Shown one piece after another: positions 1-64,000 of a stretch of 64,000 nucleotides of DNA. Within the stretch, counting starts at the first letter, position 1. Each line of letters starts with the position of its first letter. The position numbers and the translations under genes are program-made. Origin of the DNA: a virus; IMG/VR virus record IMGVR_UViG_3300010163_003545, positions 5,287 through 69,286 of that record, one strand, 5' to 3'. The notes under the pieces are model-generated. The model saw only the letters and a program-made list of their open reading frames with translations. It was not told the origin of the DNA and ran no database searches.

Positions 1-31
1 GGGTTAGCTCATTCTAACTTTTGTGCAAAGT

Positions 32-442
32 TTAAGGCAGCGTGCGTTCCAGAATGTACATCGTCACGCCCAACGTGTTGGCATACTCACCACAGAACTT
101 ATAACCTCCCTTGGCAGCGCCGTCGCCCGCCACGGTTTCCTTAGCAAACTTACCGTCCGTCACAGTAATCGGATCATCCTGGGTCAGCCCAGCGGCGTCC
201 GTCACCAGATCAGTCGCAATGCGCTCACCCTTGAGCACCGGCACGCGAGTGTACAGGTCGCCAGTCTTGATATCATCATTATCCTTGGGGCGAGGCGTAT
301 ACACAGCATTCTCACCATTATACTGAATCTCACGCATGGCCACGAAATGGCCGTCATCCAACGGAGTCCCAACCTTCATATCGGCAGTAGCAGCGACGAT
401 CTGCGCGGACTTGCCGTTGTATTCCTGCAAAAACTTCAACAT
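32..442 (-). CDS. small capsid-associated protein (possible head decoration protein)
   Basis: 136-aa ORF immediately downstream, in the transcription direction, of the scaffold-like gene in the head operon. Position is analogous to lambda gpD. No diagnostic motif was found. Confidence 0.3.
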   Translation of the reverse strand: MLKFLQEYNGKSAQIVAATADMKVGTPLDDGHFVAMREIQYNGENAVYTPRPKDNDDIKTGDLYTRVPVLKGERIATDLVTDAAGLTQDDPITVTDGKFAKETVAGDGAAKGGYKFCGEYANTLGVTMYILERTLP

Positions 443-465
443 GGTTCTGTCACCTGTCCTTTCAA

Positions 466-1998
466 TCAGTTGTTATACTTTCTTAGAGCAGCAGAAAGAC
501 GCTCTCCTGGAGTCATTGCCTCTAAAATGTCCAGTCTCATCACCGGCGTGACCTCAGAAGCTTCCACAGCACCCTCATCCTTCTGGCTGTCCAAAAGACG
601 TTCGGCAATATACAACTTCAACTTGTTTTCATCCACCTCAGCAATCATATCACTGATCGGGGCGCTGCTAATCTCTTTCTCAGTAAACAGCTTGCAACGC
701 TTTACATTAGCAACCATCTGCGAGCGCTTAGCAGCCCTCTCAGCTTCGGCTTTTTCCATCTCAGCGGCTTCAAACTTCGCCTTATACTCACTAAGCTCGC
801 TATTCTGCTTTTCAAGTATCGCTATCTTTTCGTCGCGGCTCGCAATCTCAGCGTTGATATTGCGCGGACTTACGGTAAGTGTAACCGGAGTCTTGCTTAT
901 AATGTTCACCCGATTGTCCTTGACCTCATACTTGACAGAAACAAAGTCTAGCTCATTACTACGATAAAGATGTATAAGCGCCTCGTTTTCGGTCGGAAAA
1001 ATAAAAGCGATATAGCCATTTGCATCATCGCTCGTCCCCAGCGCACGACCCAATTCTCGCCGCAGATCACTGTCCGTCAAGGCAGATGTCTCCACTGTCT
1101 CTGCCGAATTGGCCTCCGCAGTCACCTCAACAGTTTCGCCCACAGCATCTTCTTCAGTCTTCGTCGCAGTGTCTGTGGTCTGTTCAGTGACCTCTGTGCT
1201 AACTTTCGTATTCTCCACCTGTGCGTCCTCTTCTTCGATCCTAATGTTCTCGGTATTTCCCATGACTTCCATCACCTCATTCAGCCCGCTTGTCTCGCAA
1301 TCAGAGATCGGGCCATCTTCCTCCTGATGCTCTTGTACATCAAGGTAGAGAGCTTCTGCGACCATCAACTCGCTATCAGTACACTCGCTCTCTTCAGCTA
1401 CCGATATCACCGCCGAAGCTTTCCCAAAGGCCGGTTTCGCAAACTCATAGCCCAAGAATGCATTTCCCAGGAAAGAGTAATCCTCAAGATATTTGATACC
1501 GTCTTTATAGGAGTATTGTGAAACTTCTACCTCCCAAGAATTATGCAGTTTTCCTTCGCTGAATAGACGCAGTATCGCCGCGACAGCGTTCTTATTCCGC
1601 TTCCATATGCGCTGCTTTGCAATGATTACGGGCAACTTCTGTGCTGACCCATCAGCAGCGACAACTTGCCTCTCCTCAATACGCACGTCTGTATGCACGC
1701 CAATGGGGATCGTATCAAACTCCAACTGACCGTTGCGCGCTTTAACTTCGTGTCCCTTGAAAGTTGGCTGCCCCTTTCGATTCTTTGCGCACTTGGCATA
1801 CACGGGCATTTCGCAAAGCGTCTGCGCTCGCTCAAGCGTCGCAGCCTGCTCCTCTTTGGTCGTACCATAGTTCATCTGCCGCCCATTGGCATTGGGGTAG
1901 TTCAGGTAACACACCACATTTTCAAGCTCCAAATAATGTCGGTGCTCAGCAACGTCAATCTGCACTCCCTGTATCATAAACTTATCCTGTTCATTCAT
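466..1998 (-). CDS. head scaffolding-like protein (acidic linker plus C-terminal coiled coil); protease fusion possible
   Basis: 510 aa. Long Glu/Thr/Val-rich acidic segment (TEVTEQTTDTATKTEEDAVGETVEVTAE) and a C-terminal heptad-like region (EKQNSELSEYKAKFEAAEMEKAEAERAAK). Sits between the portal and the small capsid protein. 2 nt overlap-free tight operon spacing. Confidence 0.4.
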   Translation of the reverse strand: MNEQDKFMIQGVQIDVAEHRHYLELENVVCYLNYPNANGRQMNYGTTKEEQAATLERAQTLCEMPVYAKCAKNRKGQPTFKGHEVKARNGQLEFDTIPIGVHTDVRIEERQVVAADGSAQKLPVIIAKQRIWKRNKNAVAAILRLFSEGKLHNSWEVEVSQYSYKDGIKYLEDYSFLGNAFLGYEFAKPAFGKASAVISVAEESECTDSELMVAEALYLDVQEHQEEDGPISDCETSGLNEVMEVMGNTENIRIEEEDAQVENTKVSTEVTEQTTDTATKTEEDAVGETVEVTAEANSAETVETSALTDSDLRRELGRALGTSDDANGYIAFIFPTENEALIHLYRSNELDFVSVKYEVKDNRVNIISKTPVTLTVSPRNINAEIASRDEKIAILEKQNSELSEYKAKFEAAEMEKAEAERAAKRSQMVANVKRCKLFTEKEISSAPISDMIAEVDENKLKLYIAERLLDSQKDEGAVEASEVTPVMRLDILEAMTPGERLSAALRKYNN

Positions 1999-2150
1999 CC
2001 TCCGCTCTCACCTCCTCTCCATACACAATTCCAAGTTCCAGCTCTTCTGGGAGCATTGTTATCTTTGCGAGCAAACCAAGAAATCTCTTGACTACACTTT
2101 CTATTCCCCCACAGGGGCAACGAATCTTCTTCACTTAAAATCACCCCGTA

Positions 2151-3860
2151 TTAGTTCAACGCCTGATAGCGCTCATGGTCGTATGCCTGCTTCTCAGGAT
2201 TCTTGGAGTTTTCGTCAGGCGACCTACCACCCTTCTTTTCTCCAGCTTTTGGCGCATTTTTAATCTCGGGGGCAGCCCCTCCACCACCGCTTTGCTTATT
2301 CGGACTGGCAGTATAGGCATTGGCCCACGGTTCAAACACATCGCCTGTGCCGTCTTTGTTTTCTTTCTCGCGGCGTTCGCGCTCATCTTTGTAAGATCGC
2401 CCGATGATTTCAAAGGCTGTCTCATAACTGCAATTAAAGGTCTGATGCAAGGTACGAGCCAGTTCCATCTTCACATTCGGCTCCATGTACTCAGAGTCGA
2501 TGATTTCCACTCGTGGCGCATAGGCAATATCTATCCCGCGATCCTGCAAGACCACCCTATACCACTTTTCCAGGATCGGCTCCAGTTGGCGCGATATTTT
2601 ATTGATTGTGCGCATCAATTGCTTTGTGCCGAGGTTTACCGATCCAAGGCTTTGTCCGCCGCCGCTAAGCATAAACTCTACGCCCAGCGTACTCATAATA
2701 CGCCCTCGCAAATAGCTAATCATCTGTATGTTCGTGGTATCACCTTTGGGCTCGACATACGAAATTTTGAGCACACTCGGGGGTGTCGTAACTGCCACAA
2801 TGCTCTGCCCCCAAGCATCCATAAAGTTCTTATGCACGCGTGCCTGTTCTTCGTAGCAATCCTTCTTGTATTCCGGCCCAAGAATTTCTTTAATCATTTG
2901 CTGATGGATGATTGTCTTAGAGCGATTACGCGCCGCCGCCCGGTCAGCAGCCTCGAATTTTTCCAACAATAGCGCCGGTGTCAGCGCACGAAAATAGGGA
3001 GACAGTCCATACTGCCTCCCCTGATTGTTGATGCGCATTACACCAGTATTGCTTAAGTCCAGCTTCGCATATTTTTCTTTAGCAGTGTAAGCTTTCTGCA
3101 CCTCGGGTGCGTAGTTAGCTTTTACTTCGTCGTCCGTCTTCTTAAAGAAAAGAGGCTGTCTCTTCTTGGTTGTCTTATGTGTCTTATTCAATCGGTTCTT
3201 GAGTTCATCAATGTTCATTAGAACATAAGGGTCTCCACCGACCTCATAATCGCTAATTTCAACGACACCCAACGGATAACTGTCTACCACATAGTCGGAA
3301 CCGGTTAAATCTTCTTGGCTTTTCCCCGCGCCTTCCGTTCTCCGACGTAGATATAGCACATATGTCCCATCCCGGAAGGTGCTCGTGATTGCTTCGCGGA
3401 TAATCCTATCGAGATTTACCTTCTCGTTAAAATCGGCAATCACGGCCTTCGCACGAACCAGCGTCTTCGCGTCGCGTTTTTCATCCATCGCACGCTCATC
3501 AGCCCAAATTAAACGAATGTCTGTATTCACATTGTTTTCAATAGCGTCCTGCGTTGCCCCAAACAAATCGTTCTTATTCACATATTGCCTGTCGATCTCA
3601 ATAATCTCCCGCGTCTTAGATAAATCACTCTGAGGCGCAACGGACAGTTCTTCGATTCGGCTCTGCGTCAAAGAGGCTTGCGTCTCACTCGCAGACAGAT
3701 AGGCGGAATACGCTCGATTAGATGGATCGTAAGTTTCCCCCGCAGTCGCAAGGAGCATATCATACCGAGGTGGCGTATCCTCGGACTTCTTCGCCACTTC
3801 ATTCGGGTAAATAATATGAAATTCTTTCTCTTCCAAGACACCACCTCCTTCACTCGTCAT
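2151..3860 (-). CDS. phage portal protein (putative)
   Basis: 569 aa. Its start overlaps the TerL stop by 11 nt (3850..3860). Size and position between terminase and scaffold fit a portal. No motif-level proof. Confidence 0.5.
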   Translation of the reverse strand: MTSEGGGVLEEKEFHIIYPNEVAKKSEDTPPRYDMLLATAGETYDPSNRAYSAYLSASETQASLTQSRIEELSVAPQSDLSKTREIIEIDRQYVNKNDLFGATQDAIENNVNTDIRLIWADERAMDEKRDAKTLVRAKAVIADFNEKVNLDRIIREAITSTFRDGTYVLYLRRRTEGAGKSQEDLTGSDYVVDSYPLGVVEISDYEVGGDPYVLMNIDELKNRLNKTHKTTKKRQPLFFKKTDDEVKANYAPEVQKAYTAKEKYAKLDLSNTGVMRINNQGRQYGLSPYFRALTPALLLEKFEAADRAAARNRSKTIIHQQMIKEILGPEYKKDCYEEQARVHKNFMDAWGQSIVAVTTPPSVLKISYVEPKGDTTNIQMISYLRGRIMSTLGVEFMLSGGGQSLGSVNLGTKQLMRTINKISRQLEPILEKWYRVVLQDRGIDIAYAPRVEIIDSEYMEPNVKMELARTLHQTFNCSYETAFEIIGRSYKDERERREKENKDGTGDVFEPWANAYTASPNKQSGGGGAAPEIKNAPKAGEKKGGRSPDENSKNPEKQAYDHERYQALN

Positions 3861-5694
3861 AGTTCAAAACCGATACGGTTGAGGCCCTATCTAGCACAAT
3901 TTTCTTTTGTTCTTCCGGCTTCACGGCTTGTCCATGCCTTAACTTTGCCAAATACCAGCAAAGAAGCCCAAAAGAAAATGCACGGTCATCGTGCATCACA
4001 TTTCGCTTTTCTGGCGGGTAGTTATATGTTACGCTGTCTCCATTCACATACTTACACATCGTTGTAATCTCTGTCTTTAACATTTCTATCTGCGTTAGTG
4101 CAATTTGTTCTTCCAAGGTTAGATCATATCGCAATTCCTCTCCGTCCTCATTCACAAGCGCCAGATAGTCCTTACCCTTTTCGTACTCAGCGGGGAAAGA
4201 CACAACGCCTAATTTTATCATATCTTCCATTGCCCGGAAAATATTGTTGCGTTCAGCGCGTGGCTCCACAAGCCTAAAAATCTCAGCTGCATTTGGCCAA
4301 TCATCCAGGCGCTCACGATATCCTTTATGCGTTGGATCAATCAACCCTTTATGCTTCACTCCCTGCGCATCTTGCCAGTCCTGTAGCATGTAGTCAGCAA
4401 CACCGCCGATCATACCACCACCAGCACCAGCATCGCCAATCACTGCCTCGATGTTCTCGTAGTCCAGCTTTCCTAGTTCTGTGCCGTTGTAGCTTAATAG
4501 AAGCTTTTTGAAATCATTCACCTGCTCGGGCATGGTTTTAGGCGTGCGATTCTTCAACTTTGCGTCTGCAAAGCTCACCACGTTGCCTAAGTGCATGCAC
4601 CAGCCCATAATGGGATCGTTATAGAACTCTGCTACGCAAACGACGCTATTATCATTCATGCGAGCGCTATCCCACGCGAGAGCAAAACGCTGTACGCCCG
4701 TTTCATTACGAAGGGTAGGCGGCATAGGCCGTACACACTGCATTAAAGTGCGAGGTGTTACGATCTGCCCCTCATAGCTGCCGCTAGAAAATTTGTTGAA
4801 CAACTCGCGCTGCGCTTTCTCAGGATCTTCCCTCATTTGCTTTTCCACGGCCTCGCGGGTGATCAAACTGCGGTATTTTTCGCCGTCCTTTGTTGCATTT
4901 AGGATTACGTCCACATTAAAATCGCAGACAAAATAATCACTGTTGCCCATCATCATTTCGCGGGTAAAGTTCCGAATCTTTGCGAAGTAACCTGATTCCG
5001 TGTCAGACGCGGAAGAACCATAAATGAGCTGCTTTTGAAAAGCCGGGGGTTCAAGTTCTAGCTTTAACCCAACGCCCATCTTAAAGTCGCTGTCCTGATT
5101 CGCGAAGTTCTCACCTTGAATAAACAACTCATCTGAATACCAGCCGCTCTCATCAAAAAACACCAAATCGGCACGCTTACCGCGAACGTTGTCAGGGTTG
5201 CTATTAAGCGTGTTAATCGTAGAGCCGTTGAATAACTCACAGGTGAAAGAGGCCGGGTCATGGGAAAAGCCGTCACTATTTACGGGGATCACAACTTCTC
5301 CGAGAAAAAATTCCGTACTCCCCGTGAAACTTTCAATTCTATTCTTGGCGATCTTTTCAATCTTCTGAAAAACTTCTTTACTCTGCGCGCCCGTCTTGCC
5401 AAGGAAGTATGTATTGTGACCCGGTAACAATACGCTACGTGTCATCGTATACAGAGCACCCTCTGTCGTTTTGCCCGCATTGCGGCACATCAGCCATGCG
5501 GCATACCTCGCAGTCCACGTCATCGTGAATACGTACCGCTGTAAATCCAGAAGTTCAACCCCCATGAACTCTCGCTGGAAATCCACTGGGTGCCGCAACC
5601 CCCACGCACGTACTTTGTTGTATTTATACCATCCTTCCAGCTTTCTTTCGTTCACCTGCCGGTCAGAAGGTATGCTCATAAAATCAAACGGCAT
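3850..5694 (-). CDS. terL: terminase large subunit
   Basis: 614 aa. Walker A-like CRNAGKTT near the N-terminus and an acidic C-terminal nuclease-like half. Overlaps the upstream gene by 11 nt and the downstream portal by 11 nt. Confidence 0.75.
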   Translation of the reverse strand: MPFDFMSIPSDRQVNERKLEGWYKYNKVRAWGLRHPVDFQREFMGVELLDLQRYVFTMTWTARYAAWLMCRNAGKTTEGALYTMTRSVLLPGHNTYFLGKTGAQSKEVFQKIEKIAKNRIESFTGSTEFFLGEVVIPVNSDGFSHDPASFTCELFNGSTINTLNSNPDNVRGKRADLVFFDESGWYSDELFIQGENFANQDSDFKMGVGLKLELEPPAFQKQLIYGSSASDTESGYFAKIRNFTREMMMGNSDYFVCDFNVDVILNATKDGEKYRSLITREAVEKQMREDPEKAQRELFNKFSSGSYEGQIVTPRTLMQCVRPMPPTLRNETGVQRFALAWDSARMNDNSVVCVAEFYNDPIMGWCMHLGNVVSFADAKLKNRTPKTMPEQVNDFKKLLLSYNGTELGKLDYENIEAVIGDAGAGGGMIGGVADYMLQDWQDAQGVKHKGLIDPTHKGYRERLDDWPNAAEIFRLVEPRAERNNIFRAMEDMIKLGVVSFPAEYEKGKDYLALVNEDGEELRYDLTLEEQIALTQIEMLKTEITTMCKYVNGDSVTYNYPPEKRNVMHDDRAFSFGLLCWYLAKLRHGQAVKPEEQKKIVLDRASTVSVLNYDE

Positions 5695-7051
5695 CGTCGC
5701 TCACCGCCTGCGTTGCCTCGTCGTTCCCCCGCATCTCGTCCAAAATTGCCTGTGCGTCCGGTTCAACAGCCGCTTCTTCATCGCTAAGTTCAATAAAAAC
5801 CTCGTTATTCTTAAAAGGCGTCTTGTGATACTGCCCTGGATGCTTGAGTTCATCAAGTTCCACTTGGGCCTTTCGTAGCTCCTCTTTCAACTCGACGATG
5901 GTTCTGGTCTGAGACTGAATACGTTCCGACTGCTCCGCGACCATCTTCGCATACTCATCGCCGGTAAAATTCAATTCGTCCATTAGCGCCTTGTGACTCA
6001 GCTTACAGATATGCTGATATGCCGCGTCCATCTTCACATCGGCAACGTTCGTTTTCGCCTCCAGAACGCCATTTTTAAGCATTGCGTCTATGGTTCCCGT
6101 GAACGTCTTCGCTGCCTTTGCATTCTTTGCGTCTGCTGCGATCCGGTTTGCCTTCGCAATATTCGTGATAGAACTATTCAGCTTTAACAGAGTGTCCGTA
6201 AGGTTTTTATACACGGTAGGGTCGGGTGCCACAGCACGGAGCATGGCAACCGTTCTCGTCTGAAGAATGGTGACTTGTAGCTGCATTTTTACAATTTCTA
6301 TCACACTGATTAACTTGTGGGGATCGTCTAAAAGAGTCTCATCTGTTAAATATCGAGATAGCATATTAAACAGAGCTTTCCGATCATTGCTCGTATATAC
6401 ATCGTCAGAGAAGGGATCATATCCTAGCATGCGTATGCACGTTACCATATTACGACGATCTTCAAGTTTCCAATTCCCCTCAAGTCTCTCCTGTACCTCT
6501 GCCGAGGAAAGAAATAATTTTCTCTTATCATACAGTTCAAGAAAATTCGTCAATATGCTTTTTCCATGCCCCCATTGAGGATTATTAAGCTGCCGCAAAT
6601 ACTTGCCAAATGAAGCGCTTTCACCACTGGAGACCATCGTTTCATAAAGCATTTCACTAAAGTAATGTCCCGTAACAACGCAAGTCAGGAACATAGCCAG
6701 CTTTTCGTCGCCGTATTCCGCTTTGTAATTGTCCAATAGCTGCTGTGTACAATCAATACAAAGATAAGTGTAACCCTCGTTCCCTTTGAAAGCATCCATC
6801 GCTTGATTGCGATAGAACTTGCTCAATGCGGTCATTGTCATTTTCCCGCAGCATGTGCATTTATATATCTTAGGCAACTTATTTAGATCTTTGTCTACAG
6901 CGATCGTGTATGTTTTTACTGCATGCTTTACCTTATTTTTTCTTCCCGTTTCAACGAACTCAGGATTCTTAGGGGGCCTGCCCCTCTTCTTGGGCGCTTC
7001 TGCACCCGCGTTATTCTCAGGCACAGTCTCACCCCTTTTCACTTGTGCCAA
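5684..7051 (-). CDS. AT-hook/zinc-finger DNA-binding protein, possible terminase small subunit
   Basis: 455 aa. N-terminal KKRGRPPKNP AT-hook-like motif. CTCCGK...CIDCTQ Cys4 pattern. Directly upstream of TerL and overlapping it by 11 nt. Confidence 0.3.
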   Translation of the reverse strand: MAQVKRGETVPENNAGAEAPKKRGRPPKNPEFVETGRKNKVKHAVKTYTIAVDKDLNKLPKIYKCTCCGKMTMTALSKFYRNQAMDAFKGNEGYTYLCIDCTQQLLDNYKAEYGDEKLAMFLTCVVTGHYFSEMLYETMVSSGESASFGKYLRQLNNPQWGHGKSILTNFLELYDKRKLFLSSAEVQERLEGNWKLEDRRNMVTCIRMLGYDPFSDDVYTSNDRKALFNMLSRYLTDETLLDDPHKLISVIEIVKMQLQVTILQTRTVAMLRAVAPDPTVYKNLTDTLLKLNSSITNIAKANRIAADAKNAKAAKTFTGTIDAMLKNGVLEAKTNVADVKMDAAYQHICKLSHKALMDELNFTGDEYAKMVAEQSERIQSQTRTIVELKEELRKAQVELDELKHPGQYHKTPFKNNEVFIELSDEEAAVEPDAQAILDEMRGNDEATQAVSDDAV

Positions 7052-7852
7052 TTACTCTTGAAACAACTCCGCAAACATCTTGCTGGTTTCACTGCGAACA
7101 TCTTCGTCTAACGCGATACAACCAAACCTGGGATTTCCCCGAAATGCCCGACACATCTTTACCAGCGGGTTGTTCGCGTTTTTACAAATCAACGACTGTC
7201 GGTAATCTCCTGCGAAGAAAATCCTAGCATTTTGTCCAACACGAGTACCGATCAGTCGAATCTGACTTTCTGTTAAGTCCTCTGCCTCATCTACAACGAT
7301 GAGCGTATCATTGTAGGTTGTCCCCTTTAGGTAATACGGAATCTGCATATCCAGTACCCCACGGCTGATTAGCGACTCCATTTCAAATTTTCCGCCTGCA
7401 AGCTGCTGCTCCAGTGGTCGAAAGAAATTGCCCACTTTATCCGCGAAATCTCCTGGTAAATGCCCAACGGATGCACCCTCGCCTTTTGCTTCGCGAATCC
7501 CTAGGACACTGCTTTGGTTTCCCCTCTCGTTTACGTGATATAGTGCCATCAGCATTGAGAGATACGTTTTTCCGCTCCCATATGTGCCCAATACAGCTAC
7601 CACCGGTATTTCCTTGTTATTGAGCAAGTCAAGCGCACAGCGCTGCAAACTGTTCTTTGCTTTAACATATGAGGACGGTGGCAGACGAAGCCCGACAAAC
7701 TTTTCACCGTCGAAACGCATTTCTGTTGTCTCCCCGTCATCCGTGTTGGTCAAAATCAAATACTCGTTCGTAACGAAATCGAGATGGGCAGTCCCCATAT
7801 AAGCATTGATCTCTTCAGTCGTTCCAGTGAACGATTGATACCCCGTATACAC
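7052..7852 (-). CDS. phoH: PhoH-like ATPase
   Basis: Walker A GTYGSGKTYL, Walker B IVVDEAEDLT, and the overall PhoH layout (…GDYRQ…). Confidence 0.7.
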   Translation of the reverse strand: MYTGYQSFTGTTEEINAYMGTAHLDFVTNEYLILTNTDDGETTEMRFDGEKFVGLRLPPSSYVKAKNSLQRCALDLLNNKEIPVVAVLGTYGSGKTYLSMLMALYHVNERGNQSSVLGIREAKGEGASVGHLPGDFADKVGNFFRPLEQQLAGGKFEMESLISRGVLDMQIPYYLKGTTYNDTLIVVDEAEDLTESQIRLIGTRVGQNARIFFAGDYRQSLICKNANNPLVKMCRAFRGNPRFGCIALDEDVRSETSKMFAELFQE

Positions 7853-8112
7853 GTTTGCTTCGCTACTGATAGCACATCACCGTCTTTCTTTTTGGTTCCT
7901 ATTCTGGAGCCATGTGCCTGATTTGAACAGGTATTGGTTGAGTACAAATCGACTGTCCTACCGTTGAACGAACATGGCATGGAGCCGGGCATCCTATTTG
8001 AACGGATGTTATACTCTTTACGAAAGAGTTGTCTTACCTCAGACCATCCCGGCGCAATAAAAATGCGACTACTCTCACTCGTCGCCTTCTTCTCTGTATC
8101 TAACCGACAAAC

Positions 8113-8613
8113 TTATCTAGCGAGCCACTCATGGATATGATTCGCGATCCGAATTTGCCCTTTGGGAGTAACCAAAGGTGTATGCGAGAAACGGTCGTAT
8201 CCATACCGTGAGTCGTAATAGCAGCTCTCTTGAACCACAAAATATCCTTCGCTAATATAGCGCTGATATGGCATATTCCATTCACCGCTATACCTTCCAC
8301 TCATGAGAACTCCCTGCGTCCTCAGCAAGGCAAATAGCTGATTTTGCCCGATCTTAAATCCTTTTTGATTTAGGATCCGTGCCATGTCAGCAATGTGAAT
8401 GTTCTCCTGGGTTTTCTCAACAGCCTCAGCAAACGCAACCTTTGGCGCTTGCTCTTCAATTTTATTCTCTGCGGCTATCCTCGCGGCACGTTCTTTCTTC
8501 AAATCAGTCGCAAGACGAATAAGGGTATCCGGGTCAGCTAATACCTTTTCGACCATTTCAGGTGTCATATATGCTCCGCGCTTCCGGACGGAAGGAAGTA
8601 CTTCATGAGTCAC
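8113..8613 (-). CDS. antirepressor C-terminal (KilAC) domain fragment
   Basis: KilAC-like motifs: ARILNQKGFKIGQNQLFALLRTQGVL … RYISEGYF. Same reading frame as the Bro-N ORF, separated from it only by the TAA at 8701..8703. Confidence 0.6.
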   Translation of the reverse strand: MTHEVLPSVRKRGAYMTPEMVEKVLADPDTLIRLATDLKKERAARIAAENKIEEQAPKVAFAEAVEKTQENIHIADMARILNQKGFKIGQNQLFALLRTQGVLMSGRYSGEWNMPYQRYISEGYFVVQESCYYDSRYGYDRFSHTPLVTPKGQIRIANHIHEWLAR

Positions 8614-8700
8614 CCAATGCTTAAAATCGTTCAGTTTCTTAATTCGCCCTTGAACTTCTATGGGGTACGCATTCTGTACCCCATCCCCATGATTTGCCTT

Positions 8701-9060
8701 TTATGGCTGCATGGTGAAAAGCAAGGAATACAAACCAGGCTCATTCACAAAAATCGGAGTCTGTAAGCGACCCATATTATCTGTGATCTCAATAGCGCGC
8801 TTATCAGTGTCATCTACGCGCCCCACACTACGATTGTGATTTGTATCTCCAAACACCGAACATACATCTTTGGCCGCGAACCATGTCTCGCCATCTTCTA
8901 CAATCGCTCTTATCGCCCAAAATTCGTCGTTACGAAACACCTCTACAGCTACAGGAATTTTATTCTCCACTAAAATATCTCTCCTTCGTTTCAGCGGGTC
9001 TGGGTACATACCCCAGCATACATTCCCGCCGTTCGTTTCGGCCTGTGCCGCAAAGCGCAT
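8701..9060 (-). CDS. antirepressor N-terminal (Bro-N/AntA) domain fragment
   Basis: Bro-N motifs: VFRNDEFWAIRAIVEDGETWFAAKDVCSVFG … NEPGLYSLLF. An alternative ATG exists at 9009. Confidence 0.6.
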   Translation of the reverse strand: MRFAAQAETNGGNVCWGMYPDPLKRRRDILVENKIPVAVEVFRNDEFWAIRAIVEDGETWFAAKDVCSVFGDTNHNRSVGRVDDTDKRAIEITDNMGRLQTPIFVNEPGLYSLLFTMQP

Positions 9061-9078
9061 TCCGCGCAGTAGAAAACA

Positions 9079-10323
9079 TCATTCCATTACCACCGGGAAA
9101 TAAACTTCGACTCCGCGTTCATTGCAAATCATGATTGTCTGACTTGCCTTGCCACTCAATCGTTTTTCAATAGTATGGTCATCTCCCGCCCCGCAAAGAG
9201 CGCCATTCTGAATCACCTTTACGCCATTTACCTCCACCAAGGCCGAAAAATGTTTGTGGCCCGTACAAACCGCATAGGGAATATCCCCTAGCATAAACGC
9301 CAGCTTGGAAATCCCCGCCTGCGTAAGTTCATCGTGATCTCCGTGGGCGAAATAATAGAGCTGGCCACAAATGCCCAGTTCCGCCACAGTATTATCCACG
9401 ACCATCCTCGGCTTAAAATTACGAACGTGCCTTAGCGTTGATTTGACATACCATCCAATCAAGTCGTCCAAGCGGTCATCCTTGATGGCTTTCTCCTTAT
9501 TAGACTCAATCCGACTATGGTTCCCAGCAACACTGACAAAGTTCACTTCTTCAAATTCTCGGCACATCTTGTACAGAAAATCTGTGGCCATTTCTGATGC
9601 CGTCATTATTTGCTCAATCACATTTTCACGATTGGCTACCAGAATAGAAGGACGTATAGCGCCGGATATCATGTCACCCATCATGGCGACATTACAGATT
9701 TTGATGTGATTTTGCTTAGCAATAGTACCGACATAGGCGGCTAGGTACTGCAACCGCTCACGCGCGATTGCCGTATTGTAACGACCAAACTCATTGTCAA
9801 ACTCCAAGCCAATGTGCCAATCAGAGAGTAATACTAATATCTCACGTTGATATGGTTCGTGGGAACTCGCTGACCACGCAATATCAGGTTTAATCTCTTG
9901 ATATCGCTCCTTCCCTGCAAGCGCCCACTTAGTCTCAAGCTCGTCTAGCCTCTGGTCAAGTCGAGCCTCATCTCTCACATATTTACCGAGCTGAGTACGC
10001 TCGTCTCGCAAACGCTGACGCTCTTTCAGCAGTTCATGCCGTTCTGCCTTTAGAGCATCCAAAAGGCCGACTGTCTCACTCTCCCCAGAGTCCGCACCCA
10101 TTTTCGAGAAAACATCCTCATAGAACGCTTTTGCGGCTGTGTATGGCCTCCGATACATCCCCTCATTGCGATAGTCATCCTCGTCTCGAAACTCGCGGTT
10201 CATCACTTCCGCAATCTCGTCCCAACTTGCATCCAAAAGGCCCGATGTTTTAGCCTCCCCTATGCGCCAAAGAAACTGACGCTCATTCTCGCCTTCTTTT
10301 TTATGAAATTCCATTGCAGTCAA
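9079..10323 (-). CDS. calcineurin-like metallophosphoesterase with N-terminal coiled coil
   Basis: Phosphoesterase motifs in order: LLSDWHIG (D-x-H), MMGDMISG (GD…), AGNHS (GNH[DE]), GHKHF (GH-x-H). An N-terminal segment of about 150 aa is charged and heptad-like. Confidence 0.7.
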   Translation of the reverse strand: MTAMEFHKKEGENERQFLWRIGEAKTSGLLDASWDEIAEVMNREFRDEDDYRNEGMYRRPYTAAKAFYEDVFSKMGADSGESETVGLLDALKAERHELLKERQRLRDERTQLGKYVRDEARLDQRLDELETKWALAGKERYQEIKPDIAWSASSHEPYQREILVLLSDWHIGLEFDNEFGRYNTAIARERLQYLAAYVGTIAKQNHIKICNVAMMGDMISGAIRPSILVANRENVIEQIMTASEMATDFLYKMCREFEEVNFVSVAGNHSRIESNKEKAIKDDRLDDLIGWYVKSTLRHVRNFKPRMVVDNTVAELGICGQLYYFAHGDHDELTQAGISKLAFMLGDIPYAVCTGHKHFSALVEVNGVKVIQNGALCGAGDDHTIEKRLSGKASQTIMICNERGVEVYFPVVME

Positions 10324-10325
10324 AA

Positions 10326-10529
10326 TCAGTCACCAACCTCGTCGGGAGCGGGAGGAAGTGCCATGCCGTGCTTGAGTATGATCGAGATATTCTCAACTCC
10401 GTCCCAATCTCGCAGGACATCCATCAGGTTGTAGACATTGACATCCTCTTTCAATTCTTCCGTGATCGTCATGTCTTTCAAGTTAATCGTCGCGTGCTCG
10501 AACGTGGTAGAAACATTCTTCTTCGCCAT
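10326..10529 (-). CDS. hypothetical protein
   Basis: 67-aa ORF packed 2 nt after the upstream gene. No recognisable motif. Confidence 0.35.
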   Translation of the reverse strand: MAKKNVSTTFEHATINLKDMTITEELKEDVNVYNLMDVLRDWDGVENISIILKHGMALPPAPDEVGD

Positions 10530-10549
10530 TTGGAATCAGCCCTTTCTTC

Positions 10550-10735
10550 TCAATGTGTCTGCTTCTTATAGCTCGCTGGATTCTGCCGATAGCCCTCTAA
10601 AAATCTCAGCACAGCCGTTTCTTCGCTTACGTAATACCTATGACGGCAACTTTTCTGCCGGTTCACCCGTGTTACCACCGCCACAGGAATATGCTCACGA
10701 ATCCACGCGGCCTCTTCCTTGTTGACAACAACCAT
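10550..10735 (-). CDS. hypothetical small basic protein
   Basis: 61-aa ORF in operon context. Confidence 0.3.
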   Translation of the reverse strand: MVVVNKEEAAWIREHIPVAVVTRVNRQKSCRHRYYVSEETAVLRFLEGYRQNPASYKKQTH

Positions 10736-10800
10736 TGAATCATTCCTTTCAAATAGCGTGATATAGCGAGCATTTCTCCCTCTATATCATCTTTCAAAGC

Positions 10801-10850
10801 TAATAAAATAAAAAAAGAGCCGGAATCCCTTATAAATAAAGGGTTTCCGG
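10801..10850 (-). terminator. rho-independent terminator (hairpin plus T-tract on the minus strand)
   Basis: GCCGGAATCCCTT-ATAAAT-AAGGGTTTCCGGC hairpin. On the minus strand it is followed by TTTTTTTATTTTATT. Lies just downstream of the 10871..11680 gene. Confidence 0.6.
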
Positions 10851-10870
10851 CATTTCTCTATGTCGCTTTG

Positions 10871-11680
10871 TTAATTTACTTCATGCCGACATGCATTGCA
10901 AAATTTATGTTTCATGGGCCGATGGTTGCGGTTGGACACCCAAAAAGGTTCTCCGCACATTTCGCAAAATTCTTTGTGATCTCCGACACCATCAACACGC
11001 CTGGGAGAGCACAACTTACAGAATTTCTGTTTGTTTGAGTTTTTATAATACGCCGCTCCGCATTTCGGGCATATGCCTATACGCTTGCTACCCTTGTACC
11101 TTTCGTAATATAGCCCCGCGCAATCAAAGCCGTTCAACGTAACCTCAAAGGCGACCTCCCCGCCCTCTTTCAGACCCTCCATAAAGTGAAGCCACAGATT
11201 TCCACGAGGCATAAATTCTATTAACCCCTTCTCGTCTAGCCCGTGCATCACACCGTAGAAAATATCTACGGCCCTATCCATGTGTCCTTCTTTTTTGATG
11301 CGCTTAAAAGACTTCATGTTGCAAGGATAGCTCATATAACTCTTATACTGGCTATCAGGCTTACGACATGCATATGCGGCTCGATCAATTTTCTTCCTTA
11401 CGAGCAGCGTAACCATGGCCTTACGCTCATTTTCGTCTTCACTAAGTCTCTCGATTTCTTCAATTTCATCCTTGTATACCGTAACCGAATCCACCTCAAT
11501 AAGGTGATTATCTTTTTTGGCTGCGTATTTCAATGTTTCCTCAATCACCTTGTAATCCGCCCTTGGATGAAACGCAGGATAATACTTTTCACAAAATGAA
11601 GTAATAAATTCCCTGCGCTCCTTCACTCCCATCTTCTTTACATCCCGCAAATAAACAACGAGCAACTGCAATTCAAACAT
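10871..11680 (-). CDS. zinc-ribbon protein (multiple CxxC pairs at the C-terminus)
   Basis: C-terminus: GICPKCGAAYY…FCKLCSP…FCEMCGEP…FCNACRHE. The maximal ORF extends to 11761 and would then overlap the upstream gene by 59 nt. I chose the ATG at 11680, which has an AGGGTGG-like RBS. Confidence 0.4.
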   Translation of the reverse strand: MFELQLLVVYLRDVKKMGVKERREFITSFCEKYYPAFHPRADYKVIEETLKYAAKKDNHLIEVDSVTVYKDEIEEIERLSEDENERKAMVTLLVRKKIDRAAYACRKPDSQYKSYMSYPCNMKSFKRIKKEGHMDRAVDIFYGVMHGLDEKGLIEFMPRGNLWLHFMEGLKEGGEVAFEVTLNGFDCAGLYYERYKGSKRIGICPKCGAAYYKNSNKQKFCKLCSPRRVDGVGDHKEFCEMCGEPFWVSNRNHRPMKHKFCNACRHEVN

Positions 11681-11702
11681 ACACTTGCCACCCTGAAACC
11701 CG

Positions 11703-14540
11703 TTACAATATATTTTCCTCGCCAATGTCCTCTGCTGATACCTTTCCGTCATACTCCACATCTAACTCATCCACCTCCACCATTTTATAATCCTTCCCGA
11801 GGTATGTCGTATCTCCCGTTGTATCGTCGCACTCCTCAACCCAAACAAACGGCTCTCCTCTGTCGATCGTCTTTCTCGCCGCATTTTCGCAAAGGATTTT
11901 TCCGCACATAGACCAGAGAGCATCTTTGCAAACACTCGGATGTTGAACATAACTGTAATACACCAACGCATCCGCCACAACTTTCATAGACGGACAAATA
12001 AACTTTAGCTGCTGTTTTAGACTCGACATAAAACGGCACTTTTTCTCCCTTAGCGTCTCGCTATTGTCTGTCGCTAAAATCGAGTTTCCCATGTCCTTTT
12101 TATGCCGTTCAAAACATTTCACAATGTCGTTGTAATAATCTTCCCATTCATGCCCCTCTGACATATACTCAAACGGATCAAAATGCTCTGAAGTCCTTAC
12201 CTTAGCAGCTACTTTGAAGTTGATCTTTTCCAAGTACCGACAGAGCAAGTTCATAGGACTATCACTCTCGATAAGAGGAGAATAGTCATGATATTCCCAA
12301 AGCCATGCTTCCTGTTCTGGGGTACGGTTCTCCATCTCTTTGAGCTGCGTCACTGTTACCCCGAATTTAGAAAGGCACATGCTATTTTTCCGCGCATAAT
12401 AGTCGCGGTGTTTCTGCCTGTCTTCGCGATAGCGATACTTGAAAAAGTATGGACGACGATTTAAGAGGCAGGCGTTCAATAGTTCTTTCCGCTTGCGGAC
12501 TTCAAGAGTGTCACCATCCAAGTATTGCTGATGATCAATCCATGCCTTGGGAATGCACTTCACTGCTTGGCCTATTTTTGTCCGGTCGATCTGTTTTGAC
12601 TGTGCCACACAGCACTGCTTAAGTCGCGATTCTACGAGAGCGACCTGCTCACTGTCTTTGCCGTAGCGTTCTTCCAGCAAAGGCAGCAACGCGTAACCCG
12701 TCGTCCCCCTATTGGTGATGGCCCCAATCTTCGACCCAAACCCAAACTTGTCCGAAGCAAACAAGTCCTGCTGCGTAAAGAGCTTTTTCACTGGCTTTGG
12801 CGCGTCATACACCACAGGTAACTCGTCCTTGTAAACACAACGAATCATAGCCGCATTGTCAGTGGTAGCAATGATATCACCGTCCCAGTCACTACCAGAA
12901 TACCGCACGCAATCGTTGCCAAACCAGTTGACAATAAATCCGCTCGGGCAATGCTTGAACCATTTTTCTGTGTCATCGTTCTTTATCAGCTTTGCCAGAA
13001 CATGCTCGCTCCTATAAGTCATGGGAGACCGCATAGAGTCAACCAACGCAACGCCTCGCTCGTTCCAGTAGTTACAGTAATATTCCCCTTCATTCAGCAG
13101 CCCCGTTACAGGAAGCCCGCAGACATGCTGCATATAGGCGAACGGATCGCTTACAAGCATTTGAAAATTGCCATGCACCAACACTTCTCCCATGCGGCCA
13201 TTCTCTATCCGCCCATGGATTAGTTCCCGAATCTTTCCACGGATGTACGCATCATTAGCACAGTTGCGATTTACAAACAGCGCCTTAATCCACGCCTTAT
13301 CGGGAGCGTTCAATATCCGAAGAACACTTTGCTTATCCACATCTTTTCCCAGCAGGAACAACAGCATATATGTCGGATCTTTATAGCTTACACGCTCAAT
13401 CCAGTCTACAAAGTCTGCACACAGCTCTTCCACGTCCTCTTGCTTTAGATCAAGTGTCTGAATGAACTGATAGTTTAGACGTAACACGTCTTTGGGTTCT
13501 TTGGGCGAACAACCTGTAATTCCCCAATACAGCTTGTTCTTGTGTGTGTTCCCAACATACTGCTCTATACTTTCAAAACTATCCCATAGCTTAAACTGGG
13601 ATTCACTAATAATCATATCTATCTCACGCAGATCTGCCTTGATAGGCTGTCCTTCTGCATCAGTATATATTGTATCGATCAAGTAATTCCCACCATTCAT
13701 CTCCTCGCAAAAAGCATGGAAATCAAAGGTGCAGACCATCCCCTTCAAGAAGCTTTGTCTGACAATCCACTGGCCGGGGATATAATCCAACTCAAGCTCA
13801 GCAGCCCACTTGGCTGACTGTTCAGGCGATATGAGTCCCATCCCATCAGTACGATTCATGGGTACAGTTACTTCTCGCACATCTATTTCATCGTCCAATT
13901 CCCACGCAGTTTCCGTCGCGAAGTTCGCAAGGAACGTTGAAGTGTTCTCAAAGTCCTTGACTACGGCAAGTCTCGGCTCAGATACCTGCTTCGTCGCGCT
14001 GGTATACAGCCCATAATAGGCGTTAAACTTACTCGGTGCCAGTTTTTTGCTAATGTCTCGTCCGTTGTTAAGCCTTCGCTCCAACTCATCAACGATATCT
14101 GCCGCGCAAAAAACGACCGTGCTTATACGCGCTTGCCCAGCGGAACAACTCAGACGTACATATTTCTTATCGTTTATATAAAAGCCGTTCTCAAACATAT
14201 AATCGTAGTGAGATATGGCATCCATCTTTACGGTCACATAATCAGCCACAAACATTGTACGATTGATGCGCCGCTGAATTTCTTCTATCCGAGCCACATA
14301 TTCTGCCTGTACCCTATAGGGCGGCTTTTTGCGCCCAACCAGCCGTTGCCGCAGAATCTGACGCTCTTGGATCAACTTCTCCAGCTTTTTGTGGCATACT
14401 GTTCTTCCTCGTATGTCACGAATAGATCGTAGCACCTGACTATCACCAAGTGCTACGATCTCACCAAGATCTTTGGACTCTTCAAAAGTCGTTTTTATGT
14501 TATACCCCTGTGCTCGTAAACGTCCCGAGTCGAACTTCAT
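11703..14540 (-). CDS. putative YonO-like single-subunit two-barrel RNA polymerase (eukaryotic RdRP-like)
   Basis: 945 aa. Carries the motif YSGSDWDGDII, i.e. D-b-DGD, which is the catalytic signature of double-psi-beta-barrel RNAPs and the QDE-1/YonO family. Lies upstream, on the same strand, of the late/structural operon, as yonO does in SPbeta. Confidence 0.45.
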   Translation of the reverse strand: MKFDSGRLRAQGYNIKTTFEESKDLGEIVALGDSQVLRSIRDIRGRTVCHKKLEKLIQERQILRQRLVGRKKPPYRVQAEYVARIEEIQRRINRTMFVADYVTVKMDAISHYDYMFENGFYINDKKYVRLSCSAGQARISTVVFCAADIVDELERRLNNGRDISKKLAPSKFNAYYGLYTSATKQVSEPRLAVVKDFENTSTFLANFATETAWELDDEIDVREVTVPMNRTDGMGLISPEQSAKWAAELELDYIPGQWIVRQSFLKGMVCTFDFHAFCEEMNGGNYLIDTIYTDAEGQPIKADLREIDMIISESQFKLWDSFESIEQYVGNTHKNKLYWGITGCSPKEPKDVLRLNYQFIQTLDLKQEDVEELCADFVDWIERVSYKDPTYMLLFLLGKDVDKQSVLRILNAPDKAWIKALFVNRNCANDAYIRGKIRELIHGRIENGRMGEVLVHGNFQMLVSDPFAYMQHVCGLPVTGLLNEGEYYCNYWNERGVALVDSMRSPMTYRSEHVLAKLIKNDDTEKWFKHCPSGFIVNWFGNDCVRYSGSDWDGDIIATTDNAAMIRCVYKDELPVVYDAPKPVKKLFTQQDLFASDKFGFGSKIGAITNRGTTGYALLPLLEERYGKDSEQVALVESRLKQCCVAQSKQIDRTKIGQAVKCIPKAWIDHQQYLDGDTLEVRKRKELLNACLLNRRPYFFKYRYREDRQKHRDYYARKNSMCLSKFGVTVTQLKEMENRTPEQEAWLWEYHDYSPLIESDSPMNLLCRYLEKINFKVAAKVRTSEHFDPFEYMSEGHEWEDYYNDIVKCFERHKKDMGNSILATDNSETLREKKCRFMSSLKQQLKFICPSMKVVADALVYYSYVQHPSVCKDALWSMCGKILCENAARKTIDRGEPFVWVEECDDTTGDTTYLGKDYKMVEVDELDVEYDGKVSAEDIGEENIL

Positions 14541-14570
14541 CGTATAGAATTGCCGATTTACGATAGGGCC

Positions 14571-14777
14571 TCACTCCTTTGCCCAAGTGCTCTCTAGAAT
14601 TTTTACGGCTTCGCCGCCAACCCTCGAGCTTAACTCTTCACGAATCGCCAATGAATCAAGCTCATGCACATATATTTTGCGCCCCAAAACAGCTTCAGCA
14701 TACTTGTGAAATTCATCAAAGGGCGCAAGCAGACAATACGTAAACGCTGTCAAAACAAGTGCCTCATGCTTCGTCAC
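14571..14777 (-). CDS. hypothetical protein
   Basis: 68-aa ORF in a tight operon. Confidence 0.35.
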   Translation of the reverse strand: MTKHEALVLTAFTYCLLAPFDEFHKYAEAVLGRKIYVHELDSLAIREELSSRVGGEAVKILESTWAKE

Positions 14778-15018
14778 CCGTGCTATCTCTCCCCTCTTCT
14801 AGATATGTCTCATATGCCTCTTGCGTACACAGGCATTGCCAATCACTCTCACCCGCTACTCCAAGCGTATCCGCGTATGTCTCGCACCATTCCGGCTGAG
14901 ATATACGTCCAAACTTACAGGCAGGGCAGTATGGCATCTCTGGCATGATACAAACATTCATCATCATTCCTCCGTTACTGGTGTTGTGTGCTCCTTCGTT
15001 TAGCTCATTCCCGCTCAT
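14764..15018 (-). CDS. hypothetical Cys-rich protein
   Basis: 84 aa with CPAC … C…C pattern. Confidence 0.35.
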   Translation of the reverse strand: MSGNELNEGAHNTSNGGMMMNVCIMPEMPYCPACKFGRISQPEWCETYADTLGVAGESDWQCLCTQEAYETYLEEGRDSTGDEA

Positions 15019-15099
15019 ATACGAAGACCACCAACAGTATTATTATTGCCATTGTAATTACACCACCAGCAAAACCAATCGTAACGCCATCTGTATAGC

Positions 15100-15414
15100 T
15101 CATTGTCCCTTGCGCACCTCCAACTCTTTTCGCACATCATTCAAAAAGTTCATCCACACAGGCACATCAATTCGTGGATTTCCAAGTGCCTCCTCATGCC
15201 CTAAACACATGCGAGCACCTTCTTCGATATCACGCTTCATGCACTCCAATGACTGTTGGCTCAGATAAGGCAGCCAAGGTCGTACCTCATCTGTCACAAG
15301 ACTGGGCATATACGTTTGCCTCCCAATGCAATAGCGTATAGCACAGCTCACTATCGCGCCAAAGTTGGCACTTGAAATATCTATCACGGGTTTTTCCTGT
15401 ATCATCTTCCGCAT
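15100..15414 (-). CDS. hypothetical phage protein
   Basis: 104-aa ORF. A CAAGT-CA-ACTTG palindrome lies in its upstream region. Confidence 0.4.
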   Translation of the reverse strand: MRKMIQEKPVIDISSANFGAIVSCAIRYCIGRQTYMPSLVTDEVRPWLPYLSQQSLECMKRDIEEGARMCLGHEEALGNPRIDVPVWMNFLNDVRKELEVRKGQ

Positions 15415-15490
15415 CCCCTATCCTACGTGCCGGGGGGTGCTTCACACCCCCGAGCACATTTCTCTCCAAAAGCCAATGATTTGTGCGTTG

Positions 15491-15508
15491 AAAATCACAT
15501 AATTATTT
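15491..15508. promoter_or_regulatory. operator-like palindrome TTGCAAGTCAACTTGCCA (CAAGT-NN-ACTTG family)
   Basis: Inverted repeat with 6-bp arms. Same core and 2-nt spacer as the palindromes at 20954..21030. Located upstream of the 15100..15414 gene. Confidence 0.4.
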
Positions 15509-15530
15509 GCAAGTCAACTTGCCAATAGGT

Positions 15531-15902
15531 TTACACGGCCTCTGGCTCCTTTTGAGAGTTGCGCCAAGCTTTCATGCGCTCAGCGCATGCAGCACGCTGC
15601 TCATCACTCATGTTCACGCTCCTGGGCTTAGCGATTTTAATCCAGCTTGCGGGTACTTCGACCTCCATTCCATAGCGATCCTCATGCACAAGGTGAAGAA
15701 CCGATTCGTTCTCCGTCAGCAGCGTGCGAATTTTGCGGATCATAACTGGATCGCTACTATAAATGCGAGCCCTTTTGGTGTAGGGCGTAATGTTAATACC
15801 CGTTTCGCGCTCCTCTGGCGCAACGCTGACTTTCTCAATAGGCGTATAGCTCATTTGCTCATCTCCCATACTTCTTTTTTCTGGTATGCCCCTTTGGCGC
15901 AC
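15531..15902 (-). CDS. hypothetical protein
   Basis: 123-aa ORF. Confidence 0.4.
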   Translation of the reverse strand: MRQRGIPEKRSMGDEQMSYTPIEKVSVAPEERETGINITPYTKRARIYSSDPVMIRKIRTLLTENESVLHLVHEDRYGMEVEVPASWIKIAKPRSVNMSDEQRAACAERMKAWRNSQKEPEAV

Positions 15903-16138
15903 TGTGGATAACCGACCTCTTTGATTTCGACTTCATCATCCATTACTTCCCCAAATGCCGCCCCGCAAACCGGACAGCGGTAGTCTGCCCACGCGAGTTC
16001 GGATGCGTATGAGAAGGGACGCTCCCTCATACCCCGCGCATCGTCAACATCAAACTTTTTGCTGCACTCCGGGCATGTCACATAAGCATGCCTTATGGGA
16101 GTGTCCTCAAATTCCGCCTCAATCAAAATCTTTCTCAT
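15851..16138 (-). CDS. zinc-ribbon protein
   Basis: CPEC…CPVC motif pair. 95 aa. Confidence 0.4.
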   Translation of the reverse strand: MRKILIEAEFEDTPIRHAYVTCPECSKKFDVDDARGMRERPFSYASELAWADYRCPVCGAAFGEVMDDEVEIKEVGYPQCAKGAYQKKEVWEMSK

Positions 16139-16563
16139 TAAGCTGGCCTCCCGGAATTATTATCATCATCGTCATCATACGTAATCTTCTCAGCTTGCAC
16201 ACTTGGATTCACTGTCAGCGACGCCACCGCAAGCGTTTTCTCCAGAGCGGCGACTAGAAATACCAGGAACGTGGCGAAGGGTGCCCATTGTGTCTGCCAC
16301 AGCCACGCGAAAGCGGCATAAATACACAGGAACAATTGCACCCATGCCAAGCCCATGTAAATTTTTTCAACGATCCATGTGATAAGAAGCTGTTTTGCCA
16401 GCTCCTCATCACTCGGCCCGTCCGGGCCGCCATCCCTTGTGTTCATATTCTGGTCGTTATAGTCAACATTGTTTTCTTCGTTGTTCCACTCGAAGTTTTT
16501 CATACTCCACCTCCGTTTCCTGTGGTTCTCGCTCAGTCGTATTCTTTCAGATAGTTCCACCAA
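16138..16563 (-). CDS. small membrane protein
   Basis: Two hydrophobic helices (LAWVQLFLCIYAAFAWLW and ATFLVFLVAAL). 141 aa. Confidence 0.4.
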   Translation of the reverse strand: MVELSERIRLSENHRKRRWSMKNFEWNNEENNVDYNDQNMNTRDGGPDGPSDEELAKQLLITWIVEKIYMGLAWVQLFLCIYAAFAWLWQTQWAPFATFLVFLVAALEKTLAVASLTVNPSVQAEKITYDDDDDNNSGRPA

Positions 16564-16730
16564 TCTCTGAGAAAAGCTTGTTTGTCCCGTCTAAGGATTC
16601 TTCCGTCCAAGGGTATCTCTTCTCGTCCGCTGTCAATGTAATCCTCGCACCGTACAACCGTATCATCGTCGGCATCAACGCATGTTTCGTACCACTGGCA
16701 GCTCTTACACCTCATTTCTTTTGAAGCCAT
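16533..16730 (-). CDS. small Cys-rich protein
   Basis: 65 aa with CKSCQ…C…C pattern. Confidence 0.3.
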   Translation of the reverse strand: MASKEMRCKSCQWYETCVDADDDTVVRCEDYIDSGREEIPLDGRILRRDKQAFLRDWWNYLKEYD

Positions 16731-16771
16731 TGTTTATCCACCACCTAGTCTCATTTGTTGTATGTCAAGTG

Positions 16772-17647
16772 CTACACCTGAAAGTCGGTCACGCCCAGGG
16801 CATCCGTAATGGAATGGTCAAGAATAGAAGACCCATGACCCTTCCTGGCGGCTACAAACTGTTTCTTTTTGACGCCCTTTTCTATCTGCGCCTTGCGGAC
16901 AACATCCACAAGACGTGGGTCTCTGGAAGATGCGTAACAGTTAATTCCATAAACATCTTCCCCCACTTTTCTCCCGCTCAGTTTGCATACCAGCCTTGCT
17001 TGCTCCATGGCGTTTGTCATACCTATAATCGTTTTATCGCTCAGCCCCACTGCCTCACGAAGTTGGCTTTGCGGCAGCATCCCATACATTCCTAGATAAC
17101 ACTTATTGTCATCATAACAGGTTTTCATATTGCGGCGTACCAATAAATAAACCCGCAAATACTCATTAAATTTACTGCCTTTGCTGGATTTCCCAAGCTT
17201 TATTAACTCTAGAATTTGATCGAGACTTAGCAAAACAAACGGTGCATATTTTTTCAAATATTCCTTTCTCTCCCCTTTGAGAAGTGGCCGATCTGTTTTC
17301 ACAATCTCTAAGTCCAGCTTATACCCCAGGCGCACCCCGGGCCGTGCCATACCAAAACCATCGCAGATACACCCAATTTCACGCAGAACATCTGGGAGTC
17401 TCTCGTAGGCTGTCGTTTTAGCCGACTGAGGGCCATAGCCCAGGTAACTCATCAATTCATTCCTGGATATCATGCTTGGGTCGTGCGATGTAAGCTGATG
17501 ATACGCCAGCGCCACCTTAACCGCAGTCTTAAAGCTTTGGGCTTCATCACATTTCTGCTGGCTGTCCCACGGCATGTCTTCTCGTTCGACCATCACGCTT
17601 TTCACAGGTAAATCACTTCCTTGGCTTACCTCAAAATAGAGTTTCAT
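16772..17647 (-). CDS. hypothetical protein (possible winged-helix or replication-associated)
   Basis: 291-aa ORF with good coding character. No diagnostic motif. Confidence 0.45.
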   Translation of the reverse strand: MKLYFEVSQGSDLPVKSVMVEREDMPWDSQQKCDEAQSFKTAVKVALAYHQLTSHDPSMISRNELMSYLGYGPQSAKTTAYERLPDVLREIGCICDGFGMARPGVRLGYKLDLEIVKTDRPLLKGERKEYLKKYAPFVLLSLDQILELIKLGKSSKGSKFNEYLRVYLLVRRNMKTCYDDNKCYLGMYGMLPQSQLREAVGLSDKTIIGMTNAMEQARLVCKLSGRKVGEDVYGINCYASSRDPRLVDVVRKAQIEKGVKKKQFVAARKGHGSSILDHSITDALGVTDFQV

Positions 17648-18000
17648 TGGGTTGCCTCCTTTTTTTCATTTTTCAGAAAACCCTTATAAATCAACGTCTC
17701 TTCGGTCGAAGCGCTTTTTCAACCTTTCACAAAGAGCCGTTCATAAAAATTGGGATGGATTCCACTACCAACTTTGAAATCCTCCCCGTTTACATCGGGA
17801 TAGCCTCCAAACTCTATAAAGGCATGTTCCCTTTGGGGGATATTTTCAGTAATTCGCCCTCCTTCGGAGTGCTCAGGTGGCCAGCGGAGCTGGCCACTAA
17901 TGGGTCGGAACCCATTTTTCGGTCGCTACGCTCCCTCACCTTCAGCAATAAGAGAATAAGGAAAAGGAGAACGATTGAGATACCCATGACCAACCACCTC

Positions 18001-18588
18001 TCAGTAGCCACAAGCACGATAAGGGGTAAAGGTGTTATAAAAAAGCCGAGGTCTGAGGATCATGGTGCGTTTGATATACTCATCACCACCACAACGCTTA
18101 CAGCATACCGGGAGATGAACATCTCGTTTCTGGAACTCCATTACCGTGCTGTACTCCAATCCAAAGGTCTGACCACATACGGGACAAACCCTTTTCACCC
18201 AAACACCGCTGATTGTGGAGGATGCGCAATGCTCCATGGCATCTTTGAACTCACTCATGGAGTGGATGGGAGCAAAAGCGTTGAAGTCATATTCGCTTCT
18301 TGGCAGGTTCAACAACCGGTTGACAATCGCCCAGCAGAGATCATTGTGTTCACTCACACCCAATCCATCTGTCAGACCATCCTTTTCCCGAGCCATCCGA
18401 TCCAAAGCATCAGACAGCATGTTGAACCGCACCCACATTCCCTGGGTGCGCATCATATCAGTCACCTTGATGGTAGGAACCTCATCCCGAAAGCACTCGC
18501 GCAGCTCATTGGAAATGTCTAAGGCTCCTGACAAACTAAGTACCTCTGTGTCCCGAGAAGGCTTTGGCATTGATTGACTTCTTAGCAT
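18001..18588 (-). CDS. zinc-ribbon protein
   Basis: C-terminal CPVCG…CCKRCGG pattern. 195 aa. Confidence 0.4.
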   Translation of the reverse strand: MLRSQSMPKPSRDTEVLSLSGALDISNELRECFRDEVPTIKVTDMMRTQGMWVRFNMLSDALDRMAREKDGLTDGLGVSEHNDLCWAIVNRLLNLPRSEYDFNAFAPIHSMSEFKDAMEHCASSTISGVWVKRVCPVCGQTFGLEYSTVMEFQKRDVHLPVCCKRCGGDEYIKRTMILRPRLFYNTFTPYRACGY

Positions 18589-18736
18589 TTAGATCACCTC
18601 TGTTTGGATAAAAGCGTTTTCTTTGCATTTGCATTATTTTAATTGTTGCGTGTAAAAAAATATAGATATACCCTAGTGTTCAGAGTTTAAGTGATTCTAA
18701 GTATTTTATGAAGTTTTCAAGCTACACGGGGAGCGG

Positions 18737-19873
18737 CTACCTCACTGCTATTCTGCCAAACGAGTCTGCAACCGTGGTAGAGTTGGCGGCATTGGGGCGT
18801 ATCTCGCTCAGAGTCCCAGTTCTTCGTGGAGCAAGGCATTTTCTGGCCTTGCCGGACGAGGCGCTCCCGAATGGGAGGATGTTGGCTCGTAGGAGGATAT
18901 CGGATGGGAAGGGGATAACGTTACTGGTTTTCTTCATCCAGTTGTTATCGCTCACCCAATGGCTACCACCTTCAGCACTCACCTGGTAGGCGCTACTTTC
19001 AGCATTCTCCCGGTGATCGTTGCTTTCAGTCATGTCCCTTGCTTCAACATGGCTAGTGTTCACACCATCATAGTCCACCAGCCCCAGCTCAACCAGCTCT
19101 TCATCCCCAACCACAGGTGCAGCAGCGGCTTCGCAAGCATCCACCTTCATATCATCATCCAGGCCAATGTAGCGAATGGTTTCCGCTATATCAGAGTGGT
19201 TCAGCAGGACACGGATCAAATCAAGGTTCTGAGTGGCCTTGAACAACCTGTACCCAAAAGTCTTGCGAAGACTGTGAGTCCCGATGTTTTTCTGGATACC
19301 AACAGCCTTGGCAGCAGCCTTGATCACACAGCACATCTGGTCATTGCTCACATAGTCCTCTCCAGTGATCTGAGACCTGAAGATGAACTCGCCAGGGATG
19401 GGCGTGATGCCGGTCATCTTTAGGTACTGGCGGACAGCAGCTCTCGCGGTAACGTTGCAGTAGAGGTTGAAGATCTTGCGGGTCTTCTCCTCTCTGATAA
19501 AGGCGACATTCTCTTCAAGGAAGTCCCCCTTCGCGTCAAGAATATCTCCCCACTTCAGCTTGGCAAGGTCACCACCACGCCGACCAAGGGAAATCCCGAG
19601 CACGAAGTAGAGATAGTTGCGGGGACGAAGCGCGATACGACCGTGAGTCAGCAGGTAACGCTGGATCGCGAGAATTTCGTCTTCCTGCTTAATCGGGTAC
19701 ACTTTGGTCGCTTTACGAGCAACGGGTCGCACTCCCTGCTTTCGCAAGTCACGATTTTTCTCATAATTTTCGCGCTGGTACTTGCGGCGTTCTTCGCGGT
19801 AAGCTTCCTTCATCGGTCGTGTCCTCCTCTTGGTGAACGTGACCCGGCGTTCTGGGTCGTTTCTTTTTGACAA
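18737..19873 (-). CDS. tyrosine site-specific recombinase (compact FimB/Xer-like catalytic core plus ~130-aa low-complexity C-terminal extension)
   Basis: Box I GRRGGDLAKLKWGDI, box II HSLRKTFG, LLNHS…TIRYIG with the catalytic Tyr. The N-terminal arm-binding region is short. The tail after the Tyr is unusually long. Confidence 0.7.
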   Translation of the reverse strand: MSKRNDPERRVTFTKRRTRPMKEAYREERRKYQRENYEKNRDLRKQGVRPVARKATKVYPIKQEDEILAIQRYLLTHGRIALRPRNYLYFVLGISLGRRGGDLAKLKWGDILDAKGDFLEENVAFIREEKTRKIFNLYCNVTARAAVRQYLKMTGITPIPGEFIFRSQITGEDYVSNDQMCCVIKAAAKAVGIQKNIGTHSLRKTFGYRLFKATQNLDLIRVLLNHSDIAETIRYIGLDDDMKVDACEAAAAPVVGDEELVELGLVDYDGVNTSHVEARDMTESNDHRENAESSAYQVSAEGGSHWVSDNNWMKKTSNVIPFPSDILLRANILPFGSASSGKARKCLAPRRTGTLSEIRPNAANSTTVADSFGRIAVR

Positions 19874-20953
19874 TACTATTATATCGCGTTTTCAAAGAAT
19901 TTGCAATACTTTAATTGCATTTTACTTATGGGCGATTTTTATTCCGTTTTTCGCCGCTTATAGACTAAAAATAGTCTGAGAATGCGTCTATTGCTAACCT
20001 ACCCCAGAGTATGGGTGTCAAGCAGGAGAGCCATCAGAGACGCTTATAGCGCGAACCAGGGGCATTTGCTGCATGCGATGCGAGATAGCATCCATCCTTT
20101 GAGCTGGTTGAGCGTTGGTAGGTGTAATTAGATCTTCTCTTACATACCCATATAGCTACATTCTTGTAGCCGTGGTTGAACGAATGCATAGATTTCATAC
20201 ATATCCAGAGATAAAGTCTCATTTTCTTTTCTAATCTAGTATAAAAATAGACCCCATACCCATTACCCCTAATCACTCTAAGGGTACGTAGTAAAGGGTT
20301 CAAAAAGCAGAGTTTATCTCTCAAAATTTGAACAAAAAAGATTGGGTATAAGAACGGGCATTTGTAAGCGCATGGTGAGTAATATGAGGGCATGGGGCTG
20401 AACAACTGAGAGCAGTAGCGAAAACCGGGCAATGTCTAAAAGCAAAATTACGGGGTGGGATCAAATTTTCAAAAAACGAAGTATCCAGAAAGCATTGATA
20501 AATAAGGGTTAGAGAGATCGTATAGCACGTTGGTGAGCTTGCTTGAATTGAGAAAATTGCAGGATGCGCGGGTAGCAAAAAGAGATGGTTCGATTTTTTT
20601 CTTGTAAATCAACGGGTTGAGGGCATTGCGTAAAGCGGAGAGACAGAAAAAGAGGCGGAAAAAATATGGTTTGAGGGGAGTCAAACCCTTGTGGGACAAG
20701 CGATTCCCGAAAAAATTTTACCGAAAAAAAGAGAGGTTCGGGAGGGTTTTAAGGTGGTATGAGTAGATTTTTTTACAAACTCCCACAACTTGGTAACATT
20801 TAACAGATAGCCCGACAATGAGAAGCACCCCCCGGTGTTATGGCGCGCAAACCCTTGTAAAGCGGGGATTTTACAGGGGTTTTGAACGGGCTCGATCTGG
20901 ACATTGACAGGGCCATGGCTGGCTATCATCGATTATTTGCCGGCCTTTCTGTA

Positions 20954-21030
20954 TGCCAAGTAAACTTGGCAAATATGTGCCAAGCAGGTTTGGCGGATCG
21001 GGTTTTGACACCTTGCCAAGTTTACTTGTC
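20954..21030. promoter_or_regulatory. array of three operator-like palindromes (TGCCAAGT-AA-ACTTGGCA; GCCAAgcaggtTTGGC; GCCAAGT-TT-ACTTGtC)
   Basis: A perfect 8-2-8 inverted repeat at 20954..20971. Two related copies lie within 80 bp. Confidence 0.45.
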
Positions 21031-21092
21031 GCTTTAGCGCTTTACCACACTAACAGGCTAACACGATAATATACTAAAGTGTCCCCGCAAAT

Positions 21093-21312
21093 CATATCTC
21101 CTTCTATCCCCTTCTATTCCCTTCTGTTTTCCCTACTGTCTCCCCTCTTGCTCCATCACCCAGCAGGCCCAGCCATTCCCTAGGGATGCCCCTATCCCCT
21201 GTGCACCTGCACGCCCTGGTTTCCTTCTGTCTGCTGTCCTATCTGTTTCCCTTTCCTGCCCTTTCTCCTGCCTTCTTTCCCCTCTTGTTACCCTCTTTAT
21301 GCCTTCTATTCA
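21093..21312. repeat. ~220-bp strand-biased polypyrimidine (CT-rich) tract, followed by an AT-rich block with ATATATAGTAT repeated twice
   Basis: The plus strand is about 85% C+T over 21093..21312. ATATATAGTAT occurs at 21321 and 21361. No ORF of 60 aa or more on either strand. Confidence 0.5.
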
Positions 21313-21487
21313 TGCACAATATATAGTATATACATACCATATAAGTACCATAATTCCACTATATATAGTATGCCGCAAATGGCCCTATAAGGCCCTTCTA
21401 GGCCCTTTTCCCTTCTGCCCTTATATAAAGTCATGTTGCCCAGTTATGCACTTTTTGCATTTTTACGCGGTATGGTTGCATACCACA

Positions 21488-21739
21488 TTATGCATTTCCT
21501 GATTTTTTCCCATCATTTTTGGGCGGTTTTATTAACTCCTCCCATCCGTTTTTGTTCATATCGTCGATTATAAGTTTTCTTATAAATTCGCTAAACCCTT
21601 GTCCTATGTAGTCGCAATATCTGCCGATTATTTCATTATCTTCCGTTGAAAAAGCAACTTTTCGTTGTACTGTCTTATTTTTTATAAAATCTCGCATATA
21701 TTCTTTACGGTCTGTTTTTGTTCCGTTTTCTACATGCAT
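21488..21739 (-). CDS. ribbon-helix-helix (CopG/MobC-like) DNA-binding protein
   Basis: 83 aa. KVAFSTEDNEIIGRYCDYIGQGFSEFIRKLI matches the RHH beta-strand plus helix pattern. A GGAGG RBS precedes the ATG at 21739. Confidence 0.5.
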   Translation of the reverse strand: MHVENGTKTDRKEYMRDFIKNKTVQRKVAFSTEDNEIIGRYCDYIGQGFSEFIRKLIIDDMNKNGWEELIKPPKNDGKKSGNA

Positions 21740-21764
21740 ATTTTATTTACCTCCAAGCATGTCT

Positions 21765-21780
21765 GTTATGGCCATAACAA
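21765..21780. promoter_or_regulatory. perfect 16-bp palindrome TGTTATGGCCATAACA in a divergent intergenic region
   Basis: Lies between the RHH gene (leftward) and the 21944 gene (rightward). An ATGTACAT palindrome follows at about 21797. Confidence 0.4.
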
Positions 21781-21943
21781 TAGCCAAATTTGATATGTAC
21801 ATAACACTTGTTTTTTGCTAAAATAAGCCATACCCCTTAGAGAGGGGGCGGGCGGCAGGCGGTGCCTAGCGGGCCCACCTCAAAGGATACCACACCGACC
21901 CCCAAACGGTCAACCCAAACAGATTTGAAAGGAAGGTACCACC

Positions 21944-22624
21944 ATGGCAAAGATCACCAACACCCAGAACACCCAGAAGGCCCCCGCGACTGTTTCCCCC
22001 GCTGCCCAGGTTGCCCCCGTCAACACCCTCGCCCAGGATCCGGCCCAGATTGCCCCCGCCACGTTTACCCGTGTAACCCTCTCCGCCGCGAACAAAGAGC
22101 GGCACAAGCTCCGCGCCGTTCAGGCCCTAAAAACTCCTGACCTCCGCCACGTCTCCGCCGCCTATTCCACCCAAGTTTCCATTCTCAAAGCCCCTACCGA
22201 CACCCCCGCCGATATTGACGGAGAAGCCGCGCACACCTTCGCCCCCGTTGATTCCTTCGCCGTGTTGCCCCTGTCCTACTTCTGCCGCTCCATTTCCGGC
22301 TTTGATGCAGCTATTGACACCCTGCGCGCCGCCTTTGACAAGGACGGTACTAGCAACCGGCAGGCCGTGGCCGCCTTCCTTCGTCTGTTTGAACGGTTCA
22401 ACGCCGGGGATGTACCCCCGTTCGCGGAGATCGCGGGCCGAACCCTTTTCCGTGGGTACAAGCGCATGACGGCGGGTAGGGATAGCGCTACCAGCAAGAT
22501 CAAAGTACGCGACACCTTGCGGCAGGAGCTTGCAAAGGCCCTGTATTTTGCCCACGTGGGGCAGGTGGAAGAACCCGCTACCCCTGACAACAAGGTCACC
22601 AACAAGGCCGCCGCCAACAAGTAA
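21944..22624 (+). CDS. hypothetical Ala/Pro-rich protein (GC-rich island)
   Basis: 226 aa. RBS GAAAGGAAGG 8 nt upstream. The local GC content is clearly higher than in the flanks. Confidence 0.45.
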   Translation: MAKITNTQNTQKAPATVSPAAQVAPVNTLAQDPAQIAPATFTRVTLSAANKERHKLRAVQALKTPDLRHVSAAYSTQVSILKAPTDTPADIDGEAAHTFAPVDSFAVLPLSYFCRSISGFDAAIDTLRAAFDKDGTSNRQAVAAFLRLFERFNAGDVPPFAEIAGRTLFRGYKRMTAGRDSATSKIKVRDTLRQELAKALYFAHVGQVEEPATPDNKVTNKAAANK

Positions 22625-22664
22625 CCGACCAAACGACGCCCCGCAAGGGGAGAAAGGAACACAC

Positions 22665-22985
22665 ATGGCGCACTTGCGCAAAGCCGCCGCCATTATCGCG
22701 GCCCTGTACCTGCTTGTTTCCCTGGTGCTTTCTTGTTGTATTTCTTGTGGCCTTGCTCGCTGGTCTATCATTGCCCATCGTGCGCCGTTTCTCCTCTTCG
22801 ACTTCTCTTTTACTATGGCCGAATCCGTCAACGGCGGCACTACTGGTACAGACCAACACGGCGAATACATAGCGTTCCCGCCTGTTGTGCGGCCTGGTGA
22901 TTGCATCATAACCGTGTTTGCCTGGAATCCCTTGACAACCTGGTGTGATGACACCATTGCACGTTGGGACTTCGTTATCATGTAA
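22665..22985 (+). CDS. small membrane protein
   Basis: Internal ATG with a GGAGAAAGGAA RBS. Hydrophobic helix AAIIAALYLLVSLVLSCCISCGLA. Confidence 0.4.
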   Translation: MAHLRKAAAIIAALYLLVSLVLSCCISCGLARWSIIAHRAPFLLFDFSFTMAESVNGGTTGTDQHGEYIAFPPVVRPGDCIITVFAWNPLTTWCDDTIARWDFVIM

Positions 22986-23804
22986 CCCCTAGCCCTTGCC
23001 CCATTTGGGGCAGGTACAAGCCCATTCCCCCTATGTTGTGGGCTTGTACCTGCGTCAAACGCAGGGCGAACAAGCCGCGATAGCAGCCGCCGCGCATGGC
23101 GCTATCCTCCGCGTTTGTAACGCTGCACCTTGACAATTGACGCCTTCTTTCCTCCGTTTACGTGTTGGGTAAACTGTGCATTTGGTGCTGTGCATCATCG
23201 GGTTAACCGTGCACGCCGTGCGTGCTGTGTATGGAGCGTAGACAGACGGGACACAGGACGGAAGGCGGCAAGGGTAGGGGCGCCGTAGGGCGTCGAACCC
23301 AGAACATAGCAGACAGCAAACACAACACGCCGCGCCGTGCCTTTGTGGCCGGTATAGGCGCACGCATTGATACATGGCCGCACTGTGTAGCCGCACGGCG
23401 TAACGCCATTGCAAAGTTAGCACCCCCTGGGCCGTCAATGGCTTGTTTGCTGTACGCAAAGCAACGTATAATGCCGGCTATGCTGTGCATCAGCGTTTTG
23501 CGGTTAATCCCCGCGCTGCCCCCTGCGCTGATTGCACTATTTACACGCTTTCGCCTGTATGCACCGGGAATAGGCGCCTAGAAGGCGCGCATTATACGCG
23601 GGTTATTCTTGTATAAGCCTAACGGCGGGCACGCGCTGCTGTGTTGGGTGTGTTTGCTATGCACTCAATCAAGGGCCGGGAATAACTGCGCATCGTCATG
23701 TAGCACCTTTATTCTATATCAAGGGGTTTTCGCCGGGCTTTTGGGAAAAGTCCGGCACCATATACCATATCATTCTACCCCCGTTTAACGGGGACAGCTT
23801 ACGC

Positions 23805-23833
23805 TTTACAACCCTGTTTCCTTTTGCTATACT
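23805..23833 (+). promoter_or_regulatory. sigma70-like promoter (TTTACA-N17-TATACT), preceded by the palindrome CCCCGTTTAACGGGG (23778..23792)
   Basis: Spacing is exactly 17 nt. Lies about 30 nt upstream of the DUF4160 gene start. Confidence 0.45.
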
Positions 23834-23865
23834 ACCCATGTACCCATAAAGGAGGAAACCGAATT

Positions 23866-24117
23866 ATGCCGGAAATTGCAAGGTTCTACGGTATAGTCAT
23901 CAAAATGTTTTTTAAGCCCAAAGAGCATGAGCCTAGCCACATCCATGCCCTTTACGGGGAATACATGGGTGAATTTAACATTCGCACAATGGAAATGATT
24001 CAAGGTGATCTGCCAGGTAAAGCGCAAGAGCTTGTAAAGGAATGGTTGTCGCTTTATCAAGGTGAATTGCAATCCATGTGGGATAAGCAGCAGGTTTCCA
24101 AGTTGCCGCCGCTCTAA
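23866..24117 (+). CDS. DUF4160-family protein
   Basis: MPEIARFYGIVIKMFFKPKEHEPSHIHALYGEYMGEFNI matches the DUF4160 N-terminal consensus (…HIH…). RBS AAAGGAGGAA. Confidence 0.55.
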   Translation: MPEIARFYGIVIKMFFKPKEHEPSHIHALYGEYMGEFNIRTMEMIQGDLPGKAQELVKEWLSLYQGELQSMWDKQQVSKLPPL

Positions 24118-24131
24118 AAGGAGGGAGTGGA

Positions 24132-24380
24132 ATGATCCAACGGATTCGTAGTATTCAACCCTTGCCTGACTTTATACTGTCCGTCACCTTTGATGACAAC
24201 CGGCGAGTATTGTATGATGTCAAAGAGGATATGAATTTGCCCGGGTATAGCGTTCTACGTGATATCCATGGACTATTCCAGCAGGCGCAGGTAGACAAGA
24301 GCCGGACTTGCGTTTATTGGAATGAAGATGTTGATCTTCCAAGTGATATCCTCTATGAATATGGTCAAATTCAGGAATAG
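24132..24380 (+). CDS. DUF2442-family protein
   Basis: LSVTFDDNRRVLYDV…TCVYWNEDVDLPSDILY fits the DUF2442 pattern. Forms the canonical DUF4160–DUF2442 pair. Confidence 0.55.
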   Translation: MIQRIRSIQPLPDFILSVTFDDNRRVLYDVKEDMNLPGYSVLRDIHGLFQQAQVDKSRTCVYWNEDVDLPSDILYEYGQIQE

Positions 24381-24558
24381 TGCTATTGTGGTGAGGGACA
24401 ATTTATGACGGATAGAGAAAATCTGCATCACTATACCTCTTGCAATCTCCAGGAATGGATTCCCGGATTAAAGAAGCGCATGAAACACCAATAGAGATGA
24501 GTGATGATTTTGAGTGGACTCACTATGAATGACCCATAACTCCACAACTCCCCCTAAA

Positions 24559-24597
24559 GGCGTGCTTCGCGGCACGTCTTTTCTTATACCCAAAATT
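24559..24597 (+). terminator. rho-independent terminator followed by the conserved motif TTCTTATACCCAAAATT
   Basis: GGCGTGC-ttcgc-GGCACGTC hairpin followed by TTTTCTTATACCCAAAATT. Confidence 0.5.
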
Positions 24598-24641
24598 CAC
24601 CCAAAAATGACCAAAACGGATTTGAAAAGGAGGCCCATTCC

Positions 24642-25175
24642 ATGGAAATGCCCAAAACCCGCGATGAACAACTCCGTGCTATTCTTAACGCTTTCGCCTG
24701 GACACGGACTGACAAAGACTCCCCTGACAGCATGTACATCTATAATGCCGTGATGGAATCCATCTGCAAGCACACCAAGCGCTTTCAGACGGATTTTCTT
24801 TACGATGTACTGAACATCACTGCCCGTGTTGAGCAGATGAGATCTAACGAAGAGCTTGGGCCTATCTCCGTGATTGCTGTGCGCGAAACGGGCGTGGATG
24901 GGCTCAACTTCTTGTATAGCCGGTTGGATGAATTTACTTCTCCCGCACAGGTCAAGGGGCGTTATTTTGATATCTTTCTTCTCGGATTGGAACTTGATGA
25001 AATCTATGAAAAACCAAGAATCGTCTTGTATCGCGCGAATATGGATTCCTTCCGTGGAATCGGAGCCCATAGGGTTGATGAAAAGGAAAAACAAGATAAA
25101 GCGCAATCTGGAGATGAATCGAGACAAGCCATCCTACGTGCATTCTTCTCTGCGCTCGATATGCATCATATGTAA
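24642..25175 (+). CDS. hypothetical protein
   Basis: 177 aa. RBS AAAAGGAGG. Confidence 0.5.
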   Translation: MEMPKTRDEQLRAILNAFAWTRTDKDSPDSMYIYNAVMESICKHTKRFQTDFLYDVLNITARVEQMRSNEELGPISVIAVRETGVDGLNFLYSRLDEFTSPAQVKGRYFDIFLLGLELDEIYEKPRIVLYRANMDSFRGIGAHRVDEKEKQDKAQSGDESRQAILRAFFSALDMHHM

Positions 25176-25191
25176 CAGGAGGCCTGGAAGC

Positions 25192-25425
25192 ATGAAAATC
25201 CTCAAGAACGCGATCCAATGCAAGCACTGCGGTGAAATCATCGAGTCTCTTTACCCCAATGATTTTGTCGTATGCTCGTGTCAATCTGTCGCCGCCTATG
25301 GTGGATTGTCTTCCCTCAAGCGTGTTTTCACCACGTCACCGGAAAATGATTATGTGGATGTAAGCATTGTTGACACCGCTAACACCAATGGAATCAAAGC
25401 ACAAAGGGGGAAAAATCCATGTTAA
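25192..25425 (+). CDS. small zinc-binding protein
   Basis: CKHCGE…CSC pattern. RBS GGAGG. Confidence 0.4.
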   Translation: MKILKNAIQCKHCGEIIESLYPNDFVVCSCQSVAAYGGLSSLKRVFTTSPENDYVDVSIVDTANTNGIKAQRGKNPC

Positions 25426-25817
25426 AGAGCACATCTAAACCCGTGAAGGATGTCGTCCGCCGTTATATCCTGGATCACATCAACCCAGATGGCTATGGAA
25501 TTGAAAGCTTTGCTACGCCCGAGGAGGCCGTTTTGTGGTGCTATGAAATCTTCAAGTGCGAAAAGTCCGATGAAATCCGCTTGGACGGTGAGCGCAAAGC
25601 GTTCAAATCGTGGCTCCGTGGCCTTGCGTCTGCTCTGAATTTGCCGTTCCTGTATAAGGTATTGGCTCACGATCTCGTGCAAGCATGGCTTCAACAGACG
25701 GAAGAAGAAGCTCAGGGCTATGATGAAGAGGAATCCGAATGGTATGCTATCGAGCTCATTACTCATCAATTCTTCCTCATGGTCAAACTCGCCCAGGATG
25801 GAAAGAAGGTGATCTGA
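25419..25817 (+). CDS. hypothetical protein
   Basis: 132-aa ORF in a tight operon. Confidence 0.45.
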   Translation: MLKSTSKPVKDVVRRYILDHINPDGYGIESFATPEEAVLWCYEIFKCEKSDEIRLDGERKAFKSWLRGLASALNLPFLYKVLAHDLVQAWLQQTEEEAQGYDEEESEWYAIELITHQFFLMVKLAQDGKKVI

Positions 25818-25818
25818 A

Positions 25819-26094
25819 ATGAAGCACTATCTCGTTCTTTCACATGATGAAATCTGTACCATGCTCCCCTATGCTGTTATCTGTGTTACCCGAGAAGGTG
25901 CCTATTGGAACACTGCAACTCGCAAGCGGCGTTGGCTGCATGAGTTTACCCCACAGGAACGGGAAGCAGCTTCCAGCATTTTTCGTCGCGCCCATAATTG
26001 GTATCTGGTCAGTGGAGTTCCGGATGATGTCAAAATGACCGTGGAAACGCTTTGTCTGTGGCGAAAACTCGCTGACTTCTGTGCTTCGCTGTAA
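25819..26094 (+). CDS. hypothetical protein
   Basis: 91-aa ORF. Confidence 0.45.
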   Translation: MKHYLVLSHDEICTMLPYAVICVTREGAYWNTATRKRRWLHEFTPQEREAASSIFRRAHNWYLVSGVPDDVKMTVETLCLWRKLADFCASL

Positions 26095-26107
26095 AGGAGG
26101 AATTCAC

Positions 26108-26341
26108 GTGAAACCAACTCTTACAAGCTTTGAGGCCATGAGCAAGCTCCCTGTGCTTGCTTTGGCAGAAGGTAATCTTACCGTGAATGGTGAAAAGCGT
26201 CATGCAGAGCGTCTGATCTTGGATTCTCTTAGCGAGGAACAGCTCCGATGGCTGAATGGATTCGTGAATGTTAAGATCAGCGAATGTGCCTATCGTTACG
26301 CGCCTGAAATCACACATCCAGTTGTTTATCTTATTGGTTGA
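26108..26341 (+). CDS. hypothetical protein (GTG start)
   Basis: AAGGAGG RBS 8 nt before the GTG at 26108. Confidence 0.35.
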   Translation: MKPTLTSFEAMSKLPVLALAEGNLTVNGEKRHAERLILDSLSEEQLRWLNGFVNVKISECAYRYAPEITHPVVYLIG

Positions 26342-26343
26342 GT

Positions 26344-26394
26344 ACACCTGCTTCCCCGTTCAACGCGGCAGGTGTATTTTTTATACCCAAAATT
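26344..26394 (+). terminator. terminator plus conserved TTATACCCAAAATT motif
   Basis: ACACCTGC…GCAGGTGT hairpin followed by ATTTTTTATACCCAAAATT. Confidence 0.5.
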
Positions 26395-26440
26395 AGCGTC
26401 AAGACGAAAACGTATAAAGAATATAAAGGCGGTTTTTCAT

Positions 26441-27157
26441 ATGGCAACTCTCAAACGTACTTTCTCCTTCGGCAAGGTGGATTACCTTCGTCATGGCTGC
26501 AAAAATTGCGCCGTTGAGGTCACAATGGAATACAGAGATAAAGGCAATGGGAAAAAGACGCTCAGCATTTGCGGAGACATTTGGAATACCCGTCATACGG
26601 ATATCTATTGTGGTGGGCAATGCCTCGACACCATTGCCGAATACGTCCACTCCCCTCTGTTCAAAAAAGTGTATCGTCTGTGGAAACTGTATCATCTTAA
26701 TGATATGCATGCAGAATGTGTACATCAGCATGAATTGGGCTGGCATGAGCTTGCCAAAAAAGAAGTGCCTCTATATATCTTTACGCTCACTTCCGACGCA
26801 ATCAGGCAACGCAATGAGCTTAAGCAGAGGGCAATGGAGCTTCTGAAATCCACCGGCAGCGCATCGATCGCTCCGGAAGAGCGTAAATGCTTGAGCCTTG
26901 AATATCAGATCGAATCTCCCGTAGACTCTCTCCCTCCTAATTTTGCTTCCTTCTATGAATTGAAAGAAGTCAAACACGAAAAACTGGGCTGGTTGAATCC
27001 TGATAAACATCCAGATGGCTTACTGGGAAAGCCTTGCCCTGTTTGTGGGTATAAGTATGGAAGCGCGTGGAATCACTTTCCTATCCCCGAGGAGGATGAA
27101 AAGTTCATCTATGAATTGCTTGGTGCCAGCGATGCACAGGAAAAGGAGGGTTTTTAA
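26441..27157 (+). CDS. hypothetical Cys/His-rich protein
   Basis: HGCKNC…CGGQC…CPVCG motifs. 238 aa counted from the internal ATG. Confidence 0.45.
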   Translation: MATLKRTFSFGKVDYLRHGCKNCAVEVTMEYRDKGNGKKTLSICGDIWNTRHTDIYCGGQCLDTIAEYVHSPLFKKVYRLWKLYHLNDMHAECVHQHELGWHELAKKEVPLYIFTLTSDAIRQRNELKQRAMELLKSTGSASIAPEERKCLSLEYQIESPVDSLPPNFASFYELKEVKHEKLGWLNPDKHPDGLLGKPCPVCGYKYGSAWNHFPIPEEDEKFIYELLGASDAQEKEGF

Positions 27158-27468
27158 TGGCATGGAATATCACTGAACTCAATGGTTACGTTCCGTTCAC
27201 GACCTTCTGGCAAGACTTCTCCATTGCCGATGGATTCGGCGTGGATGCAGTCCGAGATACGTTTAATCGAGCTTTCAGCGAATGGAAGAAGGACTACAAG
27301 TACCTAACCGAACTCGTGTTGGTTCTCAACCATAAAATCTGGCAGCATTGCGCATATCGCCACGCACTTGCCGAGGTGTATACCGAATTGTATGCCATTG
27401 CAGACCGGTATGCTTGCGAGAATCTGCATGGCGAAGAGGCGGTTTATTTCTTCAAAACAACTGACTAA
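27157..27468 (+). CDS. hypothetical protein
   Basis: 103-aa ORF. Its start overlaps the previous stop. Confidence 0.45.
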   Translation: MAWNITELNGYVPFTTFWQDFSIADGFGVDAVRDTFNRAFSEWKKDYKYLTELVLVLNHKIWQHCAYRHALAEVYTELYAIADRYACENLHGEEAVYFFKTTD

Positions 27469-27504
27469 CGCTTTCTAGCCCGATTTACGAAAGGAGACTG
27501 TGTT

Positions 27505-27993
27505 ATGGGGCGCGGAAACGTGCGTACTTGTGGCGAGTATGAGGGTTTGTATTATGTGGACTGGGATAACTTCCTAGTCCATTTTTATGACGAGGAAAAC
27601 GATCGTGAGACAGATGAGATCGACTATGAGGCAATGCAGAATGTAATGGAGAACGATTTGGTTTACACCTTCCCCACTAGCTTTATGAAGCGTTTCCCGT
27701 CCTTCTCCCGCTGTGACAAGTGGATTGGCCGTGGTGAGCGCCGCGCCATTATGGAAAGCTCGCTGTTTTACGTCTGCCTTCAGGATAATGAGTGGTCTGT
27801 AGCAGTTGAGCTGATTCAAAAAGAAACCTACGATGATCGCTGGCCTGCGCTTCAAAGGCGACATTACAAAACCTTCCTCAATGGCATGCGTGATTGCCTG
27901 TTTGAGCTATTTCCTGAACTTGGTGTATATGGCGGTGCATGGACGAGTGGAATCATCCGCCGTGAAAATTATGAAAAGAAGGAGGCTATCTGA
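27505..27993 (+). CDS. hypothetical protein
   Basis: 162 aa. RBS AAAGGAGA. Confidence 0.45.
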   Translation: MGRGNVRTCGEYEGLYYVDWDNFLVHFYDEENDRETDEIDYEAMQNVMENDLVYTFPTSFMKRFPSFSRCDKWIGRGERRAIMESSLFYVCLQDNEWSVAVELIQKETYDDRWPALQRRHYKTFLNGMRDCLFELFPELGVYGGAWTSGIIRRENYEKKEAI

Positions 27994-28325
27994 TGGATTC
28001 TGTTCCTACCCCTAAGCGCCCGAGCACTCGTGCGAAAAAGTATGTATATGTCCTGGATCGCAACGGACGCGTCTTGAATTACCGCTGGTTCTCTTATGCA
28101 GATGAGTTCTTGATTTCCCCGTATGTCGGGTGGGCTAAGAGAGCGTATCCCTCCTGGGAGACCGTGTACGCTATCTTTCCCACGCCAACTGTGACCTCTT
28201 GTTTTTGGATCTCCCATGGTTCTAGATTCTTCGCGGATTGGTTGCCCTTTAAGCGCTGCCTTGAGGAGAATGGTACTGTGCTGGCTCAGCGTCGTTATGA
28301 CGAGGAATCTTTGAGTCGTGAATAG
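27993..28325 (+). CDS. hypothetical protein
   Basis: 110-aa ORF. Confidence 0.45.
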   Translation: MDSVPTPKRPSTRAKKYVYVLDRNGRVLNYRWFSYADEFLISPYVGWAKRAYPSWETVYAIFPTPTVTSCFWISHGSRFFADWLPFKRCLEENGTVLAQRRYDEESLSRE

Positions 28326-28360
28326 TTATGGAATGTTTGATGAAAGGAAGGAACGAGAAA

Positions 28361-29230
28361 ATGAGTAATGTGATTAAGGGCTTCAAGGTTTTTAATCCAG
28401 ATTGGACTTGCCGTGGTTTTCAATACAAGGTTGGTGAAACCCATCATTATGATGGGGAGATTGGCTTGTGCAAAGCCGGTTTCCACTTCTGCCAGGTCGC
28501 GTCTGACTGTTTCAGCTACTACAGCTTTAATCCCAATAACAAGGTTGCGGAAGTGGAAGCTATCGGGCTTACGGAAACGCAAGGAGATAAGTCCGTGACG
28601 AATTGCCTCCGCGTCGTTCGTGAAATTTCGTGGCAAGAGCTTCTCACGATCGTAAACACCGGAAAGTCGTGTACTGGCCTCTGCAACAGCGGCGACTGGA
28701 ACAGCGGCAACCGGAACAGCGGCGACTGCAACAGCGGCAACCGGAACAGCGGCGACTGCAACAGCGGCAACCGGAACAGCGGCAACCGGAACAGCGGCAA
28801 CCGGAACAGCGGCGACTGGAACAGCGGCAACCGGAACAGCGGCAACCGGAACAGCGGCAACCGGAACAGCGGCGACTGGAACAGCGGCGACTGGAACAGC
28901 GGTTTCTTCAATACGGACGAGCCTTTTGCGCGAAGCTTCAACAAGCCGACGAAAATCAAGGTGTCGGAGTTCTATAACATTAAAGGCGTTAAAATCCTTA
29001 ACTGGAATTACGAAAACGGCTGGTGGATCTACAGCGATAACATGTCCGAAGAAGAGAAGGCTGCGCATCCGGAGCATGTCACGACCGGTGGATATCTGAA
29101 AACCGTTCCCTTCCACGAAGCCTGCCAAATGATGTGGGAGAACCTTACCTCCAGTGAAAAGGCTGAGGTTCGGAAGATTCCGAATTTCGATGCCGCGATT
29201 TTTGAGGAGATCACTGGAATTAAAGCGTAA
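28361..29230 (+). CDS. NSG(N/D)(R/W/C) pentapeptide tandem-repeat protein with a conserved N-terminal KGFKVF…DWTCRGFQY…GFHFC domain
   Basis: A central run of about 19 five-residue repeats (N-x-G-x-x periodicity) is encoded by the 15-bp DNA tandem array. RBS GAAAGGAAGGAA before the ATG at 28361. Confidence 0.6.
   Translation: MSNVIKGFKVFNPDWTCRGFQYKVGETHHYDGEIGLCKAGFHFCQVASDCFSYYSFNPNNKVAEVEAIGLTETQGDKSVTNCLRVVREISWQELLTIVNTGKSCTGLCNSGDWNSGNRNSGDCNSGNRNSGDCNSGNRNSGNRNSGNRNSGDWNSGNRNSGNRNSGNRNSGDWNSGDWNSGFFNTDEPFARSFNKPTKIKVSEFYNIKGVKILNWNYENGWWIYSDNMSEEEKAAHPEHVTTGGYLKTVPFHEACQMMWENLTSSEKAEVRKIPNFDAAIFEEITGIKA
28685..28903 (+). repeat. 15-bp tandem repeat AACAGCGGC(A/G)AC(C/T)GG, about 14.6 copies
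   Basis: Direct in-frame tandem array inside the 28361..29230 CDS. Confidence 0.9.
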
Positions 29231-29464
29231 ATCAGTCTATTCAAGTGATTATAAAATTCTCGTCTAACGACTTAGTAAGCAAGGTGAGTGTGTTTGCCCC
29301 GCTCTCTCGGTTACATCTAGGGCCGAGAGTTCGCGGGGCAAGCCATCTGTTTGAACAGTTCTATCGTGAGAGTTGTTTATGAATTGGGCTTATTGCATGA
29401 CCCCATGAAAATACATTGTCCGCAAGATAATGAATCAATCAACGCACAGAAGGAGGCGTAAGCT

Positions 29465-29842
29465 ATGAATTGCTGTTCATCCTGGATTCTTTACGGAAGA
29501 TATCAGGACGGGAAGCACTTCTCGGACGAAGATGTTGGATCGCTGCTCGACAAACTGAACGAAGCTGCTTATACGTATTATTCCTCGGGAGCGTATGACA
29601 GATATCTCTGTACATTCACGACTGTTTATTGGAGCAGCTACGAAGAAGTGATCAATATAGTCAAGGAGCTCTCCAGAGCAATACCAGATGCGGTATTTTG
29701 TTTGGAATATCATAACACAGATCAGGACGTTGAGTACGGTGCCTACCAACGCATTTACTTCAAAAATGGCCTATGCGAAAAAGTGGTTGGACATGTCGTT
29801 TACGACGCACCAAAGACCATCCCCTATTATGATGTTCCCTGA
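29465..29842 (+). CDS. hypothetical protein
   Basis: 125 aa. RBS GAAGGAGG. Confidence 0.45.
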   Translation: MNCCSSWILYGRYQDGKHFSDEDVGSLLDKLNEAAYTYYSSGAYDRYLCTFTTVYWSSYEEVINIVKELSRAIPDAVFCLEYHNTDQDVEYGAYQRIYFKNGLCEKVVGHVVYDAPKTIPYYDVP

Positions 29843-29863
29843 TATAGGGGCCGGAAGGATTAT

Positions 29864-30421
29864 GTGAATATGAACACTTGTGCTAAAATTTCCACCGCTC
29901 AGCGCGTAGCCGCCCTGAAGGCTCTTGGAATCTATTCGCCGTTGGGCAAGGCGCTTGGCAAAAAGCCGTGTGATATACGCTATTGTCTTGATGGCGAATA
30001 TCAATATGCATATTGCTCTGCGGCTGTCTTCCGCTGGCGTGTGGATAGCTTTACATTCCCCGTTGGCTATTTCAACGTCTCTCCCCTGAGTGACTCGGCT
30101 TTATCCTCGGTTAAGGCGCTTTTCGCAAGATATGACAATGAGAGTGGACAAGACTTCCCGATGGCAATCGGTGAGTTTAAGCGATCCTGTGCCGCTGGCC
30201 CGTTGAAGGAATGCTCGCCATCTGAAGCCTTTTCTCTGGCGAATAAACGTTTGAATCCTCGTTTGCTTTCGCGTGTCCTTTATACCATTTGCTCCCATGA
30301 AAACTGCATCCCGGTGTTCCGTTCATACGGCAACGCAGCACAGCCCATATACTTTTGTGGCGACCTTGGAGAAGCCGCCCTTTGTCCTCTGCGGCCATAT
30401 GAACAAGGGAAAGAAACATGA
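29864..30421 (+). CDS. hypothetical protein
   Basis: 185-aa ORF with a GTG start at 29864. An ATG alternative lies at 29870. Confidence 0.45.
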   Translation: MNMNTCAKISTAQRVAALKALGIYSPLGKALGKKPCDIRYCLDGEYQYAYCSAAVFRWRVDSFTFPVGYFNVSPLSDSALSSVKALFARYDNESGQDFPMAIGEFKRSCAAGPLKECSPSEAFSLANKRLNPRLLSRVLYTICSHENCIPVFRSYGNAAQPIYFCGDLGEAALCPLRPYEQGKET

Positions 30422-30478
30422 ATTTGAATCCAAATGTTAAGCTTGTCCACTCTGCCTTCGCGAAAGGAGCGTAAACCC

Positions 30479-30943
30479 ATGCATATTCTGGCTATTATAG
30501 CGATTTGTGTTTGTGTCTACTTCTGCGTTGCGCAACCTCTGTGGATGTTTATAGCTGTAAAGATGGAAAATGCCGAGCTCCGCAAGGAAAGAGAGTCTGA
30601 CGTCGTCCGTTTCGACGCTGGTGATCGTCTCACCCTCAAGCTGGCATCAAACCAAGCCGTTGTTGACTGCATCCCCAAAGAGATGAATGACCGGCGTATG
30701 ATTGAGGCCAAGCTTAAAGCTGAAAATCCCGACTTCTGGAAGCTGCCTCTTGATGAAAAAGAAAAGCGCATCCAGAACGCTCTGGTTCTTTACTATCGAG
30801 ATCCCGCCACTCCTCCGCCCTATGTGAAGTGGGTGAACAATTATCCGTGCCCGTCCCAGGAATGGCGCGATTATCTTATGGAGTTGGGCCGTAAGAGCCA
30901 TAATACAACGCTTGGCAATCCGAAGTTCCCTGACATTCCCTAA
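30479..30943 (+). CDS. membrane-anchored hypothetical protein
   Basis: N-terminal TM segment ILAIIAICVCVYFCVA. RBS GAAAGGAG. Confidence 0.45.
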   Translation: MHILAIIAICVCVYFCVAQPLWMFIAVKMENAELRKERESDVVRFDAGDRLTLKLASNQAVVDCIPKEMNDRRMIEAKLKAENPDFWKLPLDEKEKRIQNALVLYYRDPATPPPYVKWVNNYPCPSQEWRDYLMELGRKSHNTTLGNPKFPDIP

Positions 30944-30966
30944 TCTTTACATTTCCCATATGGCAA

Positions 30967-31005
30967 GCACCCGGAACTCCGGGTGCTTTTCTTATACCAA
31001 AAAAT
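30967..31005 (+). terminator. terminator plus conserved TTATACCAAAAAAT motif
   Basis: GCACCCGG-aact-CCGGGTGC hairpin followed by TTTTCTTATACCAAAAAAT. Confidence 0.5.
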
Positions 31006-31070
31006 CCGGGTGTTTCTTAGTGAACCATTCAATTTCAAGCCATGAATTGGATATGAAAGGAGCCATTATC

Positions 31071-31235
31071 ATGCACTTCAACTATCAGCCCACCTTGGTA
31101 TCCGCTTCTGCCCTGCCCATATTTGACCGTGCCACGAAGCGTTATCCTCATCTTCGCAACCGAAATTTGGATGCGAAAACCTTCTGCCAAAGTCTTTGCC
31201 GTCTGGCTGCTGTGCCAACCATCAGCCCCCCTTGA
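31071..31235 (+). CDS. small hypothetical protein
   Basis: 54 aa with a strong RBS GAAAGGAGCC. Confidence 0.3.
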   Translation: MHFNYQPTLVSASALPIFDRATKRYPHLRNRNLDAKTFCQSLCRLAAVPTISPP

Positions 31236-31239
31236 GTAT

Positions 31240-31554
31240 ATGTCTGTTGCAAAGGTTGCAAACGGAGAAATTTGGCCTGTGCCTGGTCGTGTGTATACGC
31301 TCAGGGATTGGGCTCGGAATGGCTCCTTCTCTGCTGTTCCTGGGCAGGAAGTCTCCGAATATGTGTATACAGCAATGCAGGGCTTTCGACCCACTTCTGA
31401 CTTCCCGAGTTGTGAATGCACACGGGACTTTTCTTCCGGTTTTATGTGTGATGAACCATATGGTGTTCAGCCTCGTACTTGGAAAATGACCTATCTCACC
31501 TTTGGCCGCATCGGAAATCGCTACTATTTCATCGGCGCGCTTCCCAAGGCGTGA
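31240..31554 (+). CDS. hypothetical protein
   Basis: 104 aa counted from an internal ATG of the 31123 ORF. Start is uncertain. Confidence 0.3.
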   Translation: MSVAKVANGEIWPVPGRVYTLRDWARNGSFSAVPGQEVSEYVYTAMQGFRPTSDFPSCECTRDFSSGFMCDEPYGVQPRTWKMTYLTFGRIGNRYYFIGALPKA

Positions 31555-31613
31555 AGAAAGTGAAACCACTTCATAGCCTCAAATATTAAGAAGAATAGGA
31601 GATCAGCTCTCAA

Positions 31614-32168
31614 ATGAAAAATGCAGTAAAAGTTTGTCTATACTGTGGTGTTCCCGTGCTCAAGCGCCCTTCTGGTTCCTTCTATTGTCCCCTTTGTGAT
31701 GAGGTTATTTCTGACTTTGAGATGGAGGATGCATCACTTCCGAGGATCCGGAAGCTTTGGGCGGAGTTCGGTGACGTGCCTATGAATCCTGAAACGGAGT
31801 GTATTGAGATGCCATGGCTGCTGTTCCCCGCTGGGACTCATCGTGAAGAAATTTGGCATTGGTTTGAGGAGGCATTCGGCGTAAGTGTGGCGGAAGATCT
31901 GATGGGCTGTGAATGTGAGGATGACATCGTAGATCAGCCAGAGCCAGCCACGCCTGTTATGAAACTGACCAAGGCACAGGTTTCCACCTTGAATAAAATC
32001 GCCCAAAGTGACTTCCAAAAAGCTCAGGCAATGCTGGATGGCATCAATTTGGTTCTCGACACTCAGTATGGATGGCTGGCAAAGCGTGTCGTATGGTTTG
32101 AGAATCCAAACGGTTCTGTTGCTGAAAAGTATGCCGCTGTCCATGACGCATGGGCAGACGCTGACTGA
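31614..32168 (+). CDS. hypothetical protein with N-terminal zinc ribbon
   Basis: CLYCG…CPLCDE motif pair. Confidence 0.45.
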   Translation: MKNAVKVCLYCGVPVLKRPSGSFYCPLCDEVISDFEMEDASLPRIRKLWAEFGDVPMNPETECIEMPWLLFPAGTHREEIWHWFEEAFGVSVAEDLMGCECEDDIVDQPEPATPVMKLTKAQVSTLNKIAQSDFQKAQAMLDGINLVLDTQYGWLAKRVVWFENPNGSVAEKYAAVHDAWADAD

Positions 32169-32188
32169 GGAAGGCAGCAGGAGGAAAC

Positions 32189-32419
32189 ATGAAAATCACT
32201 GATGGCAAGCGTACCATAGAAATCCGAATGATGATCTGGCAGGGAAGCGGCTATTCTCCCGAATGGTCGAATGATTTTTTTGACGCTGGCTTGCTGCCTT
32301 TTGACGAAGAAATCGGAGTGTATACCGTCCCCGATGTTGAATACTGCATCGACGCAGCGCAGGAATGGGAGAGCGAGGAAGAAAATAACACGGTTTTCGT
32401 TGATGAAATCGAATCGTAA
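32189..32419 (+). CDS. hypothetical acidic protein
   Basis: 76 aa. RBS GGAGGAAAC. Confidence 0.4.
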   Translation: MKITDGKRTIEIRMMIWQGSGYSPEWSNDFFDAGLLPFDEEIGVYTVPDVEYCIDAAQEWESEEENNTVFVDEIES

Positions 32420-32509
32420 TGAATCACAACAACCCTTTCACACCATAGCCGTCGCGCCGGAGGCTACGAAGACATAGAAACAATAATTTATATTTGGAGG
32501 AAACTAACG

Positions 32510-32830
32510 ATGAAGAAATATGTAAAATTGAATGCCCCTGTTTATGGAAAAAGCGATTATCTTCAGTGTGAATCCCTCTATTGGAAGGGTGCAGGATATT
32601 ACATTGAGATTGCCCCGGTGGAATTTGAGAGTGGAATGGTATCAATGGTATTTTGCAAAGAATACTTCGCGATTGAAAAGGCAGGGCATTTTTTGATCGA
32701 GCCTGCTGCGCGTAGAAGCGCAAAAAAGCAAGCGGAAGCGGATGCCCGCCTGGAGTTGTGCCTGCCCGACTTTGTGGATGAATATTTGAAACGTATTAAC
32801 CGGCCTGACCTGCATATTGTGGAACAGTAA
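32510..32830 (+). CDS. hypothetical protein
   Basis: 106 aa. RBS GGAGGAAAC. Confidence 0.45.
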   Translation: MKKYVKLNAPVYGKSDYLQCESLYWKGAGYYIEIAPVEFESGMVSMVFCKEYFAIEKAGHFLIEPAARRSAKKQAEADARLELCLPDFVDEYLKRINRPDLHIVEQ

Positions 32831-32845
32831 GAAAGGACGAGAGGC

Positions 32846-33559
32846 ATGAAGACTTTCAAAGACATTTTGAAGCAGATTGAGGCCACTTCTAGTGCGATTC
32901 GCGAAAGCGAGGAGAACGAAAAACGGCTTCTGGAGGAGCTGACGAAATCTTACGACTATGTAAGCCGCCACGCTCTCAAGAAAGAGCTTGAAGATGAATG
33001 GATCAAGGCAGAAGAAACTACCCGCGATTTGTACTTGACTATTCGACTTCTCCAAAACAATGCTCGTATTGCTTTGTTCCATGAAGTTATGCCCGTGTTG
33101 CTTGAAGTGCTTGCTAAGTATAAGGGTAAGCCTTACGGTGAAAAGACCCGTGAAAAGATTGCACTGGAGGTTAAAGAAAGAGCGGGCGCAAGCGCTTATG
33201 TTGGTACAAGGTACGATCAAGATGAAATCAGTATTTATCCGACCAAGGATTATGGAAACACTTATTCTATCACAGTTAGGACTAATTACGATACCGAAGC
33301 TAAAAAGTTCAAGCGAGTTTTGCTTGATAACAAGATTCAGGTTCTACCGCTTGAATGCTTCAGCCTTTGGTACGTCAAGTCTGAATATTTTGAGGATATC
33401 CCCACTGCCGTTGCTGAAATGAAGGAGCACTACAAGAGAGCCGTTGAAATGAAAAAAGAGCTTGCTACGATTTGCTCTGCTTTCAATAGATATGCTGTCG
33501 ATGGGGTTGAAAGCATCGATTGCAACCAAAGGATTCATGAAAAGTTACTGGTAAAATGA
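32846..33559 (+). CDS. hypothetical protein
   Basis: 237-aa ORF. Confidence 0.45.
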   Translation: MKTFKDILKQIEATSSAIRESEENEKRLLEELTKSYDYVSRHALKKELEDEWIKAEETTRDLYLTIRLLQNNARIALFHEVMPVLLEVLAKYKGKPYGEKTREKIALEVKERAGASAYVGTRYDQDEISIYPTKDYGNTYSITVRTNYDTEAKKFKRVLLDNKIQVLPLECFSLWYVKSEYFEDIPTAVAEMKEHYKRAVEMKKELATICSAFNRYAVDGVESIDCNQRIHEKLLVK

Positions 33560-33598
33560 GCATCTAAGATTGCACAACGCCGATGGGAGGGCAATTGC

Positions 33599-34081
33599 AT
33601 GGAAAATACCAACATGGGAACCACCAGCATGGAGAATCGTACAACAATTGAATCTAACGTAGAACAGGCAATGGAATACGTTCGCCAACATTACCGTACA
33701 GCCAAGGTGGAAACGCTAATCATTAAGTGCATCGAGGCACTCATCCGCAATCGCTACGAACAGCCCGATAACCGGCAAGACGAGGAATTTTTCAAAGGAT
33801 TTCTGTCCGCTCTTGGCTTTGACAGTGAGGAGATTAGACGAATCTTTGAGTGTGATTTTCCTGATAACATCCTCGTGCCGGTAGACGTAGGTATCGTCCG
33901 GTACTATCGTACTTATGTTATATGCTACGAGGGGGCGGATGAGGTCGCCATTCGCCAAAAAGCGATTCAGCAAATTGTGGAAACTCAGGAAGAACTGTTG
34001 ACACCCGATCCTGATTTGGACATTGAGGAGGATGACGTGATACGTCTGCGTGTTGATTTTGACGGCATCCAAGAAGATTAA
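33599..34081 (+). CDS. hypothetical protein
   Basis: 160-aa ORF. Confidence 0.45.
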   Translation: MENTNMGTTSMENRTTIESNVEQAMEYVRQHYRTAKVETLIIKCIEALIRNRYEQPDNRQDEEFFKGFLSALGFDSEEIRRIFECDFPDNILVPVDVGIVRYYRTYVICYEGADEVAIRQKAIQQIVETQEELLTPDPDLDIEEDDVIRLRVDFDGIQED

Positions 34082-34199
34082 AAGGTGTATTCAAATATAC
34101 ACTTGTGACCGATGAAAGCAAAATCATCATATATGTCAAAATCGGCATTGATGAATGTGGAAAGGCGCGCTATAATAAAGGAACAGGAGGTGGAATGCG

Positions 34200-34472
34200 A
34201 TGATGTACCCGTTTATGACGCTTGATGATGGAACGGAGATCGTTCATTCTGAAATGCTGGAAGATCAGCGGGTGAAGGTCTATGTGGAAAAGCCAGATGC
34301 CTCTGACTGTTTTCATTCTGCCACGTGCTATCTCCCTGGGTATGAATGGGAAGGTATATCTGGCTTCTCGGCAGAAGAACTAGCCCGATACCAGGAAGTC
34401 ATTGAGTCAACAGCCCATTTGATCCTTGAGTTCTCTAAGGAAGGCGGTTTTGAAAATGCCGCAAATTTTTAA
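34200..34472 (+). CDS. hypothetical protein (partner of the second DUF4160 gene)
   Basis: 90-aa ORF that overlaps the following DUF4160 gene by 17 nt. Confidence 0.4.
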   Translation: MMYPFMTLDDGTEIVHSEMLEDQRVKVYVEKPDASDCFHSATCYLPGYEWEGISGFSAEELARYQEVIESTAHLILEFSKEGGFENAANF

Positions 34473-34734
34473 GATCGGGTCATATTGGGTGTACTTCTGG
34501 GCAAATGAGAATAAGCCCTTGGAACCAATTCATGTTCACATTGCGGAAGGTGCGCCCTGTGCAAATGCGACAAAGGTATGGATCACCAAGGCTGGAAAGT
34601 GTTATCTTTGCAATAACAACTCTGATATTCCAGAAAAAATCCTTCGCAACATCATGAAGATTATTGAGGCACGTAGCCAAGAGGTTATGCAGAAATGGCA
34701 GAATTTCTTTGGTGAAACAACGTTTTACTGCTGA
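34456..34734 (+). CDS. DUF4160-family protein (second paralog)
   Basis: MPQIFKIGSYWVYFWANENKPLEPIHVHIAEG matches the DUF4160 consensus. Confidence 0.5.
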   Translation: MPQIFKIGSYWVYFWANENKPLEPIHVHIAEGAPCANATKVWITKAGKCYLCNNNSDIPEKILRNIMKIIEARSQEVMQKWQNFFGETTFYC

Positions 34735-34768
34735 TTCGCCACCGAGAGTAAATCTGGTTCTATAAATA

Positions 34769-34810
34769 GAATAAACGGGAAGTATAGCAACGCAAAATGC
34801 TATACTTCTT
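34769..34810 (+). terminator. rho-independent terminator
   Basis: GAAGTATAGCA-acgcaaaa-TGCTATACTTC hairpin followed by TTCTTTTATTTC. Confidence 0.6.
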
Positions 34811-34843
34811 CTTTTATTTCTTACCTGGAGCAAGGAGGATGAA

Positions 34844-35077
34844 ATGAATAGGCAAGCCCGTTCGCAGTTAAGTTCAATTTACAGCAAAATGGATACTCTC
34901 ACAGAGGAACTTGATGATATCATGCTAGATCAGCAAGCCGTGTATGATAACATCCCGGAAAATCTACAACAATCCGAACGTGGGATTGCTCAAGAAGAAA
35001 TCGTGAGTTCTCTTGATAACGCAGTTGAGTGCTTTCACCAGGGGCTAGCCAGTTTGCAGGAGGCGATCAACCGTTGA
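34844..35077 (+). CDS. hypothetical protein
   Basis: 77 aa. RBS GGAGCAAGGAGG. Confidence 0.4.
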   Translation: MNRQARSQLSSIYSKMDTLTEELDDIMLDQQAVYDNIPENLQQSERGIAQEEIVSSLDNAVECFHQGLASLQEAINR

Positions 35078-35091
35078 AACCATCGTGTGGT

Positions 35092-35268
35092 ATGGTTGTT
35101 CTGAATGCCGATGGGACAAGGGAATATCTCCGCTATGATAGCTATGGCCTTATGAAATATGAGGGGTATCGTATGGAAAGCGAACGAAATGGAATGGTTA
35201 TATGTTGGTGGAGTGAATTGGGAGAGCCGCAAGACTACTTAAGCAAAGAACGTTTATCACTTTTATAA
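35092..35268 (+). CDS. small hypothetical protein
   Basis: Internal ATG of the 35029 ORF. Weak RBS. Confidence 0.25.
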   Translation: MVVLNADGTREYLRYDSYGLMKYEGYRMESERNGMVICWWSELGEPQDYLSKERLSLL

Positions 35269-35290
35269 CAAAAGAGAGGGGCAAAACACA

Positions 35291-35650
35291 ATGACAGATG
35301 AAGCAAAGAGGATGGCATCAGTCGTCCGAAGATACGGTGACACGGATGCTATCTGGATGAAAATTGGGCATGGGCGTGTTCACCCGCTTACATATGCCGC
35401 TGAGATGATCGAGGGCTTGTCCGATCAGTGCGAAAGGCTTGAAAAGGAACGTGATGAATGGAGGCGTCGGTGCGAGGCAGCGGAACGGGATATCCGTAGG
35501 ATGTTGTTTGGCAATGGGTCTTGTTGTTACTGTGGAAAATTTGGGACGAACGGATGTAGTTGGCAGGAGTGTGAAAACGTTGCAGAATGGAGAGGCCCTT
35601 GTAGGGAGAACGGAGGTGTGGATGATGGCAATCAAGCCGATCTTGTTTAA
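35291..35650 (+). CDS. hypothetical Cys-rich protein
   Basis: 119-aa ORF with CCYCGKFG…C motif. Confidence 0.4.
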   Translation: MTDEAKRMASVVRRYGDTDAIWMKIGHGRVHPLTYAAEMIEGLSDQCERLEKERDEWRRRCEAAERDIRRMLFGNGSCCYCGKFGTNGCSWQECENVAEWRGPCRENGGVDDGNQADLV

Positions 35651-36275
35651 CACCGAGATGGTGAGGGCGCTTCTTGACGGGAGAAAAACGCAGACGCGGA
35701 GAGTGGTAAAACCGCAACCGCCTGCTACAGCCTGTGTAAGAAACCGACATGGTGGCACGTGTGACTGGGCGTTCTGGGCGGACGATGACGAGGGCCATGT
35801 GATGCAGTTGCCCTACCGCCCCGGCGACGTCCTTTGGGTGCCAGAAGCGTGGAAATGCGTCGGTATATACGGTGAACTGGGGTATGAAGTAGTGCTGCGG
35901 AGTGGTCGGCGGATGTTGTTCGAATTTGAAAGCCGCGAACGGGCACGAAAATGGGCGAAGTACCGGGACAAGCCGTCCTATCAGTGGCAATCTCCGTATT
36001 TCATGCCAAAAGAGGCCGCGCGAATCTTCCTTCGCGCCAAGGACGTACGGGTGGAGCGCCTACAGGATATCACGCCGGAACAGTGCATTACGGAGGGTGC
36101 TGATGACGGTTCTGCATTATGCGAAGTTGGAGGCGAGTTCGTGCGGGGGATGTTTAACGATGTTTGGGATAGCACCATCAAGAAAGCAGACCTGCCTCGT
36201 TATGGCTGGGATGCCAACCCATGGGTCTGGGTGATCGACTTCGAGCGGTGCGAAAAGCCGGAAGGGTGGTGCTGA
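35622..36275 (+). CDS. conserved phage protein (ASCH-like N-terminus ILFNTEMVRALLDGRKTQTRR)
   Basis: ATG at 35622 with RBS GGAGGTG. The N-terminal motif is characteristic of a widespread phage protein family. Confidence 0.45.
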   Translation: MMAIKPILFNTEMVRALLDGRKTQTRRVVKPQPPATACVRNRHGGTCDWAFWADDDEGHVMQLPYRPGDVLWVPEAWKCVGIYGELGYEVVLRSGRRMLFEFESRERARKWAKYRDKPSYQWQSPYFMPKEAARIFLRAKDVRVERLQDITPEQCITEGADDGSALCEVGGEFVRGMFNDVWDSTIKKADLPRYGWDANPWVWVIDFERCEKPEGWC

Positions 36276-36276
36276 C

Positions 36277-36501
36277 ATGGAAGCAAGGCTATTCACGCTC
36301 ATCAAGACTCTTGAAAACTTCTCAGACTATCGGCTTAAAATGATGGCCTCATCTATTAAGGTTGATGGCGTGCCGCTTCGCACGGCGGCAGAAGTGCGCC
36401 ATTTCCTCAGAAAAATGCAAATGCATCCTGACGGCGTTGTGTACATCCCTGCTAAGGGCTGTATCCATTACAATTCCAAACGGGAGGGTGGGTGCGAGTG
36501 A
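36277..36501 (+). CDS. hypothetical protein
   Basis: 74-aa ORF. Confidence 0.35.
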   Translation: MEARLFTLIKTLENFSDYRLKMMASSIKVDGVPLRTAAEVRHFLRKMQMHPDGVVYIPAKGCIHYNSKREGGCE

Positions 36502-36812
36502 TGACCGGAGCTAAGTTGATTGACGCGAATCCTATTATGAAGGCTTTGTTGAAAAAGAAAAGTGGCGTGGCAGACGGAAGGTTTACTGATGGATACAATG
36601 ATGCACTGATGCGCTTTAGGTCTATGCTCCACAGCGCTCCATCTGTTGACGCTGTTTCTGTTGTACGGTGTGGCGAGTGTATACAGCGCAATACTGTGAA
36701 TTGTCCGATGTGGAAAGATGAAGTCAGATACCCTATAAAGGACGATGGCTTCTGTTGTTACGGTGAACGGAAGAATGGCGTCGGAACCGCGACAAACCTC
36801 GCACCGCAATAG
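36501..36812 (+). CDS. hypothetical Cys-rich protein
   Basis: CGEC…C…C motifs. RBS GGAGGGTGGG. Confidence 0.4.
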   Translation: MTGAKLIDANPIMKALLKKKSGVADGRFTDGYNDALMRFRSMLHSAPSVDAVSVVRCGECIQRNTVNCPMWKDEVRYPIKDDGFCCYGERKNGVGTATNLAPQ

Positions 36813-37006
36813 TTAAGCACCATTGTTGTTTTTGCGGCGCGAAGATGGATGCGGAGGGAACGGCGAATGAAGACATTCGCGACTGCACTGATCACTAGCT
36901 TGATATGGCTGTTAGTGGGGATGGCGGCCGTACTTTGGTACTATCATCGGAGATACAACGACGGATCAGAAAGCGTATTTATGACATGGAAAAAGAGGAG
37001 AAGAAA

Positions 37007-37318
37007 ATGAAAAGCATTGATTATGTAAAACGGTACGGGTCTAGGATTTTGTCTGGCGATATGGATGCAGCTATGGAGGCGGCTGTCGAGATGGCGAATT
37101 TGCTTTTAAGCGAAGCCAATTCTGAGTGGAGCTGTTGCCGCAACCAATCGGAAAAGCTGGCAAACGCGTTGTTTCAAAAGTACAACCGGAAAGGCAACAC
37201 TATTGCGGAGCTGTTTAAGCGAGAGTATGGTCGAGATATCTTGAATCCAAATTGGTTCAAAGCTTGCGTTGAGATTACGAATGAAAACAAGGAGCAAAAG
37301 AGCGCTCAGCATTCGTAA
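37007..37318 (+). CDS. hypothetical protein
   Basis: RBS AAAGAGGAG before the ATG at 37007. Confidence 0.4.
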   Translation: MKSIDYVKRYGSRILSGDMDAAMEAAVEMANLLLSEANSEWSCCRNQSEKLANALFQKYNRKGNTIAELFKREYGRDILNPNWFKACVEITNENKEQKSAQHS

Positions 37319-37401
37319 ATGAGGGGTAGGTGAATAGGCAGGGGACGCTTCAGCGACGGGGCGTCTCCTTGCAACTATCAATGATAGAGGAGGATTTTTC
37401 A

Positions 37402-37971
37402 ATGAAATTGTTTAGAACCGTTGAAATAAATGACGTTAGTGATTATATGGTGGGTGATGTTATCGCCTTTGCCCTGACCGATGGTGAGGAAATGGACGCC
37501 CTGGCGGTCAAACAGGAGCAGGACGGTATGATTTTCTGCCTGGTGGATTGCCTGAACCAGGAGTATCCCATGAATGAGGAAGATAGTAACCGTGGCGGCT
37601 ATGAGGCTACCGACCTGCGGATGAAGCTGAAAGGTGAAATCCTTGACCGCTTCCCGGCTGACATTCGTGAGAAGATGGTTGCCTTTGCCAACGGGGATTA
37701 TCTGCGTCTGCCCACTGAAAAAGAGATTTTCGGCTGTAACGAATACGGCAAGGCCGAACCTGACGATGTGCAGCAGTGGAAGCCGATGGAGCAGCGCAAG
37801 AACCGCATTGCGTTCCAGGGCAAGGGGACTGGCCGATGGGAATGGTACTGGTTGCAGAACGCCCACAAGTGTTACGATGCCGCTTTTGCCCGTGTCAACG
37901 GCAACGGCTATGCGGACTGCTTCAGCGCTTCCAACGCTACCGGTGTGCGTCTTGTATTTGAATTATCGTAA
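37402..37971 (+). CDS. hypothetical protein
   Basis: RBS GAGGAGG 9 nt before the ATG. Confidence 0.45.
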   Translation: MKLFRTVEINDVSDYMVGDVIAFALTDGEEMDALAVKQEQDGMIFCLVDCLNQEYPMNEEDSNRGGYEATDLRMKLKGEILDRFPADIREKMVAFANGDYLRLPTEKEIFGCNEYGKAEPDDVQQWKPMEQRKNRIAFQGKGTGRWEWYWLQNAHKCYDAAFARVNGNGYADCFSASNATGVRLVFELS

Positions 37972-37984
37972 GGAGGCTCTACCC

Positions 37985-38227
37985 ATGAAAGAACAAAACA
38001 TTCTCGTCTATCCGCCCCAAGGAAAAGGGGCACCCTTTCGCTTCGTCTACACACCAGATAAACCCACCCCGCCCGAAGTCTTCGCGTCTGCCTTGCGTTC
38101 GGCTTTCGCCCAGGACGAGGATAACCAATTCGGACTCCTAGCCCGCTGTGACGCTATTGATAGTGTTGTAGCAAAGCTCGGAGGAAGCTGGAAGCTCATG
38201 GAGTACGACGCGACGATTTGGCTGTAA
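37985..38227 (+). CDS. hypothetical protein
   Basis: RBS TAAGGAGG. Confidence 0.4.
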   Translation: MKEQNILVYPPQGKGAPFRFVYTPDKPTPPEVFASALRSAFAQDEDNQFGLLARCDAIDSVVAKLGGSWKLMEYDATIWL

Positions 38228-38315
38228 TCGAATGGGCATCATCTTCGCGTCAGCATCTTTCTTAGCGGAGGGGCGAAAATCTAATGCGTCTCCCCAAGAA
38301 TGCGAACATATGTTC

Positions 38316-38344
38316 TTGACATGGAAAAGCTCATGATGTACAAT
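38316..38344 (+). promoter_or_regulatory. near-consensus sigma70 promoter TTGACA-N17-TACAAT
   Basis: Exact 17-nt spacer. Lies 67 nt upstream of the ParB-like gene start. Confidence 0.6.
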
Positions 38345-38410
38345 CTCTTTACCGCTCTCGTTTATTCTCTTGCAGGTTTCTTACTTATCCCGCAGAAGGA
38401 GGTCTTTTTT

Positions 38411-39817
38411 ATGTCTCAGATGGAGGTTGTTTATCGTGATCCGAGGGAACTTGCTCCTCACCCTCGCAATGGTGAGTTCTTCAGTGATATCGCCCCTGAT
38501 GATTGGCCCGACTTCATAGAGTCTATTCGTAACCGAGGCATCATGAATCCTCTGCTCATCACCTCACAGGACGTGGTTGTCTCCGGGCACCAACGTCTGC
38601 GTGCCGCTTTGGAGCTTGCTCTGGGTGTTGTCCCATGTATTGTTCTGGAGAACAGCGACAATGAGAATGCGCCTCGGGTTTTGCTTGCCCTGATTGAAAC
38701 CAACATCCGTCAGCGTGGCGGATGTGGAGGAACCTCAGCCAAACAGCAGTTGGCAATGGCGTCAACCATCGCAGAATGTATTGATCGCATCCGCTGGGAA
38801 ACTTGGATGGAGTGGAAGATCAATCGTTGCGAACCCAAGGATGAACCTGCGCTAACCAAGGTTTACGCTGAAAACAAAGCTTCTCCGTTGCCCATTGGGA
38901 GAATCCGTTCCGATCTGCGTATCTTTGCGGACGAAGTGAAGGCTCTGGCCGAGGAACAGAAAAGACGAGAGGAGGAGCGAAGGAGGATGGTTGAGGAGGA
39001 TAAGATTGACAATAATTTCACAGAATCGGTGTGCACCGATATTGTGAAAAGTTTAACAGTATCAGAGATCGAGCTAGTCAAGCTCACTGCTAATAAGATG
39101 GGCGTAAGCCCAAGTTGGGTTGAAAAGCTCCGTTCCCTCTCCAACCTCTGCCCCGAACTCCTTGACCGTGTTGACGAAGGCCAAATCTCCGCCGATGCCG
39201 CTGCACGCCTCCTCACCAAACTCTCCCCCGCTGATCAGGAAACTTTCCTCGCCCATCTTCCTGGCGATCTCACCCAAAAGATTACCCGCAAGCAGACAGA
39301 AGCCATCATCACTCAGATGCGCGAGGAATCCAAAGCGATGGTGGATGCTGCCAACTCCAAGGCAGAGCAGAGTGAACAGGCTCGCCGTCAGACGGAAACA
39401 ACCCTTGCTTCCGAGCGTATCCGTCTCTCTGCTCTGCAAAATGAAATCGCCTCGCTGAAGGATGAACTTGCCCATTCACAAGCCAACACCACTTCGGCAA
39501 TCTCCCCCACACTCAACAAGGAACTTCAGGCACTGCAAGGTAAGCTTGAAGCCAAATCCCTTGAGTGTGAAAAAGCCCAGCAGAAGGTTCGCGCTCTCCA
39601 GCATGCACTCGAAGCCGGTTCTGAGCCTACTGTTAGCCCACATGCGGCAATGGATAATGAAGCGGATCTTTTCATGAAGTATGCTGAGCAGATGGAGGGG
39701 CTTGCAAGCACCTTCGCAAGCCGAAAGGTTCTGACCAAATCTATCAAGGCCGCCGTGGAGCGGGCACTGCCATTAGTCGCTTCCCTACAAAACCTAATCC
39801 ACGTTTATACGGACTAG
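38411..39817 (+). CDS. ParB/Srx-like nuclease-domain protein with long C-terminal coiled coil
   Basis: N-terminal ParB-like motif (…PRNGEFF…, VVSGHQRLRAA). C-terminal heptad and low-complexity repeats. RBS AGAAGGAGG. Confidence 0.55.
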   Translation: MSQMEVVYRDPRELAPHPRNGEFFSDIAPDDWPDFIESIRNRGIMNPLLITSQDVVVSGHQRLRAALELALGVVPCIVLENSDNENAPRVLLALIETNIRQRGGCGGTSAKQQLAMASTIAECIDRIRWETWMEWKINRCEPKDEPALTKVYAENKASPLPIGRIRSDLRIFADEVKALAEEQKRREEERRRMVEEDKIDNNFTESVCTDIVKSLTVSEIELVKLTANKMGVSPSWVEKLRSLSNLCPELLDRVDEGQISADAAARLLTKLSPADQETFLAHLPGDLTQKITRKQTEAIITQMREESKAMVDAANSKAEQSEQARRQTETTLASERIRLSALQNEIASLKDELAHSQANTTSAISPTLNKELQALQGKLEAKSLECEKAQQKVRALQHALEAGSEPTVSPHAAMDNEADLFMKYAEQMEGLASTFASRKVLTKSIKAAVERALPLVASLQNLIHVYTD

Positions 39818-39841
39818 TGATTATTCAAAGGAGTGTTGAGT

Positions 39842-40267
39842 ATGTACCAGTTGGGATATTACCTCGAAAGCAAACCTGGGGTTATCTATCCGTCTTTTGT
39901 CCAAGCGGCGTGCGCCCGTTTCGGCAATGATACAATCCGCGTGTTCCAGAATGTGCGGGGACACTTTTCTCGCAGGTTTGATACCGTGGATGATCTTGTG
40001 GGGGACATTCTGTACAACGCTCATCGTAGCGTTTCTTTTCAAGGTTTCTTCCGTATGGACGATTCGCCCAACTCGGATACGCCGCTCTTCGCTACCACAG
40101 ACCCAACGGTGCCTGTACAGTGGATTCTTGATAACGCGTATCGACTTGAGTTCTCAGACGCTTCCTCTGTGTCCACGCCGCAGGTATGTCGCTACACTGT
40201 TTATGGGATTTCTGACTATGAAGATGAGCAGGAGTGGTCGCTGGAGTTGGAGGTGAAATATTCTTAA
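39842..40267 (+). CDS. hypothetical protein
   Basis: RBS AAAGGAG before the ATG at 39842. Confidence 0.4.
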   Translation: MYQLGYYLESKPGVIYPSFVQAACARFGNDTIRVFQNVRGHFSRRFDTVDDLVGDILYNAHRSVSFQGFFRMDDSPNSDTPLFATTDPTVPVQWILDNAYRLEFSDASSVSTPQVCRYTVYGISDYEDEQEWSLELEVKYS

Positions 40268-40344
40268 AATTTATTCCGAATACTACTTGAATTGCAAAAG
40301 AATTTATGGTATAGTTGGTCATGTCCCATGAGAAAGGGGTGTCG

Positions 40345-41283
40345 ATGGTGACGCGGGTTTTAAGCGCACAAGCCTTTGCGGAGGCCATGCGCCTAGCGGG
40401 TGAAGGGTCGGAAATCACGCGGAAGTCCCTGGAGACTATCTGGCGGATTCTCTATGAGCGAAGGTGGCCCATCTCTATTCTCAACAAGGAGCAGTGGCGC
40501 GAAGTTCTGGATGAAGCAGCTACCCAAACATCTATCCCCAGGCCAGATGTGTATGCTGCTGTTCTTACCCTCGCCAATCAGAACCCAGACCTGCTTACGC
40601 TCATCTCCAAGGGTATGGCCGTTGCTTCCGACACCGTGGAAACCAGCGTGCTCACTCGTAGCATGTTTGGCTCCTACGATGATCTGTACGCGGCCTTCTG
40701 TGCTGCGATGCCCCCTCTTCTCGGTTCGGATCCCGGTGAATCTTCTGTGTATCTCACCAGCGGACTGTGGGTCATGGCTCACTGGACACTTTTGTGGATG
40801 GGATTGCCCACACAGGGTACGACCTCTGTGGAGCGCTCAAAGGTGCGTATTTCCACGCTTGATCATCACGCGGAGATAAAAACGGATTTCGGTGTTTTTA
40901 CCCTTGATCATCCCGGAGGCGTGAGAATCCTCCAAGACGCACTTACCCAGGGTGTGGGCGTAAATGCCAAGGTGCCCGACTCTTCTTTCATTGGGGTTTC
41001 TTATGCGTCAATGGGAGATATCAAGGTTCGGTTTAACAGGTCAATGCAGCGCTCCGGATTGGAACGTGACCCGATTATCGACAAAAATGTCTATTACTCC
41101 GGGCGCTTCGCAGCGGTGAAGGAAGCTTTGCTGGCATCTGGAACGAAGAAGCTTCCAACCACCTATGCTGAACTCGCCTCGCTCGTACCCTTCTGTGAAC
41201 CCGCTAAAATGCGCACACAGTATAAATGGGCAACGGTTTTTCGCTCTTGGTGGGATGTGTATGGTGATCCTGACATCCAATAA
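40345..41283 (+). CDS. hypothetical protein
   Basis: ATG at 40345 with RBS GAGAAAGGGG. The maximal ORF starts at 40315. Confidence 0.4.
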   Translation: MVTRVLSAQAFAEAMRLAGEGSEITRKSLETIWRILYERRWPISILNKEQWREVLDEAATQTSIPRPDVYAAVLTLANQNPDLLTLISKGMAVASDTVETSVLTRSMFGSYDDLYAAFCAAMPPLLGSDPGESSVYLTSGLWVMAHWTLLWMGLPTQGTTSVERSKVRISTLDHHAEIKTDFGVFTLDHPGGVRILQDALTQGVGVNAKVPDSSFIGVSYASMGDIKVRFNRSMQRSGLERDPIIDKNVYYSGRFAAVKEALLASGTKKLPTTYAELASLVPFCEPAKMRTQYKWATVFRSWWDVYGDPDIQ

Positions 41284-41308
41284 TATTTTTATACTCAACA
41301 CTCTGAAA

Positions 41309-41336
41309 CCTTCCCGCTTATTGGGGAGGTTTTTCT
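41309..41336 (+). terminator. rho-independent terminator
   Basis: CCTTCCC-gcttatt-GGGGAGG hairpin followed by TTTTTCT. Confidence 0.6.
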
Positions 41337-41390
41337 GTCTCATTGTGTTTCTGCGGCGTTTTGAACTGTATAAGTCAAACACCGCTTTTG

Positions 41391-41466
41391 GGACGCATAG
41401 CACAATGGTTAATGCAGGTGCCTCATAAGCACACGATTCTGGGTTCAACTCCCTGTGCGTCCACCA
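41391..41466 (+). tRNA. tRNA-Met (anticodon CAT; elongator-type, or tRNA-Ile2 if modified)
   Basis: Folded by hand. 7-bp acceptor stem GGACGCA/TGCGTCC. D-arm contains GG. Anticodon loop CTCATAA. T-loop TTCAACT. Discriminator A followed by an encoded CCA. Confidence 0.7.
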
Positions 41467-41501
41467 CGGTATCTACTCTCAATCACAAGGGAGGTGTTTG
41501 A

Positions 41502-41684
41502 ATGTCTCCATGGTCGAATCTCGTTCTTGGTATCTTGTGGCTCGCCCTTTCTGTGGTCAAGTTTAAGATTGCTAGTCTGCCCGCTTACTCCGACGTTCGG
41601 AAATGGAGCCTGGTGGAAAGCTGGAGTGTTCTTTTGCTTGGCCTCTTGCAGCTCGTCGCGTTCTACGCACAGGTTAGGGGGTGA
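41502..41684 (+). CDS. small two-helix membrane protein
   Basis: Helices LVLGILWLALSVV and WSVLLLGLLQLVAFY. RBS AAGGGAGG. Confidence 0.4.
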   Translation: MSPWSNLVLGILWLALSVVKFKIASLPAYSDVRKWSLVESWSVLLLGLLQLVAFYAQVRG

Positions 41685-41689
41685 TTTCT

Positions 41690-42067
41690 ATGCCTATTCT
41701 TAAGTGGTTTCATCACTGGTTCCCTGGTCTTTGTGCTCGTGACACTCCGTTGGTCTTTGTGGGGAATGAAATCCGATGCCCTACGTGCGGTCGGCTGCTC
41801 GCTTACCGCTATCCAGTTCCTCGCGGTCAGGGACGCTATCATGTCCATGTCTGTTATCCCTTCGCTTTTAATCTGTTTGACGTAAAGGCGGCTGCAATCC
41901 GCGACCCGCCTTATGAAGATCCTGATCCTTACAACATAGAAGAAACCATTGCCCTCATCCATGCTCCACCCGATGTTGATTGGGATACAGGAGAAAAGGA
42001 CGAGGGCTTTTCTGACCCTAAAAACGACTCTGAAATATCTGAAAGCACTGCAAATGAAAGGACTTGA
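41690..42067 (+). CDS. hypothetical protein
   Basis: ATG at 41690 with RBS GGGGGTG. Confidence 0.4.
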   Translation: MPILKWFHHWFPGLCARDTPLVFVGNEIRCPTCGRLLAYRYPVPRGQGRYHVHVCYPFAFNLFDVKAAAIRDPPYEDPDPYNIEETIALIHAPPDVDWDTGEKDEGFSDPKNDSEISESTANERT

Positions 42068-42071
42068 TTCA

Positions 42072-43001
42072 ATGAGTGATACGATTCTCCGCCAGGCAAA
42101 TAACAAGGTTGAGTGTGTTGGCCTCCTTAAGGCAAAGGAACTCAAGTACAGCGACAACAACGAGCGTATCTATGGCTACGTCGTTATTTCTACCGACCAG
42201 GGTAGTGATCATTCCATCTCCATCAGCGCCAGCCGCACGAAGAAAGACGGCTCCCTTGCCAAGAGTTATCCCAATATCGCAGCCTTTATGGCAAATGCCG
42301 TGTCTATTGCCGAGCTTTTGAAGCAGGGCAAATCCAAGGAAGAGGCTGAAGCGGCCTGTTCTCGTGTGGCTGTCAGTCAGTGTCAGTTGGAGGTGAACGA
42401 CTATTGTGACCGCACCGGTCAGCTTACCTCTCGGCAGCAGGTCAGGGCTGGTTTCCTTACTCAGCTCGACCCAATCAAGCCGTTCCATCCCGTTGCGGCA
42501 TTCGATGTGGAATGCTTCATTGATGCTATCAGCATGGAAACAAAGGATGGCGAATCCACGGGCCGCTTGAAGGTGAAAGCTTGGATCCCCGGTAACAGCG
42601 GACGAATTATTCCCTTTGATTTCTTCGTTGATGCCTCTATTGCAGATGATTTCATTTCTGTGTATACCCCCAAGTCCTCCGGCAATCTCTGGGGGCAGAT
42701 GGTCAACACCGTGAATGTGACTGTTACGCATAAGCAAGGCATTGGCAGCGCCAAAGAGGAACGCACTACCAATGCTGTGCATGAATTTGTTGTGACCGGC
42801 GCTTCCGAGCCTTATGAGGAAGATTCCACAAAGGCGTTCCCCTTGGAGGCTGTTCAGAAAGCTGTTCAGGTTCGTATCAATGAAACGCTACCTCAGATCG
42901 AGGCGAATTTCAAAACCAAGCAGCAGAAAGCCACTGCGGCAGGTAGCTTCAATCGTCCCGCTACTGCGCCTGCGAACCCCGTCGAGAATTTTCAGGTGTA
43001 A
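42072..43001 (+). CDS. putative ssDNA-binding protein (DUF2815-like), partner of Sak4
   Basis: Conserved-looking 309-aa protein immediately upstream of the Sak4-like ATPase, which is the usual DUF2815–AAA_24 pairing. RBS AAAGGA. Confidence 0.4.
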   Translation: MSDTILRQANNKVECVGLLKAKELKYSDNNERIYGYVVISTDQGSDHSISISASRTKKDGSLAKSYPNIAAFMANAVSIAELLKQGKSKEEAEAACSRVAVSQCQLEVNDYCDRTGQLTSRQQVRAGFLTQLDPIKPFHPVAAFDVECFIDAISMETKDGESTGRLKVKAWIPGNSGRIIPFDFFVDASIADDFISVYTPKSSGNLWGQMVNTVNVTVTHKQGIGSAKEERTTNAVHEFVVTGASEPYEEDSTKAFPLEAVQKAVQVRINETLPQIEANFKTKQQKATAAGSFNRPATAPANPVENFQV

Positions 43002-43013
43002 GGAGGGTGCGAA

Positions 43014-44087
43014 ATGATTGATATTTTCAATCCCCAGATTTCCACCGTCTCTCGCGATCTCAGCGGGAAAACCATTCTGGTCTATGGCACGAATCGCACC
43101 GGTAAAACCCGTCAGCTCGCCAGTCTCCCCGATCCCTGTTACCTGGCGTTTGAGGCTGGCATCGGTGCTATCGCTGGTGTCCCCTACTTCCCCATGCGCC
43201 GCTGGTCAGACTATATCTCTTTTGTCAAGCAGGTCACTGCGGAAAAGAATCTCGAACGTGCACGGGAAATGTACCAGACGATTATCTTGGATCAGGCTGA
43301 AGCCATGGGCATCCTGTGTGAGCAATACGTCTGCATGAAGTTCGGCGTATCGTCTCTTGGCGAGCGCCGGTTTCTGCCAGATGGTAAGCAGGACTACGGT
43401 TTCAATGGCTATAAGGAGTATGGCAAAGAGTTTGAATACAATCTTCGGCTCCTTACCTCTGTTGGCTTCACAGTTGCTTTTATCGCCCATGAAGGCACGC
43501 GTAAGTTTAACGATGAAAACGGCACCGAGTACGAGAAGATTTACCCCAAGGGCGATAAGCGAATCATTGACCCCATCTGTGACCTGGTGGATATTATCGC
43601 ATATGCTTCTGTGAATGGGCTGGACGAAAACGGGAATGAAATTCCTTCCTCTTTGTACCTCCGCCAAACCCGTAAATATCACGCAGGCAGTCGTTTCACC
43701 CATATGGTTCCTTATATCAAGGAATTTACCGCTGGCAATCTCGTCAAGGCGATTGGCGATGCCGTTGAAGCCGAGGAACAGAGCACTGGAATCCGCTCTG
43801 TATCGTATGAGGAACAGGCCCAGGCACAGAAGGGGCAGGAGCTTCCCTCCTATGAGGAAGCAAAGTCGGCCATCACTGATTTGGCCAAAGCCGTGTATGA
43901 TGGCGCACGTGACCGCTATGCCGAAGTGACCAGCATCGTTGAAAAGCATATCGGCAAAGGTAAAACTATCTCCAAGGACACTACGCCCGATCAGGTGGAG
44001 CTGTTGTGTGTTATTCGTGATGAGATCAGAATCTTCATGGAGTCTGACCCCGTGCTTTGTAAGTTTATCGGAAATCAAGTGAATTAG
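43014..44087 (+). CDS. Sak4-like RecA-fold ATPase (AAA_24; single-strand annealing or recombination mediator)
   Basis: Walker A GTNRTGKT very close to the N-terminus. Hydrophobic-D Walker B (TIILDQAE). Phage recombination context. Confidence 0.55.
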   Translation: MIDIFNPQISTVSRDLSGKTILVYGTNRTGKTRQLASLPDPCYLAFEAGIGAIAGVPYFPMRRWSDYISFVKQVTAEKNLERAREMYQTIILDQAEAMGILCEQYVCMKFGVSSLGERRFLPDGKQDYGFNGYKEYGKEFEYNLRLLTSVGFTVAFIAHEGTRKFNDENGTEYEKIYPKGDKRIIDPICDLVDIIAYASVNGLDENGNEIPSSLYLRQTRKYHAGSRFTHMVPYIKEFTAGNLVKAIGDAVEAEEQSTGIRSVSYEEQAQAQKGQELPSYEEAKSAITDLAKAVYDGARDRYAEVTSIVEKHIGKGKTISKDTTPDQVELLCVIRDEIRIFMESDPVLCKFIGNQVN

Positions 44088-44221
44088 TGCCGGTAGCTCG
44101 TGGAGAAAACGGCGTAGAATTGGAGTGCCATTCCTACTTTCCGCTTTCTCCACGCCCCTCGTTCGTAAAGGAGTGAAACAAACTGCAATCTCATCCCAAA
44201 CTCAGCAACTGGAGCAAAACC

Positions 44222-44410
44222 ATGCTTGTTTTGCTGCTTTTCATCTTTCTTATGATCTTCCCGCCCACACGCTCACTTATTGTTTGGCTTTTACCTTTAG
44301 GAAGCGGGATGGATGATCTTCTTTTCTTTATCTTGCTGTTCGCCGCACTTGTTGTGTTTTTGATTCGTGGCGCGCAGTGGAAAAAAATCAAAAGTTGGTT
44401 TATGAAATAA
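44222..44410 (+). CDS. small membrane protein (possible NfeD-like partner of the SPFH protein)
   Basis: Two TM helices. Directly upstream of the SPFH gene. Confidence 0.4.
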   Translation: MLVLLLFIFLMIFPPTRSLIVWLLPLGSGMDDLLFFILLFAALVVFLIRGAQWKKIKSWFMK

Positions 44411-44431
44411 ACAGCGAAAGGAGAACCGCTT

Positions 44432-45316
44432 ATGAAGAAATTTTTCTGCTTTGCCCTCCTTCTGGTTTTCACTTTGTTCTGCACAACTGGGTGTTACTTC
44501 AAACGTAGTATCGGCACCAACGAAGTAGGTCTTCAAATGGACGATGGGGTTACTATTAACCGGGTTGTTGGCTCTGGGCGGTATACCGACCTCGGATGGT
44601 ACGCCGATCTTACCAGTATTGATACTTCTTCTCATTCGCTTACCTGGGAGGATAGTGACGTTTGGACTTTTGATAAGCAGGTCGTTAGCTTTTCTGCCAA
44701 CGTTACGTACGCCCGTAAGGGCGATGAAGAAAGCGTCCGGAAGATGTGGAAGGAGTACAATGCGGCGGCTCGTGAGGATGAGCAGCTAGAGCAGCTCGTG
44801 CGTTCTCGTATTCCCCGCATTGTCAAACAGGTTTCTACGCAAATGACGCTTGATGAAATGCTTGGAATTGCTGATAGTGAAAAGAATCGTGCTACGATGC
44901 AGTCTGATATTGAAAGTCTCCTATCCGCTGAGCTTGGCAATTGTGGTGTTGAGCTTATTGACTTCGGCGTGAACAATATTGGAGTTGACCCTGTTTACCA
45001 GTCCAAAATGCAAGAAAAATCCACCGCTGCAATAGAGATTGAGCTTGCTGAACAGAAAGCTAAGCAGCTTGAAAAGCAGTTGGAGCAGGAACAGGCTCAG
45101 ACAAATATTGATCTTGAAATTGCCCGCCGTGCAAACTTGGTTGCCGAAGAAAACGCGAAGGTCTTCGAGGAAAGTGCAGAGGCTTATGAGCTAAAACGTC
45201 TCGAACTTTTGAAGGGCGTACTTGGTGAAAGTGACAAGGTATATTTTATCCCCGAGGGCACTGACATCACGCTCTTTTTGGGGAATGAATCCGGTTCGCC
45301 AGTACCCGTTCAGTGA
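44432..45316 (+). CDS. SPFH/band-7 (prohibitin/HflC-like) domain lipoprotein
   Basis: Signal peptide with lipobox LFCTTGC. SPFH core followed by a long Glu/Gln/Ala coiled coil (AEQKAKQLEKQLEQEQAQ). Confidence 0.6.
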   Translation: MKKFFCFALLLVFTLFCTTGCYFKRSIGTNEVGLQMDDGVTINRVVGSGRYTDLGWYADLTSIDTSSHSLTWEDSDVWTFDKQVVSFSANVTYARKGDEESVRKMWKEYNAAAREDEQLEQLVRSRIPRIVKQVSTQMTLDEMLGIADSEKNRATMQSDIESLLSAELGNCGVELIDFGVNNIGVDPVYQSKMQEKSTAAIEIELAEQKAKQLEKQLEQEQAQTNIDLEIARRANLVAEENAKVFEESAEAYELKRLELLKGVLGESDKVYFIPEGTDITLFLGNESGSPVPVQ

Positions 45317-45359
45317 GGCTGGGTATCATCACATACATTTATAATCAGGAGATGCTATA

Positions 45360-46205
45360 ATGAGAAAAACGAAATATCATGTCGGAGATAGGGTTTTGAT
45401 CGCCCCGAAGTTTACAACGGACACGCCTAATGAAATGGCTCAATATTGTAAACGTGTGATGACCATTAGCGCCGTGTTGCAATTGACCAATTACGACGAG
45501 TATCACATGCGCGAAGACGGTGGTTATTTTTATTGGCACGATGACGAGATCGTCGGGCGTATCGTAAGAAAAAATCGATACAAGGTTGGAGATGTTGTCC
45601 TAATTGCTCAGAAGGAGTCGGTGCCCAAATACTATCGGGGCGAGTTGATGACCGTCAAGTATGTTGTCTCGGCTCGGTTGGTCGGAGGAGTTTATTATCG
45701 AGTTAAAGACGCAGATTCGTCTTGGGTGGCACTCGATTTTGAGATTGAAGGTTGCCTTGAGCGGCCCGATAACTCAACTCAAAAAAAGATTGTTACCGCC
45801 TCTACTGCCTCTCCCTCGGATAAGAATTGGACAGAGGCCATCACCATTACGACCGATGGCACGCATACTTATGCGTCTTTAACCCGGCTAGGCTCGAACC
45901 CTGTCTCTTTTGACGCATCCCTCCGCAGAGATTCTCGTGACGCTCATGATCTGTATTACGCTGCGCATTTGGCCCTTTATAAGCTTCGAGACAAGGATCG
46001 CCAAAAAGAAACGCCACCTCTGTATACGGGCGATGTGTTTTGTGTTGACTCCCGCTCGATGTCCAGGCTTTACACGACAGGAAAGATATACTCCATTAAG
46101 GATGGAGTTTTTAGTGCCGATGGCGGGAAGCAGGTTAGCGGTATTCAAAGTTTCCAGTGGCTACAAGAAAAATCCTTGGCGAGATGGATGGAAGTAGTAA
46201 AATAA
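45360..46205 (+). CDS. hypothetical protein
   Basis: 281 aa. RBS CAGGAGATG. Confidence 0.45.
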   Translation: MRKTKYHVGDRVLIAPKFTTDTPNEMAQYCKRVMTISAVLQLTNYDEYHMREDGGYFYWHDDEIVGRIVRKNRYKVGDVVLIAQKESVPKYYRGELMTVKYVVSARLVGGVYYRVKDADSSWVALDFEIEGCLERPDNSTQKKIVTASTASPSDKNWTEAITITTDGTHTYASLTRLGSNPVSFDASLRRDSRDAHDLYYAAHLALYKLRDKDRQKETPPLYTGDVFCVDSRSMSRLYTTGKIYSIKDGVFSADGGKQVSGIQSFQWLQEKSLARWMEVVK

Positions 46206-46231
46206 CGGGCTTACAAGCGAGGTGACACGCA

Positions 46232-46726
46232 ATGGCTCAGTGCCCACATTGCAAGCAGCCAGTCGATGCGCAAGGGGAGAAATACAAAGGAAAACTATAT
46301 CACCCGCAGTGTATTGAAGCTATGAAACAGCTTGCTTTGCGCAAGGATGCTCTTCGAGCCAGACAATTGAATGACCCAGATTTACAGGCGCTCATAGATT
46401 ATTTGTGTAGCGCCTTTTCCATCTCCTCTTTGACGCCACTCCTGCAAAAACAGATTGGTGATCTACATGCCACGTACTCTTACTCCGATTTGTTCTTGGC
46501 TGCGAAATACTTCTTCTCGTATGATCGCGGAGCGCAGGAGCAGCAGGGAAAGCCCTCCATCGGGATCCTTCCCTATGTAATGGATGATGCCAAAGCTTTC
46601 TTCGCAGCTATGAGCGCGGCTGAGCAGGCTGGGATAGTCTTCACCAATGAGCAACGTACCATAACCGTTCGCATCCCTCGCCCATCGCCAAATGAACCTT
46701 GCCGCGTTCCTATGGAATCTTTATAG
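46232..46726 (+). CDS. hypothetical protein with N-terminal zinc ribbon
   Basis: CPHCKQ…HPQC motif pair. Confidence 0.45.
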   Translation: MAQCPHCKQPVDAQGEKYKGKLYHPQCIEAMKQLALRKDALRARQLNDPDLQALIDYLCSAFSISSLTPLLQKQIGDLHATYSYSDLFLAAKYFFSYDRGAQEQQGKPSIGILPYVMDDAKAFFAAMSAAEQAGIVFTNEQRTITVRIPRPSPNEPCRVPMESL

Positions 46727-46793
46727 AAAGGGGGTGTTAATTATCCCGATCCCGCAGTCCCCCACCATCCCGCGTGTTATCGTCAAAGATAAG

Positions 46794-48383
46794 ATGGCTG
46801 TTATGGCCGTTTTTGCCAGCCTCATGCACGAGCCAACACTTGTATTGGATGAGCGTTACCCCCTCGCTGTGCAGGACTTCCCCGAGCGCTTCCATCGGAT
46901 TATCTTCTCCGCTATCGACAACCTGGTACGAAGCGGCATGCGGCAATTGGATGAATCCGTTGTTGATGATTTTATCTCCAAGTATCCAACACAGTACGCG
47001 GTGTTTGAACAGAACAATGGTCTGGATTATCTTCAGCAAATCATGTCAAGCTTCTATGCGCCGCAGAACTTCGAGCACAATTATCTCACGGTTCGCAAGT
47101 GCGCTCTGCTCAATCTGCTCGCTTCCCAAGGGTACGATATTTCCCCCTTCTATGACTCAACCACTGTTGATCCCGCTCAAGCGGATAAGGCGCGAAAGCT
47201 TCTGGACACCTCTTCTTTGGAGGATATCATCAATTACTACGAAAATGGCCTCGCGCTTATTAAGAACGAATACCGCTGTGACGCTGTTTCAAAATCCGTT
47301 CAAGCTGGCACAGGTTTGAAGGCGTTGAAAAACAGGTTAAAGGAAGTACCTGAAATTGGCCTTCCTCTTAACTCTCCAAAGCTAACTACCATCTTTCGAG
47401 GTAGACGGCTCAAGAAATTTTATCTCAAGGTGGTTGTAACCGGAGGCGGCAAAAGCCGCATGAGTGCCGCTGATGCCGCTCTCCTGTCCATCCCCGAGCG
47501 CTGGGATATCGAGCGTGGAGAGTGGGTTCAAACCGGCTTTCACGAATCAACTCTTTTCATCTCCACCGAACTTGAAATCGATGAGGTGCAAACGCTTATC
47601 ATGGCTTACGTCTCTGCCGTGCCAGAGGATCACATTCTGGATGGACGCTACGCTTCTCCGGAGGAAGAGGCTCGTGTTGATCGTGCCATCTCATTGATTG
47701 AGGCTGCTCCTTTGTATATCGAGTATATGCCAGATTTCAATATTGACGATATTGAGAATGTCGTAAAGAAGCACAAACGCCAGCACTGCATTTCGTATGT
47801 ATTTTTCGACTATTTGGCTACCTCTATTAAGCTGTTGATGGAGATCGCCTCCAAGACAAGAGGTGTGAATTTGCGTGAAGATAATGTGCTCGTCATGTTT
47901 TCAGCTCGCCTCAGCTTCCTCGCCAAAAAGCTCAACGTCCATATAGACACCTCAGCTCAGGCCAATGGCGAGTGGAAAACCATGAAAGAACCAGATCAGA
48001 ACATCACTCGAGGAGCCAAGGGCATTTCTGACAAGGTAGATATCGGTTATTGTGGTCTCCCACCAACCGATAAAGACCTGGAAGCGTTCAAGAGAATCAT
48101 AACGGCTTCTGGTATGGGGTTTGTTAAGATGCCTAATCTGGTGCTTCATGTGTACAAGGTCAGGCGCGGCAAGGTTAACCATGTAAAAATCTTTCAGTTC
48201 TTCGACTATGCCACCCTCCGCACCACTGATCTTCTTGTCACAACCAAGGATTACCTTCCTCTGGATGTTGAGAACACCAATATTGAGCTAATTTTGGAAG
48301 ACACTGAGGTTCAAAGCTCTGATGTCACGGTTGAAAGCAGTGCTGTTGCAGACGGGGAAGCTTCTCAAGAATTTATCGTTTAA
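46794..48383 (+). CDS. DnaB-like replicative helicase (divergent)
   Basis: N-terminal DnaB-N-like segment (E…AVLA.L..P….F.…H..IF.AI..L). Precedes the primase. Walker motifs are not cleanly recognisable by eye. The maximal ORF starts at 46692. Confidence 0.4.
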   Translation: MAVMAVFASLMHEPTLVLDERYPLAVQDFPERFHRIIFSAIDNLVRSGMRQLDESVVDDFISKYPTQYAVFEQNNGLDYLQQIMSSFYAPQNFEHNYLTVRKCALLNLLASQGYDISPFYDSTTVDPAQADKARKLLDTSSLEDIINYYENGLALIKNEYRCDAVSKSVQAGTGLKALKNRLKEVPEIGLPLNSPKLTTIFRGRRLKKFYLKVVVTGGGKSRMSAADAALLSIPERWDIERGEWVQTGFHESTLFISTELEIDEVQTLIMAYVSAVPEDHILDGRYASPEEEARVDRAISLIEAAPLYIEYMPDFNIDDIENVVKKHKRQHCISYVFFDYLATSIKLLMEIASKTRGVNLREDNVLVMFSARLSFLAKKLNVHIDTSAQANGEWKTMKEPDQNITRGAKGISDKVDIGYCGLPPTDKDLEAFKRIITASGMGFVKMPNLVLHVYKVRRGKVNHVKIFQFFDYATLRTTDLLVTTKDYLPLDVENTNIELILEDTEVQSSDVTVESSAVADGEASQEFIV

Positions 48384-48395
48384 GGAGTTGTTATC

Positions 48396-48872
48396 ATGGG
48401 GTGCTATCTTTCTAAAGTTCAGTTTCCAAACTGTGGAAAACTGTATTGGTTCCGTTCGGAGCAGTGTCCGCAGATCGGTAGCGAGTGCAAAGCGTGGGCG
48501 CGTGGTAGAAAAACTCTCGGTAAAATCGCTAAAACTTACTATGCACCGAATGAGCGGGTGGTTCTGGGCATCGCCCATATTCCCCTTCCCCGCATTGCTC
48601 CGCTGATTTCTTACGCAACGCAGTATCACTCTGATAGCGTTTCTATTCCCATCGGGCATGTCCATGTTAGCCCACAGTTCTACGAGCATTTCCCGCAACC
48701 TGAAAAGATCATGAAAAAATACCGGCAAATCGTGTTTGAAGGCGTCGATTTGCCTTTAGTTATTGAACGTTCCACGTCTCTTCTGAAGGATGGTTTCGCC
48801 GCTTATCTCATTTATACCATGCTGCGCAGAGACCAGGTGCCTGTTGTTTATGTGACATCTGTTGAGAAGTAG
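48396..48872 (+). CDS. hypothetical protein
   Basis: RBS TAAGGAG. Confidence 0.4.
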   Translation: MGCYLSKVQFPNCGKLYWFRSEQCPQIGSECKAWARGRKTLGKIAKTYYAPNERVVLGIAHIPLPRIAPLISYATQYHSDSVSIPIGHVHVSPQFYEHFPQPEKIMKKYRQIVFEGVDLPLVIERSTSLLKDGFAAYLIYTMLRRDQVPVVYVTSVEK

Positions 48873-48877
48873 TCGCT

Positions 48878-49969
48878 ATGCAGCTCTCGTTCACAACCAA
48901 TTCAGCACACCATTCGCTTTCAACAGGGCAGGTTACGCAAGTCCTCTCTGCGCTTGGCAGTGACTCACCTCATTCTTCGCCGGACGGACGTGCGCTCATT
49001 TTTCAAACGGTTTGCCATAACCCTCCGCACCATGGTAGCTATAAGCTGTTTTATTATCTGAATAACGGCTTGTTTCATTGCTATACACACTGTGGTGACT
49101 CCTTTGATATCTATGAGCTGGTAATGCGCTCAAAGGGGTGCGGCTTTTATCAGGCGCTTTTGTTTATTCAAGGCATTTTGGGCTTTACCCTAGAGCGAAA
49201 AACCGGAATACAACGAAAAGTCGTAGACGATTGGCAGCTCATTGAAAAATACACATCGCGTGCGCAGCAGTCCCAACAGCCTCTCCCAGAATACCCGCCC
49301 TCTGTGCTGGATTACTACAAATCCGTATATCCTGTGGAATGGCTTCGAGATCGTATTACGCCTCAAGCTATGGAGCGGTTTCAAATCCGCTTCGACCCGG
49401 TGAAGAATGAGATCATCATCCCTCATTTCGACCCGTCTGGACATCTCGTGGGCATCCGTTCTCGCTCACTCGATCCTTTAGCCGTTTCAGCGGGCTTTAA
49501 GTATATACCAACCTCCCTGGAGGGAACAGATTATCGACATCCTCTCCGCAACAATCTTTACGGGCTATACCAAAATCTCCAAGCTATCCAGCGCTGCGGC
49601 AAGGTTGTTTTATTTGAGGCAGAAAAGAGCGTATTGCAGTGTGCAGGGTATTACGGGGATGATAACTTCACGGTCGCTGTATGCGGTTCCAATATCTCGC
49701 ATTGGCAGCGTGATACACTCATTTCCCTTGGCGTGCGAGAAGTATTTCTCGCTTTCGATAAAGAATATCACACCCCTTTCACTCCAGAGTCCGATGCCTA
49801 CGCCGACAAAATTTTGAACCTAGCAAGCCTTTTTACGCCCTATGTAACTACTTATGTCTTATGGGACATGGACGGTCTGCTTGATTACAAGGATTCTCCA
49901 AGCGACAAAGGTCGCGAGGCGCTAGAACAACTCATGGCAAAGAAATTCGAGGTGAGAACAGAAGAATGA
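48878..49969 (+). CDS. DNA primase (DnaG-like: CHC2 zinc finger plus TOPRIM)
   Basis: CHNPPHHGSYKLFYY…FHCYTHCG zinc finger. TOPRIM segment VVLFEAEKSV…AFDKE. Confidence 0.7.
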   Translation: MQLSFTTNSAHHSLSTGQVTQVLSALGSDSPHSSPDGRALIFQTVCHNPPHHGSYKLFYYLNNGLFHCYTHCGDSFDIYELVMRSKGCGFYQALLFIQGILGFTLERKTGIQRKVVDDWQLIEKYTSRAQQSQQPLPEYPPSVLDYYKSVYPVEWLRDRITPQAMERFQIRFDPVKNEIIIPHFDPSGHLVGIRSRSLDPLAVSAGFKYIPTSLEGTDYRHPLRNNLYGLYQNLQAIQRCGKVVLFEAEKSVLQCAGYYGDDNFTVAVCGSNISHWQRDTLISLGVREVFLAFDKEYHTPFTPESDAYADKILNLASLFTPYVTTYVLWDMDGLLDYKDSPSDKGREALEQLMAKKFEVRTEE

Positions 49970-50089
49970 CCCCTTCTAAGAAAATTTTTTCGTTATTCAC
50001 CCAAACATCGCCGTGGCTTTTCTGTTCACCAGAATTAAATCTTATCAAAGCACCGATTCCAGTAAAAATGTACAAGGAGGCGTTTTCCT

Positions 50090-50296
50090 TTGAGCGCACC
50101 TAAAAATCCATATCGACAACTAATGGAAGGACTCCTTTCTTTAGAAAGCGAGTTCCATTTTTGCCATCAGCTCTTCCAACCCAAGCAATGGAAGAGCATT
50201 CTCTATGGCCTGAATCTCATCTTATCGAGTCTTCTCGAAGCAAGTAAACTCGAAGCTGGCAATCCAGAAGCGAATAAGGAGGAACCTCATGACTGA
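50090..50296 (+). CDS. hypothetical protein
   Basis: 68 aa. RBS AAGGAGG. Confidence 0.35.
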   Translation: MSAPKNPYRQLMEGLLSLESEFHFCHQLFQPKQWKSILYGLNLILSSLLEASKLEAGNPEANKEEPHD

Positions 50297-51665
50297 TCAA
50301 GGGATTTCTGATTTGCTGCATATCCAAGCCGCTTTTACGTCCATCGCCAACGCGGTCGGTAAGTGCAAGGAAACGGTTCTTCGCTGCTACGAGACAGATG
50401 ACTTGGTGTGCAAGGCGCTACAATATCTGCTCAGCCCCTATAAGACCTTCGGCCTTACTGAGGTAAAACTGAACAAACCCGTGCCTCACGCAACACAGTT
50501 GCGACTTTATTCCCCTGATTTGTTTTCTCTTTTGAATATTTTGAACAGCGTCCCCGCCGTTGACAATAATCTTCTTTGCACTGTTCAACGGGAGCTTTCA
50601 GATATTAAGAACAAGGCTGGGCAGGAAGTTGCAACGTTCGTCGCACAATTCATAACTAAGTCCCTCCGCCTCGGCGTCACGGCCAAAACCGTTAACAAGG
50701 CGCTTGGTAAGAAACTCATCCCAATTATGGAATGTATGCTCGCCAATAAGTATTTCGAGCACCCAAACGCCGTTGAGGGCCAGGAATTTTACCTCACTCA
50801 AAAACTGGATGGCATACGCTGTCTTGCTTTTGTCGAAATGAAACATGGGGAACCCAATAAAATTTCCTTCTATTCTAGACAAGGGCAGCGAATCGACGGT
50901 CTTGAAGAGATCGCGCAGGAGTTGTGTCTGTTGGTAGCCAATCGTGGGGTTCGCGATTTTGTTTTTGACGGGGAACTCTTGGTAGACGAAGCGTACATTC
51001 ATCTTTGCACGCCAGATGTAGCCCCAAGCGCGGATAACTATAAGCGGACTATTCAGATTGTCCGCAAAGATGGGGAGAAAAAGAGTGTCACTTTTAACGT
51101 ATTTGATGCTCTGCCTATGTTTGATTTTACTGAGGCTGGCTGTTGTTCGGTTCCCTATGCTGAGCGCCGCAAGAGTTTAGGCCATTTGTTCGAGAATGCT
51201 GCTTACGCTTTCTCCCATTTGCGTCTGCTCCCCATACTCTACTCAGGTTCGGAGCAGGAACAAATTCTTTCCTGGCTTTCTACGATGCGCCAGCTTCATC
51301 AGGAAGGCATTATGGTGAACCTCGCAAATGCGCCCTATGAGTGCAAACGCACCAGTAACCTACTCAAGGTGAAAGCAATGCAGGACTGCGACTTGCGCAT
51401 CGTTGGCTTTGAACCGGGCAAGGGGCGCTTTGTGGGTACACTCGGAGCTCTGGCAGTTGATTATAAGGGTAGCCCACTTCGCGTTGGGTCTGGTTTTTCT
51501 GATGATATGCGTGCGTGGCTTTGGCAAAACCAGGCTGACTTGCTTGGGCGCATCGTTACTGTTCAGTATTTCGAGGAGACGCAAGATAAAAACGGCACAA
51601 AATCTTTGCGATTCCCCGTGTTCAAAGAATTGAGAGAGCCGGGGAAGGAGGTGTCTTATGAGTAG
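50289..51665 (+). CDS. ATP-dependent DNA ligase
   Basis: Motif I KLDGIR, motif III FVFDGELL, motif IV EGIMVN, motif V LLKVK. Confidence 0.7.
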   Translation: MTDQGISDLLHIQAAFTSIANAVGKCKETVLRCYETDDLVCKALQYLLSPYKTFGLTEVKLNKPVPHATQLRLYSPDLFSLLNILNSVPAVDNNLLCTVQRELSDIKNKAGQEVATFVAQFITKSLRLGVTAKTVNKALGKKLIPIMECMLANKYFEHPNAVEGQEFYLTQKLDGIRCLAFVEMKHGEPNKISFYSRQGQRIDGLEEIAQELCLLVANRGVRDFVFDGELLVDEAYIHLCTPDVAPSADNYKRTIQIVRKDGEKKSVTFNVFDALPMFDFTEAGCCSVPYAERRKSLGHLFENAAYAFSHLRLLPILYSGSEQEQILSWLSTMRQLHQEGIMVNLANAPYECKRTSNLLKVKAMQDCDLRIVGFEPGKGRFVGTLGALAVDYKGSPLRVGSGFSDDMRAWLWQNQADLLGRIVTVQYFEETQDKNGTKSLRFPVFKELREPGKEVSYE

Positions 51666-52404
51666 TAATATTCACCTATTCCAAGGTGACTGTATTGAGC
51701 AAATGCGGCACATAGCGGAGCATTCGGTTGGGCTTGTAATTGCCGATCCGCCGTATGGTATCACGGCGAACAAATGGGATAGCGTCATCCCTTTTGAGGC
51801 TATGTGGAGCTCTCTCCATCGTGTATGCAAGGAAAACGCCGTTATTGCGTTGTGCGCATCCCAGCCATTTTCATCCGCGTTGGTTATGAGTAATCCTAGA
51901 GAATTTCGGCATGAATGGATTTGGATTAAGAATCGCGGTTCAAATTTTGCCAACACCGTCCGCGAGCCAATGAAGGAGCATGAGCATATTCTTATTTTTT
52001 CCAAGGGTAAATGGACGTATAATAAGCAAATGCAACCGCGCACGGGTGGCGGGCTAGAGCGCGTCAAGTACACATTTCAGAATCAAACAGCATCTTCTGA
52101 TAACTACCGCCGTTTTAATCGTCCTAATAATGATCAGGGTGAACTGCGAGTCCCTTCAAGCTGGCAGAAGTTTAACGTCGAAGTCGGGCTACATCCGACG
52201 CAAAAACCGGTTACTCTTATGCGTTATCTCGTTAAAACCTACTCTAACCAAGGGGATGTTGTATTAGACTTTTGCGCTGGATCCGGCACAACCGGCGTTG
52301 CCTGCATTTACGAGCAGCGGGCGTTTATTGGTATTGAAAAAGAGCAAAAGTATTTTGATATTATGCGCAAGCGTTTAGCTTCCGCAGAAGAGAGGAGTGC
52401 ATAA
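51658..52404 (+). CDS. DNA amino-methyltransferase, beta class (N6-adenine or N4-cytosine)
   Basis: Motif IV ADPPYG precedes motif I DFCAGSGTTG (circularly permuted beta order). HPTQKP is also present. Confidence 0.8.
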   Translation: MSSNIHLFQGDCIEQMRHIAEHSVGLVIADPPYGITANKWDSVIPFEAMWSSLHRVCKENAVIALCASQPFSSALVMSNPREFRHEWIWIKNRGSNFANTVREPMKEHEHILIFSKGKWTYNKQMQPRTGGGLERVKYTFQNQTASSDNYRRFNRPNNDQGELRVPSSWQKFNVEVGLHPTQKPVTLMRYLVKTYSNQGDVVLDFCAGSGTTGVACIYEQRAFIGIEKEQKYFDIMRKRLASAEERSA

Positions 52405-53359
52405 TTGCCCAATGGTTATCTCTTCTGTTTCTCCCAAGCGATATTCCTACTCAGCCCTCAGCACCTTCAACACTTGCCCAATACAATTTTGGTGGAAGTA
52501 CGTCCAACACAAACGTGTGGATGAGCAAACTCTTCCCCTTTGCCTGGGATCCTTGCTCCACAAGGGGAAGGAACTGATCTCGAAATCTCTCATGGCCGGT
52601 GAAGTACCAGACTACGCGAGCATTGAAAGCGCAATGTGGGGTGGATATACTGGGCCAGACAAGGCGTCTGGTAAGGATGAAACCCTCATGGGGCTTCACG
52701 AGTTGAAAACCAAATTCTTTTCTGATTGGGTCGCTCCTGATGATAAGAGCGGCCTTTCTTATGAGCAAAAGCTGAATATTTACTTTTCTAACCTGCGGGC
52801 AGAAGAACAGGATACCGATTGGCACACAATCGCTGCCGAGGTCAACTTCGAGATTTCTTTTGAGGATGTCATTCTATTCGGCGTAATCGACAATATCTCA
52901 GAGAATAGTCGTGGGGAGCTGATGGTCAAGGATTACAAATCCTCTAAAAAGCTCTATTCGGACGCAGATATCAAAACACCATTGCAGATGGTTATCTACA
53001 ATCTTGCTGTTCAGTCCATGTACCCTGGACGAGCTATCGTTTCTAATCTTTATGATTTCATTTTGTTAGGCCGGACACAAATTGCAGGATCTCCGGGGTG
53101 GATGGAGAGAGGAAAAAAGAAACTATCCAAGATCCTCGCGGGGATTAAGGAATGCGAAGAAAGCGGTATCTGGAAGCCCAAGCCTAGCCCACTGTGCCAC
53201 TGGTGTAGCTATTGTGGTACGAACCCGAACGCAGACATGAGTACCAAAGGGCTTTGCGAGTTCAATAGCCTTTGGATGCCTCAAAGCAAGACTTTCTCTG
53301 TGCGTAAACCATGGGTCGGTACGATGCCTGACACGTCTACTACGGATTTTGTCATTTGA
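52397..53359 (+). CDS. PD-(D/E)xK nuclease, Cas4/RecB-like with C-terminal Cys cluster
   Basis: GVIDNISE…MVKDYKSSK (D…E/D-x-K). C-terminal CHWCSYCG…C Fe-S-type cluster. Confidence 0.55.
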   Translation: MHNCPMVISSVSPKRYSYSALSTFNTCPIQFWWKYVQHKRVDEQTLPLCLGSLLHKGKELISKSLMAGEVPDYASIESAMWGGYTGPDKASGKDETLMGLHELKTKFFSDWVAPDDKSGLSYEQKLNIYFSNLRAEEQDTDWHTIAAEVNFEISFEDVILFGVIDNISENSRGELMVKDYKSSKKLYSDADIKTPLQMVIYNLAVQSMYPGRAIVSNLYDFILLGRTQIAGSPGWMERGKKKLSKILAGIKECEESGIWKPKPSPLCHWCSYCGTNPNADMSTKGLCEFNSLWMPQSKTFSVRKPWVGTMPDTSTTDFVI

Positions 53360-53371
53360 GAGGATCACCTT

Positions 53372-55162
53372 ATGAAAAAGATTACGATTGGTAGCCTTTT
53401 CGATGGGAGTGGTGGCTTCCCGCTCGCTGCCGCATTGCATGGTTGTATACCTCTCTGGGCTTCGGAAATCGAACCTTATCCTATTGCCGTAACACGCTCA
53501 CATTTTCCGGGCATGAAGCACTTAGGGAATGTGTTGGCGGTGCATGGGAACGAAATTGATCCGGTTGATATTATTACATTCGGATCGCCTTGTCAGGATA
53601 TGTCAATCGCTGGAAAACGGGCCGGTTTGAAACATGTAGCTGTCGGAGATGAAGAAACAACTCGAAGCGGCTTATTTTATGAGGCCATACGAATCATACG
53701 AGAAATGAGGGAAGCGACAAATGGAACATATCCAACCTACGCTGTCTGGGAAAACGTCCCAGGGGCACTCAGTTCCAACAAGGGCGAAGACTTCCGGTGC
53801 GTTCTCGAAGAGTTCGCACGGATCAAAGAAAAAAACGTTCCTATACCTAAACCTACAGAAGGCTGGACAACCGCAGGAGAAATCGTGGGAGATGGCTACA
53901 GTATCGCATGGCGAGTGCTCGACGCGCAATACTGGGGAGTCCCCCAGCGTCGCCGTAGAATCTACCTTGTGGCAGATTTTGCAGATGGAAGTGCCGGAAA
54001 GATATTATTTGAGCGCGAAGGCATGCCAGGGAATCCTCAACCGGGCAGAAAGGAGAGGGAAAGCGCTACCACCGATGCTCCAGGAAGCGTTATTGGAGGT
54101 AGTCAGCTTAAGTGCGTGAACCCGTGGGATGGTCAGGCAAGGCGGCTGTATGACCCGAACGGCGTATTCCCCGCGCTACCGGCACGAGAGCGTGCAGGAC
54201 AGAACCAGCAAGGCGTGCACTATGCTGTGGCGTTCATGGCGGGTCAGGGTGCAAAAGCGCATGGCATCGGCGCGGTGGAAGATGGTTCCCCCACGCTAAA
54301 AGGCTGCCCTTCTGGACTGAACCAAGCGCCCAGTGTGGTCTATCCCGCTGCGGGGCGATGCTATGCGGCTACGCGATTCGCGGAATACAAGGAAGCTCTG
54401 CCGACACTACGCGCTTCTGGCTCAGATTGTGGTGGTGGTTCCGAAGGAATTATTGTATGGCCTACGGTTGCTCGTTGCATGACGGCGGAAGCGGATGCCA
54501 GCCCATGCCTCGATCGAGGACAAAATGTGGCTGTGCTAGATTGCCGCAATTTGAATACGAGCAGTGTCAGCGGAACCTTGCAGGCTAAAGAGAACAGCGG
54601 CTACAGCCTAAATTATCAGAATCCTGTTGTTTATGACGCGCGCGGCCATGGTAATGGTCGGTGCGTATCAACTTTGACTGGAGATCACGAAAACAGGGTT
54701 ACTGATTACACCAGTATTGTAGCCTATGGCGGTAATCAATCGTCCACATTGGACGCGTCCTATTACAAGGGCACTGGTTCGCGTAACGGGAAGGAACGTG
54801 AGTTCATCGCTGAAAAACGCCGTGGGTGCCATTGGATCGCCAGACGCTTGATTCCAACCGAGTGCGCACGACTACAAGGCTTTCCAGACTGCTGGGGCAT
54901 TCTTGTGTACAAGGAAAGCATGACCGATGCGGAAGCTACGTTTTGGGAAGGTGTACGCAAAACCTTTGCGGATGCCACCGGCAAGCGCTATCGGCCTTTC
55001 GCCAAGAGGGAACAACTGGTGAGATGGTACAACCGTCTCCATACGGATTCCTCGGAGTATAAGATGTGGGGCAACGGAATTGCGTTGCCTTGTGCTGAAT
55101 TTGTGCTGGTTGGAATTGTAGAAGAACTAAAACAAAGATTTTGTTTTATGCAACAGAGGTGA
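53372..55162 (+). CDS. DNA cytosine-5 methyltransferase with ~300-aa variable region (probable multispecific)
   Basis: Motif I LFDGSGG, IV GSPCQDMS, VI ENVPG, VIII QRRRRIYLV. The TRD between VIII and IX (TECARLQGFPD, GNGIALP) is unusually long. Confidence 0.85.
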   Translation: MKKITIGSLFDGSGGFPLAAALHGCIPLWASEIEPYPIAVTRSHFPGMKHLGNVLAVHGNEIDPVDIITFGSPCQDMSIAGKRAGLKHVAVGDEETTRSGLFYEAIRIIREMREATNGTYPTYAVWENVPGALSSNKGEDFRCVLEEFARIKEKNVPIPKPTEGWTTAGEIVGDGYSIAWRVLDAQYWGVPQRRRRIYLVADFADGSAGKILFEREGMPGNPQPGRKERESATTDAPGSVIGGSQLKCVNPWDGQARRLYDPNGVFPALPARERAGQNQQGVHYAVAFMAGQGAKAHGIGAVEDGSPTLKGCPSGLNQAPSVVYPAAGRCYAATRFAEYKEALPTLRASGSDCGGGSEGIIVWPTVARCMTAEADASPCLDRGQNVAVLDCRNLNTSSVSGTLQAKENSGYSLNYQNPVVYDARGHGNGRCVSTLTGDHENRVTDYTSIVAYGGNQSSTLDASYYKGTGSRNGKEREFIAEKRRGCHWIARRLIPTECARLQGFPDCWGILVYKESMTDAEATFWEGVRKTFADATGKRYRPFAKREQLVRWYNRLHTDSSEYKMWGNGIALPCAEFVLVGIVEELKQRFCFMQQR

Positions 55163-55166
55163 TTCG

Positions 55167-55439
55167 ATGATCGGCCAGCCTAAAAATTCAATTTCTATCC
55201 CCTATTTACCACGCTATCAACCAATTCCTCCATCAAGTCAAACACCACAGCAGCTTCAATCTGGTTATTGCCAACGTATGGGAGTCCCGCCGTTCGCGCC
55301 GCCCTCTGGTGTGTGCTATCGCTGCCATCACTCCATATATTCCAGTAACGATGGAGAAGATGGAGGATATTCTCAACTCTACGCTATGTCAGCCCATATT
55401 ACCGAATGTCCCCATTGCCACCATAGTTTTTGCGAATAG
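55167..55439 (+). CDS. small Cys/His zinc-binding protein
   Basis: CYRCHHS…CPHCHHSFC pattern. Confidence 0.35.
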   Translation: MIGQPKNSISIPYLPRYQPIPPSSQTPQQLQSGYCQRMGVPPFAPPSGVCYRCHHSIYSSNDGEDGGYSQLYAMSAHITECPHCHHSFCE

Positions 55440-55450
55440 GAGGTTCTCAC

Positions 55451-64000: not shown

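Follow-up and report, generated by a model that had tools for sequence, protein, structure and literature searches.

YonO-type enzymes are single-chain, DNA-dependent RNA polymerases built around two double-psi beta-barrels, and are distant kin of the beta/beta' core of the multisubunit RNA polymerases and of the QDE-1/RDR enzymes. YonO of the Bacillus prophage SPbeta is a strict DNA-dependent RNA polymerase with a strong preference for DNA templates, and 37 SPbeta late genes depend on it; its 3D>3N mutant is catalytically dead (Forrest et al. 2017, PMC5467207). The published assays, in which YonO was active without any partner, used pre-assembled elongation complexes and so left initiation unaddressed (PMC5467207). 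The YonO-dependent start site sits upstream of yonK (PMC5467207), at the published SPbeta genome position 2225998, and a literature search found no mention of a partner or a promoter for YonO-type enzymes. Eight residues near the catalytic metal are invariant in two-barrel RNA polymerases, comprising an Asp and Arg/Lys residues on barrel 1 and an R-x-P and a D-x-D-x-D on barrel 2 (Ruprich-Robert & Thuriaux 2010). The literature of 2010-2021 lists firmicute, cyanobacterial and jumbo-phage members of this family.

Here, we describe a member encoded in a 64,000-nt stretch of viral DNA (the window; positions 5,287 to 69,286 of IMG/VR record IMGVR_UViG_3300010163_003545), together with the genes that surround it (Table 1).

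Table 1. Features of the polymerase module and the adjoining late genes, with positions counted from the first letter of the window.
Feature	Position	Strand	Basis or remark
Polymerase gene, predicted YonO-family two-barrel single-chain RNA polymerase	11703..14540	minus	945-aa ORF, Pfam, PHROG, YonO homology, AF2/Foldseek
First (beta-like) double-psi beta-barrel, about aa 189-272, with D232, R261, K266	13725..13976	minus	model strands 191-271; boundaries approximate
Second (beta'-like) double-psi beta-barrel, about aa 452-580, with R504-x-P506 and the Asp triad	12801..13187	minus	model strands 454-578; boundaries approximate
D-W-D-G-D, predicted catalytic metal-binding triad, aa 551-555	12876..12890	minus	aligned with YonO DNDGD
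Partner gene, 296 aa, winged-helix domain(s) and two C-terminal zinc ribbons	10871..11761	minus	overlaps polymerase gene by 59 nt
Partner zinc ribbons, C231/C234/C248/C251 and C266/C269/C288/C291	10889..11071	minus	cysteine conservation, ribbon profile, hhalign
Intrinsic terminator, ends polymerase/partner transcription unit	10810..10851	minus	sequence, fold z = -5.0, covariation
Gap between terminator and first late gene, late promoter expected	10736..10809 (about 75 nt)	minus	analogy with SPbeta start site
Conserved 61-aa ORF, first gene past terminator	10550..10735	minus	homologues at same position in 29 loci
YonK-family gene	10326..10529	minus	Pfam PF09642 E = 2.2e-9, above its cut-off
YonJ-like metallophosphoesterase/exonuclease gene	9079..10323	minus	PHROG 284 exonuclease E = 5.8e-56; weak Metallophos_2 match
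Large terminase	5694..3850	minus	PHROG 2 and PHROG 9
Portal	3860..2151	minus	PHROG 2739

Sequence and fold of the polymerase

The intact reading frame starts with ATG and includes RYSGSDWDGDIIATTD; its D-W-D-G-D motif had led to the original prediction of a YonO/RdRP-like single-subunit RNA polymerase, which the family matches, the predicted fold and the catalytic-core residues support. The protein scores 40.1 bits against Pfam PF05183 (RdRP; gathering threshold 23.8), in a match that spans the barrel-1 part of the Pfam model only (polymerase aa 107-364), and matches PHROG 8308 with E = 2e-145. SPbeta YonO is found by BLASTP (9e-33 over about 500 aa), by tblastn (3e-26) and by hhalign (99.6%, 664 columns, YonO 115-794, about 680 residues), although the two chains share 24% identity and differ in length (945 aa versus 839 aa). 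The ORF is a member of the known YonO family and, as a family member, ordinary.

A sequence search of the PDB with the single polymerase protein gave no match and the subfamily profile gave a marginal match to barrel 1 of RDR2 (E = 0.019), so that a fold search was needed. With the AF2 model (pLDDT 87.6, pTM 0.82), Foldseek aligned RDR2 over the full length (E = 2.5e-19, probability 1.00) and likewise QDE-1 (TM about 0.5 over about 940 columns), the RDR2/QDE-1 matches overall having E values of 1e-13 to 1e-19 and TM of about 0.45-0.5, while cellular RNA polymerase beta' subunits appeared only in a weak, marginal tail of the list (E > 0.05). The supposed likeness thus holds to YonO by profile and to QDE-1 by structure. 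QDE-1 and RDR2 share with the window polymerase the overall two-barrel fold and a D..R....K and R.P...D.D.D core, at 10-16% identity, but are eukaryotic enzymes of RNA silencing that use RNA or single-stranded DNA templates, whereas the window polymerase lies in a phage late-gene context. The beta/beta' core of the multisubunit enzymes also has two barrels and a metal-binding triad (NADFDGD versus DWDGD). By comparison the window polymerase is a single chain of about a quarter of the size, and homology to the beta/beta' clamp, flap and trigger loop is not detectable according to the literature on YonO.

All eight two-barrel invariant residues are present in the polymerase, as they are in YonO. 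On barrel 1, D232, R261 and K266 correspond to QDE-1 D709, R738 and K743, and the profile alignment places this stretch on the RDR2 DG..R....KG motif; on barrel 2, R504, P506 and D551/553/555 correspond to QDE-1 R962, P964 and D1007/1009/1011. The spacings between core residues are 29, 5, 2 and 47 in the polymerase and 29, 5, 2 and 45 in QDE-1, and each of the eight is invariant in 39 out of 39 subfamily sequences. A further barrel with basic residues had been expected 150-250 aa N-terminal of the motif; these residues exist, but lie about 290 aa away.

DWDGD aligns column for column with YonO DNDGD in both BLASTP and hhalign, which supports its reading as the predicted counterpart of the experimentally essential Asp triad of YonO. 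The expected DbDGD signature stands as far as the aspartates are concerned, whereas the glycine is kept in only 8 of the 39 subfamily sequences, leaving D-x-D-x-D as the invariant signature. Probable homing-endonuclease introns occupy the Asp-triad codons of relatives, suggesting a strongly conserved site. The polymerase holds no other D.DGD or D.D.D, and chance alone gives an expected D.DGD count of 0.02 at its composition (7.5% Asp, 5.4% Gly), with the motif present in 1.8% of 20,000 shuffles of its sequence, the same order as the roughly 1% first estimated. By itself D-W-D-G-D is therefore weak evidence, and the case is carried by the homology results.

Gene order and the terminator

As had been noted from the sequence, the polymerase gene shares the strand of the terminase and portal genes and precedes them. 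The resemblance to SPbeta in gene position is real and extends further, the polymerase in both genomes standing ahead of yonK, yonJ, terminase and portal on one strand. In the window the late operon runs in the order small ORF, YonK, YonJ-like nuclease, Ant, tRNA, PhoH, terminase, portal and head genes; YonJ_N matches the L007 orthologue of the YonJ-like gene. Among the other SPbeta-like genes claimed for the window, a DnaB-like helicase, a 596-aa C5-methyltransferase and a split DnaE were found, while the primase was not confirmed by a Pfam search of the window. There are differences too: no HU gene follows the polymerase module as it does in SPbeta, and yonK lies about 340 nt away rather than about 1.7 kb.

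A stem-loop, annotated in SPbeta, or an intrinsic terminator, in the window, comes after the polymerase module. The window terminator has a stem of 13 positions, 12 of them paired and one an A·A mismatch, which is closed by a 7-nt loop and followed by a T7 run. In a comparison of 8 loci, paired cells make up 90.6%, falling to 30-58% when the partners are slid, and compensatory changes occur at 4 stem pairs; this covarying terminator divides the polymerase module from the late operon. Of the 46 lineages, 11-12 carry the 6-mers AAACCC and GGGTTT, an enrichment with p about 5e-8.

Bacillus phage BUCT082 (43% identity), Enterocloster phage PMBT24 (32%) and Clostridium phage c-st (CST179/178/177; 30%) carry polymerases of the window's subfamily. 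All three, like PHROG 8308, present the polymerase and partner gene as a pair, although in BUCT082 and PMBT24 an HU gene follows the partner. In c-st the polymerase gene, intact in the window, is split by a probable group I intron. Searching the interrupted polymerase genes with Rfam gave no intron at curated thresholds; below threshold there was a group I match in c-st and nothing in L060.

A partner protein with winged helices and zinc ribbons

The gene overlapping the end of the polymerase gene encodes a protein whose start codon is uncertain, one source calling M28 at 11680. In 90 loci collected by similarity to the window's polymerase subfamily, equivalent to about 46 lineages, such a partner adjoins the polymerase gene downstream in 89, mostly with an overlap of 1-20 nt, and the polymerases of the partner-bearing loci are 31-79% identical to that of the window. 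The partner measures 240-350 aa across loci, with one of 444 aa, and its family comprises 1,268 cluster representatives. In the ribbon C234, C248 and C251 are invariant and C231 nearly so.

The window polymerase chain has no C-terminal zinc ribbon, the ribbon being found on the separate partner, whereas SPbeta YonO carries one at its own C-terminus. A ribbon-only profile run among 1,867 sequences picked out YonO aa 792-826 (E = 2.7e-7) and the C-terminus of the D-1873 polymerase (E = 4e-6), and hhalign of the partner ribbon against the YonO-type C-terminus gave E = 3.3e-6, in a similarity that spans only roughly 35 residues; a profile of the whole partner missed the ribbon of YonO-type enzymes. 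The likeness to the C-terminus of the Perkons polymerase is weaker than to those of SPbeta and D-1873. All three partner-less YonO-type enzymes (SPbeta, D-1873, Perkons) thus bear a ribbon of the partner's type on their own chain, which marks the YonO-proper branch but is not a published criterion. This complementary pattern, with the near-universal adjacency, makes the partner a candidate initiation or specificity factor, which would be expected to contact the polymerase.

The polymerase might instead work alone, with the partner an independent regulator that shares its operon and acts on host RNA polymerase or in replication. Winged-helix domains are ubiquitous, the matches to the partner fold include Crp/Fnr, MarR, LexA and replication initiators, the partner of TR-TP1 has no ribbon and YonO elongates without any partner. 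Those assays, however, began from complexes already assembled, the partner gene adjoins, and usually overlaps, the genes of polymerases this diverged, and the three enzymes that lack it have the ribbon fused; we regard such independence as rather unlikely. Our preferred reading of the partner as a polymerase factor can be taken further, with somewhat less than even confidence, to a protein whose ribbon may contact the polymerase and whose winged helices may bind DNA, thereby conferring promoter specificity or helping to open the DNA. It is conceivable, if a little short of an even chance, that most phage YonO-type polymerases are two-component enzymes, consisting of a minimal two-barrel catalytic chain and a dedicated initiation factor from the overlapping gene downstream, of which a ribbon remnant is fused in SPbeta YonO. 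Archaeal TFE and eukaryotic TFIIE-alpha, initiation factors that also combine a winged helix and a zinc ribbon, offer an analogy only and no homology is claimed; the partner searches gave no sequence or fold signal specific to TFE, their top matches being generic winged-helix proteins.

The near-universal partner and the ribbon fused in YonO would give a definite lead on how these minimal relatives of the cellular RNA polymerases initiate transcription. If true, no simpler pairing of polymerase and specificity factor than this two-component enzyme would be known in the lineage of the cellular RNA polymerases, and the question of promoter recognition by YonO, outstanding since 2017 (PMC5467207), would be answered.

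Proposed mode of late transcription

Very probably the window encodes an active YonO-family polymerase that operates in the following manner. Host RNA polymerase would transcribe an early/middle operon ending in the polymerase gene and the overlapping partner gene, the latter probably translationally coupled to the former through the overlap, and would halt at the intrinsic terminator. The phage polymerase would then initiate in the roughly 75-nt gap downstream and transcribe the same-strand late operon from the small ORF through the head genes, with D551, D553 and D555 on barrel 2 and D232, R261 and K266 on barrel 1 predicted to carry out catalysis. Both the DNA-templated activity and the late-gene role are proposed by analogy with YonO.

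The closest solved structures, RDR2 and QDE-1, the name of PF05183 and the annotation of GenBank and BFVD relatives as RNA-dependent RNA polymerases would suit an enzyme that copies phage or host RNA and does not transcribe DNA. Against this, the sole characterised phage member is YonO with its strong DNA-template preference and its role in late-gene transcription, the window element has a genome of DNA and encodes DNA replication functions itself, and the gene occupies the position of yonO relative to the late operon; moreover PDB entry titles record QDE-1 complexes with DNA templates, and the 'RdRP' names of the relatives are inherited from the Pfam label. An RNA-copying role therefore seems highly improbable. 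The idea that D.DGD arose by chance in an unrelated large phage protein, or that the protein is a degenerate, inactive relic, to which the shuffle frequency and the variable glycine lend some colour, is refuted by the homology and the similar fold that it shares over its full length with two-barrel polymerases, by an intact ORF whose eight core residues have stayed invariant across 39 diverged sequences and by the introns suggesting a strongly conserved triad.

The main use of the family assignment is a corrected annotation, which applies to the window protein and equally to hundreds of relatives: although they go by 'hypothetical' or 'RNA-dependent RNA polymerase', the best reading is that of transcription enzymes of the YonO type from SPbeta-like temperate phages. 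The c-st protein is already annotated as a YonO homologue, while the Enterocloster and Thomasclavelia phage proteins are annotated 'RdRP'.

The candidate late promoter

By analogy with the SPbeta start site, the gap past the terminator is a candidate location for the late promoter, and its small extent behind a well-defined terminator makes for a narrow promoter search space. A simple scan of the gap found no sigma-70-like site. It contains a TTTGAAAG box (10798..10791), which recurs in divergent loci, and a hairpin (10789..10759). A hand-anchored TTATGA(A/T)AGG / TTTGAAAG box was made into a weight matrix of only about 11 bits, by which a SPbeta site between the published primer-extension primers ranks in the top 10 of 38,800 positions. 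The reference point for placing the SPbeta start site would be TCATTTATGAGGGT at L001 12046. A regex scan for the box is circular. In an unbiased 6-mer test TGAAAG reaches p = 1.3e-4 and fails Bonferroni correction, TTTGAAAGR has 3 matches in the whole window against 2.3 expected (no enrichment), and the signal comes partly from ribosome-binding sites. Given this and the low information content of the matrix, the box was rejected as an established promoter motif and is kept as a candidate.

Distribution

The window, from a genome of about 47-50% GC, had been taken to extend the family beyond low-GC Bacillus phages; this is true of the family but was already known, from the c-st, Enterocloster and Thomasclavelia phages and from the earlier literature. 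When 20 kb of the window was compared with phage genomes by megablast, no match emerged, and an assembly index had no record of the exact polymerase protein. Homologues of the polymerase are widespread in metagenomes, with Lachnospiraceae and Bacilli assemblies among the named relatives. The sole species-genome match was to a short contig of a Muribaculaceae assembly.

Assignment to the YonO family

The original prediction took a 945-aa ORF with a D-W-D-G-D motif for a YonO/RdRP-like polymerase, and the ORF is present with the motif as its sole D.DGD. Shuffles of the same composition contain a D.DGD in about 2% of cases, close to the earlier estimate, and the motif would not by itself be decisive as evidence of a polymerase. 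Profile, alignment and fold comparisons nevertheless all agree with the assignment, and the interpretation as a YonO-type two-barrel RNA polymerase is supported. Residues 107-364 score 40.1 bits with Pfam RdRP (PF05183, QDE-1/RDR type; gathering score 23.8), PHROG 8308 (unknown function) covers the full length (E = 2e-145), and SPbeta YonO aligns over ~500 residues (BLASTP, E = 9e-33), placing DWDGD opposite its DNDGD. A profile of the 39-member subfamily, whose members are 47-79% identical to the window polymerase, aligns with YonO at 99.6% probability over 664 columns (YonO 115-794 of 839). For a confident AlphaFold2 model built on the same 39 sequences (mean pLDDT 87.6, pTM 0.82), the top 21 fold matches among 350,542 PDB chains are all RDR2 or QDE-1 (E 2.5e-19 to 4e-13; TM about 0.4-0.5 over 770-970 columns), cellular-polymerase beta' subunits forming a marginal tail (E > 0.05) and no YonO structure appearing among the PDB matches; the best BFVD matches are phage proteins labelled 'RNA-dependent RNA polymerase'. 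A lack of two-barrel similarity, or a motif lying in another fold, had been named as fatal to the prediction, and neither was found.

Two-barrel RNA polymerases all share eight invariant residues (Ruprich-Robert and Thuriaux), namely D709, R738, K743, R962, P964, D1007, D1009 and D1011 in QDE-1. Here D232, R261, K266, R504, P506, D551, D553 and D555 are invariant in 39/39 subfamily sequences, with spacings of 29, 5, 2 and 47 against 29, 5, 2 and 45 in QDE-1, and the D232...R261...K266 stretch aligns to the equivalent Arabidopsis RDR2 motif (subfamily profile, E = 0.019). The three aspartates never vary; since the 'universal' DxDGD glycine (position 554) is retained in only eight of the 39 members, the others having Phe (12), Met (11), Tyr (6) or Leu (2), the subfamily signature is D-x-D-x-D. 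All testable features of the superfamily and the YonO family are thus found, bar a zinc ribbon in cis.

YonO, an RNA polymerase both processive and strictly DNA-dependent, is killed by changing the Asp triad to Asn, and 37 late SPbeta genes need it, with one start site upstream of yonK (Forrest et al., 2017, PMC5467207). By tblastn, relatives of the window polymerase occur in 41 of 50,697 phage records, including Bacillus phage BUCT082 (43% identity, full length), Enterocloster phages (32-34%, one annotated 'RNA-dependent RNA polymerase'), Clostridium phage c-st (30%) and the SPbeta group (yonO, E = 3e-26); named relatives fall in Lachnospiraceae and Bacilli assemblies. The suggested extension of the family beyond Bacillus phages is not new, because the family, known since 2003-2017, already counts Clostridium phage c-st, other firmicutes and cyanobacteria in the literature besides Bacillus phage 0305phi8-36. 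As a family member the window polymerase is of modest interest in itself.

Genomic context

Terminase and portal genes lie downstream on the same strand, as predicted, and the order repeats that of SPbeta: yonO, yonK, yonJ ... yonF (terminase), yonE (portal). Between the YonJ-like gene and the terminase are an anti-repressor, a tRNA, PhoH and a 455-aa protein, all on the (-) strand. Elsewhere the window (GC 45-50% across most of its length) encodes a DnaB-like helicase, DNA ligase, PD-(D/E)XK nuclease, RecD2-like helicase, N6/N4 and C5 methyltransferases, a split DnaE and two tyrosine recombinases. The helicase, C5 methyltransferase and DnaE put forward earlier as SPbeta-like features thus stand, DnaE in split form, while the primase found no confirmation in the window. 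From gene order and content, the window is an SPbeta-like temperate phage or prophage.

Features of the window and of related loci (L001, SPbeta; L008, c-st)
Feature	Locus	Position	Strand	Remarks
Portal	window	3860..2151	-	
Large terminase	window	5694..3850	-	
tRNA	window	7908-7978	-	late operon, between anti-repressor and PhoH
YonJ-like exonuclease/phosphoesterase	window	10323..9079	-	PHROG 284, E = 6e-56
YonK-family protein	window	10529..10326	-	PF09642, E = 2e-9
Small ORF	window	10735..10550	-	61 aa; MVVVNKEEAAWIRE...RQKSCRHRYY...
Terminator hairpin	window	10851..10810	-	GCCGGAAACCCTT-TATTTAT-AAGGGATTCCGGC, then TC and T7 (sequence); stem 10819-10851
Zinc-ribbon partner	window	11761..10871	-	296 aa
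Polymerase	window	11703..14540	-	ATG start, 945 aa; ...RYSGSDWDGDIIATTD...
D-W-D-G-D	window	12890..12876	-	residues 551-555; G554 codon 12879-12881
Tyrosine recombinase	window	18737-19873	-	
ParB-like gene	window	38300..39817		
tRNA	window	41391-41463	+	
DnaE (Pol III alpha)	window	55430-60199	+	ORFs 55430..57934 and 58673..60199
HNH_3/NUMOD4 homing endonuclease	window	58101..58688		between DnaE ORFs
Tyrosine recombinase	window	62726-64000	+	Tn916-type integrase DNA-binding domain; continues past window end
Second ribbon ORF	L015	7694-8257		
Second ribbon ORF	L019	7702-8508		
Polymerase-gene insert	L060	5644-6514		also L061, L062
Polymerase-gene inserts	L069	5647-7084; 7380-7720		
Polymerase-gene insert	L008	7636-7952		
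Rfam motif	L060	10461-10614		
Rfam motif	L075	9634-9699		
Rfam motif	L008	11929-11989		
Inverted repeat enclosing the box, mapped P_YonO region	L001	12038-12113		
Second copy	L001	11889-11902		TCATTTATGAAGGT, 157 nt upstream

A conserved candidate partner carries the zinc ribbon

The partner and polymerase genes overlap by 59 nt at the latter's end. With the window, 90 loci (89 relatives, drawn from phage records, metagenome contigs and IMG/VR; about 46 lineages) were compared, and in 89/90 the partner profile places a homologue directly downstream of the polymerase gene, SPbeta being the sole exception. Gap lengths run from -176 to +14 nt, most being -1, -4 or -10, values typical of translational coupling. 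These homologues are mostly 240-350 aa (one of 444 aa); an exhaustive profile search gives 1,268 cluster representatives, nearly all 230-310 aa.

Partner-less YonO-type polymerases (SPbeta, Psychrobacillus phage Perkons and Clostridium phage D-1873, each followed by an HU gene) all end in a ribbon C-x2-C-G-x...[SN]-x-x-K-Y-C-x2-C. A 41-position profile made from partner ribbons only, run on 1,867 sequences (1,862 decoy ORFs and five test proteins), has as its top matches YonO 792-826 (E = 2.7e-7), a ribbon ORF just past the partner gene of L015 (E = 5e-7) and another so placed in L019 (E = 6e-7), D-1873 polymerase 839-869 (E = 4e-6) and, weakly, Perkons (E = 0.08). With hhalign the partner profile matches YonO 791-824 (E = 3.3e-6), beginning where the polymerase-body alignment stops (residue 794). 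The c-st partner gene was annotated 'YonO-homolog (C-ter only)' in 2005. An exception is Thomasclavelia phage TR-TP1, whose polymerase lacks the ribbon and whose 209-aa neighbour matches the partner in its N-terminal half alone. The YonO-proper branch thus has its ribbon in cis, whereas in the window it is supplied in trans; on the strength of this fusion/fission pattern and the invariable adjacency, we propose that partner and polymerase act together. No description of a partner or promoter for YonO-type enzymes was found in the literature searched, of which coverage was partial, and the partner offers a specific, testable lead on initiation by these minimal polymerases. The second ribbon ORFs of L015 and L019, of the same zinc-ribbon type, are possibly partner paralogues.

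Terminator and transcription-unit boundary

A hairpin followed by a T-run stands 20 nt past the partner stop codon, in intergenic RNA with a folding z of -5.0. In eight loci 90.6% of the cells in the stem are paired, against 30-58% when the pairing partners are slid, with compensatory changes in four stem pairs; among words past the partner gene, the 6-mers of the stem show the strongest enrichment (46 lineages, p about 5e-8). The small ORF starts 74 nt beyond, and a simple scan of this gap gave no sigma-70-like site. Terminator and gap together put a transcription-unit boundary at the place of the YonO-dependent start in SPbeta, upstream of yonK. Both the sequence and the structure of the stem are conserved, AAACCC and GGGTTT occurring in 11-12 of 46 lineages (1.3-1.8 expected). 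This is uncommon in plain intrinsic terminators, and the stem might also be a protein-binding inverted repeat.

The 75-nt gap after the terminator is put forward as the place to look for a promoter; no motif is proposed. In divergent loci a box like TTATGA(A/T)AGG or TTTGAAAG recurs 10-25 nt past the T-run with a hairpin behind it, and SPbeta has a similar TCATTTATGAGGGT in the interval bounded by the published primer-extension primers; the box was dropped as an established promoter motif and kept as a candidate, its enrichment failing multiple-test correction and ribosome-binding sites accounting for part of the signal. In the mapped SPbeta P_YonO region the TCATTTATGAGGGT box sits between the arms of a 16-nt inverted repeat, GATAATAGTCATTTAT ... 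ATAAATGGCTATTATC, and a second copy, TCATTTATGAAGGT, is found 157 nt upstream.

The small ORF has homologues at the same position, past the terminator and ahead of yonK, in 29 related loci, and no Pfam or PHROGs match. Downstream of the polymerase module relatives contain the Rfam motifs drum, DUF3800-XI, DUF3800-VIII and RAGATH-18, one small-RNA motif overlapping the start of a yonK-like ORF. An unannotated non-coding RNA upstream of yonK is reported in SPbeta (PMC5467207), to which these may be related.

Interrupted genes

Two hotspots of interruption are seen in the polymerase genes of relatives: after aa 553-557, inside or just past the Asp-triad codons, and after aa 652/653 (L063 and L068 near the latter). 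HNH endonuclease ORFs are present in the L060 and L069 inserts. The c-st insert gives a full-length match to the Rfam group I intron model with a sub-gathering score (25.4 bits, E = 1.5e-4), and that phage's 'split' YonO homologue is probably an intron-containing gene, not a pseudogene. The homing-endonuclease ORF between the halves of the window DnaE points to an intron or another kind of mobile insertion.
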